The notes beneath the pieces were generated by a model. The model was not told the origin of the DNA. It was given only the letters and a program-made list of their open reading frames with translations, and made no database searches. Below are positions 1-64,000 of a DNA stretch of 64,000 nt, piece by piece. Location: positions 179,734-243,733 of the forward strand of contig CALAJV010000001.1 of NCBI GenBank assembly GCA_937922805.1. The letters are read 5' to 3'. The DNA is from an uncultured Acidimicrobiales bacterium (GTDB lineage Bacteria > Actinomycetota > Acidimicrobiia > Acidimicrobiales > SZUA-35). A program made the translations under genes and the position numbers. Numbering within the stretch: the stretch's first letter is position 1; every line of letters begins with the position of its first letter.

Positions 1-801
1 GCCTATGTCATACCCCAACGTTATATGCCATGGAACTATTTTGACTTCAGGGGATCCAGCGACGAGGGCGTCATCGTCGAAATAGAGCGGATTACAATCG
101 CCCTCGTTTGGCGATTCACTTCGTTCTGGAAACCCACAGGCGTACTTGGTGATATTGATTCCGAACCCGCTAGTAACGGTGGTGTCGATTGGTCCGTCAC
201 CTTGTGTACCTGGCAACCCGCTGGTGTTGACATTGTTATCTGACGACGACAATACCGATGCCGACAGTACATCGGCGTTGCCTGCCGCGGCGGCTGCGAC
301 GGGCTTGAATATTAGTTTGGTGCCTTCGTTGTGGTCGCCCAGATTGCAGACAAGAGTATCTAGCAGGCCATCACCGGAAGTATCGGTCATAGACGAGTCA
401 GGTATCACTGCGAAGCCACCAGCGACAGTTTTACATTCACCGGGAAGCGCGGTCCAGGTCGCTTTGTCGTTGAGGGTTACGGTTGCCACCAGATTGGTGT
501 CGTCTTGGTCATTTAGTGAAACTTCGACGTTGTAGGTAACTAGATCATGGTTACGGACGACGCCGTTACTGCCATCGCCATCGGTGCCGGAGTCGGCCGA
601 TGTGGCCGGATCGAACGTAGTGGTATCAAATGGGGCAATGCCATCGGCCTCCAGCGTGATTATCGCTTCGGTGGCTGGGGCCTGTGGCGCTGGCAGAGCC
701 GCAACAGTAATCGGGGTAACCACTACCACTAACAGCGTTGTAGCAACGAAGACAATAAGCCCTTTAGCAGCACGGTCACAAAGTCGAGCAATTAGCTTCA
801 T
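1..801 (-). CDS. Secreted/surface protein, N-terminal part (runs off the window start; absent from the ORF track)
   Basis: ATG at 801 with AAGGA upstream. The frame is open down to base 1. It reads MKLIARLCDRAAKGLIVFVATTLLVVVVTPITVAA (signal peptide), then EADGIAPFD...NGVVRNHDLVTYNVEVSLND...LVCNLGD, resembling N-termini of large actinobacterial surface proteins. Confidence 0.8.
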   Translation of the reverse strand, partial: MKLIARLCDRAAKGLIVFVATTLLVVVVTPITVAALPAPQAPATEAIITLEADGIAPFDTTTFDPATSADSGTDGDGSNGVVRNHDLVTYNVEVSLNDQDDTNLVATVTLNDKATWTALPGECKTVAGGFAVIPDSSMTDTSGDGLLDTLVCNLGDHNEGTKLIFKPVAAAAAGNADVLSASVLSSSDNNVNTSGLPGTQGDGPIDTTVTSGFGINITKYACGFPERSESPNEGDCNPLYFDDDALVAGSPEVKIVPWHITLGYDIG

Positions 802-956
802 GGCGGTCCTTCAGGTTCGAGGTAAATACCCTTCGGCATAACGAAGTCGGCCTAAAGAGCGACAGCCCAGAAATCTGGGCGCGCTAACCGACTGTTATCG
901 GGCCGCTACAACAACACAAAGACTCGCAGGATTAGAGGTCGTCTGCTAGGTCACAC

Positions 957-1847
957 TTAGCTAGAGCCGATTGCGGCCTCTAACTCGTGTTGCAACTCTT
1001 CGAGCTCGGCTCCACCAGACATGAGCTGGGTCAGTTCGGATTGAGTAATCTCAGACTTCGGATAACTACCGAGTGACTGGCCCCGGTTTAGGATCAAGAA
1101 GCGATCGCCGACCGGGTAGGCGTGGGCTGGGTTGTGAGTGATGAAAATAACGGCCAACCCGCGGTTGCGAGCTTCAACTATGTAGCGCAACACCACGCCG
1201 CTTTGCTTCACACCAAGCGCCGATGTTGGTTCATCCAGGATGAGAACCCTGGCCCCAAAGTAAGCAGCTCGAGCAATCGCAACCGATTGTCGTTCGCCGC
1301 CAGACAACGTTCCGACCGATTGCTCGGTGTCACGGATATCGATGCCCATCTTGGCCATCTCTTCTTTTGAGATTCTTTTGGCCTTGGCCTGGTCGATGAA
1401 CTTGAGTGGACCGATCCGACGGGTTGGTTCAGCTCCTAAGAAAAAATTGCGCCACACTGACATGAGCGGCACCATCGCCAAATCTTGATAAACGGTAGCG
1501 ATTCCGTTTGTCAAGGCATCTCGGGGTGAGTCGAACATTACTTCTTTACCATCAAGCCGGATCGTTCCTTCCGACTGCTGATGGACGCCAGACAAAATTT
1601 TGATGAACGTCGACTTGCCAGCTCCGTTGTCGCCGAGAACGCAGGTGACCTCGCCGGCGTTCACCGTCGTGCTGACGCCCTCGAGGGCAATTATGTTGCC
1701 GTAGAACTTCGAAATATTGTCGAGCTCAAGCAGTTGTTCGGAGGAGCCTTCGGTGTCCGCATCGCCGGATGGAGTCGGCTCGGGTGCGCTCTCTGAAGTT
1801 GCATCTTCCGAAGTTGTACCTGATGAGGTCGGGTCTTGAGATGTCAT
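957..1847 (-). CDS. Sugar (inositol-type) ABC transporter ATP-binding protein
   Basis: Walker [17 protein letters not shown] signature, Walker B LILDEPT; single nucleotide-binding domain. Confidence 0.95.
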
Positions 1848-1858
1848 GTTTTCGCTCC

Positions 1859-3817
1859 CTATCTCCGTGCCGCCGCATCGGCGCGGTCACGAATCGATCG
1901 GTTAGCAATTACTGCTAGCAACAGAATTACGCCCAAGAAAACGAATCGCCAGTCCGAATTCCATCTGGCCGATTGGATACCAACCGCAGACATGGCCATG
2001 ATGGCGGCGCCGAAGGCAGCACCTGATGCGGTGCCGTAACCGCCAGTCAACAGCGTGCCGCCGACAACTGCGGCGATAATGTACTCAAACTCTTCGCCGT
2101 CGCCGGCACCTGCTTGAAGGCTGTTTAACCGGAATGAAAGCAGCATGCCTACTAGCCATGCGGCCCCAGAGACGATCATGAACAACTGAGTTTTGGTTCG
2201 AGCAGCGGGGACACCAACTTGGCGAGACGCTTCCTTATTTCCACCGACCGCAAACGTCCATGAGCCAAAGCGAGTTCGGGCCAGTGTCCAAACCATTACC
2301 GCAGTGAAGCCAAAGAACCACAGCATCCTCACCGAGAACTTAGCCGGGTTGACATCGGCGAGCAGTTCAGCGTCGGTAACAAACAAGTGGCGGATTACAA
2401 CCGCCAAGGTTAACAGGGCGAAGCCGATGGTTAGTCCACGGATGCCAAGGCGGTCAGCCGACGCGTCAGCGCTGCGACGTTCAACGAATTTCAAGCCAAG
2501 CATGGCCCAAACGAACATGGCTAGTGATCCAAGCAGAATCACTGAGAACAGTTCGGTACGGAACTTCTCTGCGCTAGATGAGGTCTGGACGACGAAGGCG
2601 AAGGCCACACCGGCCGCAGCGATCACCGTCGAGACCACTGCTTTGGTCAGTGGACTAACTCGAACCGCTCGATTGGCCGCAATCATGGCCAGCGTGAAGC
2701 CAATGGCGGTGAAGACCATCACGAGCACGGCTCGGAGACCTTGCACGGTGAACGGGAAGTAAAGCGTTTCGCTGTTGTCGGCGTCAATTGCGAAAGCGCA
2801 AACTACAGCGAGCCCAACCGAAGCAAGACCAGCGACCAAGTACTTGACTACGCCCAAAGAGCCCAGCTTTAGCGATCCGACACGTTCGATCGTTTGGTAA
2901 CGCCACTGGGCGAAGCCGAACAGTCCGACCAATACTGACGCTGCCAGCATGATGGCGGCGATGAAGTTGTTGGTAACACCATCGGTTCGGTGCATAAACC
3001 CAACAACGACGCCTAGTCCAGCGAGGCCGATAGCGAACAGCCCTAGGCCAGCCGGCCTTTTAGTTTCCCGTTTATCGAAGTGCATCTCTAGAACGGAAAG
3101 GGTGATAATTAGCGCTCCGACCAGGAAAAATCCGATGTAGAACCAGTCTCTGCTGTTCCAGACGTGGCCGTTTCGTTCCCACTCGCCAGCGAAGATAGGC
3201 CGCCAGAACTCGTAGCCATGAGCTTCGTTTGTGAAACTGACCGAGATTTGTTCGACGATTACCTTGGCCAGGCCAAGTTTTAGACCTTTGAGAATAAAGA
3301 AGGTTGCCAACGTCACGATGAAGCTAGGCAGGGCTGTTTTCTCAACCATCCAGCCGTTGAAGAAACCAATCGCCATTGCCACTACGAACGAGAGTGGAAC
3401 CGCTATCCAAATGGAAGCGCCTAATCCTCCCAAGTCGCCGGTTTCCTTAATCAGCATTATGAACAGAATGCCCATAGCGCCGGTGTTCGCACCAGACGAA
3501 AGGTCGAACTCGCCGCCGATCATGAGCATCGAAACTGCGACGGCCATGATGCCCAGCGTCGAAGCAGTGTCGAGCCAGTTTTGGGTCTGTCCTGTCGTGC
3601 CAAAGTTAAGCGACACGGCCCAGAAGAACGCCCACACACCGATCACACCGATGATGGCCCCAATTTCGGGCCGGATAAACATTCGTTGAAAAATACTTCG
3701 ATAGGCGAGCCGCTCATCGCCAGCCGGCGCGGTAGTCACCAGCGGTTCCGCACCTTTGCCCCCACTACCAGTTGTTGACGACCCGAGTTCGTCCACAGTA
3801 TTGGCCATCCCCCTCAT
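1859..3817 (-). CDS. Sugar ABC transporter permease (RbsC/BPD_transp_2 type) with a large membrane insertion
   Basis: [35 protein letters not shown] and [14 protein letters not shown] motifs; 652 aa; AGGAGG RBS. Confidence 0.9.
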
Positions 3818-3869
3818 GCACCTCCTGCATATGAAAGGGCATTAGAACACCCTTTCAAAAATGAGTCAA

Positions 3870-3900
3870 TTCGGCCGCCCAGACAAGCTGGGCGGCCGAA
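3870..3900. terminator. Perfect 13-bp hairpin between the substrate-binding protein and permease genes (partial terminator or mRNA stabiliser)
   Basis: TTCGGCCGCCCAG-acaag-CTGGGCGGCCGAA downstream of the SBP stop. Confidence 0.7.
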
Positions 3901-3947
3901 CAGATATTCAACTAACCGACCACTACCTCAAAGGTAGTAAGTCCCAA

Positions 3948-5030
3948 CTAGCGGGTTCCCGCTTCTGAGAGGCTCAGAACCTCTGCTGCGTTGTCAGCGG
4001 TAACGAAGCCCGGTCCGGTAAGGATCGGGAGACCGCCGCCAATGGTGTTTGAGTTGGTCTGGAACAGGAACAGTTGCAGAATCGGCATGTAGCCCTGCAG
4101 GTACTGCTGCTGATCGACGGTGAACAGGATGTCTCCGTCATTGATAGCTCCAAGCAGCTCTGGTGTTAGGTCGAAACCACCGATAGTTACTTCACGACCA
4201 AGGTCTTCTGAAGCACGGAGGCCAGACATGGTGATAACTGGACCAACGCCAAGGAAGCCATCAATTGACTCATCAGCCGCAAGCGCTGCGTTGATAGCAG
4301 CTTGCTGAGCGGTGGTGTCGGCGTCTAGGTCCATGAAGTCAGTGGTGACATCGCCATCGAAGGTGTCGGCTAGGCCATCACAGCGCTCGGTTAGACCGAT
4401 GTTGTTTTGTTCCTGCTGACCACAGAGTACGTGAGTAGCTCCGGCATCGTTGAATCGATTGCCAGCGGCTTGACCAGCGATGAACTCGGTTTGACCAACG
4501 TGGGTCAAAGCACCGATGTCTTCGTAGTCATTGGCACCTGAGTTGAGGGTTACGACAGGAGTGCCATCACCAACAGCGGTCTGAAGCGCAGGTACGAGAG
4601 CTGCGGGATCCGGCAACGAAGCGGCAATGCCGTCAGAGCCTTCGCCGAGCGCACCTTCAATGTCTTGAACCATCTTGTTGGCATCATTGACGCCAGGCAT
4701 CCAGACGCATTCAACTTTGAGATCAGCACACGCTGCTTCCATGCCCCGCTTTACAACTGACCAGAATGGCCCATCATCAGAGTGGGTGATCATGTGGAAG
4801 GTAAGATCGCTCGACTGAGTTAGATCAACTTCGTCGTCGCCAGAGCTTTCCTCTGAGTCGCTGTCTTCCATTTCTTCTTCGTCATCGGTTGAATCTTCAA
4901 CTTCATCACCGTCATCGCTTGACTCTTCGGTGCCTTCTTCATCATCGCTAGACGTGTCAGATGATCCACACGCCGATGCAACAAGTGCGAAAGCGAAGAG
5001 CAATGCGAGCAAGCTCATAAGCTTCTTCAT
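3948..5030 (-). CDS. Sugar ABC transporter substrate-binding lipoprotein (inositol/RbsB-like)
   Basis: Lipobox VASAC, acidic linker, THSDDGPFWSVVKRG and DQQQYLQGY motifs. The ATG at 5030 has GGGGAGA upstream and is preferred over 5045. Confidence 0.9.
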   Translation of the reverse strand: MKKLMSLLALLFAFALVASACGSSDTSSDDEEGTEESSDDGDEVEDSTDDEEEMEDSDSEESSGDDEVDLTQSSDLTFHMITHSDDGPFWSVVKRGMEAACADLKVECVWMPGVNDANKMVQDIEGALGEGSDGIAASLPDPAALVPALQTAVGDGTPVVTLNSGANDYEDIGALTHVGQTEFIAGQAAGNRFNDAGATHVLCGQQEQNNIGLTERCDGLADTFDGDVTTDFMDLDADTTAQQAAINAALAADESIDGFLGVGPVITMSGLRASEDLGREVTIGGFDLTPELLGAINDGDILFTVDQQQYLQGYMPILQLFLFQTNSNTIGGGLPILTGPGFVTADNAAEVLSLSEAGTR

Positions 5031-5141
5031 TTGGTTTCTCCCCAAGGTTGTTGACTTGCAATTTGGTCAGTCATTTTGACCGACCGTTGAATCGGCGAAG
5101 CCACATTGCGTCGCCAACCAAGGAGCTTAGAACGTAGCTGA

Positions 5142-6029
5142 CTAAACCTCCAACGCACGAAGAAAAGTCACACTGTCGGCAACATCGTTAACCGGACCTT
5201 CACTAGGTGGCGGAATGATGCCAGCAATAGCGCAATCCTGTTCAATTACGTACCATCCGGCAAACCCAGTTTTTTCAAGCTGCCTTACAATGTCAGCCAG
5301 AGGGAGATCGCCTTTGCCAAGCGATGGGAACAATCCAGCCTGGACTGCTTCCATTAGAGATAGTTCTCCGTTGACTAGTTGCTCGGCCACTTCAAGCTTG
5401 GTGTCTTTGAGGTGAACCAGACCGATCCGGTCCGGATACTTCGCGATAATTTCCAGAGAATCTTCGCCGCCAACCGCGAAGTGACCGGTATCCAACACCA
5501 AGGAAGTATTGGTGTTATCAAGAACACGTCGGATCTCTTCCGCCGTCTCAACCACGCAGCCATAGTGCTCATGCACGACTTGGGTTAGTCCTTTGGCCTC
5601 ACACATGTCGTCGATCAAACCAAGCATCTCATAGAGATGCGACCACTCAGCTTCAGAATAGTCACGCCGCGGCTCCCAGCCGGCCGACGTAACGGGTGCG
5701 GTGTTGAAGTAAACGGCGCCGGCAGTGGCCAGAAGGTCAGCTGCTTCAGCTGCCTGTTGTAGTGCCTGTTCCCGTTGAGCTGGGTCGTGCAAGACCAGCG
5801 GAATAAATGCCGCCAGCAAGGAAAGTTCGTTAGCGGCAAGAAGCTCGGTCAACTCATCAGGGGCCGACGGCAACCAACCGGCCGACCCAAGCTCAGTCTT
5901 GGTGAAACCCAATGAGTGCATTTCGGACAACACCCGTTCGGGGGAAAGTTGATGGCCCCATCCGGGGACTTCACAGACTCCCCACGAAATCGGAGCAGTT
6001 GCCACTCGGGAAAAAAACGATTCAAACAC
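5142..6029 (-). CDS. iolE: Myo-inosose-2 dehydratase-like sugar phosphate isomerase/epimerase (IolE family)
   Basis: ATAPISWGVCE, HEHYG..VE, LDTGH, VHLKD, LGKGD and VIEQD motifs; upstream of an inositol-type ABC transporter. Confidence 0.75.
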   Translation of the reverse strand: MFESFFSRVATAPISWGVCEVPGWGHQLSPERVLSEMHSLGFTKTELGSAGWLPSAPDELTELLAANELSLLAAFIPLVLHDPAQREQALQQAAEAADLLATAGAVYFNTAPVTSAGWEPRRDYSEAEWSHLYEMLGLIDDMCEAKGLTQVVHEHYGCVVETAEEIRRVLDNTNTSLVLDTGHFAVGGEDSLEIIAKYPDRIGLVHLKDTKLEVAEQLVNGELSLMEAVQAGLFPSLGKGDLPLADIVRQLEKTGFAGWYVIEQDCAIAGIIPPPSEGPVNDVADSVTFLRALEV

Positions 6030-6129
6030 GATTTGGAAGTTATCACCGATCAGACCTCAAACCAGCACCAGTACCAGCACCAACTATGTTTTCGGTAAGT
6101 AGCCAGTCCGGTCGACACGTTACGGCTGG

Positions 6130-7158
6130 CTAGGCGTCCGTCGCTGGCGATCCCAAAATTCGATTGCGCCAGCTTTTGCGCCAGACGTTCCAACCCTCAA
6201 CGTCGATCCCCTGCGACATGAACGCCCCAAAAAGTGTTTCGGTTTGGAACTGACTGAGTTCGGGTGTGCCGAGCGATGCTTGTACCGTTACTGGCTGACG
6301 AGTGTCGCTTGAGAACCGCGACGGTTGACCTCCGCAGCCCTCGATAAGGCGAAAGTCGTATCGGTCATGGTTTTCCTCTAACCAGACGGTCATCGCTTCA
6401 ACGGTGCGGAGTCCATCATTACCACCATCGTGCATTAGCACGTTGGTGCCGTTCTTCCCGATGCTGTAGTCGAACGTGGCCGCAGTCTCTAGCGACTCGA
6501 TCATGTCGTCAGTCGTTACTGAGCGTCGCCAGTCGTGGGTGTCGAGATCCCACAGCCATTCGGTCAGACCGAGACGAGCGCCAGCGGAACGAACCCGATC
6601 GTCGGTCGCTCCGTATGGTGGTCGGTAGCAACTCGGGCTGATACCCAGAGTCATCTCAATTGCCTCTTGCCCTCTCGACAACTGATCGGTCGGATCCACC
6701 CGAGTCAACCACGAATGATCGTAGGTGTGATTCGCTATCGCATGCCCCTCAACCGCGGTGTGTAGTGCCGTATCGGGAAAGTTCAGAACATTACGACCAG
6801 TCACGAAGAAGGTTGCTTTGATGTCATAAGTCTTTAGCACAGCCAACAAGTCTGCGGTTGCAATGTCAGGTCCGTCATCGAACGTTAGATACACCACCGG
6901 CTTCACGTCAGCGGAAGCCGCTTGGCGTTGTTCGTGGTGGGCCAGAACGTCGGCTTGGTCATTGGCCGGAGGGTCGGCGGCAACTGGAGTTGTCGGGAAG
7001 AGGAGAGCCGTGCTGACGCAGCCAACCAGAAGACCAGCGACAGCAACGGCTAGAACACGACCCGCTCGGAAACTACGAGCCCGGTGACACAAAGATCGAG
7101 AACGATAAGACCGGAAGCGGTCCCTGACGGGCAGTAGCGGCGGGTGCATGTAGCCCAT
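6130..7158 (-). CDS. Polysaccharide deacetylase (NodB/CE4), probably exported; start uncertain
   Basis: LTFDDGP, NHTYDH, RPPYG, DTHDW and LMHDGG motifs; hydrophobic N-terminal segment. Confidence 0.9.
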   Translation of the reverse strand: MGYMHPPLLPVRDRFRSYRSRSLCHRARSFRAGRVLAVAVAGLLVGCVSTALLFPTTPVAADPPANDQADVLAHHEQRQAASADVKPVVYLTFDDGPDIATADLLAVLKTYDIKATFFVTGRNVLNFPDTALHTAVEGHAIANHTYDHSWLTRVDPTDQLSRGQEAIEMTLGISPSCYRPPYGATDDRVRSAGARLGLTEWLWDLDTHDWRRSVTTDDMIESLETAATFDYSIGKNGTNVLMHDGGNDGLRTVEAMTVWLEENHDRYDFRLIEGCGGQPSRFSSDTRQPVTVQASLGTPELSQFQTETLFGAFMSQGIDVEGWNVWRKSWRNRILGSPATDA

Positions 7159-7313
7159 TCGGATGGGTGACCGCTCATATAAGCGTGAGCCGGTTTCTGT
7201 TCGATGAAATTCCGCTCGGTTGCCTTTGGCGGCTTGGTGACTGTTGTCTCGTGTAGATGCTGTTTTGGTTCTCGATCAAGCGTCCACCAGCCAAATCAGG
7301 CATCCTTTGCTGA

Positions 7314-8555
7314 GTGACTTCTTCCAACACCCAGCCCGCATCGAGCAGGCGTCCGGACCTGCTAGTAATCGGAGCCGGACCTGCTGGTGCCGCAACCGCT
7401 ATTCGCGCCGCCCGAGGCGGGGCATCAGTACTAGTGTTCGACAAGGCCGAATACGGCCGAGACAAAGTTTGCGGAGACGGTTTAACCCCTCGAGCAATCG
7501 GAGCGTTGAACGACCTGTCGATCGACATTACCGACGCCCACCACATAAGCGGTCTACGGATGATTGCGGGAAAAAAGGAACGTGAGTTGCCTTGGCCGAC
7601 AACGGCTCGATTCCCCGCTCATGGTGCCGTTTGGCCGAGGCGGCGACTGGATGCTGCTCTAATTGATGCCGCCAACGAAGCGGGGGCCGACGTCCGGTGG
7701 GGCCAAGAAGCACTGCCACTACTTGAAGGTGAGAAGGTCGTCGGGGTAACAGCTGGAGGCAAAGAGTACCGAGCTCCTCTGACCGTCGTTGCTTGCGGCG
7801 CTCAAGGGCAGGTGGCGAAGATGCTCGGAGCCGAACGGGTGAAGGATGAACCATTTGGGCTAGCAATTCGAACCTATGCCGAATCACCACGACACGACGA
7901 CCCATACCTTGAGGCATGCCTGACGCTTAAAGACGAAGATGGAACAGCCATTCCTGGATACGGGTGGATGTTTCCCGCTGGCGACGGAACAGTCAACATT
8001 GGCGTCGGAGCCCTGTCGACGATGAAAAACTTCAAAAAGCTCAACCTAAACAAGCTGATCGAATCGTACCGCTCGCTAGTAGAGCCTTCGTGGCAACTTG
8101 GACCGAACCTCGAGCGACCTCGAGCGTGGCGACTTCCAATGAGCGCCCAGAAACGACACGGCCCCGGGTGGGCTGCCATTGGCGACGCCGCAGGCCTTAT
8201 CAATCCAATGAACGGCGAGGGCATCGACTACGGACTTGAGTCCGGCATGCTGATCGCCGATCTTTTCCTTGACAATCCAGCTACTGCTACAGCGATCTAT
8301 GACAAAGAGGTCGGGGTCCGATTCGACAGTTTTCTCCGAACGGGACGTCGATTCTCATTTCTTATCGGACACCCTTTTATTTTGCGAAACGGGCTTCGGG
8401 TTGCAGTGGGCACCTCGGCGGTAGCAAAAATCACTCTTGGAGTCATGGGAAACCTCGTCGATTCCGAGACCCCGGGGGCCGCCGGTCGTGTACTGAGGGT
8501 CGCAGACAAAGCCTTGGAAACCGCAGATCCGCTGCTTCGTCGAACAAGGGCATAG
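7314..8555 (+). CDS. Geranylgeranyl reductase family FAD oxidoreductase (menaquinone side-chain reductase MenJ-like)
   Basis: GAGPAG, RDKVCGDGLTPRA, GYGWMFP and GDAAGLINPMNGEGIDY motifs. Confidence 0.85.
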   Translation: MTSSNTQPASSRRPDLLVIGAGPAGAATAIRAARGGASVLVFDKAEYGRDKVCGDGLTPRAIGALNDLSIDITDAHHISGLRMIAGKKERELPWPTTARFPAHGAVWPRRRLDAALIDAANEAGADVRWGQEALPLLEGEKVVGVTAGGKEYRAPLTVVACGAQGQVAKMLGAERVKDEPFGLAIRTYAESPRHDDPYLEACLTLKDEDGTAIPGYGWMFPAGDGTVNIGVGALSTMKNFKKLNLNKLIESYRSLVEPSWQLGPNLERPRAWRLPMSAQKRHGPGWAAIGDAAGLINPMNGEGIDYGLESGMLIADLFLDNPATATAIYDKEVGVRFDSFLRTGRRFSFLIGHPFILRNGLRVAVGTSAVAKITLGVMGNLVDSETPGAAGRVLRVADKALETADPLLRRTRA

Positions 8556-8654
8556 CGCTACCGACCCGTCGTCGACTAACCTGCACATCTAGCGTTCCCC
8601 CAGTCGCCCCAGCGGTTGCTTTTTGCACCGTCATTCAACACCGGATCCCTTACG

Positions 8655-10175
8655 TTGAGCCACAATATTTACGAGCTGTTTGCGGAGAAATTCGCCGACG
8701 CTTTGACGTCACCCTTTCTTTCAGTACCTAACGGCCTTACCTACACCTACGGCCAGGTCGATCGGCGAAGCGCGGCACTTGCCACTGTCTTAGCCGAAGG
8801 CGGAGCGAAGCCAGGCGACCGGGTAGTCGTCCAAGTAGAAAAATCGGCTGACGCTGTGGCGCTCTACCTAGCGTGTCTCCGCGGCGGATTTGTCTATGTT
8901 CCGTTAAACACCGCTTACACACCAGAAGAGGTTGGGTTTTTCCTCGGTGATGCCGACCCGGCGATCTTCGTATACAAACCCAATCGGACAGAGAAGCTTC
9001 AACCCGTCGCCGACATCGCCGGCGTTGCGAAAACCTATTCGTTAGGAGTCGAGAGCACCGGCTCACTAGCGGAAGCGGCGGCAAACGTTACTCCCGTGGG
9101 CGCAGTGATAGAACGTGAGCCTGACGACGTGGCGTGCTTGCTTTACACCTCAGGCACAACCGGCCGCTCAAAGGGAGCGATGATTACCCATCGCAACATT
9201 GCCAGCAACGCGAAGGCGTTGCACGCCATTTGGCGATTTCGGCCGGGCGATATTTTGCTCCACGTCCTACCCATCTTTCATGTCCATGGCCTTTTCGTTG
9301 CCCTGCACTGCGCCATGCTAAACGCGTCAGAAGTGATCTTTTGCCCGAAGTTCGAAGCCGAAACGACTCGGGTCAACCTACAAAAAGCCACAGTCATGAT
9401 GGGCGTGCCAACCCACTATTCCCGGCTACTCAACGATCCCGACTTTGGCTCCCGGGACTGCCAGACCATCCGCCTGTTTACCAGCGGATCAGCCCCTATG
9501 ACGGAACACCTTTTCCACCAGTTCACCGAACGAACCGGCCACAGCATCTGCGAACGATACGGAATGACCGAGTGTGGCATTATCACCTCCAATCCCCCTG
9601 AAGGCCGAAGAATCGCCGGAACAGTCGGATACGCGTTGCCGGATATGGATGTCCGCATCGCCGATGACCAAGACAGCGAAGTAAGCGAAGGCACAATCGG
9701 CGAGGTCCAGGTCAAAGGACCGCACGTTTTCCCTGGATACTGGCAGCTCGAAGATAAGACCGCTGAAGCCTTCACCGCCGATGGCTACTTCCGAACCGAC
9801 GACATCGGGCTCAAGGTTGCCGACGGACGAATCACACTGGCCGGGCGGGCCAAAGACATGATCATCTCTGGCGGGTTCAACGTATACCCCAAAGAAGTCG
9901 AGCTCCTCCTCGATCAAATCGAAGGTGTTCACGAATCGGCAGTCGTTGGTCTACCCCACGCCGACTTTGGCGAAGGAGTAGCCGCTTTCATCGCCGCCGA
10001 CGATGGTATTGGGGAAGACGAGTTGCGCGAAGTACTCGAATCCAAACTGGCAAACTTCAAACAACCGAAGATCTACATCTTCGTTCCATCGTTGCCCCGC
10101 AACGCTATGGGCAAGGTTCAGAAATCTCAGCTAAGAGACGCCAACGCTGAGTTATTTGGCGGGCTTGAGTTGTAG
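8655..10175 (+). CDS. matB: Malonyl-CoA synthetase-like acyl-CoA synthetase
   Basis: YTSGTTGRSKGA, LPIFHVHGLFVA, MMGVPTHYSRLL, ERYGMTE and RNAMGKVQK, typical of MatB. Probable TTG start at 8655 (track gives 8616). Confidence 0.8.
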   Translation: MSHNIYELFAEKFADALTSPFLSVPNGLTYTYGQVDRRSAALATVLAEGGAKPGDRVVVQVEKSADAVALYLACLRGGFVYVPLNTAYTPEEVGFFLGDADPAIFVYKPNRTEKLQPVADIAGVAKTYSLGVESTGSLAEAAANVTPVGAVIEREPDDVACLLYTSGTTGRSKGAMITHRNIASNAKALHAIWRFRPGDILLHVLPIFHVHGLFVALHCAMLNASEVIFCPKFEAETTRVNLQKATVMMGVPTHYSRLLNDPDFGSRDCQTIRLFTSGSAPMTEHLFHQFTERTGHSICERYGMTECGIITSNPPEGRRIAGTVGYALPDMDVRIADDQDSEVSEGTIGEVQVKGPHVFPGYWQLEDKTAEAFTADGYFRTDDIGLKVADGRITLAGRAKDMIISGGFNVYPKEVELLLDQIEGVHESAVVGLPHADFGEGVAAFIAADDGIGEDELREVLESKLANFKQPKIYIFVPSLPRNAMGKVQKSQLRDANAELFGGLEL

Positions 10176-11396
10176 ATTCGCCGCTTCGGCGTTGCGACCA
10201 ATGGTCACCGTGAAGATCGAGCCCTTATCGAATTCAGAGTCAACGTCGATGGAGCCGCCGACCTGTTCCAGCGACCTTCTCGCCAAGGCTAGCCCAAGCC
10301 CAAGCCCAGGAACGTCCGAACTGCAACGAGTGTACGCCTCGAAAATGCGCTCTTGATTTTCGCTGCTGATGCCAATGCCATTGTCAGATACCGTCAGTAG
10401 CACCTTGTCATCAACCACCGCGTAGTTGATCCCGACAACTAAGTCTCGATTTGGCGAGCGATATCTGATTGCATTCGAGACCAAGTTGGATAACACCATC
10501 AAAATGTGAGCTGGATCACAGGAGATCTGGCCCATGAGGCCTATTTCCATCCTCCCATTCACCGACGAAAGCTCACCGGCGTATCGACTCAGACACTGAT
10601 GGACAATGTCACCAAGATCAACAACAACTGATCGCCGATACTGGGGTTCTGGTTTGCCCAGGGCCAAGATGTTCTCGATCTGGTCGTACAGAACCTGAGC
10701 TTCTTCGCTGATTTGCGCCAACAAACCAACTGTTTCAGAAACAGGCAAACCGTCGACACCAGATTTGAGTTTGACCTGCAGGTAGTCCGAGCACAACATG
10801 ATTGCTCGCAGAGGGTTTTTGACTTCATGGGCAGTGAACTCGGCGAAGAGATCCAGGTTTTCATTCTCAGACTTCAACTTCTCTGAATATCGCTGCAACT
10901 TGTCGCTGGCAATTTTGAGGCTCATACCGGTTGCGTGCTGGGTTCTATTTTCCTGTTTGTCGTCCAAGTGACGCTCGATAATGTCGATCGAGAATTGCAC
11001 TCGGGAGCGATCCGATTCTGACGCTGGCTCAGGTCCGTAAGCGGCGACGAAGCCAAGCGGGAGCCCGGTTGGCGCAATGATGGCACCGACAACGATACTG
11101 GCCGTTCCCGAAGGCATCACGGTGTTGAGCTGAGCTGGTATTTGATCGCCAGAAAGCACAACGGTTCGACCGGTGGCCGAGGTGGCGATAGAGAACGCCT
11201 CACATGTTTCAGCCTCTAGCTCTATGCCTTCGAGTTTGGGGTCGGTAGCGGTAACAGCCAGATGAGTGCCCTCAATCTGTAGGGCCATCAGAGCATTTGG
11301 AAGCCTGCTACTGGCAACCAGCTGTACCACAGCGTTATGAAGATCTAGGTTGCGAGGAATCGTCACAGTTGTACTATCGGTGAGAAATTCGAACAA
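10152..11396 (-). CDS. Cytoplasmic sensor histidine kinase with a possible degenerate GAF-like N-terminal domain
   Basis: H-box AHEVKNPL, N-box NLVSNAIRY, G1 DNGIGI, G2 GLGLGL; no obvious TM helix. Confidence 0.9.
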   Translation of the reverse strand: MFEFLTDSTTVTIPRNLDLHNAVVQLVASSRLPNALMALQIEGTHLAVTATDPKLEGIELEAETCEAFSIATSATGRTVVLSGDQIPAQLNTVMPSGTASIVVGAIIAPTGLPLGFVAAYGPEPASESDRSRVQFSIDIIERHLDDKQENRTQHATGMSLKIASDKLQRYSEKLKSENENLDLFAEFTAHEVKNPLRAIMLCSDYLQVKLKSGVDGLPVSETVGLLAQISEEAQVLYDQIENILALGKPEPQYRRSVVVDLGDIVHQCLSRYAGELSSVNGRMEIGLMGQISCDPAHILMVLSNLVSNAIRYRSPNRDLVVGINYAVVDDKVLLTVSDNGIGISSENQERIFEAYTRCSSDVPGLGLGLALARRSLEQVGGSIDVDSEFDKGSIFTVTIGRNAEAANLQLKPAK

Positions 11397-11513
11397 TTGA
11401 CCGCGAACAGTCGTGTGAACTACATCAGCGTCAAGATGAAAGTACGGACGTCGAGGAACTGAACAATCTTGATTGATGAGATGGACTGATGCCCGAGCCC
11501 TTACTACCCCTTT

Positions 11514-12026
11514 TTATGGCGTCGGCGAAAGCCCAAGCAAGCGCTCACCTAGTTGGTGGAATGCTCGCTCTACGCCCGCTCCCGACTTGGCGCTTGTTTC
11601 GACGATTTGCACGTCGGCAAGTTGTTCGATGCTGGAAATCGCTGTCGCCATTGCCTCTCGATCTACCGGTAAATCGATCTTGTTGACGACGGCGACTACC
11701 GGGACTGATGCGATCTGATCGCCAAGTCGTTCGCAAAGCTGTTCAGCGGTTGATGCTGTCTCCGGTCTTGTGCCATCGACTACCAATAAGTAGCCGCCAG
11801 CGCCATTCAAAAACGACGAGTTGATCTTCAACATCCCCTCTTCACCTTGAACATCCCAAATAAGCAAATTAAGCGTCTGATCTTCAATCGTGACCTTTTT
11901 CCGTTCGATCCGAACTCCAACGGTTGAGATGTAGTGCTCAGAGAAAACGTTTGAAACGAAATGGCGAACGAGACTTGTTTTGCCAACGCCAGCGGCCCCA
12001 ACGAGGCAGATCTTTTTGTGCATCAT
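11514..12026 (-). CDS. Rab/Ras-like small GTPase (prokaryotic Rup-type)
   Basis: G1 GAAGVGKT, switch I YISTVGV, G3 WDVQGEE, G4 NKID, G5 ETSAK; ~170 aa stand-alone. Probable start 12026 (track gives 12047). Confidence 0.9.
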   Translation of the reverse strand: MMHKKICLVGAAGVGKTSLVRHFVSNVFSEHYISTVGVRIERKKVTIEDQTLNLLIWDVQGEEGMLKINSSFLNGAGGYLLVVDGTRPETASTAEQLCERLGDQIASVPVVAVVNKIDLPVDREAMATAISSIEQLADVQIVETSAKSGAGVERAFHQLGERLLGLSPTP

Positions 12027-12037
12027 GTTCGAAGCCC

Positions 12038-12880
12038 CTAGACCCACAACCGAACGAGAGCGAACACTACTACTGCCACAACGGCCGCGACGGCGAGAAC
12101 CGCCAGAATCAACGTTCGCCTCGAGTTTTTCTTGTCGGCTTCGATTGCTAGGCTCTCCAACGATTGGCGCGCTGGTTCAAGTGTCAGCGGATCCCCTTCG
12201 AAGGCGTCAATTATCTCGCCGTGCTCGGAATGGACCCGCTCCAAAATTTCCTGCATTCGCACCCTTAGCGTCTCCGGAGGAAAGCCCCGAACAACTACCG
12301 CCAACATTGCCTGGGGCCCCCACTCAACAAGCACTGATACATCGCCGACCGAAAGTTCTCGCATTCCATCAAAGTCAGTGGCATTGAATGAGTCCTGAAC
12401 AAAAGAGCGAATCGCTTCCAGCATCCCGGCAACGACATCGCTGTTGGTTCCAGCTTCAGGTGAACGAGGAACGTGGAGCATTGGCAAACCAGAGAGTCGT
12501 TCGATCAGGAACACTTCATCCACGTCGAAACCCTTGTTCGATGACTGTGGGTTGAACATGTTGGCAATGATCATTCGCACCGCTTTGCCCATTATTGGGA
12601 AAAGGGCTTCGGCCAACTTGTCAGGATCGGTTCTCGACGATACGTGCACCGCTTCAATGACCTGAGGTCGCAACGCTTCATTCACCTCTGGCCCGGCAGC
12701 GTCGGCTCGCTCCAACACTGCCGGCAAATCGGCAGCAATGGTTTCTATTCGTTCGCTCTGGCGTTGCCACGAATTGACTATGGACTCAAGTTCACGGACG
12801 CGGGCCTCAAGCTCGGCGACCTCACTTTTGTCAGAGGCTCCGAGAAGATCGCGCAACTCCCCAACCGGGGACGGCGACAT
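12038..12880 (-). CDS. Coiled-coil plus longin/roadblock-like domain protein with a C-terminal membrane anchor
   Basis: VFLIERLSGLPML...SDVVAGMLEAIRSFVQDSF...LSVGDVSVLVEWGPQAMLAVVVRG pattern; ends KKNSRR followed by a ~20-aa hydrophobic helix. The fold call is an inference. Confidence 0.65.
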   Translation of the reverse strand: MSPSPVGELRDLLGASDKSEVAELEARVRELESIVNSWQRQSERIETIAADLPAVLERADAAGPEVNEALRPQVIEAVHVSSRTDPDKLAEALFPIMGKAVRMIIANMFNPQSSNKGFDVDEVFLIERLSGLPMLHVPRSPEAGTNSDVVAGMLEAIRSFVQDSFNATDFDGMRELSVGDVSVLVEWGPQAMLAVVVRGFPPETLRVRMQEILERVHSEHGEIIDAFEGDPLTLEPARQSLESLAIEADKKNSRRTLILAVLAVAAVVAVVVFALVRLWV

Positions 12881-12885
12881 GACTA

Positions 12886-13287
12886 CTAGCCTTTCCGAAT
12901 CTCGGTGGCTGACTTGGTTAGAACGTCAGCCATCACTTTCTTGTCTACCTTGTCAGCCTCCAACGACGCTAGCGAATCATCAGTCCGCTTAGCTAGCTGT
13001 TCAAGGCGATGGTTGTAGTCTTTTTCCAGAGCAGAAATTCGGTTGCCAAGCTCAGTCGCCATCCGAGTGGACATCTCTGTCACTGACGCTTCGAGTAGTG
13101 CCAGTTCGGAATCGAACTTCCTTGTTTGTTCACCAAAGAGAAGAGCTTGAATCTTGCCAAGGTCACCCTCAGCGAAGTTCGCCTCTGCCTCTTTAGTTGG
13201 TCGAGCTGTGGGTTCACCGGTTTTGCGACCGGTTGAACCAGATTTGGTAGAACCACTGAACTTTGCCATAAGGGCATTTCGGCCCAT
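12886..13287 (-). CDS. Small coiled-coil protein (GTPase-operon associated)
   Basis: DLGKIQALLFGEQ followed by a heptad-rich helix; 5 nt from the next gene. Confidence 0.7.
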   Translation of the reverse strand: MGRNALMAKFSGSTKSGSTGRKTGEPTARPTKEAEANFAEGDLGKIQALLFGEQTRKFDSELALLEASVTEMSTRMATELGNRISALEKDYNHRLEQLAKRTDDSLASLEADKVDKKVMADVLTKSATEIRKG

Positions 13288-13334
13288 TCGGTTCGATGAT
13301 TAGGCTTAATCTGCAATTAGTTTGCTTTGCCTGA

Positions 13335-14567
13335 TCATCCGTCGTCAGCTAGAACGAACTCGATTCGTCGATTTCGGGCCCGATTTTCAGCACTATCGTT
13401 GTCCACCAGGGGTGTTGATTCGCCCGCCCCTCGAGCCGTGATTCTTGACTCCTCGATCCCTTCTTCGATGAGACGCTGACGTACTGCGTTGGCCCGCTGC
13501 TCCGACAGGGCCAAATTCTCATCATCAGGCCCGATGTCATCGGTGTGTCCGACTAGTTCTATCGCCACTGTTGGCAGCGAATCTAGGAGCTCAGCAATTT
13601 CTTTCAGCACCGTATCGCTCTCGCCGTCTATCTCTGAACTTTCCGGCGCAAACAAAATCGGTTGCGCTTCAAGCTTGGTTGAGATCTCAGCTTCGACTTC
13701 AGTCGTAGTTACCTGCGCTTCCTCAACGGTGAGCGCCGTCAGGTCAGTAGTAACTAACGCTCCAAACCTCTCAACTACTTCAGCTTCAAGCCCGTTGGCC
13801 CGCTCATCGCCAGGAGCAGTCGAGCCAGCGACTCGCACAACCCCTTCTTCCCAGGTCAGACTTTCTTCAATGGACATTCCAGAGCTGTCAATCGATGAGA
13901 TCCCCCAGATCTCAACCGCAGCTGAGATCAAGTCATCAATCGAGTTCTGATCGGGGGCTGCGCCGACCAACGTTACCGCCCCATCAGGGGTAACGCTGAT
14001 TTCGATCTCTACCGGCGCCAGCGCTTGTTCACCCCGATTAATCGAATTTGCACGGGCCGACAACCCAAAATCATCGACGATGGTCTGCTGCAAATTCTCC
14101 GGTCGGACATCTCCAACCAGGGTGTTTCCAGCTACCGACACCAATCCGTCGGTAAGCGTGGTTGCCTCGTCGATTTCTAGCTCATCGACCACGTTCTCAT
14201 CGCCGTATTCTCGGGCGGTGGCTGATACCAACTGAGATCGAGCTGCCTCGTCGGGTACCGCTCCTCGTAGCGTCACGGTGTCGCCATCGACTTCAAGCCG
14301 AAGGTCAACCGGATTTCCGAGCTCGGTTTCGGTTACCGCCATGGCCACTGCTTCGCCGTCTTCGTTCGTCTCTCGCCCATCACACCCGCGCGCAAAAGCC
14401 GCAATTACTAGCGTCACGAAGCAAAGCAAAGCTAGATAACCCCAGCCAGTTGTGGTGCCATCTGCCTCTAAGTTCCGAAGCCTGCGTTGGCCACCAGCTG
14501 ACGAATCATCTTTCGTTGAGAACTCATTGTCTAGGTCGTGATCTTCGTCGACGTAGGAACCGGTCAT
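13335..14567 (-). CDS. Membrane-anchored BON + OmpA-like peptidoglycan-binding protein (ArfA/Rv0899-like architecture)
   Basis: N-terminal TM helix; BON-like VTLRGAVPDEAAR..VVDELEI units; C-terminal GHTD..N..LSEQRANAV...NRARNRRIEF. Confidence 0.85.
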   Translation of the reverse strand: MTGSYVDEDHDLDNEFSTKDDSSAGGQRRLRNLEADGTTTGWGYLALLCFVTLVIAAFARGCDGRETNEDGEAVAMAVTETELGNPVDLRLEVDGDTVTLRGAVPDEAARSQLVSATAREYGDENVVDELEIDEATTLTDGLVSVAGNTLVGDVRPENLQQTIVDDFGLSARANSINRGEQALAPVEIEISVTPDGAVTLVGAAPDQNSIDDLISAAVEIWGISSIDSSGMSIEESLTWEEGVVRVAGSTAPGDERANGLEAEVVERFGALVTTDLTALTVEEAQVTTTEVEAEISTKLEAQPILFAPESSEIDGESDTVLKEIAELLDSLPTVAIELVGHTDDIGPDDENLALSEQRANAVRQRLIEEGIEESRITARGAGESTPLVDNDSAENRARNRRIEFVLADDG

Positions 14568-14577
14568 ATTTGTCTAG

Positions 14578-15951
14578 CTATGAACCAACCATTGGTAGTC
14601 GGGTCAAGGCGTCCTGCACCTTCTCTTCGGGATAGTCATAGTCGACGATATCGCCTGCGAAGAACCGATCGTACGCTGCCATGTCAAGAAGGCCATGACC
14701 GCACAAAGCGGTCAAAATAACTGTTTCTTCACCACTCTCCTTGGCTTTGAGCGCTTCTCGAACGGTCGCGGCCAAGGCGTGGGTTGGTTCAGGGGCGGGA
14801 ACAATTCCCTCGGTCCGGGCAAATTGGACCCCAGCTTCAAAGCACTCAAGCTGCGGAATGCTCTCGGCCTCGATCAAACCCGAGTCATAAATGTGAGAAA
14901 GCAAAGGCGACATGCCGTGATATCGGAGCCCACCGGCGTGGATTGGGTCGGGGACAAAGTCGTGACCCAATGTATGCATCTTCATCAGCGGAGTCATGCC
15001 AGCGGTGTCGCCGAAATCGTATGCGTAGGTTCCACGGGTCAGCGACGGACATGCCGCCGGTTCAACCGCCCGGATGGTGGGTGAGATCTTCCCAGCCATC
15101 TTCTCACGCAAGAACGGAAAGGTAAGGCCGGCGAAGTTCGAACCACCGCCGGTACAACCGACAATCACATCTGGCGTCTCATCGACCTTGGCTAACTGCA
15201 ACAAGGCCTCTTCCCCGATTACGGTCTGATGCATCAAAACGTGATTGAGTACGCTTCCAAGGGCATACCGGATCTCTGGATCTTGGGCCGCTACCTCGAC
15301 CGCTTCTGAGATGGCAATACCTAAACTCCCCGGCGTATCGGGCGAAGCAGCTAGAACTTGGCGACCGGCTTCGGTCAGCACTGATGGGCTTGGGTGGATC
15401 GTGGCCCCGAACGTTTCGATCAGCGCTTTGCGGTACGGCTTCTGATCGTAGGACGCTCTCACCTGCCATACTTCACATTCGATGTCGAATAGCGAGCAGG
15501 CGAACGCCAGCGCGGTTCCCCACTGTCCGGCGCCAGTTTCGGTTGTTAGCTTGGTGACGCCTTCTTGGGCGTTGTAGAACGCTTGCGGTACAGCCGTGTT
15601 TGGCTTGTGCGAGCCGGCTGGGCTTACCCCTTCGTATTTGTAAAAGATCTTTGCTGGGGTATCGAGCGCGGCTTCAAGTCGATGCGCTCGATACAACGGC
15701 GAGGGACGCCACAGCCGGTAGACGTCGAGCACTTCGGACGGAATATCGATATAGCGATCGGCCGACACTTCCTGCATGATCAAGGCCATCGGAAACAGCG
15801 GAGCTAAATCGTCTGGGCCAATAGGTTCATGGGTGCCCGGGTGAAGCGGCGGGGGCGGCGGCGCTGGCAAGTCGGGCACGATGTTGTACCACTGGGTCGG
15901 CATCTCCGACTCGTCGAGCAAGATTTTGGTTTGTTTCGGGTCGATCGCCAT
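14578..15951 (-). CDS. trpB2: TrpB-like PLP-dependent enzyme (tryptophan synthase beta chain type 2)
   Basis: [31 protein letters not shown] and HAGGLRYHG motifs; probable start at MAIDPKQ (15951). Confidence 0.92.
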
Positions 15952-16019
15952 GCGCGACCTTATCACTTTTCGTACCAACGTGGTCAAAGATCACTAGTCG
16001 AAGACCGCCGACTTACGAC

Positions 16020-16409
16020 TTAAGAAGCAGAGGTTGCTTGTTCGATCAGATCCGTTGGGGAAATCTCAACCACTTCGATGAAGATGCATTCACCCGGACA
16101 CTCAGCGGTGGCATGAACAACAGCAGCCTCTTGCTCCCTCGGAACTTTGGCTAGCTCAAACGAACCACCAGGATCATTGAAAACTTTGCGGCCGAACGGC
16201 GACTCTTCAATGCAGTAGGCAATCCCATCCTCAAGAATGGTGAAAACCTGGGGTGCGTGATCGGTGCAAATTCCGTCACCGGTGCAAAGATCTTGGTCGA
16301 TCCAGACTCGCAGTTCAGCGTCTTGATTGACAATTGCGACCTCGTTACCGGCCGATCTAGCCGAAACCTGACGCCCTGGGGCAGGCCGAACCGGCCGCTG
16401 GTGACTCAC
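16020..16409 (-). CDS. Single-cluster ferredoxin (CxxDxxC...CP)
   Basis: [13 protein letters not shown]...ECPGECI; true start may be further downstream. Confidence 0.85.
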
Positions 16410-16472
16410 CTTTCTAAGAGTAACGCCTTATTGGCCCTCATGGCGGATCCCAGGCAGTTACTCTTATCACTA

Positions 16473-17552
16473 GTGACTAGTACCTTCGGAACGCTGTTTA
16501 CCTTGACCACTTTCGGCGAATCTCACGGCCCGGCAGTCGGTGTGGTTCTCGACGGCTGCCCGGCTCAACTCCCGATCGAGCAAGCCGAAATACAGGCCGA
16601 CCTCGATCGCCGCCGCCCCGGGCAAAGCCGACTGGTGACCCAACGGGATGAAACTGATCAAGTCGAAATCCTGTCGGGCCTATTCGAGGGTCAGACCACC
16701 GGCACCCCAATAGCGATGGTGGTGCGCAACAAAGATCAAAACTCCGGCGCATACGACCATCTCAAAGACGTCTATCGTCCCAGCCACGCCGACTTCACTT
16801 ACGAGGCAAAGTATGGCGTTCGTGATTTTCGAGGCGGCGGCCGATCATCGGCTCGCGAGACGATCGGTAGAGTTGCCGCTGCCGCCATCGCCCGCAAGCT
16901 CCTAACGACGATGCATGGCATCGAAGTTGTGGGTTGGGTCAGCCAAGTACGCGATATCGAAACGTCGGTCAATTCGGAAACAGTAACGGTCAATGATGTC
17001 GAGCAGTCACCAACTCGTTGCCCTGATCCTGCTGCGGCCGAAACGATGACTGCGGCTATCGAGCAGGCGCGACGGGACGGCGATTCGCTTGGCGGGGTTG
17101 TGACCATCATCGCCCGCAATGTTCCGGCCGGTCTAGGGGAACCGATCTTCGACAAGTTGGAAGCGGACCTAGCCAAGGCAATGCTGTCTCTCCCCGCGGC
17201 CAAGGGCTTCGAGATCGGCTCCGGCTTTGCCGGGACTCGCTTAAGCGGACTAGCCCACAACGACTCGTTCGTGCCCGGACCCAACGGGCCGGTAACTGAA
17301 ACGAATTATTCCGGCGGTATTCAAGGGGGAATTTCTAACGGTTCCGACATTGTCTGTCGAGTGGCGTTCAAACCAACGGCCACGATTGCGTCGGAACAAA
17401 AGACGGTAAACGTCGACAACGAAGCAGTAACCCTCGCCGCTCGTGGACGTCACGATCCGTGCGTGCTGCCAAGAGCCGTTCCGCTAGTTGAAGCGATGAT
17501 GCTGCTGGTATTGGCCGATCATTCCCTAATGGCTCGAGCCCGACAGCTATAA
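16473..17552 (+). CDS. aroC: Chorismate synthase
   Basis: [34 protein letters not shown] and RHDPCV motifs. The GTG at 16473 follows TACTCT; the track start at 16257 overlaps the ferredoxin. Confidence 0.97.
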
Positions 17553-17603
17553 AACACAAAAGACTCCACCGTTGAGATCATTCGAATCTCGTGGGTGGAG
17601 CCT
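17551..17603 (-). terminator. Intrinsic terminator between convergent aroC and the small membrane protein gene
   Basis: CTCCACC..GAGAT/ATCTC..GGTGGAG hairpin followed by a T-rich tract on the minus strand. Confidence 0.6.
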
Positions 17604-17651
17604 CAAGTTGGTGGTCGCCCTGGTAGCTGGCGTTTCGCTCTCCGAACTCGT

Positions 17652-17930
17652 TTACGCGAACACCATCACGAGTCCCAGAACCGGCAAAATCGCTCCCCAG
17701 AACTGCATTGGAATGAAGAAGAAGTTGTTTCCCTGCTGAGCCTGGTTGAGCTTGGTGCCCACAAACCAGCAGGCAACTCCGGCTACCAAAAGTGGCAAGA
17801 ACCGAAATGCTACAAGTCCGACGGTTGACAGCTCGTCAGCGGTTTGTCCACCGCTCACGACCTGGCCCAGAACCAGTGCAACCAACGCTATAACTCCGAC
17901 GATCCAGCCTTTTCTGCTCCAAATAATCAT
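17652..17930 (-). CDS. Small membrane protein (3 TM), unknown function
   Basis: MIIWSRKGW...FFFIPMQFWG; GGGAG RBS. Confidence 0.7.
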   Translation of the reverse strand: MIIWSRKGWIVGVIALVALVLGQVVSGGQTADELSTVGLVAFRFLPLLVAGVACWFVGTKLNQAQQGNNFFFIPMQFWGAILPVLGLVMVFA

Positions 17931-18146
17931 TTCTCTTACTCCCTAGTTGTAAGTGGCGGCCACCAAACGCTCGTTTGCGTGGCTTGATAGTTCTCAGAAT
18001 AACGAGGCTTATGGCGCCGAGAAATGGGGACCAGGACCCACAAAAAGTTGAGACGAAAAGGGAACTTTTGGCCAAATAGCGGCATCTGAACAGGTAAGTC
18101 CTGACTTTTATCGAACTTTGTGTGACCGGCTTTCGTCTGAATTGCT

Positions 18147-18950
18147 ATGCGGAAACTTGTTAGCACTCTGATGGTCATTTCGGTAGTACTAGTTCTGGCT
18201 TCACCAGCTCATGCCTGCTCAATAGACCCAAACGTGTACCGAATCAGAGCCCAAGACCTGGCTGGTCTCAACCAGCCCGACAGTGCCCTTGCCGCCAACT
18301 ACCAAGCATGGCTGGATAAGGAACAACCCGAAGGGGCAGAACTAACGCCGCCGGCAATTAGCGGAGCGACGTTGTTCGAAGTGGTGGCGGCGACAGAAGA
18401 GACCGAGATCTGGTCGAAAGGGGTTGTGACTTTGGCGGTAGAGCGATGGGGTATTCCACCGCGGCGAACTGACCTTTCAGAAGGTCCGGTCAAGTTCGAA
18501 GACGTCATACCGGGTTCGTGCGAAGGCACCCCATCGGGTTCGGTTGGTCACCAGTTCATCATGGTGCGCTCCGACCGAGGCGATGCTCGGGTTCGCGTGT
18601 TGGATGAAAGCCGAAAAGACTTAGAAGCCGCATTCGGAACCAGCACTGTCACGCCAGTAAATCCCAAGCGTGTTGAGGGCAAAATACGTCAATACCAAGA
18701 ACTGGTCGACGGCTCAGAGGACACCGAAAGCGTTTCAGACCGCGCTGAGGCCCCCGAATCAGCACCTTCGGACAATGCCGAACAATCCAACGGCGAGGCC
18801 TTGGGCTCTTCGGCGTTAGATAGTGTCGATCGAACCACCGGTGAATCGGGGATTGCGACTCCTCTACTTGGAGCGGTTGGGGCAGGCGTCGTTCTTGGCG
18901 CCGTCGGGTTGCTGGTAGTGCGGTCCCGATCAACCGGCCGAGACTATTAG
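18147..18950 (+). CDS. Exported protein with a C-terminal membrane anchor, unknown function
   Basis: Signal peptide ending AHA-CS, acidic linker, C-terminal TM helix and basic tail. Confidence 0.75.
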   Translation: MRKLVSTLMVISVVLVLASPAHACSIDPNVYRIRAQDLAGLNQPDSALAANYQAWLDKEQPEGAELTPPAISGATLFEVVAATEETEIWSKGVVTLAVERWGIPPRRTDLSEGPVKFEDVIPGSCEGTPSGSVGHQFIMVRSDRGDARVRVLDESRKDLEAAFGTSTVTPVNPKRVEGKIRQYQELVDGSEDTESVSDRAEAPESAPSDNAEQSNGEALGSSALDSVDRTTGESGIATPLLGAVGAGVVLGAVGLLVVRSRSTGRDY

Positions 18951-19855
18951 TCGTCGAGCTCTATGGCTTCGCCTGGCTCATCGCCATCGTCGTCATCGGA
19001 GTTCTCTTGACTCTCATCTCTCAAGAATGCTTCTAGCTCGGCGGCCAGATCATCGCCAGACGGCAGCAACTCTTCGGCTGAGTCAGCATGTCGTTCTAGC
19101 CGATCGACGTACTCTTTAGAGTCTTCGTCCGACGAAACCGCAAGCTCTACCCGTTCTAACCATTCGTTAACGTCGGAGTCGAGCTGTTCATAGTCGGTCG
19201 GAATTCCGGTTGTTTGTTCAAGGCGTCTCAGAAGCGCTCGCATCGCTTTCGGGTTCGGCGCACCGGGAACATAATGCGGGATTTCGACTCGCAGAGAAAT
19301 CACTGGGATGTTCGTTCGCTCGAAGCGTTCGTTGATTACCCCTAAAACACCGGTCGGACCTTGATAGGACGGCCGTTTCAAGCCAAGCCTTCGAGCTAGT
19401 TCTGGGTTCACTGCGCTGCCAGTAACTGCAAACGGTCGGGTGTGTGGCACCATGCCAACAAACGATCCGACGGTGACCACCATTTCGCACCCTGATCGCT
19501 GGGCCACCTCGACGACGTAGTCAGCAAACGTAGGCCACCGAAGGTGCGGTTCAATTCCGGTCATCACTATGAGGTCGCGTTTGCCTGCGGTTCGAGAGGA
19601 GAACACTTCAGTGGCCGGCCACTCAATAACACGATTGCCGTCGCTTTTCAGCCGCATCGATGGCCGGACCTCTTGGAAGTTGAAGAACGTCTCAGGGTCG
19701 ATCATGGCCACTTCTTGAGAATCGGTACGTTCTTGTATCCAATGCAAGGCAGAGGTAGCTGCCTCAGCGGCATCGAACAAGCCCTCAAAGGCGAGCAGCA
19801 AAAGAGGACGTTCTAACTCTGGCTCTTCGTACCATGTCAGCTCATTGTTGACCAT
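18947..19855 (-). CDS. PAC2 family (proteasome assembly chaperone-like) protein
   Basis: AFEGLFDAAEAA, IDPETFFNFQEVRP, EPHLRW, VPHTRP, YQGPTG and LAAELEAFLR motifs. Confidence 0.9.
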   Translation of the reverse strand: MVNNELTWYEEPELERPLLLLAFEGLFDAAEAATSALHWIQERTDSQEVAMIDPETFFNFQEVRPSMRLKSDGNRVIEWPATEVFSSRTAGKRDLIVMTGIEPHLRWPTFADYVVEVAQRSGCEMVVTVGSFVGMVPHTRPFAVTGSAVNPELARRLGLKRPSYQGPTGVLGVINERFERTNIPVISLRVEIPHYVPGAPNPKAMRALLRRLEQTTGIPTDYEQLDSDVNEWLERVELAVSSDEDSKEYVDRLERHADSAEELLPSGDDLAAELEAFLRDESQENSDDDDGDEPGEAIELDD

Positions 19856-19991
19856 CGCCTACAGTCTCGCACGTCCTAGCCAAAACCGGCTAGCCGATTA
19901 ATGGCTTATGTCTTAACGGTCTACTAACCGCCACGCATCCACTACCTCGTCGCTGGCTTTACTACCAGCAGAGTTCAGGCGCTAGGTTGGG

Positions 19992-20912
19992 GTGGTGAAA
20001 CCACTTTTAGCAGAATGGGGAGAGCGCCAGGTTCGTCTCTCCGACAACGTTAGCGTTCTCGTCGGCGATGAAAACGGAGCATATCCCAGCGGGAACTCAG
20101 TCTTGGTCGAGGGCCGGGGCGAAGTAGCCCTAATCGACCCATCGGTGTCGGTGGTTAAAAAGGGAGGAGCGCCCGTAGCTATAGACGCCATCATCAATTC
20201 TCACGGACACGAAGATCACATGTCTGGCAATGGCTTCTTCGGTGACGCCCGCCTCCACATTCACAACGACGACAAGATGGCGGCCGAATCACTCGACGGC
20301 CTGTTGAACCTCTACGGCCTCGAGGGCCAACCTCGGATCGATTTCGCCGCCCAGATCCAAGAAGAGTTTTTCTACCAGGCTCGACCGGACGCACAAGGAT
20401 TCGATGATGGCCACACATTCGACCTTGGTGGCGTGTCGATCGAAGCCATGCACCTCCCTGGACACACCCGAGGCCACAGCGGCTTCAAGATCGACAATGT
20501 GTTCTTTCTCTCCGATATCGACCTGACCGGGTTCGGACCGTACTACGGCGATGCATGGTCCGACTTAGAGCAGTTCGATGCGAGCTTACATAAGGTCCGA
20601 GAAGTAGAAGCTGACTGGTACGTCACCTACCATCACAAAGGCATCATTGAGGGGCGGGATCTATTCATAGAGATGGTCGATAAGTTTCACGCGGTCATCG
20701 ATCGACGGCACCGAGAGATGCTCGAATTTCTCGGTGAACCCAGAACAGTGGAGGAAATGGTATCGAATCGATTCGTTTATCGACCTCACGTTGAACACGT
20801 TTTCGCCGACACCGTAGAACGTCGAACCGCCAACCTTCACCTGGAACGCATGATCAAAAATGGGGAAGCGGTCGAAGTCGAAAGCGGCAAGTTTCAAAGG
20901 GTTAGGACGTGA
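19992..20912 (+). CDS. MBL-fold metallo-hydrolase
   Basis: SHGHEDH, HLPGHTRGH and DIDLTGFGPYYGD motifs. Confidence 0.88.
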   Translation: MVKPLLAEWGERQVRLSDNVSVLVGDENGAYPSGNSVLVEGRGEVALIDPSVSVVKKGGAPVAIDAIINSHGHEDHMSGNGFFGDARLHIHNDDKMAAESLDGLLNLYGLEGQPRIDFAAQIQEEFFYQARPDAQGFDDGHTFDLGGVSIEAMHLPGHTRGHSGFKIDNVFFLSDIDLTGFGPYYGDAWSDLEQFDASLHKVREVEADWYVTYHHKGIIEGRDLFIEMVDKFHAVIDRRHREMLEFLGEPRTVEEMVSNRFVYRPHVEHVFADTVERRTANLHLERMIKNGEAVEVESGKFQRVRT

Positions 20913-21862
20913 CCAATCCAAACGTAATCCACGTTTACCCATCCGGCCTTTCGCGCTTCGTTACCGAGCTCTTAGCCACTCGGTTTCCCGCTACTGAGAT
21001 CATCCACCTTGAAGATGAACAGGCTTTCGTAACAGCCCTACCCGACATCGAAATTTTTTTCGGTCTCCATCAACCAAAAGGCCACTGGGACAAGGCGAAA
21101 AAGCTGAAGCTCATTCAAGTCCCGGGAGCAGGCGTCGACTCGGTACTACCAGATACGTCGATCGCCGACCACGTTGCCATCGGCAACTCGATTGGCGTCC
21201 ACGAACCGGAAATGCCCGAATTCATCATCGGACTGTTGTTCGCGATCACAAAGCAGATTCCGAAGCTGGTCGAGCGGCAACGTAACCATCAATGGAAAAT
21301 TGTGGTTCCCGTGACGTTGTCGGGAATGACTGCCTGTGTTGTTGGACTAGGCACCATTGGGCAAAGCGTCGCCCGACGACTGCGGGCACTCGACATGGTT
21401 GTGACTGGTGTGCGCCGGTCGGGCGCACCTGTAATCGACGTCGACCGAGTGGTCACTCCTGAACAACGGGCCGACGTGCTAGCGAACGCCAACGTGGTCA
21501 TTGTGATAACGCCAAAGACTCCTCAAACAGAAGGTTTGATCGGCGGCGACGAAATCGCTCAGATGCCATCAGGCAGTTGGCTAATTGATGTGTCTCGGGG
21601 TGGTGTAGTCGATCTGGATGCAGTCGTAGCCGCATTGGCCTCGGGCCATCTAGCTGGAGCGGCTGTGGATGTTTTCCCGGAAGAACCGATTGCGGCCGAC
21701 AGCCCCCTGTGGGATGTCCCTAACCTGCTCATTACCCCTCATACCGCCGGCTTCAGCCATAACTACTTTGAGCGAACGGTCGATCTGCTATCTGACAACG
21801 TAAGGGCAGTGCTTGACGACACACCGTTGGTCACGCCAATAGACCGCACCCGAGGGTATTAG
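20909..21862 (+). CDS. D-2-hydroxyacid dehydrogenase family protein
   Basis: GLGTIG, DVSRG, DVFPEEP and ITPHTAG motifs; GTGA overlap with the upstream gene. Confidence 0.92.
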   Translation: MTNPNVIHVYPSGLSRFVTELLATRFPATEIIHLEDEQAFVTALPDIEIFFGLHQPKGHWDKAKKLKLIQVPGAGVDSVLPDTSIADHVAIGNSIGVHEPEMPEFIIGLLFAITKQIPKLVERQRNHQWKIVVPVTLSGMTACVVGLGTIGQSVARRLRALDMVVTGVRRSGAPVIDVDRVVTPEQRADVLANANVVIVITPKTPQTEGLIGGDEIAQMPSGSWLIDVSRGGVVDLDAVVAALASGHLAGAAVDVFPEEPIAADSPLWDVPNLLITPHTAGFSHNYFERTVDLLSDNVRAVLDDTPLVTPIDRTRGY

Positions 21863-22008
21863 CCAACTCTTGGAAGAAGAAAACACTTGAATCAAGATGC
21901 ATCAAGGATCAGATGACTAGATCATTACGATAACGCGGTCCTTTGACTATGAATAGGGGTGACTCTAGGCTACGAGGTGGTACGTAAGCGCCATGGCGCC
22001 ATGTACCT

Positions 22009-22050
22009 GGAGGGGAGGCTCGTGAGGGAAGCCTTCCCTCCGTCCTTTTT
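22009..22050 (+). terminator. Terminator-like hairpin just upstream of the giant surface protein gene
   Basis: GGAGGGGAGGCT-9nt-AGCCTTCCCTCC (12 bp) followed by GTCCTTTTT. Confidence 0.5.
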
Positions 22051-22086
22051 GGGCCGCAGGACTAACCCCGGTCCAGCTTCCGCCGA

Positions 22087-25000
22087 TTGGTTTGGATCTG
22101 GGTTACTACCAAACCTTCCGCTGAAGTTGTCTTAGGATGGCCTTTTCGCGTCGTAGCGGCAGTGCTTCTCATTGGGGCATCTCTGATTACTCCAACACCG
22201 GCAACCGCTGACCTCCCGGGGGTCGACCCCGATGTGCACCCGACCTACCAGTGCGACGGCACGGCCTACCTAATGCTAAACGGCACCTATTCGACGGTAT
22301 CCCCTGACCCGGCCAACCCAGGCAGCTGGATCGCAACACCGGTCCCTGTGACCACCACTATCGGCAACTCTCTGGGTTATGACCCGGTTTCCAACTATGT
22401 CTACGGAACGGCTGGGAACAACGTAGAGATCTACGATGCCGCGGGTGGGCTTGTGTCGTCGGTTCCGTTACAGGCTCCTTGGCCAACCGGGGCATCGCTG
22501 TATTCTGGCACCGTCCTCGGGGACGGCACGTACATAGTCGGCTCGTGGGGGCGAGGGAATGGGACCGGATGGTACGGGGGGAATCGCTATAACCTGTGGA
22601 TTGCCGACCCTCAGACTGGCGCCATTACCCATATCGGGTCAACTCCACGGTCAGAGGCCGATTTTTCCTATAACCCGCTCGACGGGTATTTGTATCATGC
22701 TTCGGGCGGCTTCGTAACTCGATGGGATCCAATAACGGCGGCCGAAGTTCGTATCGATGTTCCAGGTTGGAGCGAAACTGGTTTTGGTGGCTCGTGGTTT
22801 GACGCCGCTGGCAACCTCTACCTCTACAAAAACGGGACCGGGGAAATTTGGCAAATCTCCGACCCGGGTGGTTCACCAACCGCTTCGCTCGTCGGCACCT
22901 CGAGCACCGCGGGAGGAGTAGATGCAACGTCGTGTGTCGGCGAGACTGATTTGTTGAAAGATGTAGTCGATAGCGCTGGAAATCCCGTCCCGCTAGCTGA
23001 TCGAACGTATCGTCCGGGTGAAATCGTCACCTACGCGTTCACTCTTATCAACAATGCGATACCAACCGGACCCCAACCGTTGACGGTCTGCGACACCTTC
23101 GGAGACGGACGAACCTTTACCGGCAACTTTTCCGACCCAACTGGCACGGCCACCTTCGATACTCCGCTAGGAGCTGGGGACACGTCGATGTGTATGACCG
23201 TTGACGTTCCTTCATCGCTGTGGACCGATCCCTACACCCCAGGAGGTTCACCAGTCACAGTAACGATCGACGTGCAGATCCCTCCGGATTTCGTTCCTGG
23301 CGAGTATGAAAATCAAGCGTGGCTAGACATAGACGGTGACCGGACGACCGCTGAGGTGTTATCAGATGATCCGGGCGACCTATCTGACGGAGAAGATCCG
23401 ACGACCGTTGAGGTAACCGGAAAACTCGAAGTGTGGAAAGAAGTATTCGGTCACCCGACTAACAACGACACTGATAACTTCCTCTTTACCGTTACCTGTA
23501 CAAACCCTGACGCCACAGTCCACGAGGTGCAGCCGACCAGTATCGTCGGCGCTGGCACGCAAACCCAATGGCCGGGAGCAAGCGTAAACAGTTTTACGCT
23601 CACCAATGGCGATCGTGTCGACATTTGGGATCTTCCAGCTGGGGCGTCCTGTGTTACCTCAGAAACAACTGGCCCCTACTACCCCACCAGTTGGTCTGAC
23701 GACTCCGGCAGCGTCGGCAACTCTGCGTCAACCACAAACATCATTGATCAGCCCATTGATAGCGAACAGGCAAGGCTGCGGAACTACACCTCGATTTTCA
23801 CGGTCACAAAAGCGACGAACGTCCCAGATAGCGCTTTCGATCTCGATCCGCTCGGCCAATTCGACGTACAAATCGAATGTGAAAGTCTTGATGGAACGAT
23901 CTACTCGCAGAACCACACCATCACGGTCGACACCGCGACTGGCCCGGCCTCTGCCACCGGCACAACAGTGGACCCAGCCCTTCCCTTGCTACCTCACGCG
24001 ACGCTGTGCTCTGTTACCGAGACGGTACCTACCGGGTGGGAGCTAACAGCTTCTAGCGGCACGACGTTCACCACGTCGTGGACCACAGCCCGAGACGTTT
24101 CACTTACCAATACGATGCAGGTCGCAGATCTGACAATCAACAAAACAATCGTTGGGCTACCCCCCGAAGTCGACCCGGCCGACTTCTCATTCGAAGTAAC
24201 CACTACGTGCAGCGGCGACTCATTCGCTTCCGAACCAGCCCCTATTGTTCAAACGTTGACTCCAGGTTCGCCAGCAGTCATCTCTGACTTGCCGGTAGGA
24301 GCAAATTGCACGGTAGTCGAAACTCCTGATCCGTCGTTCACCACCGCGTACTCCGTCCCCGGCGGTGTAGTCGACGTAGTCGCTGACGGTTCGACCCTTG
24401 ACATCACCAACACCACCGGCACCTTTATCATCGAGAAGTTCACGACGGTCGACTCAGATCACCCGATCGACCCCTACGGCACCTTCCTCTTCGACATCGA
24501 ATGTTCTCTAGGTGGAGCTGTTGTCTACACCGGTACCCACTCGCTCACCACCGACACAGCGACCAGTGACGGATCAAGCGGTGGCATCACCTACGACGAA
24601 CTTCCGCTACTACCACCAGGATCCGAATGCGTGATAACAGAGCAAGATCCTGGTTCTGAATGGACTCAACAACCAAGCAACGGTCCACTAACTATAGCTA
24701 TCGACCCGGCTGAGCCGAACACCGCTACATTCACCAATCAACGCAACGTGGCCGACGTAACAATCACCAAAGAAATCGTTGGAGCTCCCCCTGGTCTCGA
24801 TCTGTCGTCGGTTCAGTTCGACGTGTCGGTTGCATGCACCGGAGGCTTTGAGCCTGCTGGAGCCATCCAGACGTTTGACGGCACGATTACCGCGGCAACC
24901 GACTTTGTTGTTGAAGACCTGCCCGTCGGGACAACCTGTGCCGTAACCGAAGCGACCGACCCAGCCTACGTCTCGACCATGTCGCCCGAATCCGGCGAAA

Positions 25001-28000
25001 TCGTGCTCGATCAAGACGGCGAATCGGTGCGTTTAACTAACGCGACTTCATGGTTCGATGTCTCCAAGTCGACAACCGGTGCATCCACTCACCCCCTTGA
25101 CCTAGACGGCGACTTTAGCTTTAGCATTGTTTGCACCGGTCCAGATGGAACTGACCTGTACGACGAAACTGTCACCGTCACAACCGACGGTCAATCCGGT
25201 TCTGTGGGGCCAGCAACCGACCCGGCCCTTCCGTTACTGCCCCCAGGTTCTACCTGTGAGGTCGAAGAAACGGTTCCAGCCGGATGGTCGGTCACCTCCG
25301 CTAACCCGCAGTCGATAACCACAAGTAGCGATGGCGGAGCAGTGGCGTTTACTAACCAGCGCCAAGTAGCCGACCTCACCGTCACCAAAGTCATCGAAGG
25401 GTTACCGGTTGGCCTTGATCCTGAGTCGTTTGGGTTTACCGTTTCGGTCAGCTGCAGTCCAGGGTTCGACGCTAACCCGCTCGTTTTGACCGACCTGACA
25501 CTTACGACCGCTCAGCCGCTCGTCATCAGTGACCTTCCGGTCGGGGCAACCTGCACGGTAACCGAAACGGCCGACCCGAGGTTCGCAGCCACCTATGACC
25601 AAGCCGAAGTCGTAATCGACGTCGACGGTTCTGCGCTCACGATAACGAACTCAACCGGTACCTTCGAACTGGTAAAAGTGGCTCAATCCTCCGGGGTCAC
25701 AACTATCGACCTGGCTGAGACTTTTAGCTTCGATGTCGAGTGCGAACGCCCCGACGGAACGCAATACGCTGCCACCCATACGCTCACCACTGGAAGCGGC
25801 ACCGCAGGAACCGCAACCGCGTCTTCTCCGACTCCCAGTTTGCCAATTCTGCCGGCCGGAACAAGTTGCACCGCTACCGAGCAGACACCACCGGCCGGTT
25901 GGTCGCTCGCTAGTCCCGAACCGGCTACATTCACCATCAGCGCAAACCAAACACCTACTGCCGCATTTACCAATGACCGGCTTATCGGCGACCTGACAAT
26001 CAACAAGACCTTGGCTGGCGTCCCTGTCGACCAAGATCTGGGTGACGAGGAGTTCCTGGCTGACATCACGTGCGCCGGCGACTTTGTTTCCGACCCGTTG
26101 GTCCTCACCGACGTAGCGTTCACCGCTAACACACCAGCAATCATTCCTGACTTACCGGCCGGAGCCGTCTGCACCGTAACCGAAGACCCAGATTCAAGGT
26201 TCACAACGTCGTATTCGACCCCCGCTCCCGATGGTCTGTCGAGCGTCGTTACGGTTCAGGCCAACGGCTCTAACGTCGAGGTTGTCAACGCTACGGGCGA
26301 GATCATTGTCGCTAAGCAATCAGTGGTTGACCCTGATCATCCAATTGAATGGGTGGAAGAATTCTCCTACCGAATCGTGTGTATCACCAGCGGCGGAGCA
26401 ACCGCCTACGACAATCTGCACACCCTAACGACGTCAACTGCGACGACTACCGGCGGCTTCGGCTCGATTGGCTGGGGCGAACTGCCGCCGATCCCGGCTG
26501 GATCAACCTGTACCATCACCGAGGAAGACGAAGATCACTGGACCTTGGCTAGCCCCAACAGCCAACAGCTCTCGGTAGATCCGAACGTTGCAACCACTGC
26601 GTCGTTTGTCAACGAACGAAACGTCGTGGATCTTACGGTTCGCAAGGCAATCGAGGGCCTCCCCGCTGACCTGGAAGACACCGACTACTCGTTCACCGTG
26701 GATCTACGGTGCACCGGACCGTTCACTGAGGATCCGTACCTGATTACTGATCAGACCATAAGCGTTGGCTCAGACCTTGTGGTAGCTGACCTACCTACTG
26801 ATGCAACCTGCTCGGTTGCTGAACGACCAGAAACCGAATTTAGCTCGTCCTACAGCCCCGACGATGGAACTGGAACCGCGGCCGAACTCGTCCTCTCCGA
26901 TGCCCCAGCGGCATCCAACCTTGCCGAAATCACCAACTCGGTCGGGACCATTGGAATCTTCAAATCGACATCATTCGCCGGCTCCCAACCAATAGACATC
27001 GTCGAAACATTCTCGTTCACCGTCGTTTGCGATAACGGCCTCAATTCGACCCACTCCGTAACTACCGATGGTGTTGCACCAGAAGCTGGGACCGGCTCAA
27101 CCGTCGTGCCACCGTTACCGCTCCTCCCAGCCGGGACCGAGTGCACTGTGTCCGAACTGTCACCGCCAACCGGCTGGACCCTTGACTCGCCTGCTTCGGT
27201 GCAGCTAACGGTTACCACCACCGGCGAGCAAGTCGCCAACTTTGCCAACGTCCGAAATACGGCCAACCTGACTGTCACCAAAACTATCTTCGGCACACCT
27301 AACGGCACCGACCTCAACGATGACGAGTTCATTGTTGATGTCACCTGCACCGGGGACTTCACCGCTAGCCCGTTAGTTGTCGCCGATCAGGTTGTCACGG
27401 TCAACACACCATTGGTGATCGCTGACCTTCCAACCGGAGCAACGTGTTCAGTCGTTGAAGATCCGGACACTCGTTTCGTTACCAGATACAGCGCCACCTC
27501 AGTAGAGATCGACGATGACGGAGCCGATCTTGGTGTGATCAACCTTGGTGGCGAGCTGCTGGTTGAAAAGACCACCACCTTTGATTCGGCTCACCCGCTA
27601 GACCCAACAGCAACGTTCGAGTTCACTATCGTCTGCAGCAATGTTGAAGGGACCGAGATCTACAACGAGGTTCACCAACTGGACGCTGTTATCACCTCAC
27701 CAACAACCGGGTTCGCTTCCGTCAGCTACAACCAGATTCCACTTCTCCCCAACGGTGCCACCTGCACGGTAACCGAATCTTCGATTCCGACTGGCTGGGT
27801 CTTGACCACCCCGAACGATGTAGTGGTAAGCATCGATTCAGCCGCTCCTGCTACCGCGTCGTTTACCAACGAACGACAAACCGGAGAGCTCGTCATCACT
27901 AAAGAACTACTTGGACTACCAGAAGGCGTAGACCTATCGACCGCCGAGTTTGACGTGACTGTGAGTTGCTCTGGTGACTTCGTTACCGACGCTCCAGACA

Positions 28001-30423
28001 GCGCCTACGAAATTGTTGGCACCGTCTCTGCCGCTACCGATATGGTTATCACCGGGCTGCCTTCCGGTGCTGTTTGCACGGTCGTGGAAGATCCTGGTTA
28101 TGCCTTTGCCGTGACGGCCACCCCAGCGAACGGTGAAGTAACGATCCTGGCCGACGAACAGGTTGGCGTCGACCTTGTCAACCGGACCGGCGAGTTAATG
28201 ATCTCAAAAGCGACCGAGGCCCCAAGCACTCACCCCGTCGATCCGACCGGAGTGTTCGAGTTCCGAATCGAATGTGATAACGGCCCGATCCCGTACGCCG
28301 AGAACGTCTCAATCAACGTTGACACACTCACCGCATCGGGAGCCTGGGGCGCTCTTCGCTATGACGACCTGCCATTACTCCCGAACGGTACGACCTGCGA
28401 CATCTCCGAAACCGGCGGCTCTGAAGGGTGGACGCTGACGTCAGATGAGACCGTAACTCTGGTCATAACTTCAGACGGTGTCCAAACTGCCTCATTTACT
28501 AATTCGAGAGACACCGCTGATCTCACTATCGAGAAGGTTCTTCGAGGGGTTCCGGCCGAGATCGATTTGGTGAACGAGCCATTCGAGGTAACCGTTACTT
28601 GTACCGGCGACTTCAGCACTGCTCAACCGGACCAACCATACGAGCTGGTCGTAACCGTTTCAGCTCAGCAAGGGGCGGTAATCAAAGATCTACCTACGCT
28701 GGCGGACTGCACCGTCGCCGAAACCGAAGACCCTCGATTTGTCGCATCGTATGAACAAGCCGGGCAACTAGATAGCGATGGCGAGACGGCTACTATTACC
28801 AATGAGACCGGGTCTTTTGCCATCATAAAACACGCCCGCGTTTCTTCATCCCACCCCGCCACCCCACAAGGCTCCTTCAACTTCGACATAGTCTGCGTCG
28901 GACCTGATGGAACCGAGTTGTTCAACGGCTCGACCACTATCACGACCTCATCGATTGATGACACCAGCGCGAGCGGAACGTGGGGCCCACCATCGACGCC
29001 GCTATTGCCGGCCGGATCGACGTGCGAGATGAGCGAGCAGAGCAATGTTGAATGGATGCTAGTCGACCGACTAGGCGGACCGCTACAAGGCGAAAACGGC
29101 TTTGCGATCGAGGTCGGCGTAAATCTCGTTGAAGTAGAGTTCACCAACGAACGCAACGTGGGCTCGCTCACAGTCACGAAGTCGCTCGCCGGACTCGACC
29201 AAAACCAGGCTGTCGAACTGGAAAACGAACTATTCGACGTGATCGTCGAGTGCTCGGGTCGCTTTGGTGTTGACGAGATCGGGGCCGAGCGTGTTTATCA
29301 GGTTCCAGGGCCGACCCAGATATCGGCTGCTACCGAACTGGTCATTCCCGGCCTCCCTGTCGGGGCCACCTGTCAAGTACGAGAAGTACTTGATCCCAGG
29401 TTTACACCGACCTACCTCACCTCAGCTACCGGGGCTACTGACGGTTCGGTCATCATCGCTGCCGATGGTGAGCCAGCTGAAGAACCAGGCGGAGAACTGG
29501 CGCCGGCTGGCGTACTAACTAACCACGTTCACGTCACCAACTCCACTGGGCATCTACTCCTCGTCAAAAACACATCGACGAATTCGGCGGTGCCAATCGA
29601 TCTCACCGGCGATTTCAATTTCGAAGTGCTGTGCGATAACGGTTACACCGGTATCCACGTCGTTTCGGTTGATGCCGTGGTTGACGGGGGCATGGCCGGA
29701 GGGCTAGCCGCTAACGAACTTGCCATGCTGCCGACCGGAACAGTCTGTGAGGTGACCGAAGTCGACCTTCCTCCAACTTGGGTTCTCCGGTCAGATCCAA
29801 CGGTGACAATAACGATCGGAAGCGAACCCGCCGTCGCCACCTTCGAGAACGAACGTTTGACGGGGTCGTTGGCGCTGTCAAAGCGAATTATTGACTGGCC
29901 CGAAAAGGCTGAGCCTGCAACCGATTCGTTCCCCGTCACCGTCCGATGCGAAGGATCGTTTGTTGACGGCGTATACGAGACCGAAGTACAGCTTGGCGAC
30001 GGCGAAAATGTCACGATCGATGGGTTGCCACTGGGAGCAAGCTGTTTCGTAGACGAGATCGTTAGTAGTGACTTGTGGGAACCGGCCTATGACCACAACG
30101 GGACTGCAATCGAGAGCCAAACGATCGTCGTCGAAGGCGGGCAGGCCTCAACTACTGATCTTGCCATTGTTAACTCCTACGTTGGACCTCCTTTGACCAC
30201 CGAGCCCGATCCCGATTCCCCTGATGATCCCGACCCCGATGGTGGTTCGGATCCTGACTCAGGAAACGGTTCGGGCAGCGACTCCGGCAACGACGAGCCT
30301 GACTTGGCCTTCACTGGGCCCGCTCATCTTCGTTCGTTGACAATGATCGCGTTGGGATTGGTCGCGGCAGGAATCGCCGGAGTCGGTTCAGCTCGACGAC
30401 GAGGAAATAGCCACCAGCAGTAG
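22087..30423 (+). CDS. Giant sortase-anchored surface adhesin (beta-propeller-like head, 21 DUF5979/CnaB-like repeats, LAFTG sorting signal)
   Basis: Signal peptide ..PATA-D; N-terminal GYDPVSNYVYG/YNPLDGYLY blades; tandem ~105-aa repeats; PD/GS-rich linker, LAFTG, TM helix, RRR tail. Confidence 0.9.
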   Translation: MVWIWVTTKPSAEVVLGWPFRVVAAVLLIGASLITPTPATADLPGVDPDVHPTYQCDGTAYLMLNGTYSTVSPDPANPGSWIATPVPVTTTIGNSLGYDPVSNYVYGTAGNNVEIYDAAGGLVSSVPLQAPWPTGASLYSGTVLGDGTYIVGSWGRGNGTGWYGGNRYNLWIADPQTGAITHIGSTPRSEADFSYNPLDGYLYHASGGFVTRWDPITAAEVRIDVPGWSETGFGGSWFDAAGNLYLYKNGTGEIWQISDPGGSPTASLVGTSSTAGGVDATSCVGETDLLKDVVDSAGNPVPLADRTYRPGEIVTYAFTLINNAIPTGPQPLTVCDTFGDGRTFTGNFSDPTGTATFDTPLGAGDTSMCMTVDVPSSLWTDPYTPGGSPVTVTIDVQIPPDFVPGEYENQAWLDIDGDRTTAEVLSDDPGDLSDGEDPTTVEVTGKLEVWKEVFGHPTNNDTDNFLFTVTCTNPDATVHEVQPTSIVGAGTQTQWPGASVNSFTLTNGDRVDIWDLPAGASCVTSETTGPYYPTSWSDDSGSVGNSASTTNIIDQPIDSEQARLRNYTSIFTVTKATNVPDSAFDLDPLGQFDVQIECESLDGTIYSQNHTITVDTATGPASATGTTVDPALPLLPHATLCSVTETVPTGWELTASSGTTFTTSWTTARDVSLTNTMQVADLTINKTIVGLPPEVDPADFSFEVTTTCSGDSFASEPAPIVQTLTPGSPAVISDLPVGANCTVVETPDPSFTTAYSVPGGVVDVVADGSTLDITNTTGTFIIEKFTTVDSDHPIDPYGTFLFDIECSLGGAVVYTGTHSLTTDTATSDGSSGGITYDELPLLPPGSECVITEQDPGSEWTQQPSNGPLTIAIDPAEPNTATFTNQRNVADVTITKEIVGAPPGLDLSSVQFDVSVACTGGFEPAGAIQTFDGTITAATDFVVEDLPVGTTCAVTEATDPAYVSTMSPESGEIVLDQDGESVRLTNATSWFDVSKSTTGASTHPLDLDGDFSFSIVCTGPDGTDLYDETVTVTTDGQSGSVGPATDPALPLLPPGSTCEVEETVPAGWSVTSANPQSITTSSDGGAVAFTNQRQVADLTVTKVIEGLPVGLDPESFGFTVSVSCSPGFDANPLVLTDLTLTTAQPLVISDLPVGATCTVTETADPRFAATYDQAEVVIDVDGSALTITNSTGTFELVKVAQSSGVTTIDLAETFSFDVECERPDGTQYAATHTLTTGSGTAGTATASSPTPSLPILPAGTSCTATEQTPPAGWSLASPEPATFTISANQTPTAAFTNDRLIGDLTINKTLAGVPVDQDLGDEEFLADITCAGDFVSDPLVLTDVAFTANTPAIIPDLPAGAVCTVTEDPDSRFTTSYSTPAPDGLSSVVTVQANGSNVEVVNATGEIIVAKQSVVDPDHPIEWVEEFSYRIVCITSGGATAYDNLHTLTTSTATTTGGFGSIGWGELPPIPAGSTCTITEEDEDHWTLASPNSQQLSVDPNVATTASFVNERNVVDLTVRKAIEGLPADLEDTDYSFTVDLRCTGPFTEDPYLITDQTISVGSDLVVADLPTDATCSVAERPETEFSSSYSPDDGTGTAAELVLSDAPAASNLAEITNSVGTIGIFKSTSFAGSQPIDIVETFSFTVVCDNGLNSTHSVTTDGVAPEAGTGSTVVPPLPLLPAGTECTVSELSPPTGWTLDSPASVQLTVTTTGEQVANFANVRNTANLTVTKTIFGTPNGTDLNDDEFIVDVTCTGDFTASPLVVADQVVTVNTPLVIADLPTGATCSVVEDPDTRFVTRYSATSVEIDDDGADLGVINLGGELLVEKTTTFDSAHPLDPTATFEFTIVCSNVEGTEIYNEVHQLDAVITSPTTGFASVSYNQIPLLPNGATCTVTESSIPTGWVLTTPNDVVVSIDSAAPATASFTNERQTGELVITKELLGLPEGVDLSTAEFDVTVSCSGDFVTDAPDSAYEIVGTVSAATDMVITGLPSGAVCTVVEDPGYAFAVTATPANGEVTILADEQVGVDLVNRTGELMISKATEAPSTHPVDPTGVFEFRIECDNGPIPYAENVSINVDTLTASGAWGALRYDDLPLLPNGTTCDISETGGSEGWTLTSDETVTLVITSDGVQTASFTNSRDTADLTIEKVLRGVPAEIDLVNEPFEVTVTCTGDFSTAQPDQPYELVVTVSAQQGAVIKDLPTLADCTVAETEDPRFVASYEQAGQLDSDGETATITNETGSFAIIKHARVSSSHPATPQGSFNFDIVCVGPDGTELFNGSTTITTSSIDDTSASGTWGPPSTPLLPAGSTCEMSEQSNVEWMLVDRLGGPLQGENGFAIEVGVNLVEVEFTNERNVGSLTVTKSLAGLDQNQAVELENELFDVIVECSGRFGVDEIGAERVYQVPGPTQISAATELVIPGLPVGATCQVREVLDPRFTPTYLTSATGATDGSVIIAADGEPAEEPGGELAPAGVLTNHVHVTNSTGHLLLVKNTSTNSAVPIDLTGDFNFEVLCDNGYTGIHVVSVDAVVDGGMAGGLAANELAMLPTGTVCEVTEVDLPPTWVLRSDPTVTITIGSEPAVATFENERLTGSLALSKRIIDWPEKAEPATDSFPVTVRCEGSFVDGVYETEVQLGDGENVTIDGLPLGASCFVDEIVSSDLWEPAYDHNGTAIESQTIVVEGGQASTTDLAIVNSYVGPPLTTEPDPDSPDDPDPDGGSDPDSGNGSGSDSGNDEPDLAFTGPAHLRSLTMIALGLVAAGIAGVGSARRRGNSHQQ
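23419..30180 (+). repeat. 21 degenerate protein-domain repeats alternating between A and B subtypes
   Basis: Each unit reads LT(I/V)xK...C...LPxGxxCxVxE...(F/I)TN. Counted by eye from the translation. Confidence 0.85.
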
Positions 30424-30441
30424 GTCGCTATCGGCCTGAAG

Positions 30442-31272
30442 CTACGGGCACGGTCCTGACGGCTTCGGCCTCGAGATACGAACCCAATCGACGTACATTT
30501 TCACCGGGTCAGGGCCCATCGTCGGGGTGAAGGCATCAAGCTGAACGGTCAGATAGTGGGGAGCGTCAGGGATGGCGTCAAGGTCGACAATCGAACCGGC
30601 ATATTCTTGGTCTCGATAAATCGCAATTTCTTCTGCTGACCAGTCCATCCGTATCTCATGCCATTCGGTGGCGTCTGCGTGGTGGACCAGACGTTCGTGA
30701 CTGATGTCGGGGTAGTGAATAAACGTGAAGAATGGTTCCCGACCTTCACCGGTCTCGTAAAAGTCATTTTCGCCGTTCTCGGGATACGTGTTGAATGCGG
30801 GCCAAGTCAGTATTACCCCGCTCAGGTGGCCAACCGGATTGGCCTCCGTTCGAACTCTGGCCTCGAACTTCCCGTACTGTTGAATTAGCACCGTTTGCAT
30901 CCCGCCAGAAACAACAAGACCGTCTTTCATTTCTGCGGTAATGACGAGGTTGCCGTCTTCGACCGTTATCGCCTCCGGCCGCCGGAGTCCGTTGCCGTTG
31001 TGGCCGGGGCTGTAGTAGGGCTCCCATAGTGTCTGGTCGACTTCTGTCCCGTTGAAGTCGTCAAAGAAAACAACTTCCCATTCTCGACCCTCAGCACATC
31101 GAGAACCAAAATCGTGCACTGGCTTAGTTCCGATGATCACATCGGCGGTCCGTCGGCCGCCGGGTGTCACATCTTCTGTCGCTCCGAGGTCACCGGAAAA
31201 GAGCAAACTAAATAGGGGTACGACAAGGCAAATGAGAGCGGGAAGCGAGAGACGTAAAGCGCGCTTAGTCAA
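30442..31272 (-). CDS. Glycoside hydrolase family 16, exported
   Basis: Catalytic ExDxxE (ENDFYE), FFDDFNG, YGKFEAR and MYVDWVR motifs; N-terminal signal sequence. Confidence 0.88.
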   Translation of the reverse strand: MTKRALRLSLPALICLVVPLFSLLFSGDLGATEDVTPGGRRTADVIIGTKPVHDFGSRCAEGREWEVVFFDDFNGTEVDQTLWEPYYSPGHNGNGLRRPEAITVEDGNLVITAEMKDGLVVSGGMQTVLIQQYGKFEARVRTEANPVGHLSGVILTWPAFNTYPENGENDFYETGEGREPFFTFIHYPDISHERLVHHADATEWHEIRMDWSAEEIAIYRDQEYAGSIVDLDAIPDAPHYLTVQLDAFTPTMGPDPVKMYVDWVRISRPKPSGPCP

Positions 31273-31481
31273 TTTCTACGCTCCTCTGATCTCGCTCGCG
31301 AGTAACGTCGCTACCCATTGGTGTCCGAATTCGATAATGCCACCAAAAACTTCTTGGCTCACGGCCGATACGACGCACCGCCACGTTGATGATCGAGAAA
31401 CGACTATAACTCAATGATCAAACGTGTTGATACTCATGCCCATCAGCTATGCAAATTTGCCCAACCCGGCCGTTGGGACAG

Positions 31482-33131
31482 CTACACGTAGGTTGAGCCT
31501 TTTACCCCGTCTACATCTTGTCGCATCTCGACGTTGACCAATGCCGGTTTGCCACTGGCAAAGGCCCGCTGAATTGCTGGTCCGATTTCGGCTGGCGTCG
31601 TGACATGTTCTCCGTGGCCCCCGAGCGCCTCCACCACTTTGTCGTAGCGGGTATAGGAGAGTTCGGTAGCGACCAACCGGTCTGAACCGTACAACATTGC
31701 TTGGGGTCGCATCATCTGCCCCCAGGCTGCATCGTTGCCAACTATCCCAACAATAGGCAGCCCGAATCGAACCGCCGTGTCGAATTCAAAGCCGTTCAAG
31801 CCGAACGAACCATCACCGTAGACAATGAGAACTCTTCGATCAGGGTGGGCCAGTTGGGCGGCCAAAGCGAACGGCATTCCAACTCCGAGGGTTCCAAGGG
31901 GACCAGGATCCATCCAAACTCCGTTCGGCGGCACCCGTAAAACTTTTGAGGCCTGGGCCACGATGTCTCCCCCATCGCCGATCACGATCATCGTGTCGTC
32001 GGTAGCAACGTAGTCTGCGATCTCACGACACAACCGAAGAGGATCGATCGGTACCTCATCGCTGTTTAACTGAACTGCTAACGCGGCCGCGGCGGTGTCT
32101 TCCCGCTGTCGAAGTTCGGCCGACCAATCGGAGAAATCGAGGGACGCTCCGGCTAGAGCGGTCAACTCATCTAGGTTTGCTCCCAGGTTGCCGACGAGAC
32201 CAACCGTGCTTGGCCGATTCTGCCCGATCAACGTTTCGTCTAAGTCGAGCTGCACTATTTTGGTGTCTGGGGGAATCGAACGGCCGAACTTCATTCGGAA
32301 ATCAAGTGGGGTTCCGGCTAGAACTACGACATCGGATCCGGCTAGCGCATCTTTTCGGCTCCGGCTAAAAAATTGAGGGTGATCCATAGGAAGTTGTCCC
32401 CGACCCATCCCGTTGGTGTAGCACGGGATCTTGGTCGCTTCGACAAACGCTTTCAAAGATGCGGCTCCCTCAGACCATTTCAACGCGGTTCCAGCCATTA
32501 CCATCGGCCTCTCCGCTCCAGCCAAGATGGCCATCGCTTCCGCTAGCGCCGCGGCAGGCGCTGGCGCCGCTACTCGATAATCACGGAAGGACGGTACGGG
32601 CACGGCGGCGACGTCAACCGGGCTGTGCAAAACGTCCATTGGAATCTCAAGAAAAGCGGGACCGGGAACCCCACTAAGCGCGGTTCGAATTGCCAGTTCA
32701 ACGTACTCGCCAATCCGTTCGGTCTGGTAGCAAGCGTCGGCCCATTTGGTGATTGGCTTCATAACCGACACATGGTCCATTTCTTGAAGCGAACCCCGGC
32801 GGAGATTGTTGAACGGTCCCTGACCTCCGAATACCAGGATCGGCGAGTTGGCCCGCCAGGCGTTAGCCACACCGGTTACACCGTCGGTAACTCCGGGCCC
32901 AGCTGTGAGAATGGCAACGCCGACCTTGCCGGGGTGAAGCCGCGCCCACGCATCAGCGGCGTGAACGGCAGCTTGTTCGTGACGAACGTCAACTACCCGG
33001 ATGCCCTCATCTATACAGCCGTCATAGATACCCATAACGTGACCACCAGACAGGGTGAAGACACACTCGACGCCTGCGGCTTTTAGCGCTTTCGCCGTTA
33101 GTGAACCGCCATGAGTTTGTTTATCCGACAC
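31482..33131 (-). CDS. Thiamine-diphosphate-dependent enzyme (IlvB-like / 2-hydroxyacyl-CoA lyase-like)
   Basis: TLSGGH, RHEQAA, TAGPG, DPGPLGTLGVG and GDGSFG...NDAAWG motifs. Confidence 0.85.
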   Translation of the reverse strand: MSDKQTHGGSLTAKALKAAGVECVFTLSGGHVMGIYDGCIDEGIRVVDVRHEQAAVHAADAWARLHPGKVGVAILTAGPGVTDGVTGVANAWRANSPILVFGGQGPFNNLRRGSLQEMDHVSVMKPITKWADACYQTERIGEYVELAIRTALSGVPGPAFLEIPMDVLHSPVDVAAVPVPSFRDYRVAAPAPAAALAEAMAILAGAERPMVMAGTALKWSEGAASLKAFVEATKIPCYTNGMGRGQLPMDHPQFFSRSRKDALAGSDVVVLAGTPLDFRMKFGRSIPPDTKIVQLDLDETLIGQNRPSTVGLVGNLGANLDELTALAGASLDFSDWSAELRQREDTAAAALAVQLNSDEVPIDPLRLCREIADYVATDDTMIVIGDGGDIVAQASKVLRVPPNGVWMDPGPLGTLGVGMPFALAAQLAHPDRRVLIVYGDGSFGLNGFEFDTAVRFGLPIVGIVGNDAAWGQMMRPQAMLYGSDRLVATELSYTRYDKVVEALGGHGEHVTTPAEIGPAIQRAFASGKPALVNVEMRQDVDGVKGSTYV

Positions 33132-33281
33132 GTTTGATCCTGTTCATAGTTTCGGCGGCTACCGCTTCCAGTAGTTTTACTGGCAGTCGCCACGACTCAC
33201 GTACACAACTTCAGTTAAGCACCTACCAAGCAACCACTGCTAGCTGACCCGTTCGGTTCGGCAACCATCAGTTCCAGAAAC

Positions 33282-33317
33282 CAGAAAGGCCACCCCAATA
33301 ACGAGGTGGCCTTTCTG
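33282..33317 (-). terminator. Intrinsic terminator after the acyl-CoA ligase gene
   Basis: CAGAAAGGCCACC-10nt-GGTGGCCTTTCTG, a perfect 13-bp stem with T-rich flanks. Confidence 0.8.
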
Positions 33318-33345
33318 TTTCAAACGCTCTGGATTAGAGCAGTAA

Positions 33346-35154
33346 TTAGTTGTAAATAGCTTCGATTTGATCGGCGTAGCGAGCATGAATGCCTCGACGC
33401 TTCAACTTCGACGTTGGTGTCAACAAGTCGGTGTCTGGGAGCCACTCTTCTCCCAACACCTTGACCTTCTTAACTCGTTCGGCGTTGTTGAAACCTTCCA
33501 TAGCGGCAGACAAACCGCCCTCGATCTCGGCCGCTACCTCAGGATGTTCAGCCAGCTCCTCTAGCGAACCGTATTCGATGCCTTTCGTTGCTGCCCACTG
33601 AGGCGCAACGTCGGGATCGAGAACAACTAAAGCAGATACAAACGGGCGTTGGTCGCCGATGGCAATAGCCTGGCCGACCAACGGCATCATCTTCAACGCA
33701 GCCTCAAGGTTCGACGGAGACAAGTTCTTGCCGCCCGCAGTAATGATCAACTCTTTCTTACGGTCAACGATTTTCACGTAACCATCGTCGTCTAGCTCAC
33801 CGATGTCGCCCGACCGGAACCAGCCTTCGCCGTCGAGCACTTCAGCGGTTTTAGAATCCTGGTTGAGGTAACCGCGAAAAACGTTGCCGCCTCGGCACAT
33901 TACTTCGCCGTCTTCATCGAGCTTCACTTCAATACCAGGGCAGGCGTGACCAACAAATCCAGGCTTCACTTTGTATGGAGCCCACGTCATCGGCCCCGAT
34001 GTTTCTGAAAGACCATAGATTTCCGAGAGCGGAACACCAATGGTTCGGAACCAGGCCAGCATTTCTGCTGGGATCGGAGCAGCACCGGTTACCGCAGCTA
34101 CTAATTGATCCAAACCGACCAGTTCGCGGATGGTTGAGAACGCTACGGCGTCGAGAAACTCGTAGGTCTCTATCTCTTCTGGGGTTGCGGTACCCCAGGT
34201 CATCTTTTCTCGAATAGGACCGGCCGCCTCGACTGCTTCTCGGACTGCCTTTTCTTTTTCCGGGTCGGCCGACAACGCAGCTTGGACTCCGCCGTAGATC
34301 TTTTCCCAAACCCGGGGCACACCAAACATGATGTGAGGGTGCACTTCTCGGGCGTAGTCGGCGAACAGGGTCGGGTCGGGACAGCATGTAACTTCGTAGC
34401 CGAGGAACAGCGTCTGATAGTGGCTCATCATGCGTTCAGCGACGTGAGCCATCGGTAGGTAGCTGACAATTCGCATACCGGCATACGTTTCGAGGTCGAA
34501 CGCCAACCGTAGGCATTCAACGGTCCAACAAACGTTGGCGTGATCGATCATCACCCCTTTGGAAGGGCCGGTGGTACCAGAGGTATAGATGAGCGTTGCT
34601 AAGTCTTCAGGCTGAGCAATCTTGGATGCCTCAGCGAGGTCGACCGGATCCGAAGCGACCAGGTCGGCATGGACGAAATCAGCTCCGGTATCGGCATCGT
34701 TAATAATGCCGACTTTGGTTAACGTCGAGATATTCTGACGAACTTTGGAGACCGACTCGAAAAAGCCGACGTCTTCAACTACTGCCATCTTCGCTTCGGC
34801 ATCGTTACAGAGATATTCGATTTGCTCTGGCGACGAACTGTTGTAAATCGAAACCGGGGTGGCGCCAACAAACAAGGCGGCAGTGTCGTAGATGTGAAAC
34901 TCGGGTGAATTGCGGAGCATCAGCATAACTCGGTCGCCTCGGCCAAGCCCTTGGGCAGCCAAGCCAGCAGCAGTTCGAGCAACCTTGTCGGCGAACTCGG
35001 TGTAAGTCATTTCGTGCCAGGCATCGGTGCTGTCTTTCCACCGCAGGGCGACTAGGTCGCCATGCGCAGCTACCGTTTTAAGGAACTCTGTCGGAATGGT
35101 TTGACCCACTACCGTATTGTTAATTTTTTCTCGCTCAGCAACTGCGTCGGTCAC
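33346..35154 (-). CDS. Long-chain fatty acid-CoA ligase (FadD15/FadD11 type)
   Basis: YTSGTTGPSKG, YLPMAHVAER, YGLSETSG and DRKKELIITAGGKN motifs; GAGGAG RBS before GTG 35154. Confidence 0.92.
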   Translation of the reverse strand: MTDAVAEREKINNTVVGQTIPTEFLKTVAAHGDLVALRWKDSTDAWHEMTYTEFADKVARTAAGLAAQGLGRGDRVMLMLRNSPEFHIYDTAALFVGATPVSIYNSSSPEQIEYLCNDAEAKMAVVEDVGFFESVSKVRQNISTLTKVGIINDADTGADFVHADLVASDPVDLAEASKIAQPEDLATLIYTSGTTGPSKGVMIDHANVCWTVECLRLAFDLETYAGMRIVSYLPMAHVAERMMSHYQTLFLGYEVTCCPDPTLFADYAREVHPHIMFGVPRVWEKIYGGVQAALSADPEKEKAVREAVEAAGPIREKMTWGTATPEEIETYEFLDAVAFSTIRELVGLDQLVAAVTGAAPIPAEMLAWFRTIGVPLSEIYGLSETSGPMTWAPYKVKPGFVGHACPGIEVKLDEDGEVMCRGGNVFRGYLNQDSKTAEVLDGEGWFRSGDIGELDDDGYVKIVDRKKELIITAGGKNLSPSNLEAALKMMPLVGQAIAIGDQRPFVSALVVLDPDVAPQWAATKGIEYGSLEELAEHPEVAAEIEGGLSAAMEGFNNAERVKKVKVLGEEWLPDTDLLTPTSKLKRRGIHARYADQIEAIYN

Positions 35155-35412
35155 GTTTTCAGTCTCCTCGATGTCCCATTTTTCTGGCGATATGCGTATC
35201 ACAACGCTATCTGGTTATTGTTGAACCACGAAGCAGGATGCGCTTTACTCGGATTTTTCAAGAACCGACCTAGTTTTCGGCCGGATCAGGAATCAGCTTA
35301 AATACTCATCGCTTCTTCTAACTGCGATCCGATCGCCCTGTCCCATATCTGTCTTTCATTAACTTCTCCCAGTAGAAGTTAGTCGAATCTTCTCACCAGT
35401 AAGTAGGCCACC

Positions 35413-36606
35413 ATGGAAAAAGCCGTAATAGTAGACGCCGTCCGAACCCCAATGGGCAAAAGAAACGGCCGACTTTCAGGCTGGCATCCAGCCGAGCTAG
35501 CGGCCGAGACGCTCAAGGCCCTAGCTGAACGCAACAACCTCGATCCAGCCTTGGTTGACGACGTAATTATGGGTTGTGTGATGCAAGTCGGAGCTCAAAG
35601 TATCAATATTGGACGCAACGCGGTGCTTACCGCAGGTTGGCCTGAATCAGTTCCGTCCACCACGATCGACCGCCAATGTGGCTCGTCGCAACAGTCCGCC
35701 CACTTTGCTGCTCAGGGAGTAATGGCTGGAGCCTACGACGTAGTTGTCGCTGCCGGGGTTGAAGTCATGAGCCTCGTGCCTATGGGGGCTTCTCTGGCGG
35801 TGCGAGATGTTGGGCAGCCGTTTTCAGACCCAATGCAGGATCGATATTCCGACGTAGGCGGCCTCCAACCTCAAGGCATCGGGGCCGAAATGATCGCCGA
35901 CCAATGGAATATCTCTCGTAGCGACCTCGACGATTACGCGTTGCAGAGCCAGCAACGGGCCGCTCGCGCCCGAGACGAAGGTCGTTTCGAGAACGAGATC
36001 ATCCCGGTGGCCGAAAAAGTTCTTGATCGGGAGGCCGGCAAGGTCGTTGTAACCGGCGAAATGGTGACAACTGACGGCGGCATCAGAGAATCAACGGCTG
36101 AAAAACTCGCCACCCTGTCCCCTGCCTTCAAGCCCGACGGCAAGGTCACCGCAGGCAACAGTTCACAGATCACTGATGGCGCCAGCGCCGTGTTGATCAT
36201 GAGCGAGTCCAAAGCGAAAGAGCTTGGCCTAAAGCCACGAGCCCGTTTCCACTCGTTCGCCTTGGCTGGCGTCGATCCGGTAACGATGTTGACCGGGCCA
36301 ATCCCAGCGACGGGGAAGGTGCTGAGCAAAGCCGACTTGACCGTGGCCGACATCGACGTCTTCGAAGTCAACGAGGCGTTTGCCTCTGTGGTATTAGCTT
36401 GGGAAAAAGAGCACAGTCCAGACATGGAAAAGGTCAATCCCAACGGCGGAGCGATCGCCCTCGGACACCCGCTCGGCTGTTCCGGAGCTCGTTTGATGAC
36501 CACTATGGTTAACGAATTGGACCGAACCGGCGGCCGCTACGGCCTACAAACGATGTGCGAGGGTGGCGGCTTAGCTAACGCCACCATCATTGAGCGAATC
36601 GAGTAG
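35413..36606 (+). CDS. Thiolase (acetyl-CoA C-acyltransferase)
   Basis: RQCGSSQQ, NEAFA, GGAIALGHPLG and TMCEGGG motifs. Confidence 0.95.
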   Translation: MEKAVIVDAVRTPMGKRNGRLSGWHPAELAAETLKALAERNNLDPALVDDVIMGCVMQVGAQSINIGRNAVLTAGWPESVPSTTIDRQCGSSQQSAHFAAQGVMAGAYDVVVAAGVEVMSLVPMGASLAVRDVGQPFSDPMQDRYSDVGGLQPQGIGAEMIADQWNISRSDLDDYALQSQQRAARARDEGRFENEIIPVAEKVLDREAGKVVVTGEMVTTDGGIRESTAEKLATLSPAFKPDGKVTAGNSSQITDGASAVLIMSESKAKELGLKPRARFHSFALAGVDPVTMLTGPIPATGKVLSKADLTVADIDVFEVNEAFASVVLAWEKEHSPDMEKVNPNGGAIALGHPLGCSGARLMTTMVNELDRTGGRYGLQTMCEGGGLANATIIERIE

Positions 36607-36718
36607 TTGTTCGTAGCGATACCTAGCTTCCAGCGCCGTGCCAGCTTTGGGGTATTTCCCACGTCACCCAATTGATGGTTCGGCGCTGCTTTGGTTCGCT
36701 GCTGCCGAGGTTTTGATG

Positions 36719-38878
36719 CTACTGCGGCAGGGTCGCATCGCTCGGGACAAGATTGCTAGAGAGAAGACTATCGAAAGCGACTGGTCGGGCGATATAGAAA
36801 CCCTGAGCCATTGGGCAACCAAGTTTTTCTAGTTCATCCAACGTCTGTTCATCTTCAATCCCTTCTGCCACCACATTCATTCCCAGCTCGGCTGCCAGCC
36901 GAAGCGTGGACTCGACAATTGCTCGGTCGCGCTCAGAAACGCAAATACGGGAGACCAAGGCTCGATCCATCTTGATTTCTGTGACCGGCAGTCTCCCAAG
37001 GTATGCCAACGATGAGAAGCCAGTGCCAAAGTCGTCGACGCTTAACCTAAAACCGGCCGAGTCAAGCTCGATCAACGTCTGTTCAACGACAGGGTCTTCT
37101 TCCACTAAGGCTTGTTCGGTCAACTCAAGGACCAAATGTCGAGATGAAAATCCGGCAAACTCGACCTCAGCTATCACTCGGGAGGCAAAGTCGGGCTCCC
37201 GAAAGTTTCTGCCATCGATATTGACCGCCACTGTCCAATCTAACCCAGCTTGGTGAATGGAGCTCAGATCAGCGAGAGCAGCTCTTAAGACGGACTGAGT
37301 AAGCGTTTTGATATGGCCGCCTAACGCTACCAAGTCAAGGAAGTCGGCAGGCATGACTATTCCCTCATCCGGATGACGCCATCGAACTAACGCTTCAGTT
37401 CCGATAACAGCTCTCGTAGCCACATCTATCTTCGGCTGGTGGTAGACGATAATCTCACCGGAGGAGAAAGCGAATGGAAGACGTTTGGCCAAATTGAGTC
37501 GACGTTGGTTTGTGCTTTCCAACGTTGCGTCGTAAGCAACGAAACGCTGCGAGTTCTGTTTGGCACTAGCCAGCGCGACGTCCGCTCGGCGCCTTACTTC
37601 ATCAGCCTGGCATCGGCCATCGAAATCAGCGAGCCCCACACTGGTACCGACCGAAACGATAAGTCCATCGATCGACAGCGCTTCCTCAGTGCACGCAACA
37701 ATGCGGCTGGCAACGGTTTGAGGCTCGGTATCGATCAGTGCTGCGAACTCATCGCCACCCAACCGGGCAAGATGAACAACTCCCTCGACAGCGGCAAAAC
37801 GCCCAGCGACAATCTGTAGAACTCGATCTCCAACCGCGTGGCCGACAGAATCGTTCACTCGCTTGAAGCCGTCTAGGTCGATAAGAGCTAGGTGTCCACG
37901 GCCATTGCTAGCCCAGAGGTTTGACTCTTCAACGTGGGCTGGCCGATTAGGTTGTTCGGTAAGTTGATCAGTCCGAGCCAACCGCTCGGTAAAAGCTGCC
38001 GATTTCCGGGAAGCAGTAATATCCACTATCCCACTCCGTATTACGGCTCCTGCTGTAACACCAGCTTGGACCGTTTCACGTAGCCATACCCAACCGGCGT
38101 CACCGTCGCTCACCCGATACTCGAGTACTGACCCGGGTTGAATATCGGTGGAGCGCTGATCTTCTGGGTGAAGGCGGTCGAGTAACTGAACCCCAGAATC
38201 AATGCCAGCAACTTTGGTTCCAAGCACAGCAAGAATCAGACCGTTGTTGTCAATATCCCACGCTGTTGCTCCGGCCGCTGCTAGAGACGCGTTAACATTC
38301 CGCTCTTGCCATACTACGTGGGACGTCACCGTCGAGACTGCGGTGCCAACAAGGATCGGCAACATCACCACAAAGATCCGGACATCGATCAAGTCATCGG
38401 AGGCGAACTCAATCCCGTTGAGTCCGACCAAAGCGGCGCAGGCCAAATGGAACGCTGTTGCTCGCCGGTGAGCTGCCGCCGCCACGAGCGCGAGGTTCAT
38501 CATTACCAAGCTGGCGACAGGAAGCCAGAGTATTGGAAGCACATACGTGGTCAGCGTTACTGTGCCCGATATGAAGCATTGGACCAGAGCTGGCTTTGGC
38601 ACCTCATCACGAAGCAGATACTTGAACCAAATGATCTGCAATATGATCACACCGACACCCCACGAAAGAGCTAGGTGAAGTGCTCGCCCTTCACGGGATG
38701 CCAGAAAGAACAAAAGCGGCGCAACGAAAGGTAGTGGAAGCAGCTGCGATACAAAGGTGGCCAATGGGTCGCCGGCCTTCATCGCACCAACGAACCCACC
38801 TAGGTTGCTCCACTGCTCCTTCGATTGCTTCAGCGCCGCTACTCGCTCCATACAGAGATATCGACGCTGGGATCGCAA
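36719..38878 (-). CDS. Membrane GGDEF-EAL diguanylate cyclase/phosphodiesterase
   Basis: ~5 N-terminal TM helices, PAS-like segment, intact GGDEF, EALVRW and DDFGTGFSS; start may be ATG 38851. Confidence 0.9.
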   Translation of the reverse strand: MRSQRRYLCMERVAALKQSKEQWSNLGGFVGAMKAGDPLATFVSQLLPLPFVAPLLFFLASREGRALHLALSWGVGVIILQIIWFKYLLRDEVPKPALVQCFISGTVTLTTYVLPILWLPVASLVMMNLALVAAAAHRRATAFHLACAALVGLNGIEFASDDLIDVRIFVVMLPILVGTAVSTVTSHVVWQERNVNASLAAAGATAWDIDNNGLILAVLGTKVAGIDSGVQLLDRLHPEDQRSTDIQPGSVLEYRVSDGDAGWVWLRETVQAGVTAGAVIRSGIVDITASRKSAAFTERLARTDQLTEQPNRPAHVEESNLWASNGRGHLALIDLDGFKRVNDSVGHAVGDRVLQIVAGRFAAVEGVVHLARLGGDEFAALIDTEPQTVASRIVACTEEALSIDGLIVSVGTSVGLADFDGRCQADEVRRRADVALASAKQNSQRFVAYDATLESTNQRRLNLAKRLPFAFSSGEIIVYHQPKIDVATRAVIGTEALVRWRHPDEGIVMPADFLDLVALGGHIKTLTQSVLRAALADLSSIHQAGLDWTVAVNIDGRNFREPDFASRVIAEVEFAGFSSRHLVLELTEQALVEEDPVVEQTLIELDSAGFRLSVDDFGTGFSSLAYLGRLPVTEIKMDRALVSRICVSERDRAIVESTLRLAAELGMNVVAEGIEDEQTLDELEKLGCPMAQGFYIARPVAFDSLLSSNLVPSDATLPQ

Positions 38879-39068
38879 GACCTGAGCAGTTCGTACCTTG
38901 CCTTGCTCAACCAGTCAGGAAGGCCAATCTTTAGGCGTGTGTACCATCTGTAGTAGCCAAATGGTCTACGTCAACGTTGCGGTAGGACGAACCACCCAGC
39001 CGCGGATCCTTCTGACGCCCGTATCGGTAAGATGGACCTGTTTGGGCGGCTAAAACCGCTAATGAAGC

Positions 39069-40142
39069 TTGGCGTTAACAACGCCTGAAAGGGCGCACAC
39101 AATGGATCACAGCGGCTTATCCCCTGAGGGGCAGAAATCGAGCGATGACTTAACCGTTTCGGTTGTTATTCGCGCCTTTACCGAAGAGCGATTGCTCGAC
39201 ACTAGAGCCGCTATTGACTCGGTTCTCAACCAGACGCACATGCCGATTGAGATCTTGGTCATTATCGATTTCAATGAAGATCTTTTGGCCACGCTAACCG
39301 CCGACTACGCGTCGGAGAAACTGGTTCGCGTAATGCCAAACACGCGGCTACAAGGAATCGGTGGCGGTAGCAACACTGCGCTGATTGAAGCCACTGGTGA
39401 CATTATCTCCTACCTTGACGACGATGCGATCGCTGAGCCTGATTGGGTCAGTTCTTTGCTTGCCCCGATGGCAGACGAGTCAGTTGTTGCTGTTGGTGGG
39501 TTGGTGACGCCACGATGGGACGGTGGAGAAGCTCCAACTTGGTTCCCAGAAGAGTTTCATTGGGTAGTTGGTTGCTCGAACCCTCGACCGGATGATGGCA
39601 TCATGGATATCCGGAACGTCTGGGGTGGCAACAATGCCTTCCGTCGCCAAGCCGTGATCGACAATGGTGGATTTGCCGAGAAGGGGCTGGGCCGAGTCGG
39701 CTCAAATTCGCTAGGCGGCGAAGACACCGAGTTGTGCATTCGTCTTCGACAAGCTGATCCAACTTGGCGGATTGTCTATCAGCCTCTCGCCATTACCCGC
39801 CACCGGGTGCCAGGGCCAAGGACAACAGTCAAGTACTTCAACAAACGATGCCGGATGGAGGGTGTTTCAAAAGCACTCTTATCTCAGCAAATCGGAGCCC
39901 AAGCTGGACTGAACGAGGAAGCCTCCTACGCTGCGGTTGATCTACCTAAAGCTGTTGGTCGAATGATGTTTAGCGGCATTCGAAATCAACGAGTTGGGGA
40001 TCTACAAAAGGCAGGGGCCATCGTAATGGGGCTCGGCTCTGCTGTAGCTGGCATGGTTTACGGACGGGCCAGTATTGCCGCCGGCCGAACCGAACCGCTA
40101 GAGCCAATCGAACGCCCGTTGGCTGCTGCTGCCGCCAGCTAA
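39069..40142 (+). CDS. Glycosyltransferase family 2
   Basis: SVVIRA, YLDDDA, WFPEEFHWVVGC and GEDTELC motifs; probable start ATG 39102. Confidence 0.9.
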   Translation: MALTTPERAHTMDHSGLSPEGQKSSDDLTVSVVIRAFTEERLLDTRAAIDSVLNQTHMPIEILVIIDFNEDLLATLTADYASEKLVRVMPNTRLQGIGGGSNTALIEATGDIISYLDDDAIAEPDWVSSLLAPMADESVVAVGGLVTPRWDGGEAPTWFPEEFHWVVGCSNPRPDDGIMDIRNVWGGNNAFRRQAVIDNGGFAEKGLGRVGSNSLGGEDTELCIRLRQADPTWRIVYQPLAITRHRVPGPRTTVKYFNKRCRMEGVSKALLSQQIGAQAGLNEEASYAAVDLPKAVGRMMFSGIRNQRVGDLQKAGAIVMGLGSAVAGMVYGRASIAAGRTEPLEPIERPLAAAAAS

Positions 40143-40176
40143 GAAGTAGTCCCATATCGAAGCTACACTTCATGGT

Positions 40177-40605
40177 GTGACAGACTTCGAGCCAGCAACC
40201 GACGCTCCTGAGCTTGTCGATTCTGATGATCGTCCGATTGCATCCACGGCGCAGTCGCGCGATGAGAAGATCCAAAAACGACGGAAACGTCTACTTGGTG
40301 TCGTCGTTGTTGCTATCACACTGGCAATTTTGGCGACCGGCATGGCGAGCTGGTGGCGAGTGTTGACGGCCGGGCTAATGATGTACGTCATCTTTCGAGT
40401 TGGATTTGCCGTAATCGGTGCCTTCGCCCGACCGGTTCCAGAGGCGCCGCCGCCCGGTGAGCTTCGTCGGGTGCGATTCACCTACCGTTGTACCGAGTGC
40501 GGGGCCGAGCTCAGGATGACACTTGCTAACGACGAGGCTCCAACCCCACCTCGTCACTGTTCGGGCGAAATGGAATTGACCGGCACGAGAGACGACGCTC
40601 TTTAG
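40177..40605 (+). CDS. Two-TM membrane protein with a C-terminal zinc-ribbon-like motif
   Basis: Two hydrophobic helices followed by YRCTECG...PRHC. Confidence 0.7.
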   Translation: MTDFEPATDAPELVDSDDRPIASTAQSRDEKIQKRRKRLLGVVVVAITLAILATGMASWWRVLTAGLMMYVIFRVGFAVIGAFARPVPEAPPPGELRRVRFTYRCTECGAELRMTLANDEAPTPPRHCSGEMELTGTRDDAL

Positions 40606-40752
40606 CATCTGAGCAGAATCGCTACCGGCCTGAACGCTCGTCCCCGGACGTTAGTTTCCACTGGGAACCGCCTGCCTCAGCATAAGATCTAGTGCTGTGT
40701 TCGCTCTAGCTCCTGTGTGAGATTTCTCGTCTTTCCGAGCTGATCTGGGAGG

Positions 40753-40885
40753 TTTTCCACAGCTTGTTGATTCAACAAGCAGAGCGGATCGACAACCTTT
40801 GCGAGCCAGATAGCCCTGTGTCGTTGTCCGTATCCGGCACGAAAACGAGGGAAATTAACCACAACCTGTGGAGAACCGTGCACAA
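40753..40885. promoter_or_regulatory. Cluster of DnaA-box-like 9-mers plus a palindrome, between convergent genes
   Basis: TTTTCCACA (40753), TTAACCACA (40855), TGTGGAGAA (40867, reverse TTCTCCACA), CCGTGCACA (40876); GCTTGTTGA-T-TCAACAAGC palindrome at 40762-40780. Confidence 0.55.
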
Positions 40886-40963
40886 GGATCCTGGCGTAGG
40901 AAGCTACACGTAGTTGCGCGCAGTAAGAACCGTTCGTATCAAGCCTGTTGTTGGGTACCGGAA

Positions 40964-41314
40964 TTAGCGGTATTGAGTGGCAGCGATAATGCCAAACAGC
41001 ACCAGGCCAAGCCCACCGACCAAGTACCAGTTATTTGGTGTCCCCAGAAATCCTTCGATCATGTAGTTGACCAAAATCATGGCAAAGCCAAGTCCTAGGC
41101 CAGCAAACATCAAGATCGGCACGTAGATCGGCGACGATTGACTCGCTTGGAGAGGCTGACCGCCCCCATCAGGCCTGAATCCGCCGCCATCACTGTCAGC
41201 GTTAGATGACATCGATGAGCTCGGAGAGAACGATGAAGAAGGAGATGAAGTGTCCTTCGGAACAGTTCCCTTTGGCGTTACACGACCTGGCTTTGATTTA
41301 TCTTGACGAACCAC
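40964..41314 (-). CDS. crgA: Cell division protein CrgA
   Basis: SPIYVPILMF..GLG..ILVNY..NWYLVGGLGL..ATQYR; conserved position beside trpG/pknB. Confidence 0.85.
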   Translation of the reverse strand: MVRQDKSKPGRVTPKGTVPKDTSSPSSSFSPSSSMSSNADSDGGGFRPDGGGQPLQASQSSPIYVPILMFAGLGLGFAMILVNYMIEGFLGTPNNWYLVGGLGLVLFGIIAATQYR

Positions 41315-41341
41315 GGTCGTAAGCCTACTACGCTACGAGGG
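41315..41341. promoter_or_regulatory. Back-to-back -10 hexamers for leaderless crgA and trpG
   Basis: TACGCT (41329-34) lies 7 nt before GTG 41342; minus-strand TAGGCT (41322-27) lies 7 nt before the crgA GTG. Confidence 0.6.
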
Positions 41342-41917
41342 GTGTCCAAGCGTGTTCTCGTCATAGATAATTTTGATTCCTTCGTATACATACTGGTTCA
41401 ATACCTCGGAGAGCTAGGTGCTGAGCCAATTGTGGTCCGCAATTCGGAGTGCTCGATAGATCAAGCCGTGGCCCTGGAACCGGACGCGATACTGATCTCA
41501 CCGGGGCCTGGTCGACCGAGCGATGCTGGAATCTCCAAACAGATCATCACCAACTTCGCTCCAACGGTCCCTGTTCTAGGCGTTTGTTTAGGCCACCAAT
41601 GCATCGGAGAAATCTATGGGGGTGACGTAGTTCGAGCCCCTGAACTTATGCACGGCAAAACATCAGTAGTCAAACACACCGACGTCGGCGTCTTTCAGGG
41701 CCTTCCTTCACCGTTCGAGGCAACTCGGTATCATTCGCTGATTGTTGACCGGGCCACAATTCCAGACGAACTGGAGATCACGGCAGAAACCAACGATGGC
41801 ATTGTCATGGGCGTGCGCCATCGCGAATACAACGTGCAAGGCGTTCAGTTTCACCCAGAGTCGGTTTTGACAGTTGGCGGCAAACAACTGCTTACCAACT
41901 GGCTTAGCAACAACTAA
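41342..41917 (+). CDS. trpG: Anthranilate/aminodeoxychorismate synthase component II (glutamine amidotransferase)
   Basis: IDNFDSF, SPGPG, GVCLGHQ, RYHSL and QFHPES motifs. Confidence 0.93.
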   Translation: MSKRVLVIDNFDSFVYILVQYLGELGAEPIVVRNSECSIDQAVALEPDAILISPGPGRPSDAGISKQIITNFAPTVPVLGVCLGHQCIGEIYGGDVVRAPELMHGKTSVVKHTDVGVFQGLPSPFEATRYHSLIVDRATIPDELEITAETNDGIVMGVRHREYNVQGVQFHPESVLTVGGKQLLTNWLSNN

Positions 41918-41931
41918 CTGACCGGCGCCAG

Positions 41932-44142
41932 CTAAGGGACAGTTGTTGTAGAGGCGTTCGGGTCGGCTGTTGTGGCAGTTGTTTCGCTCGACGGCGGAAG
42001 CGTCGAAGTGGTTGTCGTTTGCTGGCCCTCGCGACCAATTCGTATGGTTACTGGTTGACCCTGCAAGATTTGACTACCGGCTGGCGGCTGAATGTCGACT
42101 ACCTTCCCAATGTTGGGATCGCCAGCTGGGAGATCGATTCCTTCACCTACGACGACAATTATCTGCTCGTTCTCCAGAGCCGTTTCGGCGGCGTCTTGGG
42201 CTTTGCCTCGAACGTCGGGAACCTGAACGTTCGTTGGCCCGCTTGAGATAAACACAGTGATCTTTTCGTTGGTCGCTGCCAGCTGTCCGCTTGGCGGTTC
42301 TGACCGAATCACGAGACCGGCAGCCACCAAGCCAGAGTTCTCATCTTGGCTGATGTAGTCAATGAAGCCCGCGTTCTCAAGGAGACCATTGGCAACAGCT
42401 AGCTCTCGACCTTTCAGATCTGGAACCTGCACCTGTGATGGGCCCTGAGAAATTATGATCTCAACTCGGAGTCCTTGATTTACCACTTGCCCGGCTTCAG
42501 GGCTTTGACTAATGACGTCGCCTTCAGGAACTTCTTGGTCAAACTCACGGTCGACGGAACTTCCGAAACCCAGCCGTTCTAGCTCTGCTTCGGCTGCCTC
42601 TAACGTCAGCCCCAAGACGTTGGGAACTGTTTCTTTTTGTTCCGCAGCACCGACGAAAAGCGTAACAACAGTGCCCGGTTCAGCTCGTACCCCACCCTCG
42701 GGCTCTTGCGAATCAACGATATTGGGAGCAAGGCCTTCCTTCTCAACAAAGATCGGATCAGCTACTTCGAACCCAGCGTCGGTTAGACGATTCCGGGCGG
42801 CCGTGAACTCTTCATCAACCACGGTCGGTATTTGAACGGTGGTTGAAGCAAACTCTGCCTCTTGGGAGTCATCGCCGATTGTGTTCGAAATGTACACAAT
42901 GAGACCGATGAGAGAGACCAGAAGAACGGCCAGCATTACAACGAATACGCCTGTTCTACTCGGCGGCTCATAGTATTCTTCCACTGGTTCTTGCTGCCTT
43001 ACTGCGGCCGACGCGGGCACGGCTCGCGATGTGTCAATGACGGCCCTCGTCGATCCAGTGTCAACTAGGTTCGAAGGCATCGCCATCGTGGAATCGGGGG
43101 TTGGATGGATATCGGCAACAGTGGCGTTGACGGCGGCAGGGTTCGGCGCTTCTGTTGGGGCCGGTGGCCGCTGAACTGGTTGTACTCTGGTGGCGCCAGC
43201 CTGAGCTACTTGGGCCGGTTGGCTGCCGGCTGCGATGCCTTGGAGCGGTTGACCTTCTCGGTAACGACGCAAATCGGCGCGCAAATCTTCAGCCGCCGGG
43301 TAGCGGGCTGCTGGATCTTTGTCGAGCAATCGGTTGATTAACAAATCGAGATCTCGGGGCACTGCCGGGTTTCGGCTTGATGCCATCGGGGCTACATCTT
43401 GAACATGTTTGTAGGCAATGGCTACTGGCGAATTCCCAAGGAATGGCGGTTCTCCGGTCAGCATCTCGAAGATCACGATGCCGAGAGAATACAGATCGCT
43501 TCTCGGATCGACCGGCTTGCCCTGAGCCTGTTCGGGCGAGAAGTAGCTCGCAGTTCCCATGACCGACCCAGTCTGGGTTAGCTCGTCGTCGGCGCCGCCG
43601 AACGCTCGGGCGATTCCGAAGTCAGCCACCTTAACCTGGCCGGCGTGATTGATCATGATGTTGCCCGGCTTCACATCACGATGCACGGTTCCGTTTCGGT
43701 GAGCGAATCCAAGGGCAGCCGCAACTTCGGTGGCGATCTCAGCGGCCCGATCCGGATAGATATGACCTTGAGCTGCGACTAGCTCGGCCAGAGTCTGCCC
43801 TTCAACGTATTCCATAACGATGAAGTAGGTGTTTTCGTGCTCGCCCCAGTCATAGACAGAAACGATGCTCGGGTGATTCAAGTTCGCCGCCGCTTGAGCC
43901 TCTCGCCGAAAGCGGGCCACGAACGTTGGGTCCGAAGCGAACTGCGGAAACAGAACCTTCACCGCCACCGGTCGATCGAGTAGCTGATCTTTGGCTAGGA
44001 AGACATCGGCCATACCGCCCCGAGCAATTCGTCGGTGCAGTTCATATCGACCATTGAGGACCGGTCGTTCGGAAGGTTGTCGGGTACTGTCAGTCACAAC
44101 AGGATTGATTTTACTGACATCGAGCCGCCAATCACCCGTCAA
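41932..44142 (-). CDS. pknB: PASTA-domain Ser/Thr protein kinase PknB
   Basis: GGMADV, VAVK, HRDVKPGN, DFGIAR; TM helix; four PASTA repeats. Start may be GTG 44097. Confidence 0.96.
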   Translation of the reverse strand: MTGDWRLDVSKINPVVTDSTRQPSERPVLNGRYELHRRIARGGMADVFLAKDQLLDRPVAVKVLFPQFASDPTFVARFRREAQAAANLNHPSIVSVYDWGEHENTYFIVMEYVEGQTLAELVAAQGHIYPDRAAEIATEVAAALGFAHRNGTVHRDVKPGNIMINHAGQVKVADFGIARAFGGADDELTQTGSVMGTASYFSPEQAQGKPVDPRSDLYSLGIVIFEMLTGEPPFLGNSPVAIAYKHVQDVAPMASSRNPAVPRDLDLLINRLLDKDPAARYPAAEDLRADLRRYREGQPLQGIAAGSQPAQVAQAGATRVQPVQRPPAPTEAPNPAAVNATVADIHPTPDSTMAMPSNLVDTGSTRAVIDTSRAVPASAAVRQQEPVEEYYEPPSRTGVFVVMLAVLLVSLIGLIVYISNTIGDDSQEAEFASTTVQIPTVVDEEFTAARNRLTDAGFEVADPIFVEKEGLAPNIVDSQEPEGGVRAEPGTVVTLFVGAAEQKETVPNVLGLTLEAAEAELERLGFGSSVDREFDQEVPEGDVISQSPEAGQVVNQGLRVEIIISQGPSQVQVPDLKGRELAVANGLLENAGFIDYISQDENSGLVAAGLVIRSEPPSGQLAATNEKITVFISSGPTNVQVPDVRGKAQDAAETALENEQIIVVVGEGIDLPAGDPNIGKVVDIQPPAGSQILQGQPVTIRIGREGQQTTTTSTLPPSSETTATTADPNASTTTVP

Positions 44143-44148
44143 CCTGAT

Positions 44149-45657
44149 TTACTCGAAAAATTGTTCGAATAGACCCCGGGCGATCGGTACTGCTTCAGCG
44201 CCACCAGTCTGGTCGCGTGACCCTTCTTGCCCCTCAACCAACACCGCCACAGCCAGCTCTGGAGCCCCTCCAGGGCGTCCAGCGAAGGCAATGACCCACG
44301 CATGGGACCGGGGCGGATCCGTGCCTAACTGGGCCGTTCCTGTCTTAGCTCCAACAACCAGGCCTTCGGGAGCAATTCCTGAAGCTGATCCTCGTTCGGC
44401 AACGTCAATCATCGCGATCGTCAGCTGTTGAGCTGTTTCTTTGTCAATCGCAGGCCGCCAAGCACCAGGAGATATAGATTTTACTTCTCGCGACGTTTCG
44501 GCGTCTTCGACTCTCTTGCCGACATGAGGGGTTGGCATTGCACCACCATTGGACACTGCTGAGGCCACCAAGGCCATTTGCAACGGCGTGGCCGAAACAT
44601 CGTTTTGCCCAATAGCCGATTGGGCCAACGCCGGAGTATTTTCAAACACACCGGCTGGCAATTCGTTTGTTGGTTCTCGTACTTGGGCGCCAAAGTCAGT
44701 GGGGAAATTGCTGGATACTCCGCCTTGCAAGTCGAAGGGCAGTTCGTCATTAAACCCGAATTGTTGTGCCGATCGGATCATCGGCCCTGGCCCAAGATCT
44801 TCGGCCGCCATTTGAGCAAAAGCCGTGTTGCAAGAGACCACCAACAACTCTGTTAGGTTCCCACCGCAGGTACTTCCGCCGAAGTTCGTTAACGGTCGTT
44901 CGGTAAGCGGTGGAGTGTAGCTATCGACTTGGTCGTATACCGGCTGGGTCAGCGTGGCCACGTTGTTTTCGATGGCGGAGGCGCTGGTAACTATCTTGAA
45001 GGTTGAGCCGGGCGGGAACCGCTCTCGAAATGTCCGAGCTCGCAGAGGGTTTCCTTCAGCATTGAGAAGTTCAGTCCACGCCTCGTTTGCGAGCGTGCTG
45101 TCATTGGTCGATAGTCGGTTCGGATCGTAGGCCGGGTAGCTCCACATAGCGTGCACCTCACCCGATACTGGGTCGAGCGCGACGACAGAACCATCTCGAT
45201 CGCCGAGCAGATCTCTGGCTGCGACTTGCATGTCGTGATCGATAGTTAGAATCACGTTGCCATAGGGATTCCCACCACCTATCAGGTCGATAAACCCATC
45301 GGCCGCTTGCTGATCGGTCCGGCCGACAAGCTCGTCGTTATAGACCCGTTCGACGCCGGAGGCCCCAAAGGTAAACGCGTAGTAACCGGTGATGTGGGAG
45401 TACAACTCGCCGTGGGGGTAGGTGCGCTGGGTGTCGAATGTGCCGTCTGGGGTCGATTCCGATTGGGCCACTACGACGCCGTCGCTGGTAACAATGTCAC
45501 CCCTGGGTCGGTCAAAGTCGGCCTTAACCCCCCGGGTGTTCGCTGGATGCTCGCTCAGCTCGGCAGCGTCGAACCATTGCAAACGGTTCAGTTGGACGAA
45601 CAGCAACGTGAAACAACCGAGCAGCACTATGACCACGTGTCTCAACGGTTTGTTCAT
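44149..45657 (-). CDS. pbpA: Class B penicillin-binding protein PbpA
   Basis: PGSTFK, SCN and KTG motifs; ATGA overlap with the rodA stop. Confidence 0.93.
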   Translation of the reverse strand: MNKPLRHVVIVLLGCFTLLFVQLNRLQWFDAAELSEHPANTRGVKADFDRPRGDIVTSDGVVVAQSESTPDGTFDTQRTYPHGELYSHITGYYAFTFGASGVERVYNDELVGRTDQQAADGFIDLIGGGNPYGNVILTIDHDMQVAARDLLGDRDGSVVALDPVSGEVHAMWSYPAYDPNRLSTNDSTLANEAWTELLNAEGNPLRARTFRERFPPGSTFKIVTSASAIENNVATLTQPVYDQVDSYTPPLTERPLTNFGGSTCGGNLTELLVVSCNTAFAQMAAEDLGPGPMIRSAQQFGFNDELPFDLQGGVSSNFPTDFGAQVREPTNELPAGVFENTPALAQSAIGQNDVSATPLQMALVASAVSNGGAMPTPHVGKRVEDAETSREVKSISPGAWRPAIDKETAQQLTIAMIDVAERGSASGIAPEGLVVGAKTGTAQLGTDPPRSHAWVIAFAGRPGGAPELAVAVLVEGQEGSRDQTGGAEAVPIARGLFEQFFE

Positions 45658-47033
45658 GCCGAAACCGCCTTCCACTTAGCTCTGGTCTGGGCGCTAACCG
45701 ATATTTCGTTCGAACGGTCTGAAATCTCGTTGAGTTCTTCGGCTGCTTGTTCGACGGAGTTATGCGATATCCGAACCAAGATGGCCAAGATCACATAGTT
45801 AGCAATTAGCGATGACCCTCCGTAAGAAACAAACGGCAGGGTGACGCCGGTTAGCGGCAAGATCCGGAGTATTCCGCCCATGATGATAAAGGCCTGGAAT
45901 CCAAGCAGAGCGGTAAGCCCAGCCGCTAGCAGCGTTTCAAACGGCGACCGAGCATTGAGGGCTACTCGAAAGCCGGTCCCGACAAAAAAGAGGAACGTGA
46001 CTAGGATCGCCGTTGCGCCAAGCAGGCCGAGCTCTTCTCCGAAGGCGGCGAAGATCATATCGGTCTCTACCTCAGGAATTCTCCTTGGAACCCCTTGACC
46101 TAGCCCGGTTCCGGTTAGTCCGCCGTCAGCAAATGCGAAGGCTGATTCAACAATTTGAAAGCCTGCGCCTTTTGGATCAGCGAACGGGTCAATCCAAATG
46201 TCGACACGGTCTTGTACGTGGCCAAACAAACGCCAGGCCACCACCGCTCCGAGCATGAAGAGAAACAAACCGGTAAACACATACACGGCTCGACTAGTGG
46301 CCAGGTAAATCATTACGACGAAGAGGGTAAAGAAGAGCAAGGACGAACCAAGATCTCGCTGAGCGACCATCACCATCAGGGCGACGCCCCAGGCTAAAAG
46401 CAGCGGGCCGAAGTGTTTAACGTCGGGGACGCTGAGGGGTCCGAACTTTCGATTGGTTAACGTCAGAAGCTCACGCTTGTCCACTAAGTAACCGGCAAGG
46501 AAGCAGGCCAACACAACTTTGGCGAACTCGCCCGGCTGAATGGTGAACGATCCAATTCGAATCCAAATCTGAGCTCCGTTTACTGTAGCCCCCAGTTTCG
46601 GGACTAGCGGCAGCAGCAGCAAAAGAACGCCCAACAGCGCCAGGGTGTACTTGAACGGTTCGAGCTTTCGGGGATCTCTTAGGACGACCAACACGATGGC
46701 GAAGGCGACAAGGCCGATGAAGATCCAGGCCGATTGCTTTGCTGCTCGGCTCTCGTCGAGCCGGGAGATCATTACGTAGCCGACACCGTTTAGCAGCGCG
46801 GCCAGGGGCAAGAGAAGTCCATCGGCGAGCGGAGCCAAAATTCTAACGACTACATGGGCCGCCATGAGCAGGGCAACGACAAATACTAAAAACAGGCCGA
46901 CTTGGACCTGAAGCTCAGTATCGATGTCACTAGTGTTTTCGCTGCTGGTGCTAAGCAGAACCAGGCCGTAGCCCACGCAGGTGATAATCGAAGCCAGGAC
47001 CAGTAGGCCAAGCTCGACAGTACGAGACTTCAT
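45654..47033 (-). CDS. rodA: SEDS family protein RodA
   Basis: QPGEFAK, QRDLG, PEVETD and PLTGVTLPFVSYGGSS motifs. Confidence 0.94.
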   Translation of the reverse strand: MKSRTVELGLLVLASIITCVGYGLVLLSTSSENTSDIDTELQVQVGLFLVFVVALLMAAHVVVRILAPLADGLLLPLAALLNGVGYVMISRLDESRAAKQSAWIFIGLVAFAIVLVVLRDPRKLEPFKYTLALLGVLLLLLPLVPKLGATVNGAQIWIRIGSFTIQPGEFAKVVLACFLAGYLVDKRELLTLTNRKFGPLSVPDVKHFGPLLLAWGVALMVMVAQRDLGSSLLFFTLFVVMIYLATSRAVYVFTGLFLFMLGAVVAWRLFGHVQDRVDIWIDPFADPKGAGFQIVESAFAFADGGLTGTGLGQGVPRRIPEVETDMIFAAFGEELGLLGATAILVTFLFFVGTGFRVALNARSPFETLLAAGLTALLGFQAFIIMGGILRILPLTGVTLPFVSYGGSSLIANYVILAILVRISHNSVEQAAEELNEISDRSNEISVSAQTRAKWKAVSA

Positions 47034-47036
47034 TTC

Positions 47037-48743
47037 CTAGCCGTCAGTGTCGGCAGCAGGTGCTTCATCTTCACTAGTCGACACGTTACCAGCCGACCCA
47101 TCGTCGGCATCGTCAGCTGAATCCGACTCGTTTGGGACGGTGTCACCTTCGCCGTCGACCAAGGTGCCAGTTTCTATGTCTTCGAATTCGGCAACTGCTG
47201 CTCTTGCGTCTTCCAGCGATGAGAACTCGTTGGTCTGCATGGAAGTCACTGAGCCATCGGAAAGGTTGTCGATATTTCGGTCTGGGATCTTTTCAACCTC
47301 AACCGGGTTGAACCACAAGAAACCGCCTCTGCGGCCCTGGAAGATAGCCAAGCCATCGTCGCTTTCATCTACGAAGTAGCTGGCGTCTGCGTAGGCTTGG
47401 GCACCGAACGTGCCAGCAACGAACAGACCGATTGCAATCAGTGGAGCGACCAATAGCGGCCAACGTCGCTTCTTCTCAGGAGCTACACCGTGGGCGATAA
47501 GGCCTTCATTCAAATGCTCGGCCTCATCAGAGTCGGCCAAGGCATTCGATGAGTCGACGGCGACGTCACCATCACTCAGCACGCCGCCATCACGCAGAAC
47601 CCCACCGTCATTCAGGACCCCGTCATCGGCAGGGCCATCAAGAATTGATCCAGTCGCATTTTCTGCTGAGTCGGGCTCCTCGACAAGCTCCGTCGACCCG
47701 GCGGTAGCGTTTCGGTTGCGAGTAATCCGCTCATGGGCAGCGCGGCGGGCCGCTTCGTAGTCGATTGGCCCCCGGTCGTCATCGAAATCGTCGTCGACCG
47801 CTAGTTGAGTTTGGTTGGTTCGTCCGAATGACCCATCAGGCCGCCGCGCTAGCTCAACGCCCGCTTGGGGCATCTCCGTGGTTTCTGCGTCGTTCTGGTC
47901 GGCGGTGGGTTGGTCGGCCAGAACCGTCGAAGACGTCACCGGTATTGGAGCAGTTTGGGTTTTATCGAGCGACGAGTCCGATAGCGGGACCGGGTCGAGC
48001 GTTTCGTCAGCCTGGTCGGCGACTAGCAATTCGCCAGTTCCTTCGATGATGTCAACGACAGCTACCGTGACATTGTCTCGGCAAGGAGTCCCCATGGTCA
48101 CTTCGACGAGGGTTTGAGCCGCAGTTGCCGGGTCTTTAATGTCAATCAAAATTTGCTTGAACTCGTCTTCGGGAACCTCGTTGAACAGCCCATCGCTGCA
48201 AAGAAGTAAGCGGTCGCCCGCTCTAACCTCGACGGCAAACCGATCAACTTCAACGTCTGGAGCGATACCTAACGCTCGAGTTAAGATATTGCGCTGCGGG
48301 TGAACGGCAGCTTCTTCGGGGGTGAGTCGACCTTGACGGACTAGATCTTCGACCAGGCTGTGATCGTCGGTGACCTGGCCCATATGTTGACCTCGTAGCC
48401 AGTACGCCCGGCTGTCGCCGACGTTGACAACGGTCATGGTGTCGTCTTCGTGCAACGTCAGAGCGACGAGCGTTGTGCCCATTCCGTAGAGCTCCGGATC
48501 GGAACCAGCTTGGGAATGGACATTGTTGTTAGCCGACTCAACCAGAGTGACTAGATCGTCGGCGCTAGGAGGTTCGAGGACTGGTTCGAACTCGCCAATA
48601 GCAAGCTGAGCTGCTTCGGCTCCACCCTTGTGCCCACCCATGCCGTCGGCCAATACCGCGATCGGGCCTCGGTAATAGGCGCGGTCCTGATTCGTTTCGC
48701 GGACGTGGCCCTTATCGGACGCGGTGGCTCCCTGAAGCTTCAT
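47037..48743 (-). CDS. pstP: PP2C-family Ser/Thr phosphatase PstP
   Basis: RETNQD, ADGMGGH, VGDSRAY, LCSDGL and DNVT motifs; long linker, TM helix and extracellular domain. Confidence 0.92.
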   Translation of the reverse strand: MKLQGATASDKGHVRETNQDRAYYRGPIAVLADGMGGHKGGAEAAQLAIGEFEPVLEPPSADDLVTLVESANNNVHSQAGSDPELYGMGTTLVALTLHEDDTMTVVNVGDSRAYWLRGQHMGQVTDDHSLVEDLVRQGRLTPEEAAVHPQRNILTRALGIAPDVEVDRFAVEVRAGDRLLLCSDGLFNEVPEDEFKQILIDIKDPATAAQTLVEVTMGTPCRDNVTVAVVDIIEGTGELLVADQADETLDPVPLSDSSLDKTQTAPIPVTSSTVLADQPTADQNDAETTEMPQAGVELARRPDGSFGRTNQTQLAVDDDFDDDRGPIDYEAARRAAHERITRNRNATAGSTELVEEPDSAENATGSILDGPADDGVLNDGGVLRDGGVLSDGDVAVDSSNALADSDEAEHLNEGLIAHGVAPEKKRRWPLLVAPLIAIGLFVAGTFGAQAYADASYFVDESDDGLAIFQGRRGGFLWFNPVEVEKIPDRNIDNLSDGSVTSMQTNEFSSLEDARAAVAEFEDIETGTLVDGEGDTVPNESDSADDADDGSAGNVSTSEDEAPAADTDG

Positions 48744-49201
48744 CAGCGGAGCTCCAAAACTATGCCGCCGAGCTGGACTCGATCACCGGCATTTGCTTGA
48801 ACTGCTGCGGTCACTCGTTGTTGGTTGATATAGGTTCCATTTGTTGAACCTAGATCTTCGACCACGATGCCACCGTCAGAAGGCGAAACTCGCGCGTGAA
48901 GTTGAGACATAAAAGTATCGTCCAAAGAAATCTGACAGCCCGCCGCACGGCCGATGGTTAGTTCTCTCATAACCTCGAATTGTCTCCCGGCGTATGTTGG
49001 GGGCTCTAAGACCACTAGATTCAGAGCCCGAGCTACCGACGGACTTTCATTCCGGCCAAATCTTGAATTCTTACCTTGCACTCGCCGTACTGCAATATTT
49101 GTAGTCGACCCGAACCATGTTGCTTGTAGCACTCGGAAGAAGAACAAATATATAAGCGCCAACAACGACCACTTCAACAACGTTAGGAGAGCGTCAGGCA
49201 C
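48743..49201 (-). CDS. fhaB: FHA-domain protein FhaB
   Basis: N-terminal TM helix; IGRA..SQLHA..DLGSTNGT. Confidence 0.9.
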   Translation of the reverse strand: MPDALLTLLKWSLLALIYLFFFRVLQATWFGSTTNIAVRRVQGKNSRFGRNESPSVARALNLVVLEPPTYAGRQFEVMRELTIGRAAGCQISLDDTFMSQLHARVSPSDGGIVVEDLGSTNGTYINQQRVTAAVQANAGDRVQLGGIVLELR

Positions 49202-49240
49202 AATGCATCCTAGTGACTAGGAAATTACCTAGTGCAGGCA

Positions 49241-49903
49241 CTATGGCCTACGAAACCGTAATTTAATAGGGCCAAGGACAATTTCATCACCGTCGTTCAA
49301 GATCTGACGCTCTATCCGCTGACCATTTATTTTGCACCCATTGGTCGAACCGAGGTCAACTAACTGGTATTCATCGCCCACTGGGTGGACTTCAGCGTGT
49401 TGACGAGACACATTCTGGTCATCAATCACAATATCTGATGTGGAAAGGCGGCCAATCGTCATCACGCCGTCTTTAAGAGCGTAATGCTGCCCCTGAGGCC
49501 CCTCAATCCAACTATCTGGCTTGGAATCGGCGATTCGTTCGTCATATGACGGGTGGAGACGGAATATCCCAACCCGTAGTGTGGGGTCGGCCTGAAATTC
49601 AATCGATACCCGCCCTAGAAAATTCAGATTCTCTTGAGCCGCATAGCCGCGCACAGTGGCGGTCAATTCGGTCAACAACGATTGCTGAACCTGGGTAAAG
49701 CGCTGGAAATCTTCCATCGCGACCCGGATAACAAATCGGTTTGGCGCTAAAAAACGGCCGCGGATATCGACTGTGCGGCTCGCTTCCATCTCTCTAACCA
49801 GGCGTCTCCCGATTTCGACAGGCTGAAGACCACTTTTGAAGGCACGCGAAAACACTCCTTCAACAAGCCGTTCGAGGCGGTCCTCGAAGCTCTTCATGAC
49901 CAT
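49241..49903 (-). CDS. fhaA: DUF3662 + FHA protein FhaA
   Basis: FEDRLERLVEGVFSRAFKSGLQPVEI..APN; IGR..SRQHA..DLGSTNG. Confidence 0.9.
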   Translation of the reverse strand: MVMKSFEDRLERLVEGVFSRAFKSGLQPVEIGRRLVREMEASRTVDIRGRFLAPNRFVIRVAMEDFQRFTQVQQSLLTELTATVRGYAAQENLNFLGRVSIEFQADPTLRVGIFRLHPSYDERIADSKPDSWIEGPQGQHYALKDGVMTIGRLSTSDIVIDDQNVSRQHAEVHPVGDEYQLVDLGSTNGCKINGQRIERQILNDGDEIVLGPIKLRFRRP

Positions 49904-50042
49904 AGCTACTAATTTACTCCGTGATAGGGCTGGGATGTTGTGCAGGGAACATCAAAAAAATCCCATTTTCAGGGTATCTTCATCCACGATTATATTCGGT
50001 ACCTGGCCAGGGATTCTCGGTGGTACCATGCGTCAGTCGCTC

Positions 50043-50126
<84 letters not shown>

Positions 50127-50289
50127 CTACACATGTTGTAGTTTTTGCGGTGCTTGCAGACCTGGCGCGGGCTCAATCGGGCTCGCTTCGGTTCGCCACT
50201 CACTCAATGTCGCTTGCGGGCGGATATTCAGATCACCACTAATGAGGTCATAGACCCAATCGGTCTACCTTACCCAGTCGAGGCTTTGT

Positions 50290-50730
50290 CTAGATATGGT
50301 CGAGCCGCTCCCAGAACGAGCCCATAACCTCTAATTCATCTGGTGAAAAGTTGCTGAGGAATAGTTCGCGTACGAAAGCAGTGTGCTGAGTCGCCGCTTG
50401 CGTGAAGTGATTACGCCCGTGCTTCGTTAGCACTGCATACGCTCCCCGCCTGTCCTCTTCAGCTTCAATCCGCTCGACCAAGCCTGCCCCTTCGAGCCGG
50501 TCGACAAGCCTGCTCGTTCCGCTGTGGGTTAAGACGCTTTCGGCCGCCAGCGCCTGTATCCGGAGCCGTCCGTCTTCTTCTCGGAAGAGCCGGAGCAGGA
50601 CTTCGTATTCAGCGTGACTGAGCCCCGAGGCGCGACGCAGATTCTCCTCAAGCCTCTTGGCCAGTCGCCCGTGGGTCGACATGAAACCGCCCCAGGCTGA
50701 AGCTTCGGTTCTGGTGAAGAAGTCATCCAC
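50290..50730 (-). CDS. MarR family transcriptional regulator
   Basis: GLSHAEYEVL, SGTSRLVDRLEGAGLVER and DRRG motifs. Confidence 0.92.
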   Translation of the reverse strand: MDDFFTRTEASAWGGFMSTHGRLAKRLEENLRRASGLSHAEYEVLLRLFREEDGRLRIQALAAESVLTHSGTSRLVDRLEGAGLVERIEAEEDRRGAYAVLTKHGRNHFTQAATQHTAFVRELFLSNFSPDELEVMGSFWERLDHI

Positions 50731-50890
50731 GGTGTTTGAGCTTGCCTACCTCCGATCAAACCGTCAAGGACCAATCTACGCGACGATACCTTGCCAGCCC
50801 ATCTGCAACCCGATCCGTTCGGTTGAAATCAGCCTGCTGACGCCTCAGATGACTGACTGGATAGGGACAACCCTCGCGGTGCTGGAGTTT

Positions 50891-50912
50891 TATGCGTGCG
50901 CACGCATATACT
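50891..50912. promoter_or_regulatory. Perfect 18-bp palindrome overlapping a TATACT -10 element (candidate MarR operator)
   Basis: TATGCGTGC|GCACGCATA at 50891-50908; TATACT at 50907-50912. Confidence 0.65.
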
Positions 50913-50957
50913 CTGACGGAGGCGTTTGCGTGGACCCCGACGAGAATCGAGAAACCG

Positions 50958-51410
50958 TTGACCAGAATACGAAATAGCCAGATCCCACTTTGGGTGAACA
51001 TTATGCAAGCCATTCTGATTCTGATCATGGCAGTGCAGGTGGTCGAATATTTCTTCGGCCACGACGGCTTGGTCGCAGCTGGTATTCAAGTACAGGGGGA
51101 TCCAAGTCTTAATCTCATCTACGAGATGGGCGCCAGACTAGGTGTAATGGTCGTCGCCTCAGTATTTGTGATGATCACCCAAGACCCAAGGCAATACCTG
51201 GTCGTTCTGATAATGAACGTCTTCCGCGAAGGCCAAGAGATGATCATCGACCCGCTGTACCCGGTCGCTGATGCCCCTGCTTCTCCGACGGTCGACTTTT
51301 TCATCCACGTCGTAATCGTCGTTATCGAGATTGCCGCGCTTCTAGCAGTCCTGAAAATCACTCGGCAAGAAGGCGACTCTACAACGACACCTGCCGCCAC
51401 CGCCAGCTAA
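50958..51410 (+). CDS. Four-TM membrane protein, divergent from marR
   Basis: Four hydrophobic segments. TTG 50958 is preferred because the track's ATG 50892 lies inside the operator/promoter. Confidence 0.7.
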   Translation: MTRIRNSQIPLWVNIMQAILILIMAVQVVEYFFGHDGLVAAGIQVQGDPSLNLIYEMGARLGVMVVASVFVMITQDPRQYLVVLIMNVFREGQEMIIDPLYPVADAPASPTVDFFIHVVIVVIEIAALLAVLKITRQEGDSTTTPAATAS

Positions 51411-51418
51411 CCACGGGG

Positions 51419-52282
51419 CTAACAATCAGACTGGGCAACGAATAGCTGCACGTCAGACGCCGATAACGAGAGCAGGCCATCATCGCTAAAGGCCCTGATA
51501 TCCAGATCGTAAATGTCTGCCGGGCCGATTAGGGAAAGCTGATCAGCCCGATAGCTGCCAACGCCCAAGAACGATCCACCGGGATTAGCTCGAAGAGCAT
51601 CTTCAATTGCTTTGGCATCATCGCCACCAGATGGAGCGGGGAGTCGAATAAGGTTCGGAGGCCGATCAGTGTAGGGGCGGCCGCCTAGACCGAGTGCTCC
51701 GGAATCGTTCGCTAACGTGATAGCCGGCTTGCTACACATATCTAAACCGCCGAGCGACAGTCCACCTCGGCCAGGTTCTCGTCCCGACCGCGCCGTCGTC
51801 GATCGGGAGGTGCCGGTCTGCGTAGTAGTCGTTGCTTCTTTAGCTAATGATTCCGGCCCCACTGTGGCCGATGGTCCATTGAGATCTTCGTTGGGTTGCT
51901 GCTGAGCATCACCCGATGTCGTCTCAGGTGACGCACTCGAATCGTCAGTGCTGCCGACGTTCTCGGCTAACGCCGACGCCGATGGCCCAGTGGATGTCGA
52001 GCCGTTGACCGTTGGAGGAGCATCGGAGGCTCCAGCCTTACCGGCAAGCGGGCTTGACTGGCTATAGAACGAGCCGACCTCTGTTTTCGAGTCGCTGCCA
52101 ATGCTAGGCTGCTCACCAGCGCGGGCGGCCACAGCCAAATCCGAACCGTCGTCGTAGTCATCATCGTCGACCGCGAGGGTTACGTAGCTTGCTTCCGCTT
52201 CTGGTGAATCGTCGGCACCGAAGGAACAACCAACGCACGAAGCAGCCAAAGCCAAGATGAAAAACACCGTCGTTTTGCCCAC
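51419..52282 (-). CDS. Putative lipoprotein, Ser/Thr-rich, unknown function
   Basis: Hydrophobic N-terminus with LAASCVGC; low-complexity linker. Confidence 0.6.
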   Translation of the reverse strand: MGKTTVFFILALAASCVGCSFGADDSPEAEASYVTLAVDDDDYDDGSDLAVAARAGEQPSIGSDSKTEVGSFYSQSSPLAGKAGASDAPPTVNGSTSTGPSASALAENVGSTDDSSASPETTSGDAQQQPNEDLNGPSATVGPESLAKEATTTTQTGTSRSTTARSGREPGRGGLSLGGLDMCSKPAITLANDSGALGLGGRPYTDRPPNLIRLPAPSGGDDAKAIEDALRANPGGSFLGVGSYRADQLSLIGPADIYDLDIRAFSDDGLLSLSASDVQLFVAQSDC

Positions 52283-52455
52283 GCGCTCCCGCCAAGATTG
52301 AAACTACCCAAACGAACAACAAGTTAGTCTCGTGAGCTACCCACCCACTGGACTATTCGTCGGGACAACAAATCTAGCACCAACTACCGCCAACAAACAA
52401 TGGAGCCTGCGCCCACCATCGGCAACTCAATTGGATACGGGCCAAAGTCAGGCGA

Positions 52456-53322
52456 TTAGATTAGAGAGTCGTGCACAATCGGTGTCGGACAATCTCGAAT
52501 ACGGACACCGAGCGTTTCTGAGTTAACTACCAGCCGCTGTGGACCGCGGCCTGACTCTTGTACGTCATAGAGTTTCGCTCCCCGGAATCCAACAACTTTC
52601 TCCCACAAGCACCCTTCGGGAACGACCCATGGGCCGCGGGCTAGGTCGCCAACCCAGTAGTCACCGTTCTTAGCTACCTTCAACGGCTCAACCAGTGGCG
52701 ACCAGGCACCCCAATCCCCGCACTCTGGAGTAGCAACGAATCGGTCAGGTTCAATTTCGTTTATAACCACAATCATTCGCCCGACATCGAGGTGGTCTTC
52801 GCCAATTTTGCGTTCGACCCGTTCCTTCATAACCCGATGTAGCTGGTATCGGCAATCCTCAACGTCAAACGAGGTGGCGTACACCCCAGGTTTCAGAGAG
52901 CCAGAATTCGGAATGTCGAACGCGGCATCGAACTCATCTTCATCGTCTCGACCTTCGTCGTCTTGGTCTTCTTCGTCTTCTTCGTCTTCTTCGTCTTCTT
53001 CGTCTTCTTCGTCTTCTCGATCGTCGTCATCATCATCGTCTTGATTTCGGACTTCGTAGTCTCGATCGTCGCTGCCTTCAAGATCTTCGATGTCGTAGTT
53101 ACCCGACTTGATTCCCGGACGATAAGCCAGATATTCGGGGTCGGGTTGTTGATCGATTATGTTTTCGCTCGCTTCTGAGGCAAATCTCGAATCTTCAGCA
53201 GCGGCTTGCTTGGCCTCAACTCGGTCTCCGATTTCTTCTAGCGCTACTTGGTAGTAGTTAGCCGACCACGCCACGAGTCCAACAAGTAATCCGATTCCAA
53301 TTAGGCGGGTAAGACGTTCCAT
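52456..53322 (-). CDS. Membrane-anchored exported protein with an acidic repeat tract
   Basis: N-terminal TM helix, D/E tract, C-terminal PGVY..C / GDYWVG..C.WE duplicated module. Confidence 0.7.
   Translation of the reverse strand: MERLTRLIGIGLLVGLVAWSANYYQVALEEIGDRVEAKQAAAEDSRFASEASENIIDQQPDPEYLAYRPGIKSGNYDIEDLEGSDDRDYEVRNQDDDDDDDREDEEDEEDEEDEEDEEDQDDEGRDDEDEFDAAFDIPNSGSLKPGVYATSFDVEDCRYQLHRVMKERVERKIGEDHLDVGRMIVVINEIEPDRFVATPECGDWGAWSPLVEPLKVAKNGDYWVGDLARGPWVVPEGCLWEKVVGFRGAKLYDVQESGRGPQRLVVNSETLGVRIRDCPTPIVHDSLI
52966..53017. repeat. 9-bp tandem repeat (GTCTTCTTC) x ~5.7 encoding (EED)n
   Basis: Read directly from the sequence. Confidence 0.9.
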
Positions 53323-53376
53323 TCACTATTGATCGGCAACAAAGTTCTGAATTCAATAGCACTAGAGTCGGTATTT

Positions 53377-54045
53377 ATGGATCAAAGTACCCATGGACCG
53401 GTCGAGCGAACTGACGACCCGGTTGGTGTTGGGCCCCACCCCGAACCTTGGCCCGACGATGACCGGTTCGATCCATTGTTGCTGGCTGAAGGGGATCGAC
53501 GAAACGTGGTCGATCACTACCGATACTGGTCAATGGAGGCGATAATCGCCGACCTAGACACTCGTCGCCACAGCTTTCACGTGGCCATCGAAAACTGGCA
53601 ACACGATCTCAACATCGGCACCGTAGTGCGAGCCGCCAATGCGTTCCTCGCAGCCGAGGTTCACATTGTTGGTCGCAAACGATGGAATCGGAGAGGGGCG
53701 ATGGTTACCGATCGATATCAACATGTTCGCCATCATCCGGAGGCAACCGACTTAACCACGTGGGCCAGCGAAAACGGACTACCCCTGATCGGGATCGACA
53801 ACTTACCGGGATCGGTGCCTATCAATAGCAGACCCCTACCAAAATCTTGCGTTCTCGTATTCGGGCAAGAAGGCCCAGGGTTATCTGAGCAGATTCGTCC
53901 GCTGCTAGCTGAGTGCCGATCAATTCCCCAGTTTGGATCTACCCGGTCAATCAACGCAGGCGTGGCCGCCGGCATTGCAATGCATGCATGGATTGATCAG
54001 CACGCCAACATTCAAACCGTTGACGGCTCTGAGGCTAGTTCTTAA
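53377..54045 (+). CDS. TrmH/SpoU family RNA methyltransferase
   Basis: DRRNVVDHYRYW, ENWQHDLNIG, FGQEGPG and IPQFGSTRSINAGVA motifs. Confidence 0.92.
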   Translation: MDQSTHGPVERTDDPVGVGPHPEPWPDDDRFDPLLLAEGDRRNVVDHYRYWSMEAIIADLDTRRHSFHVAIENWQHDLNIGTVVRAANAFLAAEVHIVGRKRWNRRGAMVTDRYQHVRHHPEATDLTTWASENGLPLIGIDNLPGSVPINSRPLPKSCVLVFGQEGPGLSEQIRPLLAECRSIPQFGSTRSINAGVAAGIAMHAWIDQHANIQTVDGSEASS

Positions 54046-54058
54046 CTAACCGACTGGC

Positions 54059-55168
54059 TTACAGCTCTCGGTATTCGATTCGACGATTACGGCGCTGAGC
54101 TTCTGGATCGTCGGCGTCGTTAGGCTCACGAAGACGTTCCTCGCCGTAGCCGAACGCCACCAATTCGTTCTCAACGCCCCGTTGTTCTAGCGCCTCTTTA
54201 ACGGCGTTGGCACGGCGTTCGCTCAGCTCCTTGTTCGACGCATCAGTTCCTCGTGAGTCGGTGTGTCCACCGACTTCAACCGAAATATCCGGATTGGCTT
54301 TCAACAAGTCAGCGGCCTCATCCAAGATAGATTCCGAAGCCGGTTCGATCAGAGCGCTACCGGAGCCGAACTCGATAGGTTCCAGTTCGTTCAAGCTGGC
54401 TTCGAGGTCGCTTTCAGCCGACAGTACGAAACCAGAGTTATCGATCTCGACTCCTTCGATGTCGTCGAAGCCTGATTCAACTCGCCCGAACAGTCCAGGA
54501 TCTGAGACCTGACCTTCAATTGTTACTTTGGTTGGGGCTTGCTTGTCGGCGTCGATGACCAACTGGTTATCTACTTGACCGTCCCGCGTCCAAATGGCAT
54601 TCGCTCGCTCAACAATGGCAGCTTCGGTAGCCTCGTCGGGCACCGTTCCGGTTAGCACTACGGTGCTTTGTCCGGCCGTTATTGTAGATTCAGCCTGAGG
54701 GCTGCTTACGATCGTAAGTTCGTCGATAACAGTGTCGACCTTTGGTTGTTCTCCGAGGAACTCCAAGACGGCCGCTCGGCTTGCCTCGTCAGGCACTTCA
54801 CCGGTTGCGGTCACCGTGTTGGTGTCGACCCCGGCCAACGCCACTGGCGCCAGCCCAGCTGCCGCCAGTCCAGCTCCAAAACCATCCAAATCGGGTTGAG
54901 TGAGCAGTTCGGCGACGGGAGCGGCTTCAGCTTCCTCGACCGGCTCTTCTTCTTCGACTACTTCTGCCGCTGCTTCCGCTGGCGTGGTTTCGACAGTTTG
55001 CCGGTTGGCGATGGACGGCCAAACGATGGTGATTGCCAAAATTGCTATGCCTACCGCAATCGCAAGTAAGGCTGGGAGCTCGTCAGGAGTCTCGTCAGCG
55101 AGAGCAACGCCTCTCGACTTCTGTGCTGATGCGGCTTCTTCTACTTGATCTTCGGTCACCTCGGCCAT
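54059..55168 (-). CDS. Second membrane-anchored BON + OmpA-like protein
   Basis: TM helix; ATGEVPDEA / LTGTVPDEA BON-like units; GHTDSRG..N..LSERRANAV..RNRRIE. Confidence 0.85.
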   Translation of the reverse strand: MAEVTEDQVEEAASAQKSRGVALADETPDELPALLAIAVGIAILAITIVWPSIANRQTVETTPAEAAAEVVEEEEPVEEAEAAPVAELLTQPDLDGFGAGLAAAGLAPVALAGVDTNTVTATGEVPDEASRAAVLEFLGEQPKVDTVIDELTIVSSPQAESTITAGQSTVVLTGTVPDEATEAAIVERANAIWTRDGQVDNQLVIDADKQAPTKVTIEGQVSDPGLFGRVESGFDDIEGVEIDNSGFVLSAESDLEASLNELEPIEFGSGSALIEPASESILDEAADLLKANPDISVEVGGHTDSRGTDASNKELSERRANAVKEALEQRGVENELVAFGYGEERLREPNDADDPEAQRRNRRIEYREL

Positions 55169-55196
55169 GGCTGCATTGTGCCAGAAAATTTGGCCT

Positions 55197-55892
55197 TTAG
55201 CGCGCCTTGGACGACGCTGTTGTCACTTTGGCCGATTCGGCTTCGCCAACAGGCTTCGGCCGAGCGATTTCTCGATCAGCCGACGACTTCGCCTTGGCGG
55301 CAGCGATCATCCGCTCAAGTCCGAATATCACAACCAAACCGATGGCCATCAAGGCTAGGGCCCACAGTAGTTGCCCTATAATCGCAGGTCGTTCGACTTC
55401 TCTCTCTGCTTGTATTTCCTTGCCGAACGCCTCAACCGATCGAGCCGGATCACTGAAACCTCTAGCCTCTTGAAGGGCCCGGTAATGGTTTTCCTGTAGA
55501 TCGTCGATTACGAACGCCTCGACCCTGGTTTCTACCTCTTCATCGTCGCTCTCGGGAGGAAAGACAATAGCTATGTCAGCGTCAGTCGCTTCTTGAATAC
55601 GTCGAGCGAACGCAGCGCTCGACGGCTGTGGATCATTAGGAGCTACCACCACAACTCGAAGCGCTTGGAAGCGGAGGTTTTGGACAACAGCTTCTAGCTC
55701 AGCCTCGTCAATGTCGGAACGGCCAGGGGCTACGAAAACGCCGTCTTCAGAGACCGCTTCAGCTACCACTCCGGGGTCTTCAGCGCTAGCCGGACTGGCG
55801 CCGATAACCGTCGCCAATACGGCGGCAGCAACAACGGCTAAAGCCGAGAGTATTCGTAGAATTTGTGGATGGCGACGATTCACGTCTTCCAT
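55197..55892 (-). CDS. Exported protein with a C-terminal TM helix (TPM/DUF6676-like), unknown function
   Basis: Signal peptide ..PASA-E; alpha/beta domain; C-terminal TM helix. Confidence 0.65.
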   Translation of the reverse strand: MEDVNRRHPQILRILSALAVVAAAVLATVIGASPASAEDPGVVAEAVSEDGVFVAPGRSDIDEAELEAVVQNLRFQALRVVVVAPNDPQPSSAAFARRIQEATDADIAIVFPPESDDEEVETRVEAFVIDDLQENHYRALQEARGFSDPARSVEAFGKEIQAEREVERPAIIGQLLWALALMAIGLVVIFGLERMIAAAKAKSSADREIARPKPVGEAESAKVTTASSKAR

Positions 55893-55978
55893 TGTCGCAC
55901 CGTTCTCTCCCAGTGCGACTTCACGTGAGCTTTTTCCCCATATGACTAGCTGTATAGAGGAGCTTGTGGCGGCAACGA

Positions 55979-56275
55979 CTAGTCGAGCAGAAAGCTACGA
56001 GTCTTTTCTAGATGTGGATCATAGGTGTTGAAGAAGTTGTCAAAGGCGGCGGCCCCGGCATCATCGACGTCGAAAACGTACGGATTGCTTCGCTTTTGGC
56101 TTCGTTCGATGGCATCAAGGTCGAAATCGTTGAGATCAACGTCGTCAGCGACCTGCAAGACCCGCCGAAGTTGACCGGATAGTTTTTCCACTTCCGCTTC
56201 AAGCCGGACAACCTCTAATCGAAGGTCGACGTTAGCTTCATCGACGGAGCTAAGAGAATCTGTATTTGTTAGCAC
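55979..56275 (-). CDS. Small hypothetical coiled-coil protein
   Basis: LRLEVVRLEAEVEKLSGQL; AAAGG upstream of the GTG. Confidence 0.55.
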   Translation of the reverse strand: MLTNTDSLSSVDEANVDLRLEVVRLEAEVEKLSGQLRRVLQVADDVDLNDFDLDAIERSQKRSNPYVFDVDDAGAAAFDNFFNTYDPHLEKTRSFLLD

Positions 56276-56358
56276 CCAGGCCTTTCGGCCTACCTTTCAA
56301 ATTATTGAGCGTTAGCTCGCTAATTATTGAGCTTGTGGCTAGCAAGCCCCGCTCGGTC

Positions 56359-57072
56359 CTAATGGCCAAACATCATCATCCATTGTTCAACCGAGGCTGG
56401 CTTAAACACGACGTTGCGGCTTCGGGTATCACCCATCGATTGTGACGGTTCGGGAGAATAGAGGTGGCCTGGGAACAAGGTGGCCGAATCGGGCACCTTC
56501 GATAGCCGTCCAGTTAGGGAGTGGTAGAGCTCTTCTGGGTCCCCGCCGGGAAGGTCGGTACGGCCGCATCCATCAAGAAACAGCGTGTCGCCCGATACGA
56601 GGTGATTGTTCACCAGGAAACATTGACTGCCGGGCGTATGCCCTGGCGTGTGGATTAACTCAATGTCGATGCTGCCAACGGTGACTACATCACCCGAGCT
56701 GTGGCTAACCAACGCATCTCCGGTAATCCCAGTGGTCTTTGTAACGAACTCGACTTCTGGTGCTTGCAAGTGGATCGGAACGTCAATCTTGTCAAGTAGT
56801 TCGGCGATCCCAATGATTGAATGACCCATCATTGAACCGCCAACATGATCGGCGTGATAATGCGTTCCGAGGACTCCGGTTACTGTCATTCCGTCTGCCT
56901 CAAGGGCTGCCAGTAGGCCGTCAACGTCGTAGGCCGGGTCCACCAGAACGGCCTCGCCCGTACTTCGGTCTCCAATTGCATACGCGAAATTTACCATCTG
57001 TTGGGCAATCGGATTGTCGGTAGCGAAGTCCCGACCACTAAGAAGCTGGCGAAAGTACAAGGAGTCATCCAT
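56359..57072 (-). CDS. MBL-fold hydrolase (glyoxalase II-like)
   Basis: THYHADH, HTPGHTPG, GDTLF and PGH motifs. Start at MDDSLYF (57072); the track extension to 57444 is antisense to pheA. Confidence 0.9.
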   Translation of the reverse strand: MDDSLYFRQLLSGRDFATDNPIAQQMVNFAYAIGDRSTGEAVLVDPAYDVDGLLAALEADGMTVTGVLGTHYHADHVGGSMMGHSIIGIAELLDKIDVPIHLQAPEVEFVTKTTGITGDALVSHSSGDVVTVGSIDIELIHTPGHTPGSQCFLVNNHLVSGDTLFLDGCGRTDLPGGDPEELYHSLTGRLSKVPDSATLFPGHLYSPEPSQSMGDTRSRNVVFKPASVEQWMMMFGH

Positions 57073-57096
57073 ACCACATACTGTAGGCTCAGAACC
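57073..57096. promoter_or_regulatory. Overlapping divergent -10 hexamers for leaderless pheA and the MBL hydrolase gene
   Basis: TAGGCT (57084-89) lies 7 nt before GTG 57097; minus-strand TACAGT (57080-85) lies 7 nt before ATG 57072. Confidence 0.6.
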
Positions 57097-58029
57097 GTGA
57101 CAGATTCGACTCGCCGGATTGCATATCTTGGTCCAGCCGGCACCTTTACTGAACAAGCGCTCATGAGCCAACCCGACCTGGCTGGTTGCTCGCTGGTTCC
57201 AATGCAGAAATTTGTTGACGTTCTCGACGCAACAACGGCCGGTGAAGTAGAGGCCGGATTCGTGGCAATAGAGAACGCGATCGAAGGAACCGTTAACGTC
57301 ACGCTCGATGCCTTGGCCTTCGACCATGATCTTCTGATACAGCGAGAGGTCGAGCTTGATATCAAGTTGAACCTGATGGCCAAACCGGGAACAGCAATTA
57401 GCGACGTCCACACCGTCCTTTCTCACCCAATAGCCAACGCTCAATGTCGGCAGTTCCTTGGGAAAGAGGCACCGGCCGCTGAAGTGAAGCCAGCCAACTC
57501 AACGTCGGAAGCGGCCCAAATCGTTGCTGCGTCCGGCCCTGGGGTTGCCGCTATCGGGCCGTCCCTGGCGAGCGCACATCACAATCTCGAACTTCTGTCC
57601 GAAGACATTGCCGACCACCCGGGCAACAAAACAAGGTTTGTTCTCGTTGCCCCTAACGGTGTCCCAAAGCCGAGCGGGCACGATAAGACCACGGTTGTTC
57701 TCACCCAGCGCGAAGATCGTCCTGGTTCTTTGGTAACAATTTTGGAAGAGTTCGCCGCTCGAACTATCAACCTTTCCCGACTATCTTCTCGCCCGGTCAA
57801 AACAGACCTTGGTACCTACTGCTTTATTATCGACCTTGTAGGTCACATTAGTGATGAGCTAACCGCAGATTGCCTTCGAAGTATCCGAGCTAAACACGCC
57901 GACGTAAAATTCCTCGGGAGCTACCCGGCGGCAGGCGTTGGCTCTACGGCAACTCGAGAGCAGGCAACCACGGCATGGGCCGAGGCTGACCATTGGATGC
58001 AGTCCTTGCGATCTCAAGTAGAGCAATAG
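57097..58029 (+). CDS. pheA: Prephenate dehydratase
   Basis: AYLGPAGTFTEQA, IENAIEGTV, SHPIANAQC and NKTRF motifs; ACT domain with SRP and FLGSYP. Confidence 0.95.
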   Translation: MTDSTRRIAYLGPAGTFTEQALMSQPDLAGCSLVPMQKFVDVLDATTAGEVEAGFVAIENAIEGTVNVTLDALAFDHDLLIQREVELDIKLNLMAKPGTAISDVHTVLSHPIANAQCRQFLGKEAPAAEVKPANSTSEAAQIVAASGPGVAAIGPSLASAHHNLELLSEDIADHPGNKTRFVLVAPNGVPKPSGHDKTTVVLTQREDRPGSLVTILEEFAARTINLSRLSSRPVKTDLGTYCFIIDLVGHISDELTADCLRSIRAKHADVKFLGSYPAAGVGSTATREQATTAWAEADHWMQSLRSQVEQ

Positions 58030-58060
58030 CCAACACCTAAACGAATTTGAGTAACGCTCT

Positions 58061-58765
58061 ATGAACAGTAACCACGGCGGAGATCACAAACACAACCATT
58101 CTCACGGCCATAGCCACCAACACGGACACGCCAACGACCAAGGGCTATCTGGCATGGTTCGTTATCTTCGCCACGCCCCGAGAATGTGGCGCTCGACAGT
58201 TAACCATGCCGCCGTCGAGCTGTTAGCCCCGCAACCTAACGAGACTGTTCTCGATATCGGCGCTGGAATGGGCGCTGGGGCCATGGTCGCGGCCAGAAAG
58301 CGGGCGAAGGTTATCGCCATAGAACCAACGCCGTTCCTCCGTAGGGTACTTTCGTTCCGACGTTTGCTACAGCGAGCTCGGAAACGAATTTTGATAGTCA
58401 ACGGTGCGGCCGAGAACCTTTCAGTTGACGCCCAGTCGGTTGATGCCATCTGGTCGGTAAACACAATGCATCATTGGGTAAACCAAGCGGATGCCGCCGC
58501 CGAGATTGTCCGAGCTCTTCGTCCTGGTGGTCGGCTGCTTTTGATCGATGAGGACTTTCAAGATCCGACCCACCCTGAATATGAGGCGTTCGGGAAACAC
58601 AACAAACACGACAGTGATGAAGCCGACAACACCCATCACGGATTCACGATGGTTGATGCCGATGAGATGGGCAACCTGTTGACCGAAGCCGGTCTGAGTT
58701 CGGTAACGGCTGATAAGCAATCAGTCGAAGGCCGCCCAGTAATCATGGTTACTGGCACCGCCTAA
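58061..58765 (+). CDS. Class I SAM-dependent methyltransferase with a His-rich N-terminus
   Basis: VLDIGAGMG, GAAENL, HHW and LRPGG motifs; 9 His in the first 23 aa. Confidence 0.88.
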   Translation: MNSNHGGDHKHNHSHGHSHQHGHANDQGLSGMVRYLRHAPRMWRSTVNHAAVELLAPQPNETVLDIGAGMGAGAMVAARKRAKVIAIEPTPFLRRVLSFRRLLQRARKRILIVNGAAENLSVDAQSVDAIWSVNTMHHWVNQADAAAEIVRALRPGGRLLLIDEDFQDPTHPEYEAFGKHNKHDSDEADNTHHGFTMVDADEMGNLLTEAGLSSVTADKQSVEGRPVIMVTGTA

Positions 58766-58821
58766 CCATGTGCCCAAAGATTGGTTGAAGTCCGACCCGA
58801 GGAATTGATTAGACTCTCGTT

Positions 58822-59304
58822 ATGGCGGATGAACCTTCTCCACGTTCTCCTGGTTCCAGCCAGACCCGAACTCGAGAATGGGTAGCTGTCGGCGTAACCG
58901 TCGTTTTCACCCTCTTTTTCGTCTGGCGGTCATTGCTAAATGGCCAACGAGTGTTCCCGGTCATCTTGGTTTTCGGACTACTCGGACTGATCTGGTGGTC
59001 TTGGCCGGGACAACAAAAGGGGCCTCACGTTAGCCACCAGCAAGCCTTGCATCAAGCAGGCAAAAACGGCACTGTAATTTATTGGCGACCTGGTTGAATC
59101 TATTGCGCCAAGCTCAAGGCTGGTTTGGGCTCGGCGCGCCATGACGTGTCATGGGTGAACATTTGGCGAGACCCTGAAGCGGCAGCAGTCGTTCGTGAGT
59201 ACCAACAGGGCAACGAGACGGTTCCTACGGTTATCAACGGCGCCGGCAAGATGCTCGATCCAACTCCGCAAGCGGTAAAGGCGCAATTGGCAACCAAGCA
59301 CTAG
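58822..59304 (+). CDS. Membrane-anchored glutaredoxin/mycoredoxin-like protein, probable selenoprotein (UGA 59095-59097 = Sec, UxxC)
   Basis: Two TM helices, then VIYWRPG-TGA-IYCAKLK...WVNIWRDPEAAAVVREYQQGNETVPTV to TAG at 59302; the frame is intact past the UGA; downstream hairpin; TAGACT -10 lies 6 nt before the ATG. Confidence 0.8.
59105..59137 (+). promoter_or_regulatory. Candidate bacterial SECIS element
   Basis: GCGCC-A-AGCTCAAG-[GCTGG]-TTTGGGCT-C-GGCGC; the G-led apical loop begins ~21 nt after the UGA. Confidence 0.6.
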
Positions 59305-59471
59305 GCAACTGCCGCGGCCATCATCGTTCCGTTCCGATCTTCAGGCCGACGGCGAGACGGACCACCACGACTCGACTACAGTCTCCGCTATGGCAACAGG
59401 CTTCGACACCAGGAAATGTTGGTCAATCATGAGCATGTTCCAAGCCGACTTCAACAAAGGCGAACGCTGAC

Positions 59472-59969
59472 GTGACACTCAAGCGATACTTAGTAGTCGC
59501 CAACAAAACTCTGGTCGGCGATCAGGTCCCGACGCTTGTCGCCGAACGGGCGACGTTAGGACCAGCAGAGTTCCACATTCTGGTTCCGGCAACCCGATCC
59601 CGAGAAACGATTCGTCTGGTCGCTGGAGCAGCCGACCCATTAACCGGGTACACCGTTGTTTCGCCTGATGATCTCGCCGCGTCTCGGGAAAGAGATCGGG
59701 CCTTAGCGGCCGAACGACTAGCAACTTTTGTCACCCGCCTAAATGAGTTAGAACAAATCGAAAATGGGACGACGGTCATTACCAGCGAAGTTGGAAGCCA
59801 CGAGCCTTTCCGAGCCATTGCCGCAGTTCTAGAAGAAACCACATTCGACGAGATAATAATTTCTACCTTGCCTTCAGCAGTATCACGGTGGCTTCGAATG
59901 GATCTACCAAGCCAAATCCGACGTGAATTTCCGATTCCGATAATCGTCGTTCACCCCCAATCGGACTGA
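59472..59969 (+). CDS. Universal-stress-protein-like (adenine nucleotide alpha hydrolase fold) protein
   Basis: YLVVANKTL...FHILVPA...FDEIIISTLP..SRWLRMDLP..PIIVV. Confidence 0.7.
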   Translation: MTLKRYLVVANKTLVGDQVPTLVAERATLGPAEFHILVPATRSRETIRLVAGAADPLTGYTVVSPDDLAASRERDRALAAERLATFVTRLNELEQIENGTTVITSEVGSHEPFRAIAAVLEETTFDEIIISTLPSAVSRWLRMDLPSQIRREFPIPIIVVHPQSD

Positions 59970-60091
59970 GGCGGCTAGGCATCCTCGAGCCAAATGCTGG
60001 CTCTTTGGCGAGTCGCCCAGAAATGGCGTCCGGATCACAACGTGACCGGTGTCAATGGGTGTCTTGGGCCGAACCCTGCCATAGTTGACTA

Positions 60092-61354
60092 GTGACCCGT
60101 ACTGATATGGAGCCCAAGGTAGGCAACGGTGGCAGCTCCATGTTCGCCTCTTTTGCTATTCGCCCATTTCGAATAATTTGGACAGGCACATTCCTGTACT
60201 ACTTGTCGATTTTCACCGGCATTATCGCCCGGGGCGCATTGGCAAAAGACCTTGGCGGAACGAACACTGCGCTAGGGGTCGTCACCTTGGCCTTCGGGGC
60301 TGCTTCGCTCGTTGCTACGCCAATTGGCGGTGTTGTGGCCGACCGGTTCCCTAAACGACTAGTAATGATCTGCTCGACCCTATTGTTGTCTGCTACTTCG
60401 CTGTGGCTGGCCGTAACTGAGCTGCTCGACAGTACCGAGTTCTGGATGCTGATCGTCGTGTCTGCCATCCAAGCAGTAGCGTTCGCTCTTTTGGTGCCAG
60501 CTCGAATGGCTTACACGGTCGAACTCGTCGGCTCTTCGTTGATTCCAAACGCGGTCGCTCTGGCCCAAGTGTCAATGAACTTCAATCGGGTTCTCGGTCC
60601 GGCTTTGGCTGGAGCAATGCTCGGTGTTGCTTGGCTGAGTTATCAGGCGGTGTACTTTACGTCCGCCGCCCTTGGAGTGGGCTCTGTGATCTGCTTTGCT
60701 TTCCTCGGACCCGGGCTGCCCGATCCGAATAGGCCGAAGCGGGCGCCGTTGGCAGAATTAGGCGACGGCATTGCCTATGCCCGGGCAAACCCAACAATTC
60801 GAGTCGTCATGATTTTCGCTATCGCGACTACCATGATCGCTTTTCCCTACATTGCTTTTCTTCCGAGTGTTTCCGAAGACTTTTTCAACGCCGGAGCTGC
60901 CGGGTACGCCCGACTTTCACTAGTTGGCGCTGTTGGCGGGCTGGCAGCCGGACTGGGCGTTGCTCGATCATCGTTAGCAAGCGGACGATCTATTCAATTC
61001 GTGTCCGCTCTCGGTATCGGCGTGAGTTTGATCTTTCTTGGTTGGGCTCCTACGTTCGGAACCTCGGCCCTCGCAGCAACCTGCGTCGGAGCGGCCACCG
61101 CAGGGTTCCAGTCAATGAATGGCACAATGGCGCTCAGCGCCAGCGAGCCGGCATTTCATGGTCGAATGCAGTCGCTGCTCAACTTGGGATTCAGCGCTTT
61201 TGGTCTCGCATCATTGCCTTTCGGGATCTTGGCTGACGCTATCGGCCTACGCCAAACGCTCGGCCTCATGGGCATAGCCACAATCATCGTTGCCATAGCC
61301 GTCCAGATTTACTGGTCAAGAATCGACCCGCCACCAAGCGAACCAGCGTCCTAG
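60092..61354 (+). CDS. MFS transporter
   Basis: ~12 TM helices; GGVVADRFPKR motif A. Confidence 0.92.
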   Translation: MTRTDMEPKVGNGGSSMFASFAIRPFRIIWTGTFLYYLSIFTGIIARGALAKDLGGTNTALGVVTLAFGAASLVATPIGGVVADRFPKRLVMICSTLLLSATSLWLAVTELLDSTEFWMLIVVSAIQAVAFALLVPARMAYTVELVGSSLIPNAVALAQVSMNFNRVLGPALAGAMLGVAWLSYQAVYFTSAALGVGSVICFAFLGPGLPDPNRPKRAPLAELGDGIAYARANPTIRVVMIFAIATTMIAFPYIAFLPSVSEDFFNAGAAGYARLSLVGAVGGLAAGLGVARSSLASGRSIQFVSALGIGVSLIFLGWAPTFGTSALAATCVGAATAGFQSMNGTMALSASEPAFHGRMQSLLNLGFSAFGLASLPFGILADAIGLRQTLGLMGIATIIVAIAVQIYWSRIDPPPSEPAS

Positions 61355-61397
61355 CCAGAGATTCGAACTTCGACGGCAAGCTGCTATAACTGAGCTC

Positions 61398-62252
61398 ATG
61401 CCAGCTCGCCTACTCTCCCGAAGACGACTACTTGAATCGATCTTTGCCTTACCAATTTCGGCTGCAATCGTCTCCGCCTGTGGCGACAGTTCGGAAACAG
61501 CAGGGCCGACCGCTCCAACCTTGACGCTAACCACCGACCAAACGACAACGGGTTCAGCGGTTACCGAATGGGCATCTGGGGGTACCGAACTTATTTCAGT
61601 CCCCTATCCCGAAACCAGCATTTTCTCATCTACTGTTGCTTGCGCCGTCTCAACCAGTCGAGCCACCGCAGCCGGTCCATGCTATTTCGCTTCGGATACT
61701 GACGAAGACATCTCGCTCGATCGAATTGGTCTGCCGATGCAGGTTTGCTTTCAGCTAATTGACAGCAATTGTGACCCGTTGGCCAATCACGTGATCGAAG
61801 CGTGGCACTGCGATAACCGTGGCGTTTATTCTGGTGACACCTCCAATAGCGCCGATGCGTCGGAGTTCGATGGTGAGTTCTGCACCGACGGCGATCAACA
61901 AGCCCAGTCCAGCAGCTACCTCCGCGGGCAACGAACAACTGATTCGCAAGGTCGAGCGAACTTCAAATCGATTTTTCCCGGATGGTATCCCGGCCGCACC
62001 ATCCATATTCATGTGGCGATCACTGACCCACAGGGTTCAACTCGTTTGGTTTCTCAGTTCGGATTCACCGATGAGGTCGCCGACGAAATATGCGCCACTC
62101 AGGAGCACTACGCCGATCGCGGGGTCCAAGATACACCACTATCCAACGACGTTGTCTTTCCTTCTGATCCTGAATCGTTCCTAATGGCAACGCGGCCAAA
62201 CACCGATGGAACCTTGCTGGCAGTGGCGAGAATCCAAGTCGACGCAGTCTGA
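61398..62252 (+). CDS. Intradiol ring-cleavage dioxygenase-like Tat lipoprotein
   Basis: SRRRLLE twin-arginine, IVSAC lipobox, WHCD..GVYS, LRGQ and PGWYPGRTIHIH motifs. Confidence 0.82.
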   Translation: MPARLLSRRRLLESIFALPISAAIVSACGDSSETAGPTAPTLTLTTDQTTTGSAVTEWASGGTELISVPYPETSIFSSTVACAVSTSRATAAGPCYFASDTDEDISLDRIGLPMQVCFQLIDSNCDPLANHVIEAWHCDNRGVYSGDTSNSADASEFDGEFCTDGDQQAQSSSYLRGQRTTDSQGRANFKSIFPGWYPGRTIHIHVAITDPQGSTRLVSQFGFTDEVADEICATQEHYADRGVQDTPLSNDVVFPSDPESFLMATRPNTDGTLLAVARIQVDAV

Positions 62253-62318
62253 AGATCAACAAACTTGATCCTGGCCGGTCGAACTGATCGATCCATCCCG
62301 GTTAGGGTCTACGGCTGC

Positions 62319-64000
62319 TTAGCCTGCGGGAACGAGTTTCCAGTCGGTGGGCGGGCCACAGATTGGGTTGCAGGCTCTGACCCTGAAGCTATAGCTCCGA
62401 TCGGCCAGCACCCCTGCGCTGATTTCAACCGAGGTGCCGTCAACGTCGATTGGATCTGAGTCAGCTTGATCGACTTGATATTTGGTAATCTCGGCACCAT
62501 TTAGTTCCGGCTGAGTCCAACTTAGTTGGAGGACCCCGCCAATTCGCTGAGCGGTAAAACCGCTAGGTTTCCCTGGCACTCCGGCCGGTGTTAGGTGTTG
62601 GAACTGCGTCCATCCACCGCAGGCCGAATCGACGCAAGCCCGAACCCGAAACGGATAGCTGAATCCATTAACCAAGTCGCTCCATCGATAGGTGACCTGA
62701 GAAACGGTTCGGACTTCGTTGCCGTGTCCTTCGATCTCGTAGGTAACTGAGCCGCTACCGCTGTATGGCACTGCCGACCATTGAAGATCCACTGCCGAGT
62801 CGGCTCGACCGAGAGTAAAGTTGGTGGGTTTTGCCAGCGTAACCGGCTCAGCTCTTGTGACTGATTCGTACGCTGTCCATCCTCCGCAGCCAGCGTCGTT
62901 GCACGCTCTCACCCGGAAACGAGCTGGCCACTGATCCGGCGACGGCCAAGAATAGCCGGTTGAGTTTGACTGCCGGATCGTGTTTCCACCATCAGAGACT
63001 TGGAAGAACTTTACTGAATCTCCGCCATCGAACTCGGGGGATTTCCAGGTGAGGTTGATACTGACCGGTCCAACGCTCGCTTGCAACGATTCAGGAATAG
63101 CCGGCGGTGCGGCCGGGACGACGGCAGACAATGAACTCTGTTCGCCGCATCGTTCGAGGTTGCAGGCTCTAACGGCAATACTGTAGCTCCGACCGTTCGT
63201 AAGCGAGGCCATTTGATGTCGTGGCAATTCGACGGTCACGTCATCCTCATTGGCTGCGGTGACTATGTAGTACGAGATCCCGAGACCACCGTCATCAACC
63301 GGAGGACTCCAACTCCAACTCGCCGACTTATCACCCGGGATTCCAACGACATTTCGCACTAACCCAGGGGCACCGACTACCGCCGGGTCCGCATCGCCGG
63401 TTAAGGCATCATCGTCCGCATCTTGTTCGCCGTCGACGACCTGATTATCAACTGGCACAGGGTTGTCGCCGACCCCCGAGTTGTTGTCAGTTCCTTCAGG
63501 AAGTGGCGAACCGTCGACTGGATTGTTCTCAGCCGCCGAGTCTTCGGTTTGGGCTGAATCACCACCAGACTCGTCACGTTGAGAGTCTTCTGGAACTAAC
63601 GAACCATTCGGCGTGTTGCTTGCAGTTGCCCCTACACCTTCACCCTCGTTTCGCTCCGAGGGTTGAGTATTTGGACGATTGGCATCATCTATCTGCAGCG
63701 AAGCATCAGAAACTGTGGTGTTGACCGTTTCCACCTCTCCCCGATTTGACGCTCCAAGTCTGAACATCAACGCTGCGAGCGAAACCACTAGCAGGAGTCC
63801 CGCTGAGACCAACAGTACGATCCGCCAATTGACACCACCCTCCGGTTCAGAATCTGCCACCTGTCGTAGGCTCGATACAGGCGCTGCTGACTCTTGAGCT
63901 AGTTCCGATACAGACGCTTCCCGAACCCGAGTGGCTCCATCGCTGTGTTGTCTAATTTGATCCCCGTTGCGCTCGGGAGGCTCAGTGCCATTGGCAATCG
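62319..64000 (-). CDS. Single-pass membrane protein with ~4 extracellular fibronectin type III repeats (5' end lies beyond the window)
   Basis: WxPP..DGG..I..Y...RVRACN repeats after a TM helix. The frame has no stop from 63860 to 64000, so the gene likely starts outside the window. Confidence 0.85.
   Translation of the reverse strand, partial: IANGTEPPERNGDQIRQHSDGATRVREASVSELAQESAAPVSSLRQVADSEPEGGVNWRIVLLVSAGLLLVVSLAALMFRLGASNRGEVETVNTTVSDASLQIDDANRPNTQPSERNEGEGVGATASNTPNGSLVPEDSQRDESGGDSAQTEDSAAENNPVDGSPLPEGTDNNSGVGDNPVPVDNQVVDGEQDADDDALTGDADPAVVGAPGLVRNVVGIPGDKSASWSWSPPVDDGGLGISYYIVTAANEDDVTVELPRHQMASLTNGRSYSIAVRACNLERCGEQSSLSAVVPAAPPAIPESLQASVGPVSINLTWKSPEFDGGDSVKFFQVSDGGNTIRQSNSTGYSWPSPDQWPARFRVRACNDAGCGGWTAYESVTRAEPVTLAKPTNFTLGRADSAVDLQWSAVPYSGSGSVTYEIEGHGNEVRTVSQVTYRWSDLVNGFSYPFRVRACVDSACGGWTQFQHLTPAGVPGKPSGFTAQRIGGVLQLSWTQPELNGAEITKYQVDQADSDPIDVDGTSVEISAGVLADRSYSFRVRACNPICGPPTDWKLVPAG

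What the first reader, a model, noticed from the sequence alone, without database searches (positions are those of the whole stretch)
10152..14567. Candidate bacterial Rab-like GTPase signalling system: BON/OmpA anchor, coiled coil, membrane longin-like protein, GTPase and histidine kinase
Seen: five co-oriented minus-strand genes, the first four separated by only 47, 5 and ~11 nt. They encode a TM+BON+OmpA peptidoglycan-binding protein, a 133-aa coiled-coil protein, a 280-aa coiled-coil + alpha/beta protein with a C-terminal TM anchor, a stand-alone small GTPase with all five G motifs and a Rab-like YxxTVGV switch I, and a soluble histidine kinase with no cognate response regulator nearby. 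Established: stand-alone prokaryotic Ras-superfamily GTPases other than MglA (the Rup type) have no well-defined function and have been noted next to signalling genes; MglA is controlled by the roadblock protein MglB, and several eukaryotic Rab GEFs use longin domains. Inference: this is an envelope-to-cytoplasm switch in which the OmpA/BON protein and the TM protein position or regulate the GTPase, which may feed into the kinase. I know of no functional characterisation of such a module in Actinobacteria.
Basis: partly seen in the sequence, partly recalled or inferred. Interest (0 to 1): 0.88.

Follow-up and report, generated by a model that had tools for sequence, protein, structure and literature searches.

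The report
Actinobacterial variant of Rup GTPase module
Four of the five genes are a wall-anchor-free actinobacterial version of a bacterial Rab-like GTPase gene cluster that was catalogued by computer in 2014. Its membrane protein is predicted to fold like the longin domains that control Rab GTPases in eukaryotes, and the fifth (OmpA) gene is most likely just a neighbour.

Summary
The five genes, strands and gaps are real. The coiled-coil gene, membrane gene, GTPase and kinase match the Group 1 Rup neighbourhood of Wuichet and Sogaard-Andersen (DUFY>DUFX>Rup plus an output). This scan has already reported that module, and its longin fold, on other genomes.

The membrane protein's core models as a longin domain (VAMP7 Z 13.3, MglB 8.7). 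A predicted complex with the GTPase gets weak support only (0.44 vs 0.01).

The BON/OmpA gene is most likely not part of it. It has a homologue in 81 of 87 family genomes, whereas the module is in 9 of 87, and it neighbours none of 19 other Acidimicrobiales copies.

What differs here:
- no OmpA on DUFX, and about 35 residues missing before the longin;
- the glutamine-bearing output domain is replaced by a GAF kinase, which is convergent in 18 of 18 relatives and co-oriented only here;
- a NarL-type regulator sits beside 15 of 19 relatives but was not found in this genome.

Verdict: new variant of a known, untested system.

The parts
12886..13287 (-). DUFY: 133-aa cytoplasmic helical/coiled-coil partner of Group 1 Rup systems
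   Evidence: No TM. Homologues in 19 of 19 Acidimicrobiales and 76 of 77 other DUFX loci (the profile was partly built from these loci). Hits the matching genes of named Mesorhizobium and Nostoc loci at E 3.5e-5 and 4e-4.
12038..12880 (-). DUFX: 280-aa tail-anchored membrane protein (helical stalk, longin domain, C-terminal TM), without OmpA
   Evidence: AF2 pLDDT 86.9. Family of 5,487 representatives at E<=1e-3. Homologues in Mesorhizobium and Nostoc are annotated 'OmpA family protein' and precede a 'Rab family GTPase'.
12131..12526 (-). [quoted passage not shown]
   Evidence: DSSP order. VIA-align best hit VAMP7 longin Z 13.3, rmsd 2.4, 119 aligned; MglB Z 8.7, rmsd 3.3, 107 aligned. Beta1 and alpha1 are the most conserved elements.
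12044..12109 (-). C-terminal transmembrane helix of DUFX (residues about 258-279); the protein ends about one residue later
   Evidence: Hydropathy 3.3 over 19 residues; sequence.
11514..12026 (-). Group 1 Rup small GTPase (ATG start; an in-frame GTG lies at 12047). G3 is DVQG-E, so there is no catalytic Gln; no C-terminal Cys
   Evidence: Pfam Ras 1e-29; Rab1 best PDB hit. After DxxG: Glu in 60 and Gln in 10 of 91 homologues. Found at E<1e-39 in the same 10 of 88 family genomes as DUFX.
10152..11396 (-). Soluble GAF-helix-HisKA-HATPase histidine kinase (His190), of the kinase family linked to Acidimicrobiales Rup modules; a GTG start at 11366 is possible
   Evidence: Pfam; AF2. Phytochrome GAF match Z 13.2, rmsd 3.3, 131 aligned; Atlas GAF score 0.96; tree. 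Its 3' end overlaps the opposite-strand gene at 8616-10175 by 24 nt.
13335..14567 (-). TM-BON-OmpA protein: a conserved chromosomal backbone gene next to the module, most likely not a component
   Evidence: Homologue at E<=1e-30 in 81 of 87 family and 24 of 24 genus genomes. It follows the ferredoxin gene (PLP-enzyme gene between in 3) in all 14 genus loci fetched. Adjacent to 0 of 19 other Acidimicrobiales Rup loci.

Best explanation
These genes are an OmpA-less Group 1 Rup module in which a tail-anchored membrane protein with a predicted longin domain likely docks and activates a Rab-like GTPase, which would then switch a soluble GAF histidine kinase.

Shown: gene content, homology to DUFY, DUFX and Rup, co-occurrence of DUFX and Rup, and linkage of the kinase. 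Predicted: the longin and GAF folds, and DUFX-Rup contact (weak). Inferred: DUFX dimerises through its longin; the conserved alpha1 face (G152, M153, A156, F160) binds Rup and favours nucleotide exchange, as in Mon1-Ccz1 and TRAPP; DUFY joins the DUFX helical stalk as a scaffold; Rup, lacking the G3 Gln, stays GTP-bound until a partner helps hydrolysis; Rup-GTP binds the kinase's GAF/helix region and changes its autophosphorylation.

In most relatives the phosphate would go to the adjacent NarL-type regulator; in this genome the acceptor is unknown. The BON/OmpA gene is a backbone neighbour.
For: Published neighbourhood DUFY>DUFX(:OmpA)>Rup plus kinase or cyclase, with Rup lacking the G3 Gln; same order in named Mesorhizobium and Nostoc loci.
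Rup within 800 nt of DUFX in 19 of 19 Acidimicrobiales and 72 of 77 other loci; both genes in the same 10 of 88 family genomes.
Longin topology, with longins filling the top 29 fold matches, GEF subunits among them (Ccz1 Z 10.9, TRAPP Z 10.8). Alpha1 is among the most conserved elements (0.82), and alpha1 is the GTPase-binding face in Mon1-Ccz1 and TRAPP (PMC5216073; PMC3747258).
Complex prediction of two DUFX(62-252) plus Rup: weak support, 0.44 against best control 0.01; runs agree in at least 85% of contacts, partner pLDDT 76-77.
Kinase adjacent in 18 of 18 informative relatives; regulator in 15 of 19. Six same-genus genomes without the module keep a related kinase at this chromosomal slot but without the GAF domain, as expected if the GAF serves the module.
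Against: No binding, nucleotide or kinase data turned up for any Rup system in my searches (one search says none in 2014; search). The complex score is in the range the tool calls more often wrong than right (18 of 157 solved pairs and both passing mismatches scored 0.60 or under), and like longin-GTPase complexes are solved, so the pass may be from memory. The longin/roadblock fold also serves GAPs (MglB) and non-GTPase roles, so 'GEF' is not shown. The Gln-bearing output domain of canonical systems was not found in this genome, so the Rup-kinase link cannot be carried over from the published model. Rup-kinase contact was not modelled. The kinase is convergent, hence on a separate transcript, in 18 of 18 relatives. 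The cognate regulator was not found in this genome (genome 94% complete).
Confidence: 0.45

Rival explanations
1. The longin dimer is an MglB-like GAP platform that turns Rup off, making up for the missing G3 Gln, rather than an exchange factor.
For: MglB and roadblocks share the fold and binding face (Z 8.7). Rup lacks the catalytic Gln, and this variant also lacks the output domain proposed to supply it, so something else must drive hydrolysis.
Against: Topology and scores favour longins over roadblocks (Z 13.3 vs 8.7-9.4). No invariant Gln or Arg lies in the longin domain; invariant R102 is in the helix before it.
Confidence: 0.17
2. The flow runs the other way, as proposed for the actinobacterial conservon: the GAF kinase senses a small molecule and acts on Rup, which is the output at the membrane, while the NarL-type regulator is a parallel output.
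For: GAF is a typical ligand-sensing fold (established knowledge; fold). Wuichet proposes the GTPase as output for conservons. This genome and its two closest family relatives keep kinase and Rup, but the regulator was not found in them.
Against: Canonical Group 1 Rup systems swap kinases and cyclases behind one shared N-terminal domain, which makes them outputs. A regulator is adjacent in 15 of 19 relatives.
Confidence: 0.17
3. One reading: the upstream BON/OmpA protein replaces in trans the OmpA domain that canonical DUFX carries, giving a five-part wall-to-cytoplasm switch.
For: OmpA is fused to DUFX in 59 of 77 non-actinobacterial loci. Here an OmpA gene lies 47 nt upstream on the same strand.
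Against: 0 of 19 other Acidimicrobiales loci have it adjacent (one has an unrelated OmpA 5.2 kb from DUFX). The gene is in 24 of 24 same-genus genomes that lack DUFX and keeps its own neighbours. The genome has 14 OmpA-like ORFs. DUFX has essentially no outside portion to contact it.
Confidence: 0.08
4. This copy is a decaying relic: regulator lost, kinase flipped, module on its way out as in the rest of the genus.
For: DUFX in 0 of 24 same-genus genomes; regulator not found; kinase orientation unique; sensor-less related kinases in six congeners.
Against: All frames are open, G1-G5 and the kinase His/N/G boxes are intact. Full-length DUFX homologues at 89, 75 and 74% identity exist in other samples.
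Confidence: 0.1

Closest known systems
Group 1 Rup GTPase neighbourhood (Wuichet and Sogaard-Andersen, Genome Biol Evol 7:57, PMC4316618; read: abstract, sections 12 and 16-19, the 27 Group 1 rows of Table S2)
   Same: Order DUFY>DUFX>Rup; coiled-coil partner; DUFX with TM; Rup without the G3 Gln and without a neighbouring MglB; a linked signalling output.
   Different: Actinomycetota are not among the 27 listed members. DUFX has no OmpA (also true of the listed Bacteroidetes and Chloroflexi) and is about 35 residues shorter before the longin (19-26 vs 58 residues). The output is a GAF kinase without the invariant-Gln domain, usually convergent, and usually with a NarL-type regulator. The paper left DUFX's fold unassigned.
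Eukaryotic longin-dimer Rab GEFs: Mon1-Ccz1 and TRAPP Bet5/Trs23 (PMC5216073 and PMC3747258, passages read)
   Same: Predicted longin fold (Z 10.8-10.9 to these subunits), conserved alpha1 face with small residues four apart, Rab-like partner.
   Different: One gene, so at most a homodimer. Own TM anchor and N-terminal helical stalk; 5-14% identity; GTPase without prenylation cysteines; GEF activity untested.
MglA-MglB and the actinobacterial conservon (CvnA-D), as described in PMC4316618 section 18
   Same: Small GTPase plus profilin-like regulator plus histidine kinase in an actinobacterium.
   Different: The GTPase is Rup/Rab-like, not MglA; the regulator has longin, not roadblock, order and is membrane-anchored; the kinase is soluble. 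The genome's four Robl_LC7 matches are on other contigs.
Asgard archaeal longin proteins (PMC10933270 and PMC4917890, passages read)
   Same: Prokaryotic longin fold in cells with Rab-like GTPases; Lokiarchaeal longin 8yqg matches at Z 10.3. Nearest Atlas clusters are Asgard longin/roadblock proteins (0.76-0.80, a lead only).
   Different: In the Asgard isolate MK-D1, GTPase genes are generally not in operons with longins, so pairs cannot be read from the genome. Here the pair is fixed by gene order across many bacterial phyla.

Membership tests
Group 1 Rup system | Stand-alone Ras-like GTPase with G1-G5 resembling eukaryotic Rab/Ras | tested here: met
   Motifs in the sequence; Pfam Ras 1e-29; Rab1 top PDB hits; E 5e-41 and 1e-26 to the Mesorhizobium and Nostoc GTPases.
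Group 1 Rup system | No catalytic Gln after G3 DxxG | tested here: met
   DVQG-E69; Glu in 60 and Gln in 10 of 91.
Group 1 Rup system | Not coupled to an MglB/Robl_LC7 gene | tested here: met
   All four PF03259 matches lie on contigs other than C1.
Group 1 Rup system | Adjacent coiled-coil DUFY and DUFX genes | tested here: met
   Homology was tested against same-genus loci of listed taxa (Mesorhizobium, Nostoc), not against the paper's own locus tags, which could not be fetched.
Group 1 Rup system | DUFX 'often' followed by TM and OmpA (optional in the paper) | tested here: inconclusive
   TM present; no OmpA on DUFX. Table S2 lists OmpA-less members too, so this does not exclude membership.
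Group 1 Rup system | Output protein with the conserved N-terminal region and invariant Gln | tested here: not met
   A profile from 32 canonical outputs (Gln in 31 of 32) scores the window's kinase at E 3.4, finds nothing in the genome at E<1, and aligns only to the linker helix (hhalign probability 23%, Gln not matched). The kinase has a GAF domain instead. Hence filed as a variant, not as a plain member.
Longin domain | [quoted passage not shown] | tested here: met
   Predicted model: E119-127, E133-138, H147-165, E175-178, E181-187, E191-198, H203-225, H231 onward; definition from PMC3747258. A prediction, not a solved structure.
Longin domain | Structural match to solved longins above roadblocks | tested here: met
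   VIA-align ranks 1-29 are longin-domain entries, best Z 13.3, rmsd 2.4, 119 aligned; first roadblock Z 9.4, MglB Z 8.7. Foldseek agrees more weakly and mixes in roadblocks.
Longin-dimer Rab GEF | Dimer binds the GTPase on the alpha1 face | tested here: inconclusive
   Weak support, 0.44 vs 0.01; no interface reported.
Longin-dimer Rab GEF | Accelerates nucleotide exchange | not testable with these tools
   Needs biochemistry.
MglA/MglB conservon | MglA-type GTPase coupled to a roadblock MglB gene | tested here: not met
   The GTPase has the G3 Asp and groups with Rup sequences; no Robl_LC7 match on this contig.

The most novel reading that the evidence does not exclude
Bacteria of many phyla carry a genuine longin domain, membrane-anchored and encoded next to its Rab-like GTPase, that works as a nucleotide-exchange platform like Mon1-Ccz1 or TRAPP. 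This stripped Acidimicrobiales form (no OmpA, no Gln domain) would be the minimal longin-Rab switch, rewired to a GAF kinase, and a bacterial counterpart of a regulator pair thought to be eukaryotic or Asgard.
Probability: 0.4. Interest if true: 0.78.

Novelty: new variant of a known kind. Interest (0 to 1): 0.42.

Why it matters
Group 1 Rup GTPases are described as very similar to eukaryotic Rab/Ran/Ras/Rho proteins, and I found no experimental study of one. Longin domains were stated in 2013 to be absent from prokaryotes and were later reported in Asgard archaea, where GTPase-longin pairs are hard to match. A gene-linked bacterial longin-Rab-like pair makes exchange or GAP activity directly testable with two small soluble proteins.

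This variant adds a natural dissection. OmpA, a 35-residue pre-longin segment and the Gln-bearing output domain are all missing, while DUFY, DUFX and Rup stay together, which points to those three as the core. The family-level longin point has already been noted repeatedly by this scan, so this locus adds the variant rather than the idea.

Tried and rejected
Searches that found nothing: single-protein locus searches in genomes and metagenomes (alignments then worked); no DUFX match in phages; no RNA holder listed; no earlier finding by sequence or place.

The promoter/terminator scan was at chance level (1 vs 2.9 and 8 vs 6.8), so co-transcription is untested. No repeat pair flanks the kinase to mark an inversion. 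The PDB sequence search with the DUFX alignment showed only OmpA-part hits in the 60 of 82 rows displayed. No remnant of DUFY, DUFX, Rup, the GAF or the regulator in 14 same-genus slot loci.

A shared N-terminal motif between DUFY and DUFX aligns only weakly (hhalign probability 8%): kept as a lead, not as evidence.

Rejected: conservon membership; BON/OmpA as a component; homology of the kinase N-terminus to the canonical Gln domain.

Print searches: none linked longin to Rup. One 2026 preprint passage says profilin-longin-like domains often accompany GTPases across life (unpublished observations), and a review table marks 'Longin/Roadblock' present in bacteria (citing De Franceschi 2014, which I did not read). 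The library lacks most subscription papers; supplement file 1 of PMC4316618 could not be searched, and bioRxiv supplements are closed.
Full report
OBSERVATION. Pfam gives BON+OmpA, no family above cut-off for the two middle proteins, Ras for the GTPase and HisKA+HATPase for the kinase. The tight run extends upstream: a PLP-enzyme gene (TrpB2-like, name from recall; Pfam PALP) ends 10 nt before the OmpA gene, and a ferredoxin gene ends 32 nt before that. One same-family genome's locus (L105) has the same ORF layout as L027, titled an Acidimicrobiaceae bacterium, so I place the window in Acidimicrobiales by inference.

IT IS A PUBLISHED NEIGHBOURHOOD. Wuichet and Sogaard-Andersen (PMC4316618; I read the abstract, sections 12 and 16-19 and the 27 Group 1 rows of Table S2) describe Group 1 Rup GTPases with three conserved neighbours: a coiled-coil protein, a protein of unknown domain often followed by TM and OmpA, and a kinase or cyclase whose N-terminal region has an invariant Gln. 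Rup lacks the G3 Gln. The listed order is mostly DUFY>DUFX(:OmpA)>Rup; no actinobacterium is among the 27 rows. The window's DUFX finds Mesorhizobium and Nostoc plasmid loci with exactly that order, and the window's DUFY and Rup hit their counterparts there. After forming this reading I found eight earlier notes of this scan on other genomes that reach the same identification, several with the longin fold; they are not independent evidence.

THE UNKNOWN DOMAIN IS A PREDICTED LONGIN. [quoted passage not shown] Against 48,161 chains, ranks 1-29 are longin-domain entries (best VAMP7, Z 13.3, rmsd 2.4, 119 aligned; Ccz1 10.9; TRAPP 10.8; a Lokiarchaeal longin 10.3); the first roadblock scores 9.4 and MglB 8.7. 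Foldseek gives the same families with weak E-values and roadblocks mixed in. In 91 aligned homologues beta1 (0.83) and alpha1 (0.82) are the most conserved elements; G152, M153 and F160 are invariant. Alpha1 is the Ypt7-binding face of Mon1-Ccz1, where mutations at small residues four apart abolish exchange (PMC5216073 passages); the parallel to G152/A156 is my inference. Co-folding two DUFX(62-252) with Rup gave weak support: 0.44 against a best control of 0.01, runs agreeing in at least 85% of contacts, partner pLDDT 76-77. The tool notes that only 18 of 157 solved pairs, and both passing mismatches, scored 0.60 or under, that its counts hold only roughly for this job, and that similar solved complexes can give a pass from memory.

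DISTRIBUTION. DUFX was found in 12 of 401 genomes of the order and 10 of 88 of the family (both counts include this genome), in 0 of 24 same-genus genomes, and in none of 400 other genomes drawn from the phylum. Rup at E<1e-39 occurs in the same 10 family genomes; four weaker hits lie in long frames of other genomes. I counted 19 other Acidimicrobiales loci (dropped: L105 as a duplicate of L027; L001 and L082-L093 as short duplicates; L111-L114 as unassigned metagenome contigs) and 77 loci of other phyla. Acidimicrobiales: Rup adjacent 19 of 19, DUFY in the locus 19 of 19, OmpA fused 0, Gln domain 0, kinase adjacent 18 (one contig ends first), all 18 convergent, NarL-type regulator adjacent 15 (8 of the 15 built the profile). 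Others: Rup adjacent 72, OmpA fused 59, Gln domain 68 (32 built the profile). Between DUFX positions 102 and 125, 67 of 91 sequences have exactly 58 residues and 24 have 19-26: the window, 18 Acidimicrobiales genome loci, L111, and four others whose DUFX also gave no OmpA hit. A quick Rup tree of 46 of the 91 rows holds the 20 Acidimicrobiales-type sequences with one Granulosicoccus sequence (SH-aLRT 95), compatible with a single origin; the donor was not tested.

THE OmpA GENE IS BACKBONE. Its homologue (E<=1e-30) is in 81 of 87 other family genomes and 24 of 24 of the genus. In all 14 genus loci fetched it follows the ferredoxin gene (with the PLP-enzyme gene between in 3), and in 13 of 14 an acyl-CoA-ligase-like gene and a reductase gene lie beyond a variable slot. 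In this genome that slot holds DUFY-DUFX-Rup-kinase. The genome has 14 OmpA-like ORFs, and DUFX ends right after its TM helix.

THE KINASE. Its N-terminus is a GAF domain (phytochrome GAF Z 13.2, rmsd 3.3, 131 aligned; Atlas 0.96; Pfam GAF_2 in only 2 of 17 members), followed by a long helix into His190. It is not the canonical Gln domain: profile E 3.4, no hit in the genome at E<1, hhalign 23% over the helix only. In a 51-row tree it falls among Rup-linked Acidimicrobiales kinases, in a supported set of nine (97/90) with two of them and six short kinases (241-283 aa) that sit in the same slot in 6 of the 14 genus loci and lack the GAF. Holding the 20 Rup-linked kinases together against 12 other rows (the slot kinases and four kinases of this genome) is rejected (p-AU 0.003; quick LG+G4 tree; canonical kinases, L112 and most genome kinases left out). 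My inference: an ancestor had the module in this slot with a convergent kinase; congeners lost DUFY-DUFX-Rup and the GAF, and this lineage flipped the kinase. The tree is unrooted and has long branches, so the order of events is not shown. The regulator was not found at E<=1e-40 in this genome or in G170 and G454, whose kinases are closest, but is beside the module in the other 7 family carriers (its profile was built from such loci).

MECHANISM. Best model (0.45): tail-anchored DUFX dimer plus DUFY scaffold; longin alpha1 face docks Rup and promotes exchange; Rup-GTP tunes the GAF kinase; phosphate goes to a NarL-type regulator where present. Rivals: GAP platform (0.17), kinase upstream of Rup (0.17), relic (0.10), OmpA in trans (0.08). 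Identity as a Group 1 Rup-type module is far more secure (about 0.95) than any direction of signalling. The input signal is unknown; with no outside domain it would have to be membrane state, localisation or a GAF ligand (inference).

NOVELTY. The system is known computationally and, as far as my searches go, untested. I found no paper assigning a longin fold to DUFX, with the caveats that a 2026 preprint mentions profilin-longin-like domains beside GTPases across life, a review table lists Longin/Roadblock in bacteria, and subscription papers are not searched. Specific to this locus are the phylum, the loss of OmpA, the pre-longin segment and the Gln domain, and the GAF kinase/NarL output. 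It fails one defining feature of Group 1 Rup systems, so I file it as a new variant of a known kind. Interest 0.42.

Noticed in passing
L135-L140 (same-genus genomes G017, G021, G018, G023, G001, G016), slot downstream of the BON/OmpA gene: Short (241-283 aa) sensor-less histidine kinases related to the window's kinase persist in genomes without the Rup module; possible remnants or recruited regulators.
   Followed up: partly
window 10152-10175: The kinase's 3' end overlaps the opposite-strand AMP-binding enzyme gene (8616-10175) by 24 nt.
   Followed up: no
window 22087-30423 (+): 2,778-aa ORF with 14 matched DUF5979 stretches plus DUF7601 and DUF6923; looks like a large surface protein.
   Followed up: partly
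window 54059-55168 (-) and genome-wide: A second BON-OmpA gene in the window; the genome has 14 OmpA-like ORFs, which seems many for an actinobacterium.
   Followed up: partly
L003, L005, L097-L100, L102, L103, L109: In 9 of 19 Acidimicrobiales loci DUFY is displaced to the far side of the convergent kinase, and the response regulator takes its place before DUFX.
   Followed up: partly
L035, L038, L057 (Desulfomonile-like and related loci): Rup is inverted relative to DUFX, with a short stand-alone Gln-domain ORF beside it and a second Gln-domain gene upstream of DUFY.
   Followed up: no
L004 2415-3005, L024 1067-1567: A second Rup-like GTPase within the same locus.
   Followed up: no
L095 9065-10819: A REC-GGDEF-EAL gene lies divergently upstream of DUFY in a relative without the NarL regulator; possible alternative phosphate acceptor.
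   Followed up: partly
window 12886-13287 vs 12038-12880: DUFY (around residues 39-70) and the DUFX N-terminus share a weak L-x-x-I/L-R-x-L-L-x-G-like motif (hhalign probability 8%).
   Followed up: partly
G000 contigs C6, C10, C14, C18: Four Roadblock/LC7 (MglB-like) genes elsewhere in the genome.
   Followed up: no

Follow-up and report, generated by a model that had tools for sequence, protein, structure and literature searches.

A putative membrane-anchored, mycoredoxin-like selenoprotein encoded across an in-frame UGA in an uncultured Acidimicrobiales bacterium

Introduction

In an uncultured Acidimicrobiales bacterium (GenBank assembly GCA_937922805.1), a short reading frame ends at a TGA that falls exactly on the first cysteine of a glutaredoxin-like active site, which raises the question of whether this codon is a stop or specifies selenocysteine (Sec), and what the full-length protein would do. 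The stretch analyzed here, referred to as the window, is 64,000 nucleotides long (contig CALAJV010000001.1, positions 179,734 to 243,733), and all positions below are counted from its first letter unless a contig is named. Here, we report a computational analysis of this gene, its homologues and the selenoprotein set of its genome.

Gene and reading frame

The gene (58822..59304, plus strand) runs from an ATG to a TAG at 59302-59304 and shares its layout with orthologues of 148 to 156 aa. Read with TGA as U, the frame contains one TGA (codon 92) and gives 160 aa with the motif VIYWRPG-U-IYC, exactly as placed by the original prediction; its TGA and open-frame coordinates and its TVP motif (located at 59218-59226) were all reproduced. 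The TGA (59095..59097, plus strand) aligns to an invariant-type Cys and would encode Sec92, the attacking residue of a UIYC site; the codon at 59104..59106 (plus strand) encodes Cys95, the predicted resolving cysteine from frame reading and homologue alignment. The ORF lister ends the gene at 91 aa, as does a near-identical entry of the protein collection (P0002), in line with the expectation that standard pipelines would miss the gene. A match to PF00462 spans the TGA (residues 85-138; 37.6 bits against a gathering cut-off of 22.9), so the continuation of the frame is not a matter of chance. The gene is real and is cut short by gene callers.

Confirmation of the TGA in raw reads had been proposed; the codon is covered, with no other letter, by contigs from three samples, although these are assemblies rather than raw reads, all from one study, and one of them may be the source of the window. 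One contig covers the entire stretch and has 12 differences, all away from this codon. At 58932-58935 (codons 37-38, far from the TGA), three bases of the window differ from the contigs of two runs.

The local neighbors encode a prephenate dehydratase, a methyltransferase, a Usp protein and an MFS transporter, and a promoter and terminator scan gave nothing above chance. The methyltransferase (58061-58765; class I, His-rich at its N-terminus and near its C-terminus) stops 56 bases upstream on the same strand and is possibly co-transcribed; it is not a conserved neighbor in the locus comparison. That comparison (32 loci, most reaching about 1.5 kb on each side) found no conserved neighbor among Sec loci. 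Four Cys forms of the window's clade (L025, L072, L089 and L090) have in common a divergently oriented upstream gene, methyltransferase-like (SAM) by eye, that the Sec forms do not share.

Conservation and selection at the TGA codon

Genome and metagenome searches returned 113 distinct homologous loci, after removal of six duplicates and of four rows without a readable codon (one of which visibly has Cys). The codon at the catalytic position was TGC in 72, TGT in 16 and TGA in 25, and never TAA or TAG. In G003, G019, G052 and G543, the TGA inside the match is not at the catalytic position; TAG or TAA occurred in weak matches from G030, G107, G134 and G754, some of which were examined. The window's clade (clade A) comprises 28 distinct loci, 20 with TGA (the window gene and 19 other orthologous loci) and 8 with Cys, the former drawn from 14 genomes (genera g1 and g5) and 6 metagenome contigs. 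No match from outside family f1 had TGA at the catalytic codon; of the genomes searched, 39 of the 301 from the class and 37 of the 401 from the phylum gave a match.

All 20 clade TGA genes remain open for 67 to 83 codons after the UGA, with no indel up to the VP and an identical distance to it. Selection past the UGA, which the original prediction had singled out as a check, was purifying (mean pN, 0.26 versus pS, 0.68; median dN/dS, 0.21; maximum, 0.48; 127 of 190 pairs measurable, the other 63 saturated). Given 20 conserved open frames and low dN/dS, a nonsense mutation cannot explain the TGA.

Sec machinery and selenoproteins of the genome

Genes for Sec insertion were expected elsewhere in the genome, and selA, selB, selC and selD are all present: SelA (343.5 bits), SelB (278 bits) and SelD (363.7 bits) exceed their family cut-offs, as does a tRNA-Sec (score, 65.4; anticodon TCA), and selD itself has one in-frame TGA. 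All 19 genomes with a TGA-type homologue carry selA, as do 35 of the 36 family members searched; because selA is near-universal in the family, its co-occurrence with a TGA homologue is weak evidence.

Sec genes were screened with a dicodon coding model, which replaced a single-codon model that was too weak, followed by family scans of the candidates. Known redox families accounted for 19 of the 20 tested candidates (17 by Pfam and 2 more by NCBIfam); candidate L163, without a family match, was rejected. The genome (G000; L010, L158-L177) carries at least 21 Sec-type genes, a lower bound that includes SelD, FdhA, five AhpD/CMD/YciW-like proteins, three of the UGSC family, two BCP peroxiredoxins, two TlpA/Trx-like proteins, WAxxUGC, SelL-related, Prx-like, ArsC, DUF3179 and DsbA-like proteins, and the window gene. 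Record counts of 46 to 63 are given in Table 2 of PMC13326102; at well below these, the richness seen here is notable rather than extreme. For a sister order, the Actinomarina preprint (10.64898/2026.04.03.716425) gives about 5 predicted selenoproteins per genome.

Two further Sec genes of this genome were noted. L159 (G000:C1:70014-70688, minus strand) is Rv2466c-like (PF22234, 141 bits), has TGA at its attacking Cys (UPWC) and a hairpin of -23 kcal/mol, and belongs to the mycoredoxin-2/mycothiol-dependent nitroreductase family; it is likely a second mycothiol-linked selenoprotein. The SelL-related gene (G000:C10:438366, plus strand) ends at a second TGA; the context resembles CxxU, and 221 further codons stay open past it.

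SECIS hairpin

A hairpin at 59104..59138 (plus strand; 14 pairs) fits the bacterial SECIS model, which calls for a loop of 3 to 9 nt with G in its first two places, 16 to 37 nt after the UGA, a stem of at least 4 bp and an energy of at most -7.5 kcal/mol (PMC13188914, section 5). Its apical loop GCUGG (59119-59123) lies 21 nt after the UGA, and the energy is about -21 kcal/mol (-21.0). The hairpin is more stable than synonymous recodings of the same stretch (z, -2.9; p, 0.01) and than 99.4% of 1500 Cys-codon controls. A loose test that admitted suboptimal folds did not discriminate (13/20 Sec orthologues, 4/8 Cys orthologues and 49/80 other Cys genes), so a strict minimum-energy version was used instead. 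The strict test was passed by 20 of the genome's 21 Sec genes, the window gene among them, versus 235 of 1500 Cys codons.

Among the relatives the signal was weaker: 11/19 Sec orthologues passed, as did 4/8 clade Cys orthologues and 21/80 other Cys genes; mean stability z was -1.15 in Sec orthologues versus -0.47 in Cys orthologues. PMC13326102 (section 11) reports canonical SECIS elements in 87.4% of its entries, which places 11/19 on the low side. RNAalifold found no common SECIS across the 19 Sec orthologues, the loop register shifting between subgroups. A further small hairpin, which covers the HDVSW codons, is found repeatedly but was not taken as a signal, as a Cys gene has it too besides several other genes.

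Reading of the UGA

The stop lies exactly at the catalytic Cys and is kept in relatives, on which grounds UGA codon 92 is almost certainly decoded as Sec, as had been proposed; the Sec machinery, the TGA/Cys homologues and the purifying selection downstream are consistent with that proposal. A competing reading, in which the TGA is a true stop (pseudogene, sequencing error or split gene), is very improbable. It would need one base change (TGY to TGA), and gene callers do report the 91-aa product and, in relatives, separate C-terminal pieces (P0002, P0140, P0218), but such a piece alone would be without the attacking residue. TGA recurs, moreover, in 20 genes with synonymous sites near saturation, an intact frame and dN/dS of about 0.2 behind it, and persists in the contigs of three samples, one of them differing at 12 other sites. 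Equally remote is a genome-wide reassignment of UGA to Trp or Gly, or its readthrough as Cys, which might be suggested by the roughly 21 in-frame TGAs in conserved genes of the genome. The code is not reassigned, since TGA remains the terminator of 281 of the 1007 reading frames longer than 450 codons. TGG usage is normal, the tRNA with anticodon UCA is of the Sec type, and the in-frame TGAs occupy the places of catalytic Cys residues in redox families.

Evolution of Sec and Cys forms

Two trees were examined. In a 134-row tree (catalytic column masked; quick tree search), membrane-anchored and soluble forms separate (SH-aLRT, 97), and the starred branches force at least three Sec/Cys changes. 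A 56-row full-length tree was rooted on other two-helix forms; its bootstrap was not fully settled, and seven of its clade rows are database proteins in which the catalytic codon is not visible. There the window's clade has support of 100/98, its first branches are Sec with Cys members nested among them, and seven Sec/Cys changes are needed, at least five of them forced by starred branches. The simplest reading would be one gain of Sec at the base of the clade and several later reversions to Cys. Three genomes (G015, G070 and G071) each carry one Sec and one Cys copy of the clade.

Five more genes with a catalytic TGA lie on other branches, and 4/5 pass the strict SECIS test. L033 (G017) falls in a second two-helix clade, L043 (G011) and L094 (G076) have hydrophobic N-termini on soluble-type domains, and L070 (G008) and L071 (G006) are without a helix. 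Within the mycoredoxin-like family, Sec is seen on three or more separate branches and, among the genomes searched, only in this Acidimicrobiales family.

Protein architecture and topology

Two transmembrane helices are predicted, in keeping with the two-helix anchor proposed for the protein: helix 1 at about residues 21-39 (58882..58938, plus strand; hydropathy peak, AlphaFold helix 15-39) and helix 2 at about residues 44-62 (58951..59007, plus strand; hydropathy, AlphaFold helix 44-60). Helix 2 ends in a W-W-x-W-P motif common to many orthologues, in which P62 is at least 90% conserved. A glutaredoxin/mycoredoxin-like domain follows (residues 84-160; 59071..59301, plus strand), recognized by PF00462, by TIGR02200 (E, 3e-15, below cut-off) and by its likeness to Mrx1 (2lqo). 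Its TVP motif (59218..59226, plus strand) holds the invariant Pro135, predicted to be cis from frame reading, homologue alignment and comparison with solved proteins. The AlphaFold model, built from a 121-row alignment with Cys put at position 92, has the helices 15-39 and 44-60, a short helix 72-79 and the glutaredoxin domain (mean pLDDT, 89.4); assignment to the glutaredoxin domain, a thioredoxin fold with cis-Pro, follows from the PF00462 score together with the model and a fold search.

The protein's own inter-helix loop carries two Arg, which leaves its topology ambiguous from the window protein alone. In most orthologues, Arg residues precede helix 1 and follow helix 2 (WPGRRG-type), and the loop between the helices is short and either neutral or acidic; this pattern favors both termini inside.

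Proposed function

The original prediction called the protein mycoredoxin-like; the resemblance holds, and membership of the mycoredoxin family TIGR02200 does not (56.2 bits against a cut-off of 89.5; 49.7 on DNA). TIGR02200 is nonetheless the sole NCBIfam family matched by all 121 aligned homologues. Among solved proteins, Mrx1 is the nearest by sequence (E, 2e-5) and, among the structural matches listed, has the highest target TM-score (0.73; identity, 36%; rmsd, 2.3) and stands fourth by E-value. It shares with the window protein a G-N-x-T-V-P-T segment, the glutaredoxin fold, a CxxC-type site at the start of helix 1 and the cis-Pro in TVP. Mrx1 is a small soluble protein with CGYC, unlike the window protein, which has two N-terminal membrane helices and Sec for the attacking Cys (UIYC).

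The source organism may make mycothiol: MshD is over its cut-off, and MshA (378 bits), MshC (415 bits) and Mtr (532 bits) each have a single clear best match, all below curated cut-offs. GshB gave no match near its cut-off (68 versus 299 bits) in this 94%-complete genome. The genome's best TIGR02200 match (71.4 bits) is a separate soluble mycoredoxin-like paralogue, L087 (G000:C16:24729-24947, minus strand), with a monothiol CPFS. According to PMC6178380, Mrx1 uses its exposed first Cys to reduce protein-mycothiol disulfides and depends on mycothiol, Mtr and NADPH for its own recycling; its substrates include a membrane-associated peroxidase.

From the likeness to Mrx1, the matches to mycothiol genes in a genome with no GshB match, and the orthologue charges, we propose a membrane-tethered reductase facing the cytoplasm with Sec92 as its nucleophile. 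In this mechanism, SelB-GTP-Sec-tRNA would bind the hairpin behind the UGA, which would be decoded as Sec to give the UIYC active site, and the two-helix hairpin would put both ends in the cytoplasm and hold the glutaredoxin domain at the inner face of the membrane. The Sec92 selenolate would attack the disulfide of a substrate; the most likely substrates are proteins at the membrane, peroxiredoxins for example, in the form protein-S-S-mycothiol. Either Cys95 or a second mycothiol would then resolve the Se-S-mycothiol intermediate, and the cycle would be completed by mycothione reductase with NADPH, as it is in Mrx1. If selenium were lacking, translation would yield a 91-aa anchor with no active site.

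The separate parts of this proposal differ in strength. The protein is probably a thiol-disulfide reductase that faces the cytoplasm, and mycothiol is a reasonably likely reductant; the mechanism as a whole, with mycothiol coupling, cytoplasmic orientation, membrane tether and Sec, is likewise favored with some reserve. That a genuine Sec protein instead takes its electrons from thioredoxin reductase or some donor other than mycothiol, as an NrdH- or Trx-like enzyme acting on disulfides of membrane proteins, is unlikely but deserves weight: the Mrx1 family cut-off is not reached, UIYC replaces CGYC, NrdH matches are present though weak (E, 1e-4), and the msh (MshA, MshC) and mtr matches fall below their cut-offs. 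Set against it are the place of Mrx1 as best solved relative and, among the structural matches listed, top by target TM-score and identity, the shared G-N-x-T-V-P-T and the MshD match. A smaller chance still attaches to a Sec protein whose domain faces outward, in envelope disulfide chemistry of the DsbA/DsbC/CcdA type. The membrane anchor and the two Arg of its own inter-helix loop would suit that orientation, but a two-helix hairpin places the domain on the side of the N-terminus, the orthologue charges (Arg on either side of the helix pair, loops neutral or acidic) point inward, and the domain is of the glutaredoxin rather than the DsbA/TlpA type.

Relation to known systems

The catalogued bacterial Sec-glutaredoxins are known as soluble proteins. 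They resemble the window protein in having UxxC on a PF00462 domain, catalogued as such in Table 1 of PMC13188914, and an in-gene SECIS, and examples from Geobacter, Alkaliphilus and Moorella are given in PMC1794560. The window protein is, by comparison, membrane anchored, mycoredoxin-type and encoded in a genome without a GshB match, unlike glutaredoxins described as GSH-dependent in PMC13188914. The UXX-star families (NF041212, NF041114, NF041211 and NF047338) also have a small glutaredoxin-like domain with Sec and match weakly by HMM, all far short of cut-off (best, 39.3 bits against 66), and the protein is not a member of them; the window protein differs in its anchor and in having no Sec near the C-terminus (TGA at codon 92 of 160).

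The same layout is seen in Actinomycetota two-helix proteins with Cys (Streptomyces, Nocardioides, Ruania and Kribbella), which share YWRPGCxxC and 35 to 50% identity. Known only by automatic names as "glutaredoxin domain-containing proteins," they form one branch of 63 rows (SH-aLRT, 97) and are all Cys in those sampled, unlike the Sec clade, which is a separate branch (100/98). A literature search on membrane-anchored mycoredoxin returned no functional study of these Cys forms, and searches made mostly at the level of abstracts returned no paper on a Sec subfamily that is membrane anchored and of the mycoredoxin type. The strings "Actino" and "Acidimicrob" are absent from the main text of PMC13188914, and the available text of the Actinomarina preprint never uses the word "redoxin." The BSepDB survey, as far as its available description goes, covered Acidimicrobiia genomes, and BSepDB may hold these genes under Grx. 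A membrane-anchored, mycoredoxin-like Sec subfamily with repeated Sec/Cys switching is apparently undescribed, within the known class of glutaredoxin-type selenoproteins.

Significance

The analysis corrects a gene truncated at its UGA and adds a subfamily that no matching NCBIfam model covers at cut-off, in an Acidimicrobiales lineage that is rich in selenoproteins. If the donor is mycothiol, Sec catalysis would be linked to the actinobacterial thiol buffer, for which no report was found in the literature searched. More tentatively, and with rather less than even confidence, marine Acidimicrobiales may run a selenium version of the mycothiol relay, in which a membrane-anchored Sec-mycoredoxin works beside a Sec Rv2466c/Mrx2-like reductase of the same genome, Sec having been gained in the mycoredoxin-like family at least three separate times and lost to Cys several times. 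If so, they would be the first mycothiol-coupled selenoenzymes, and would come with natural pairs of Sec and Cys paralogues within single genomes. G015, G070 and G071 each carry both copies, a clean case for Sec/Cys evolution in which the benefit of selenium can be measured on natural pairs.
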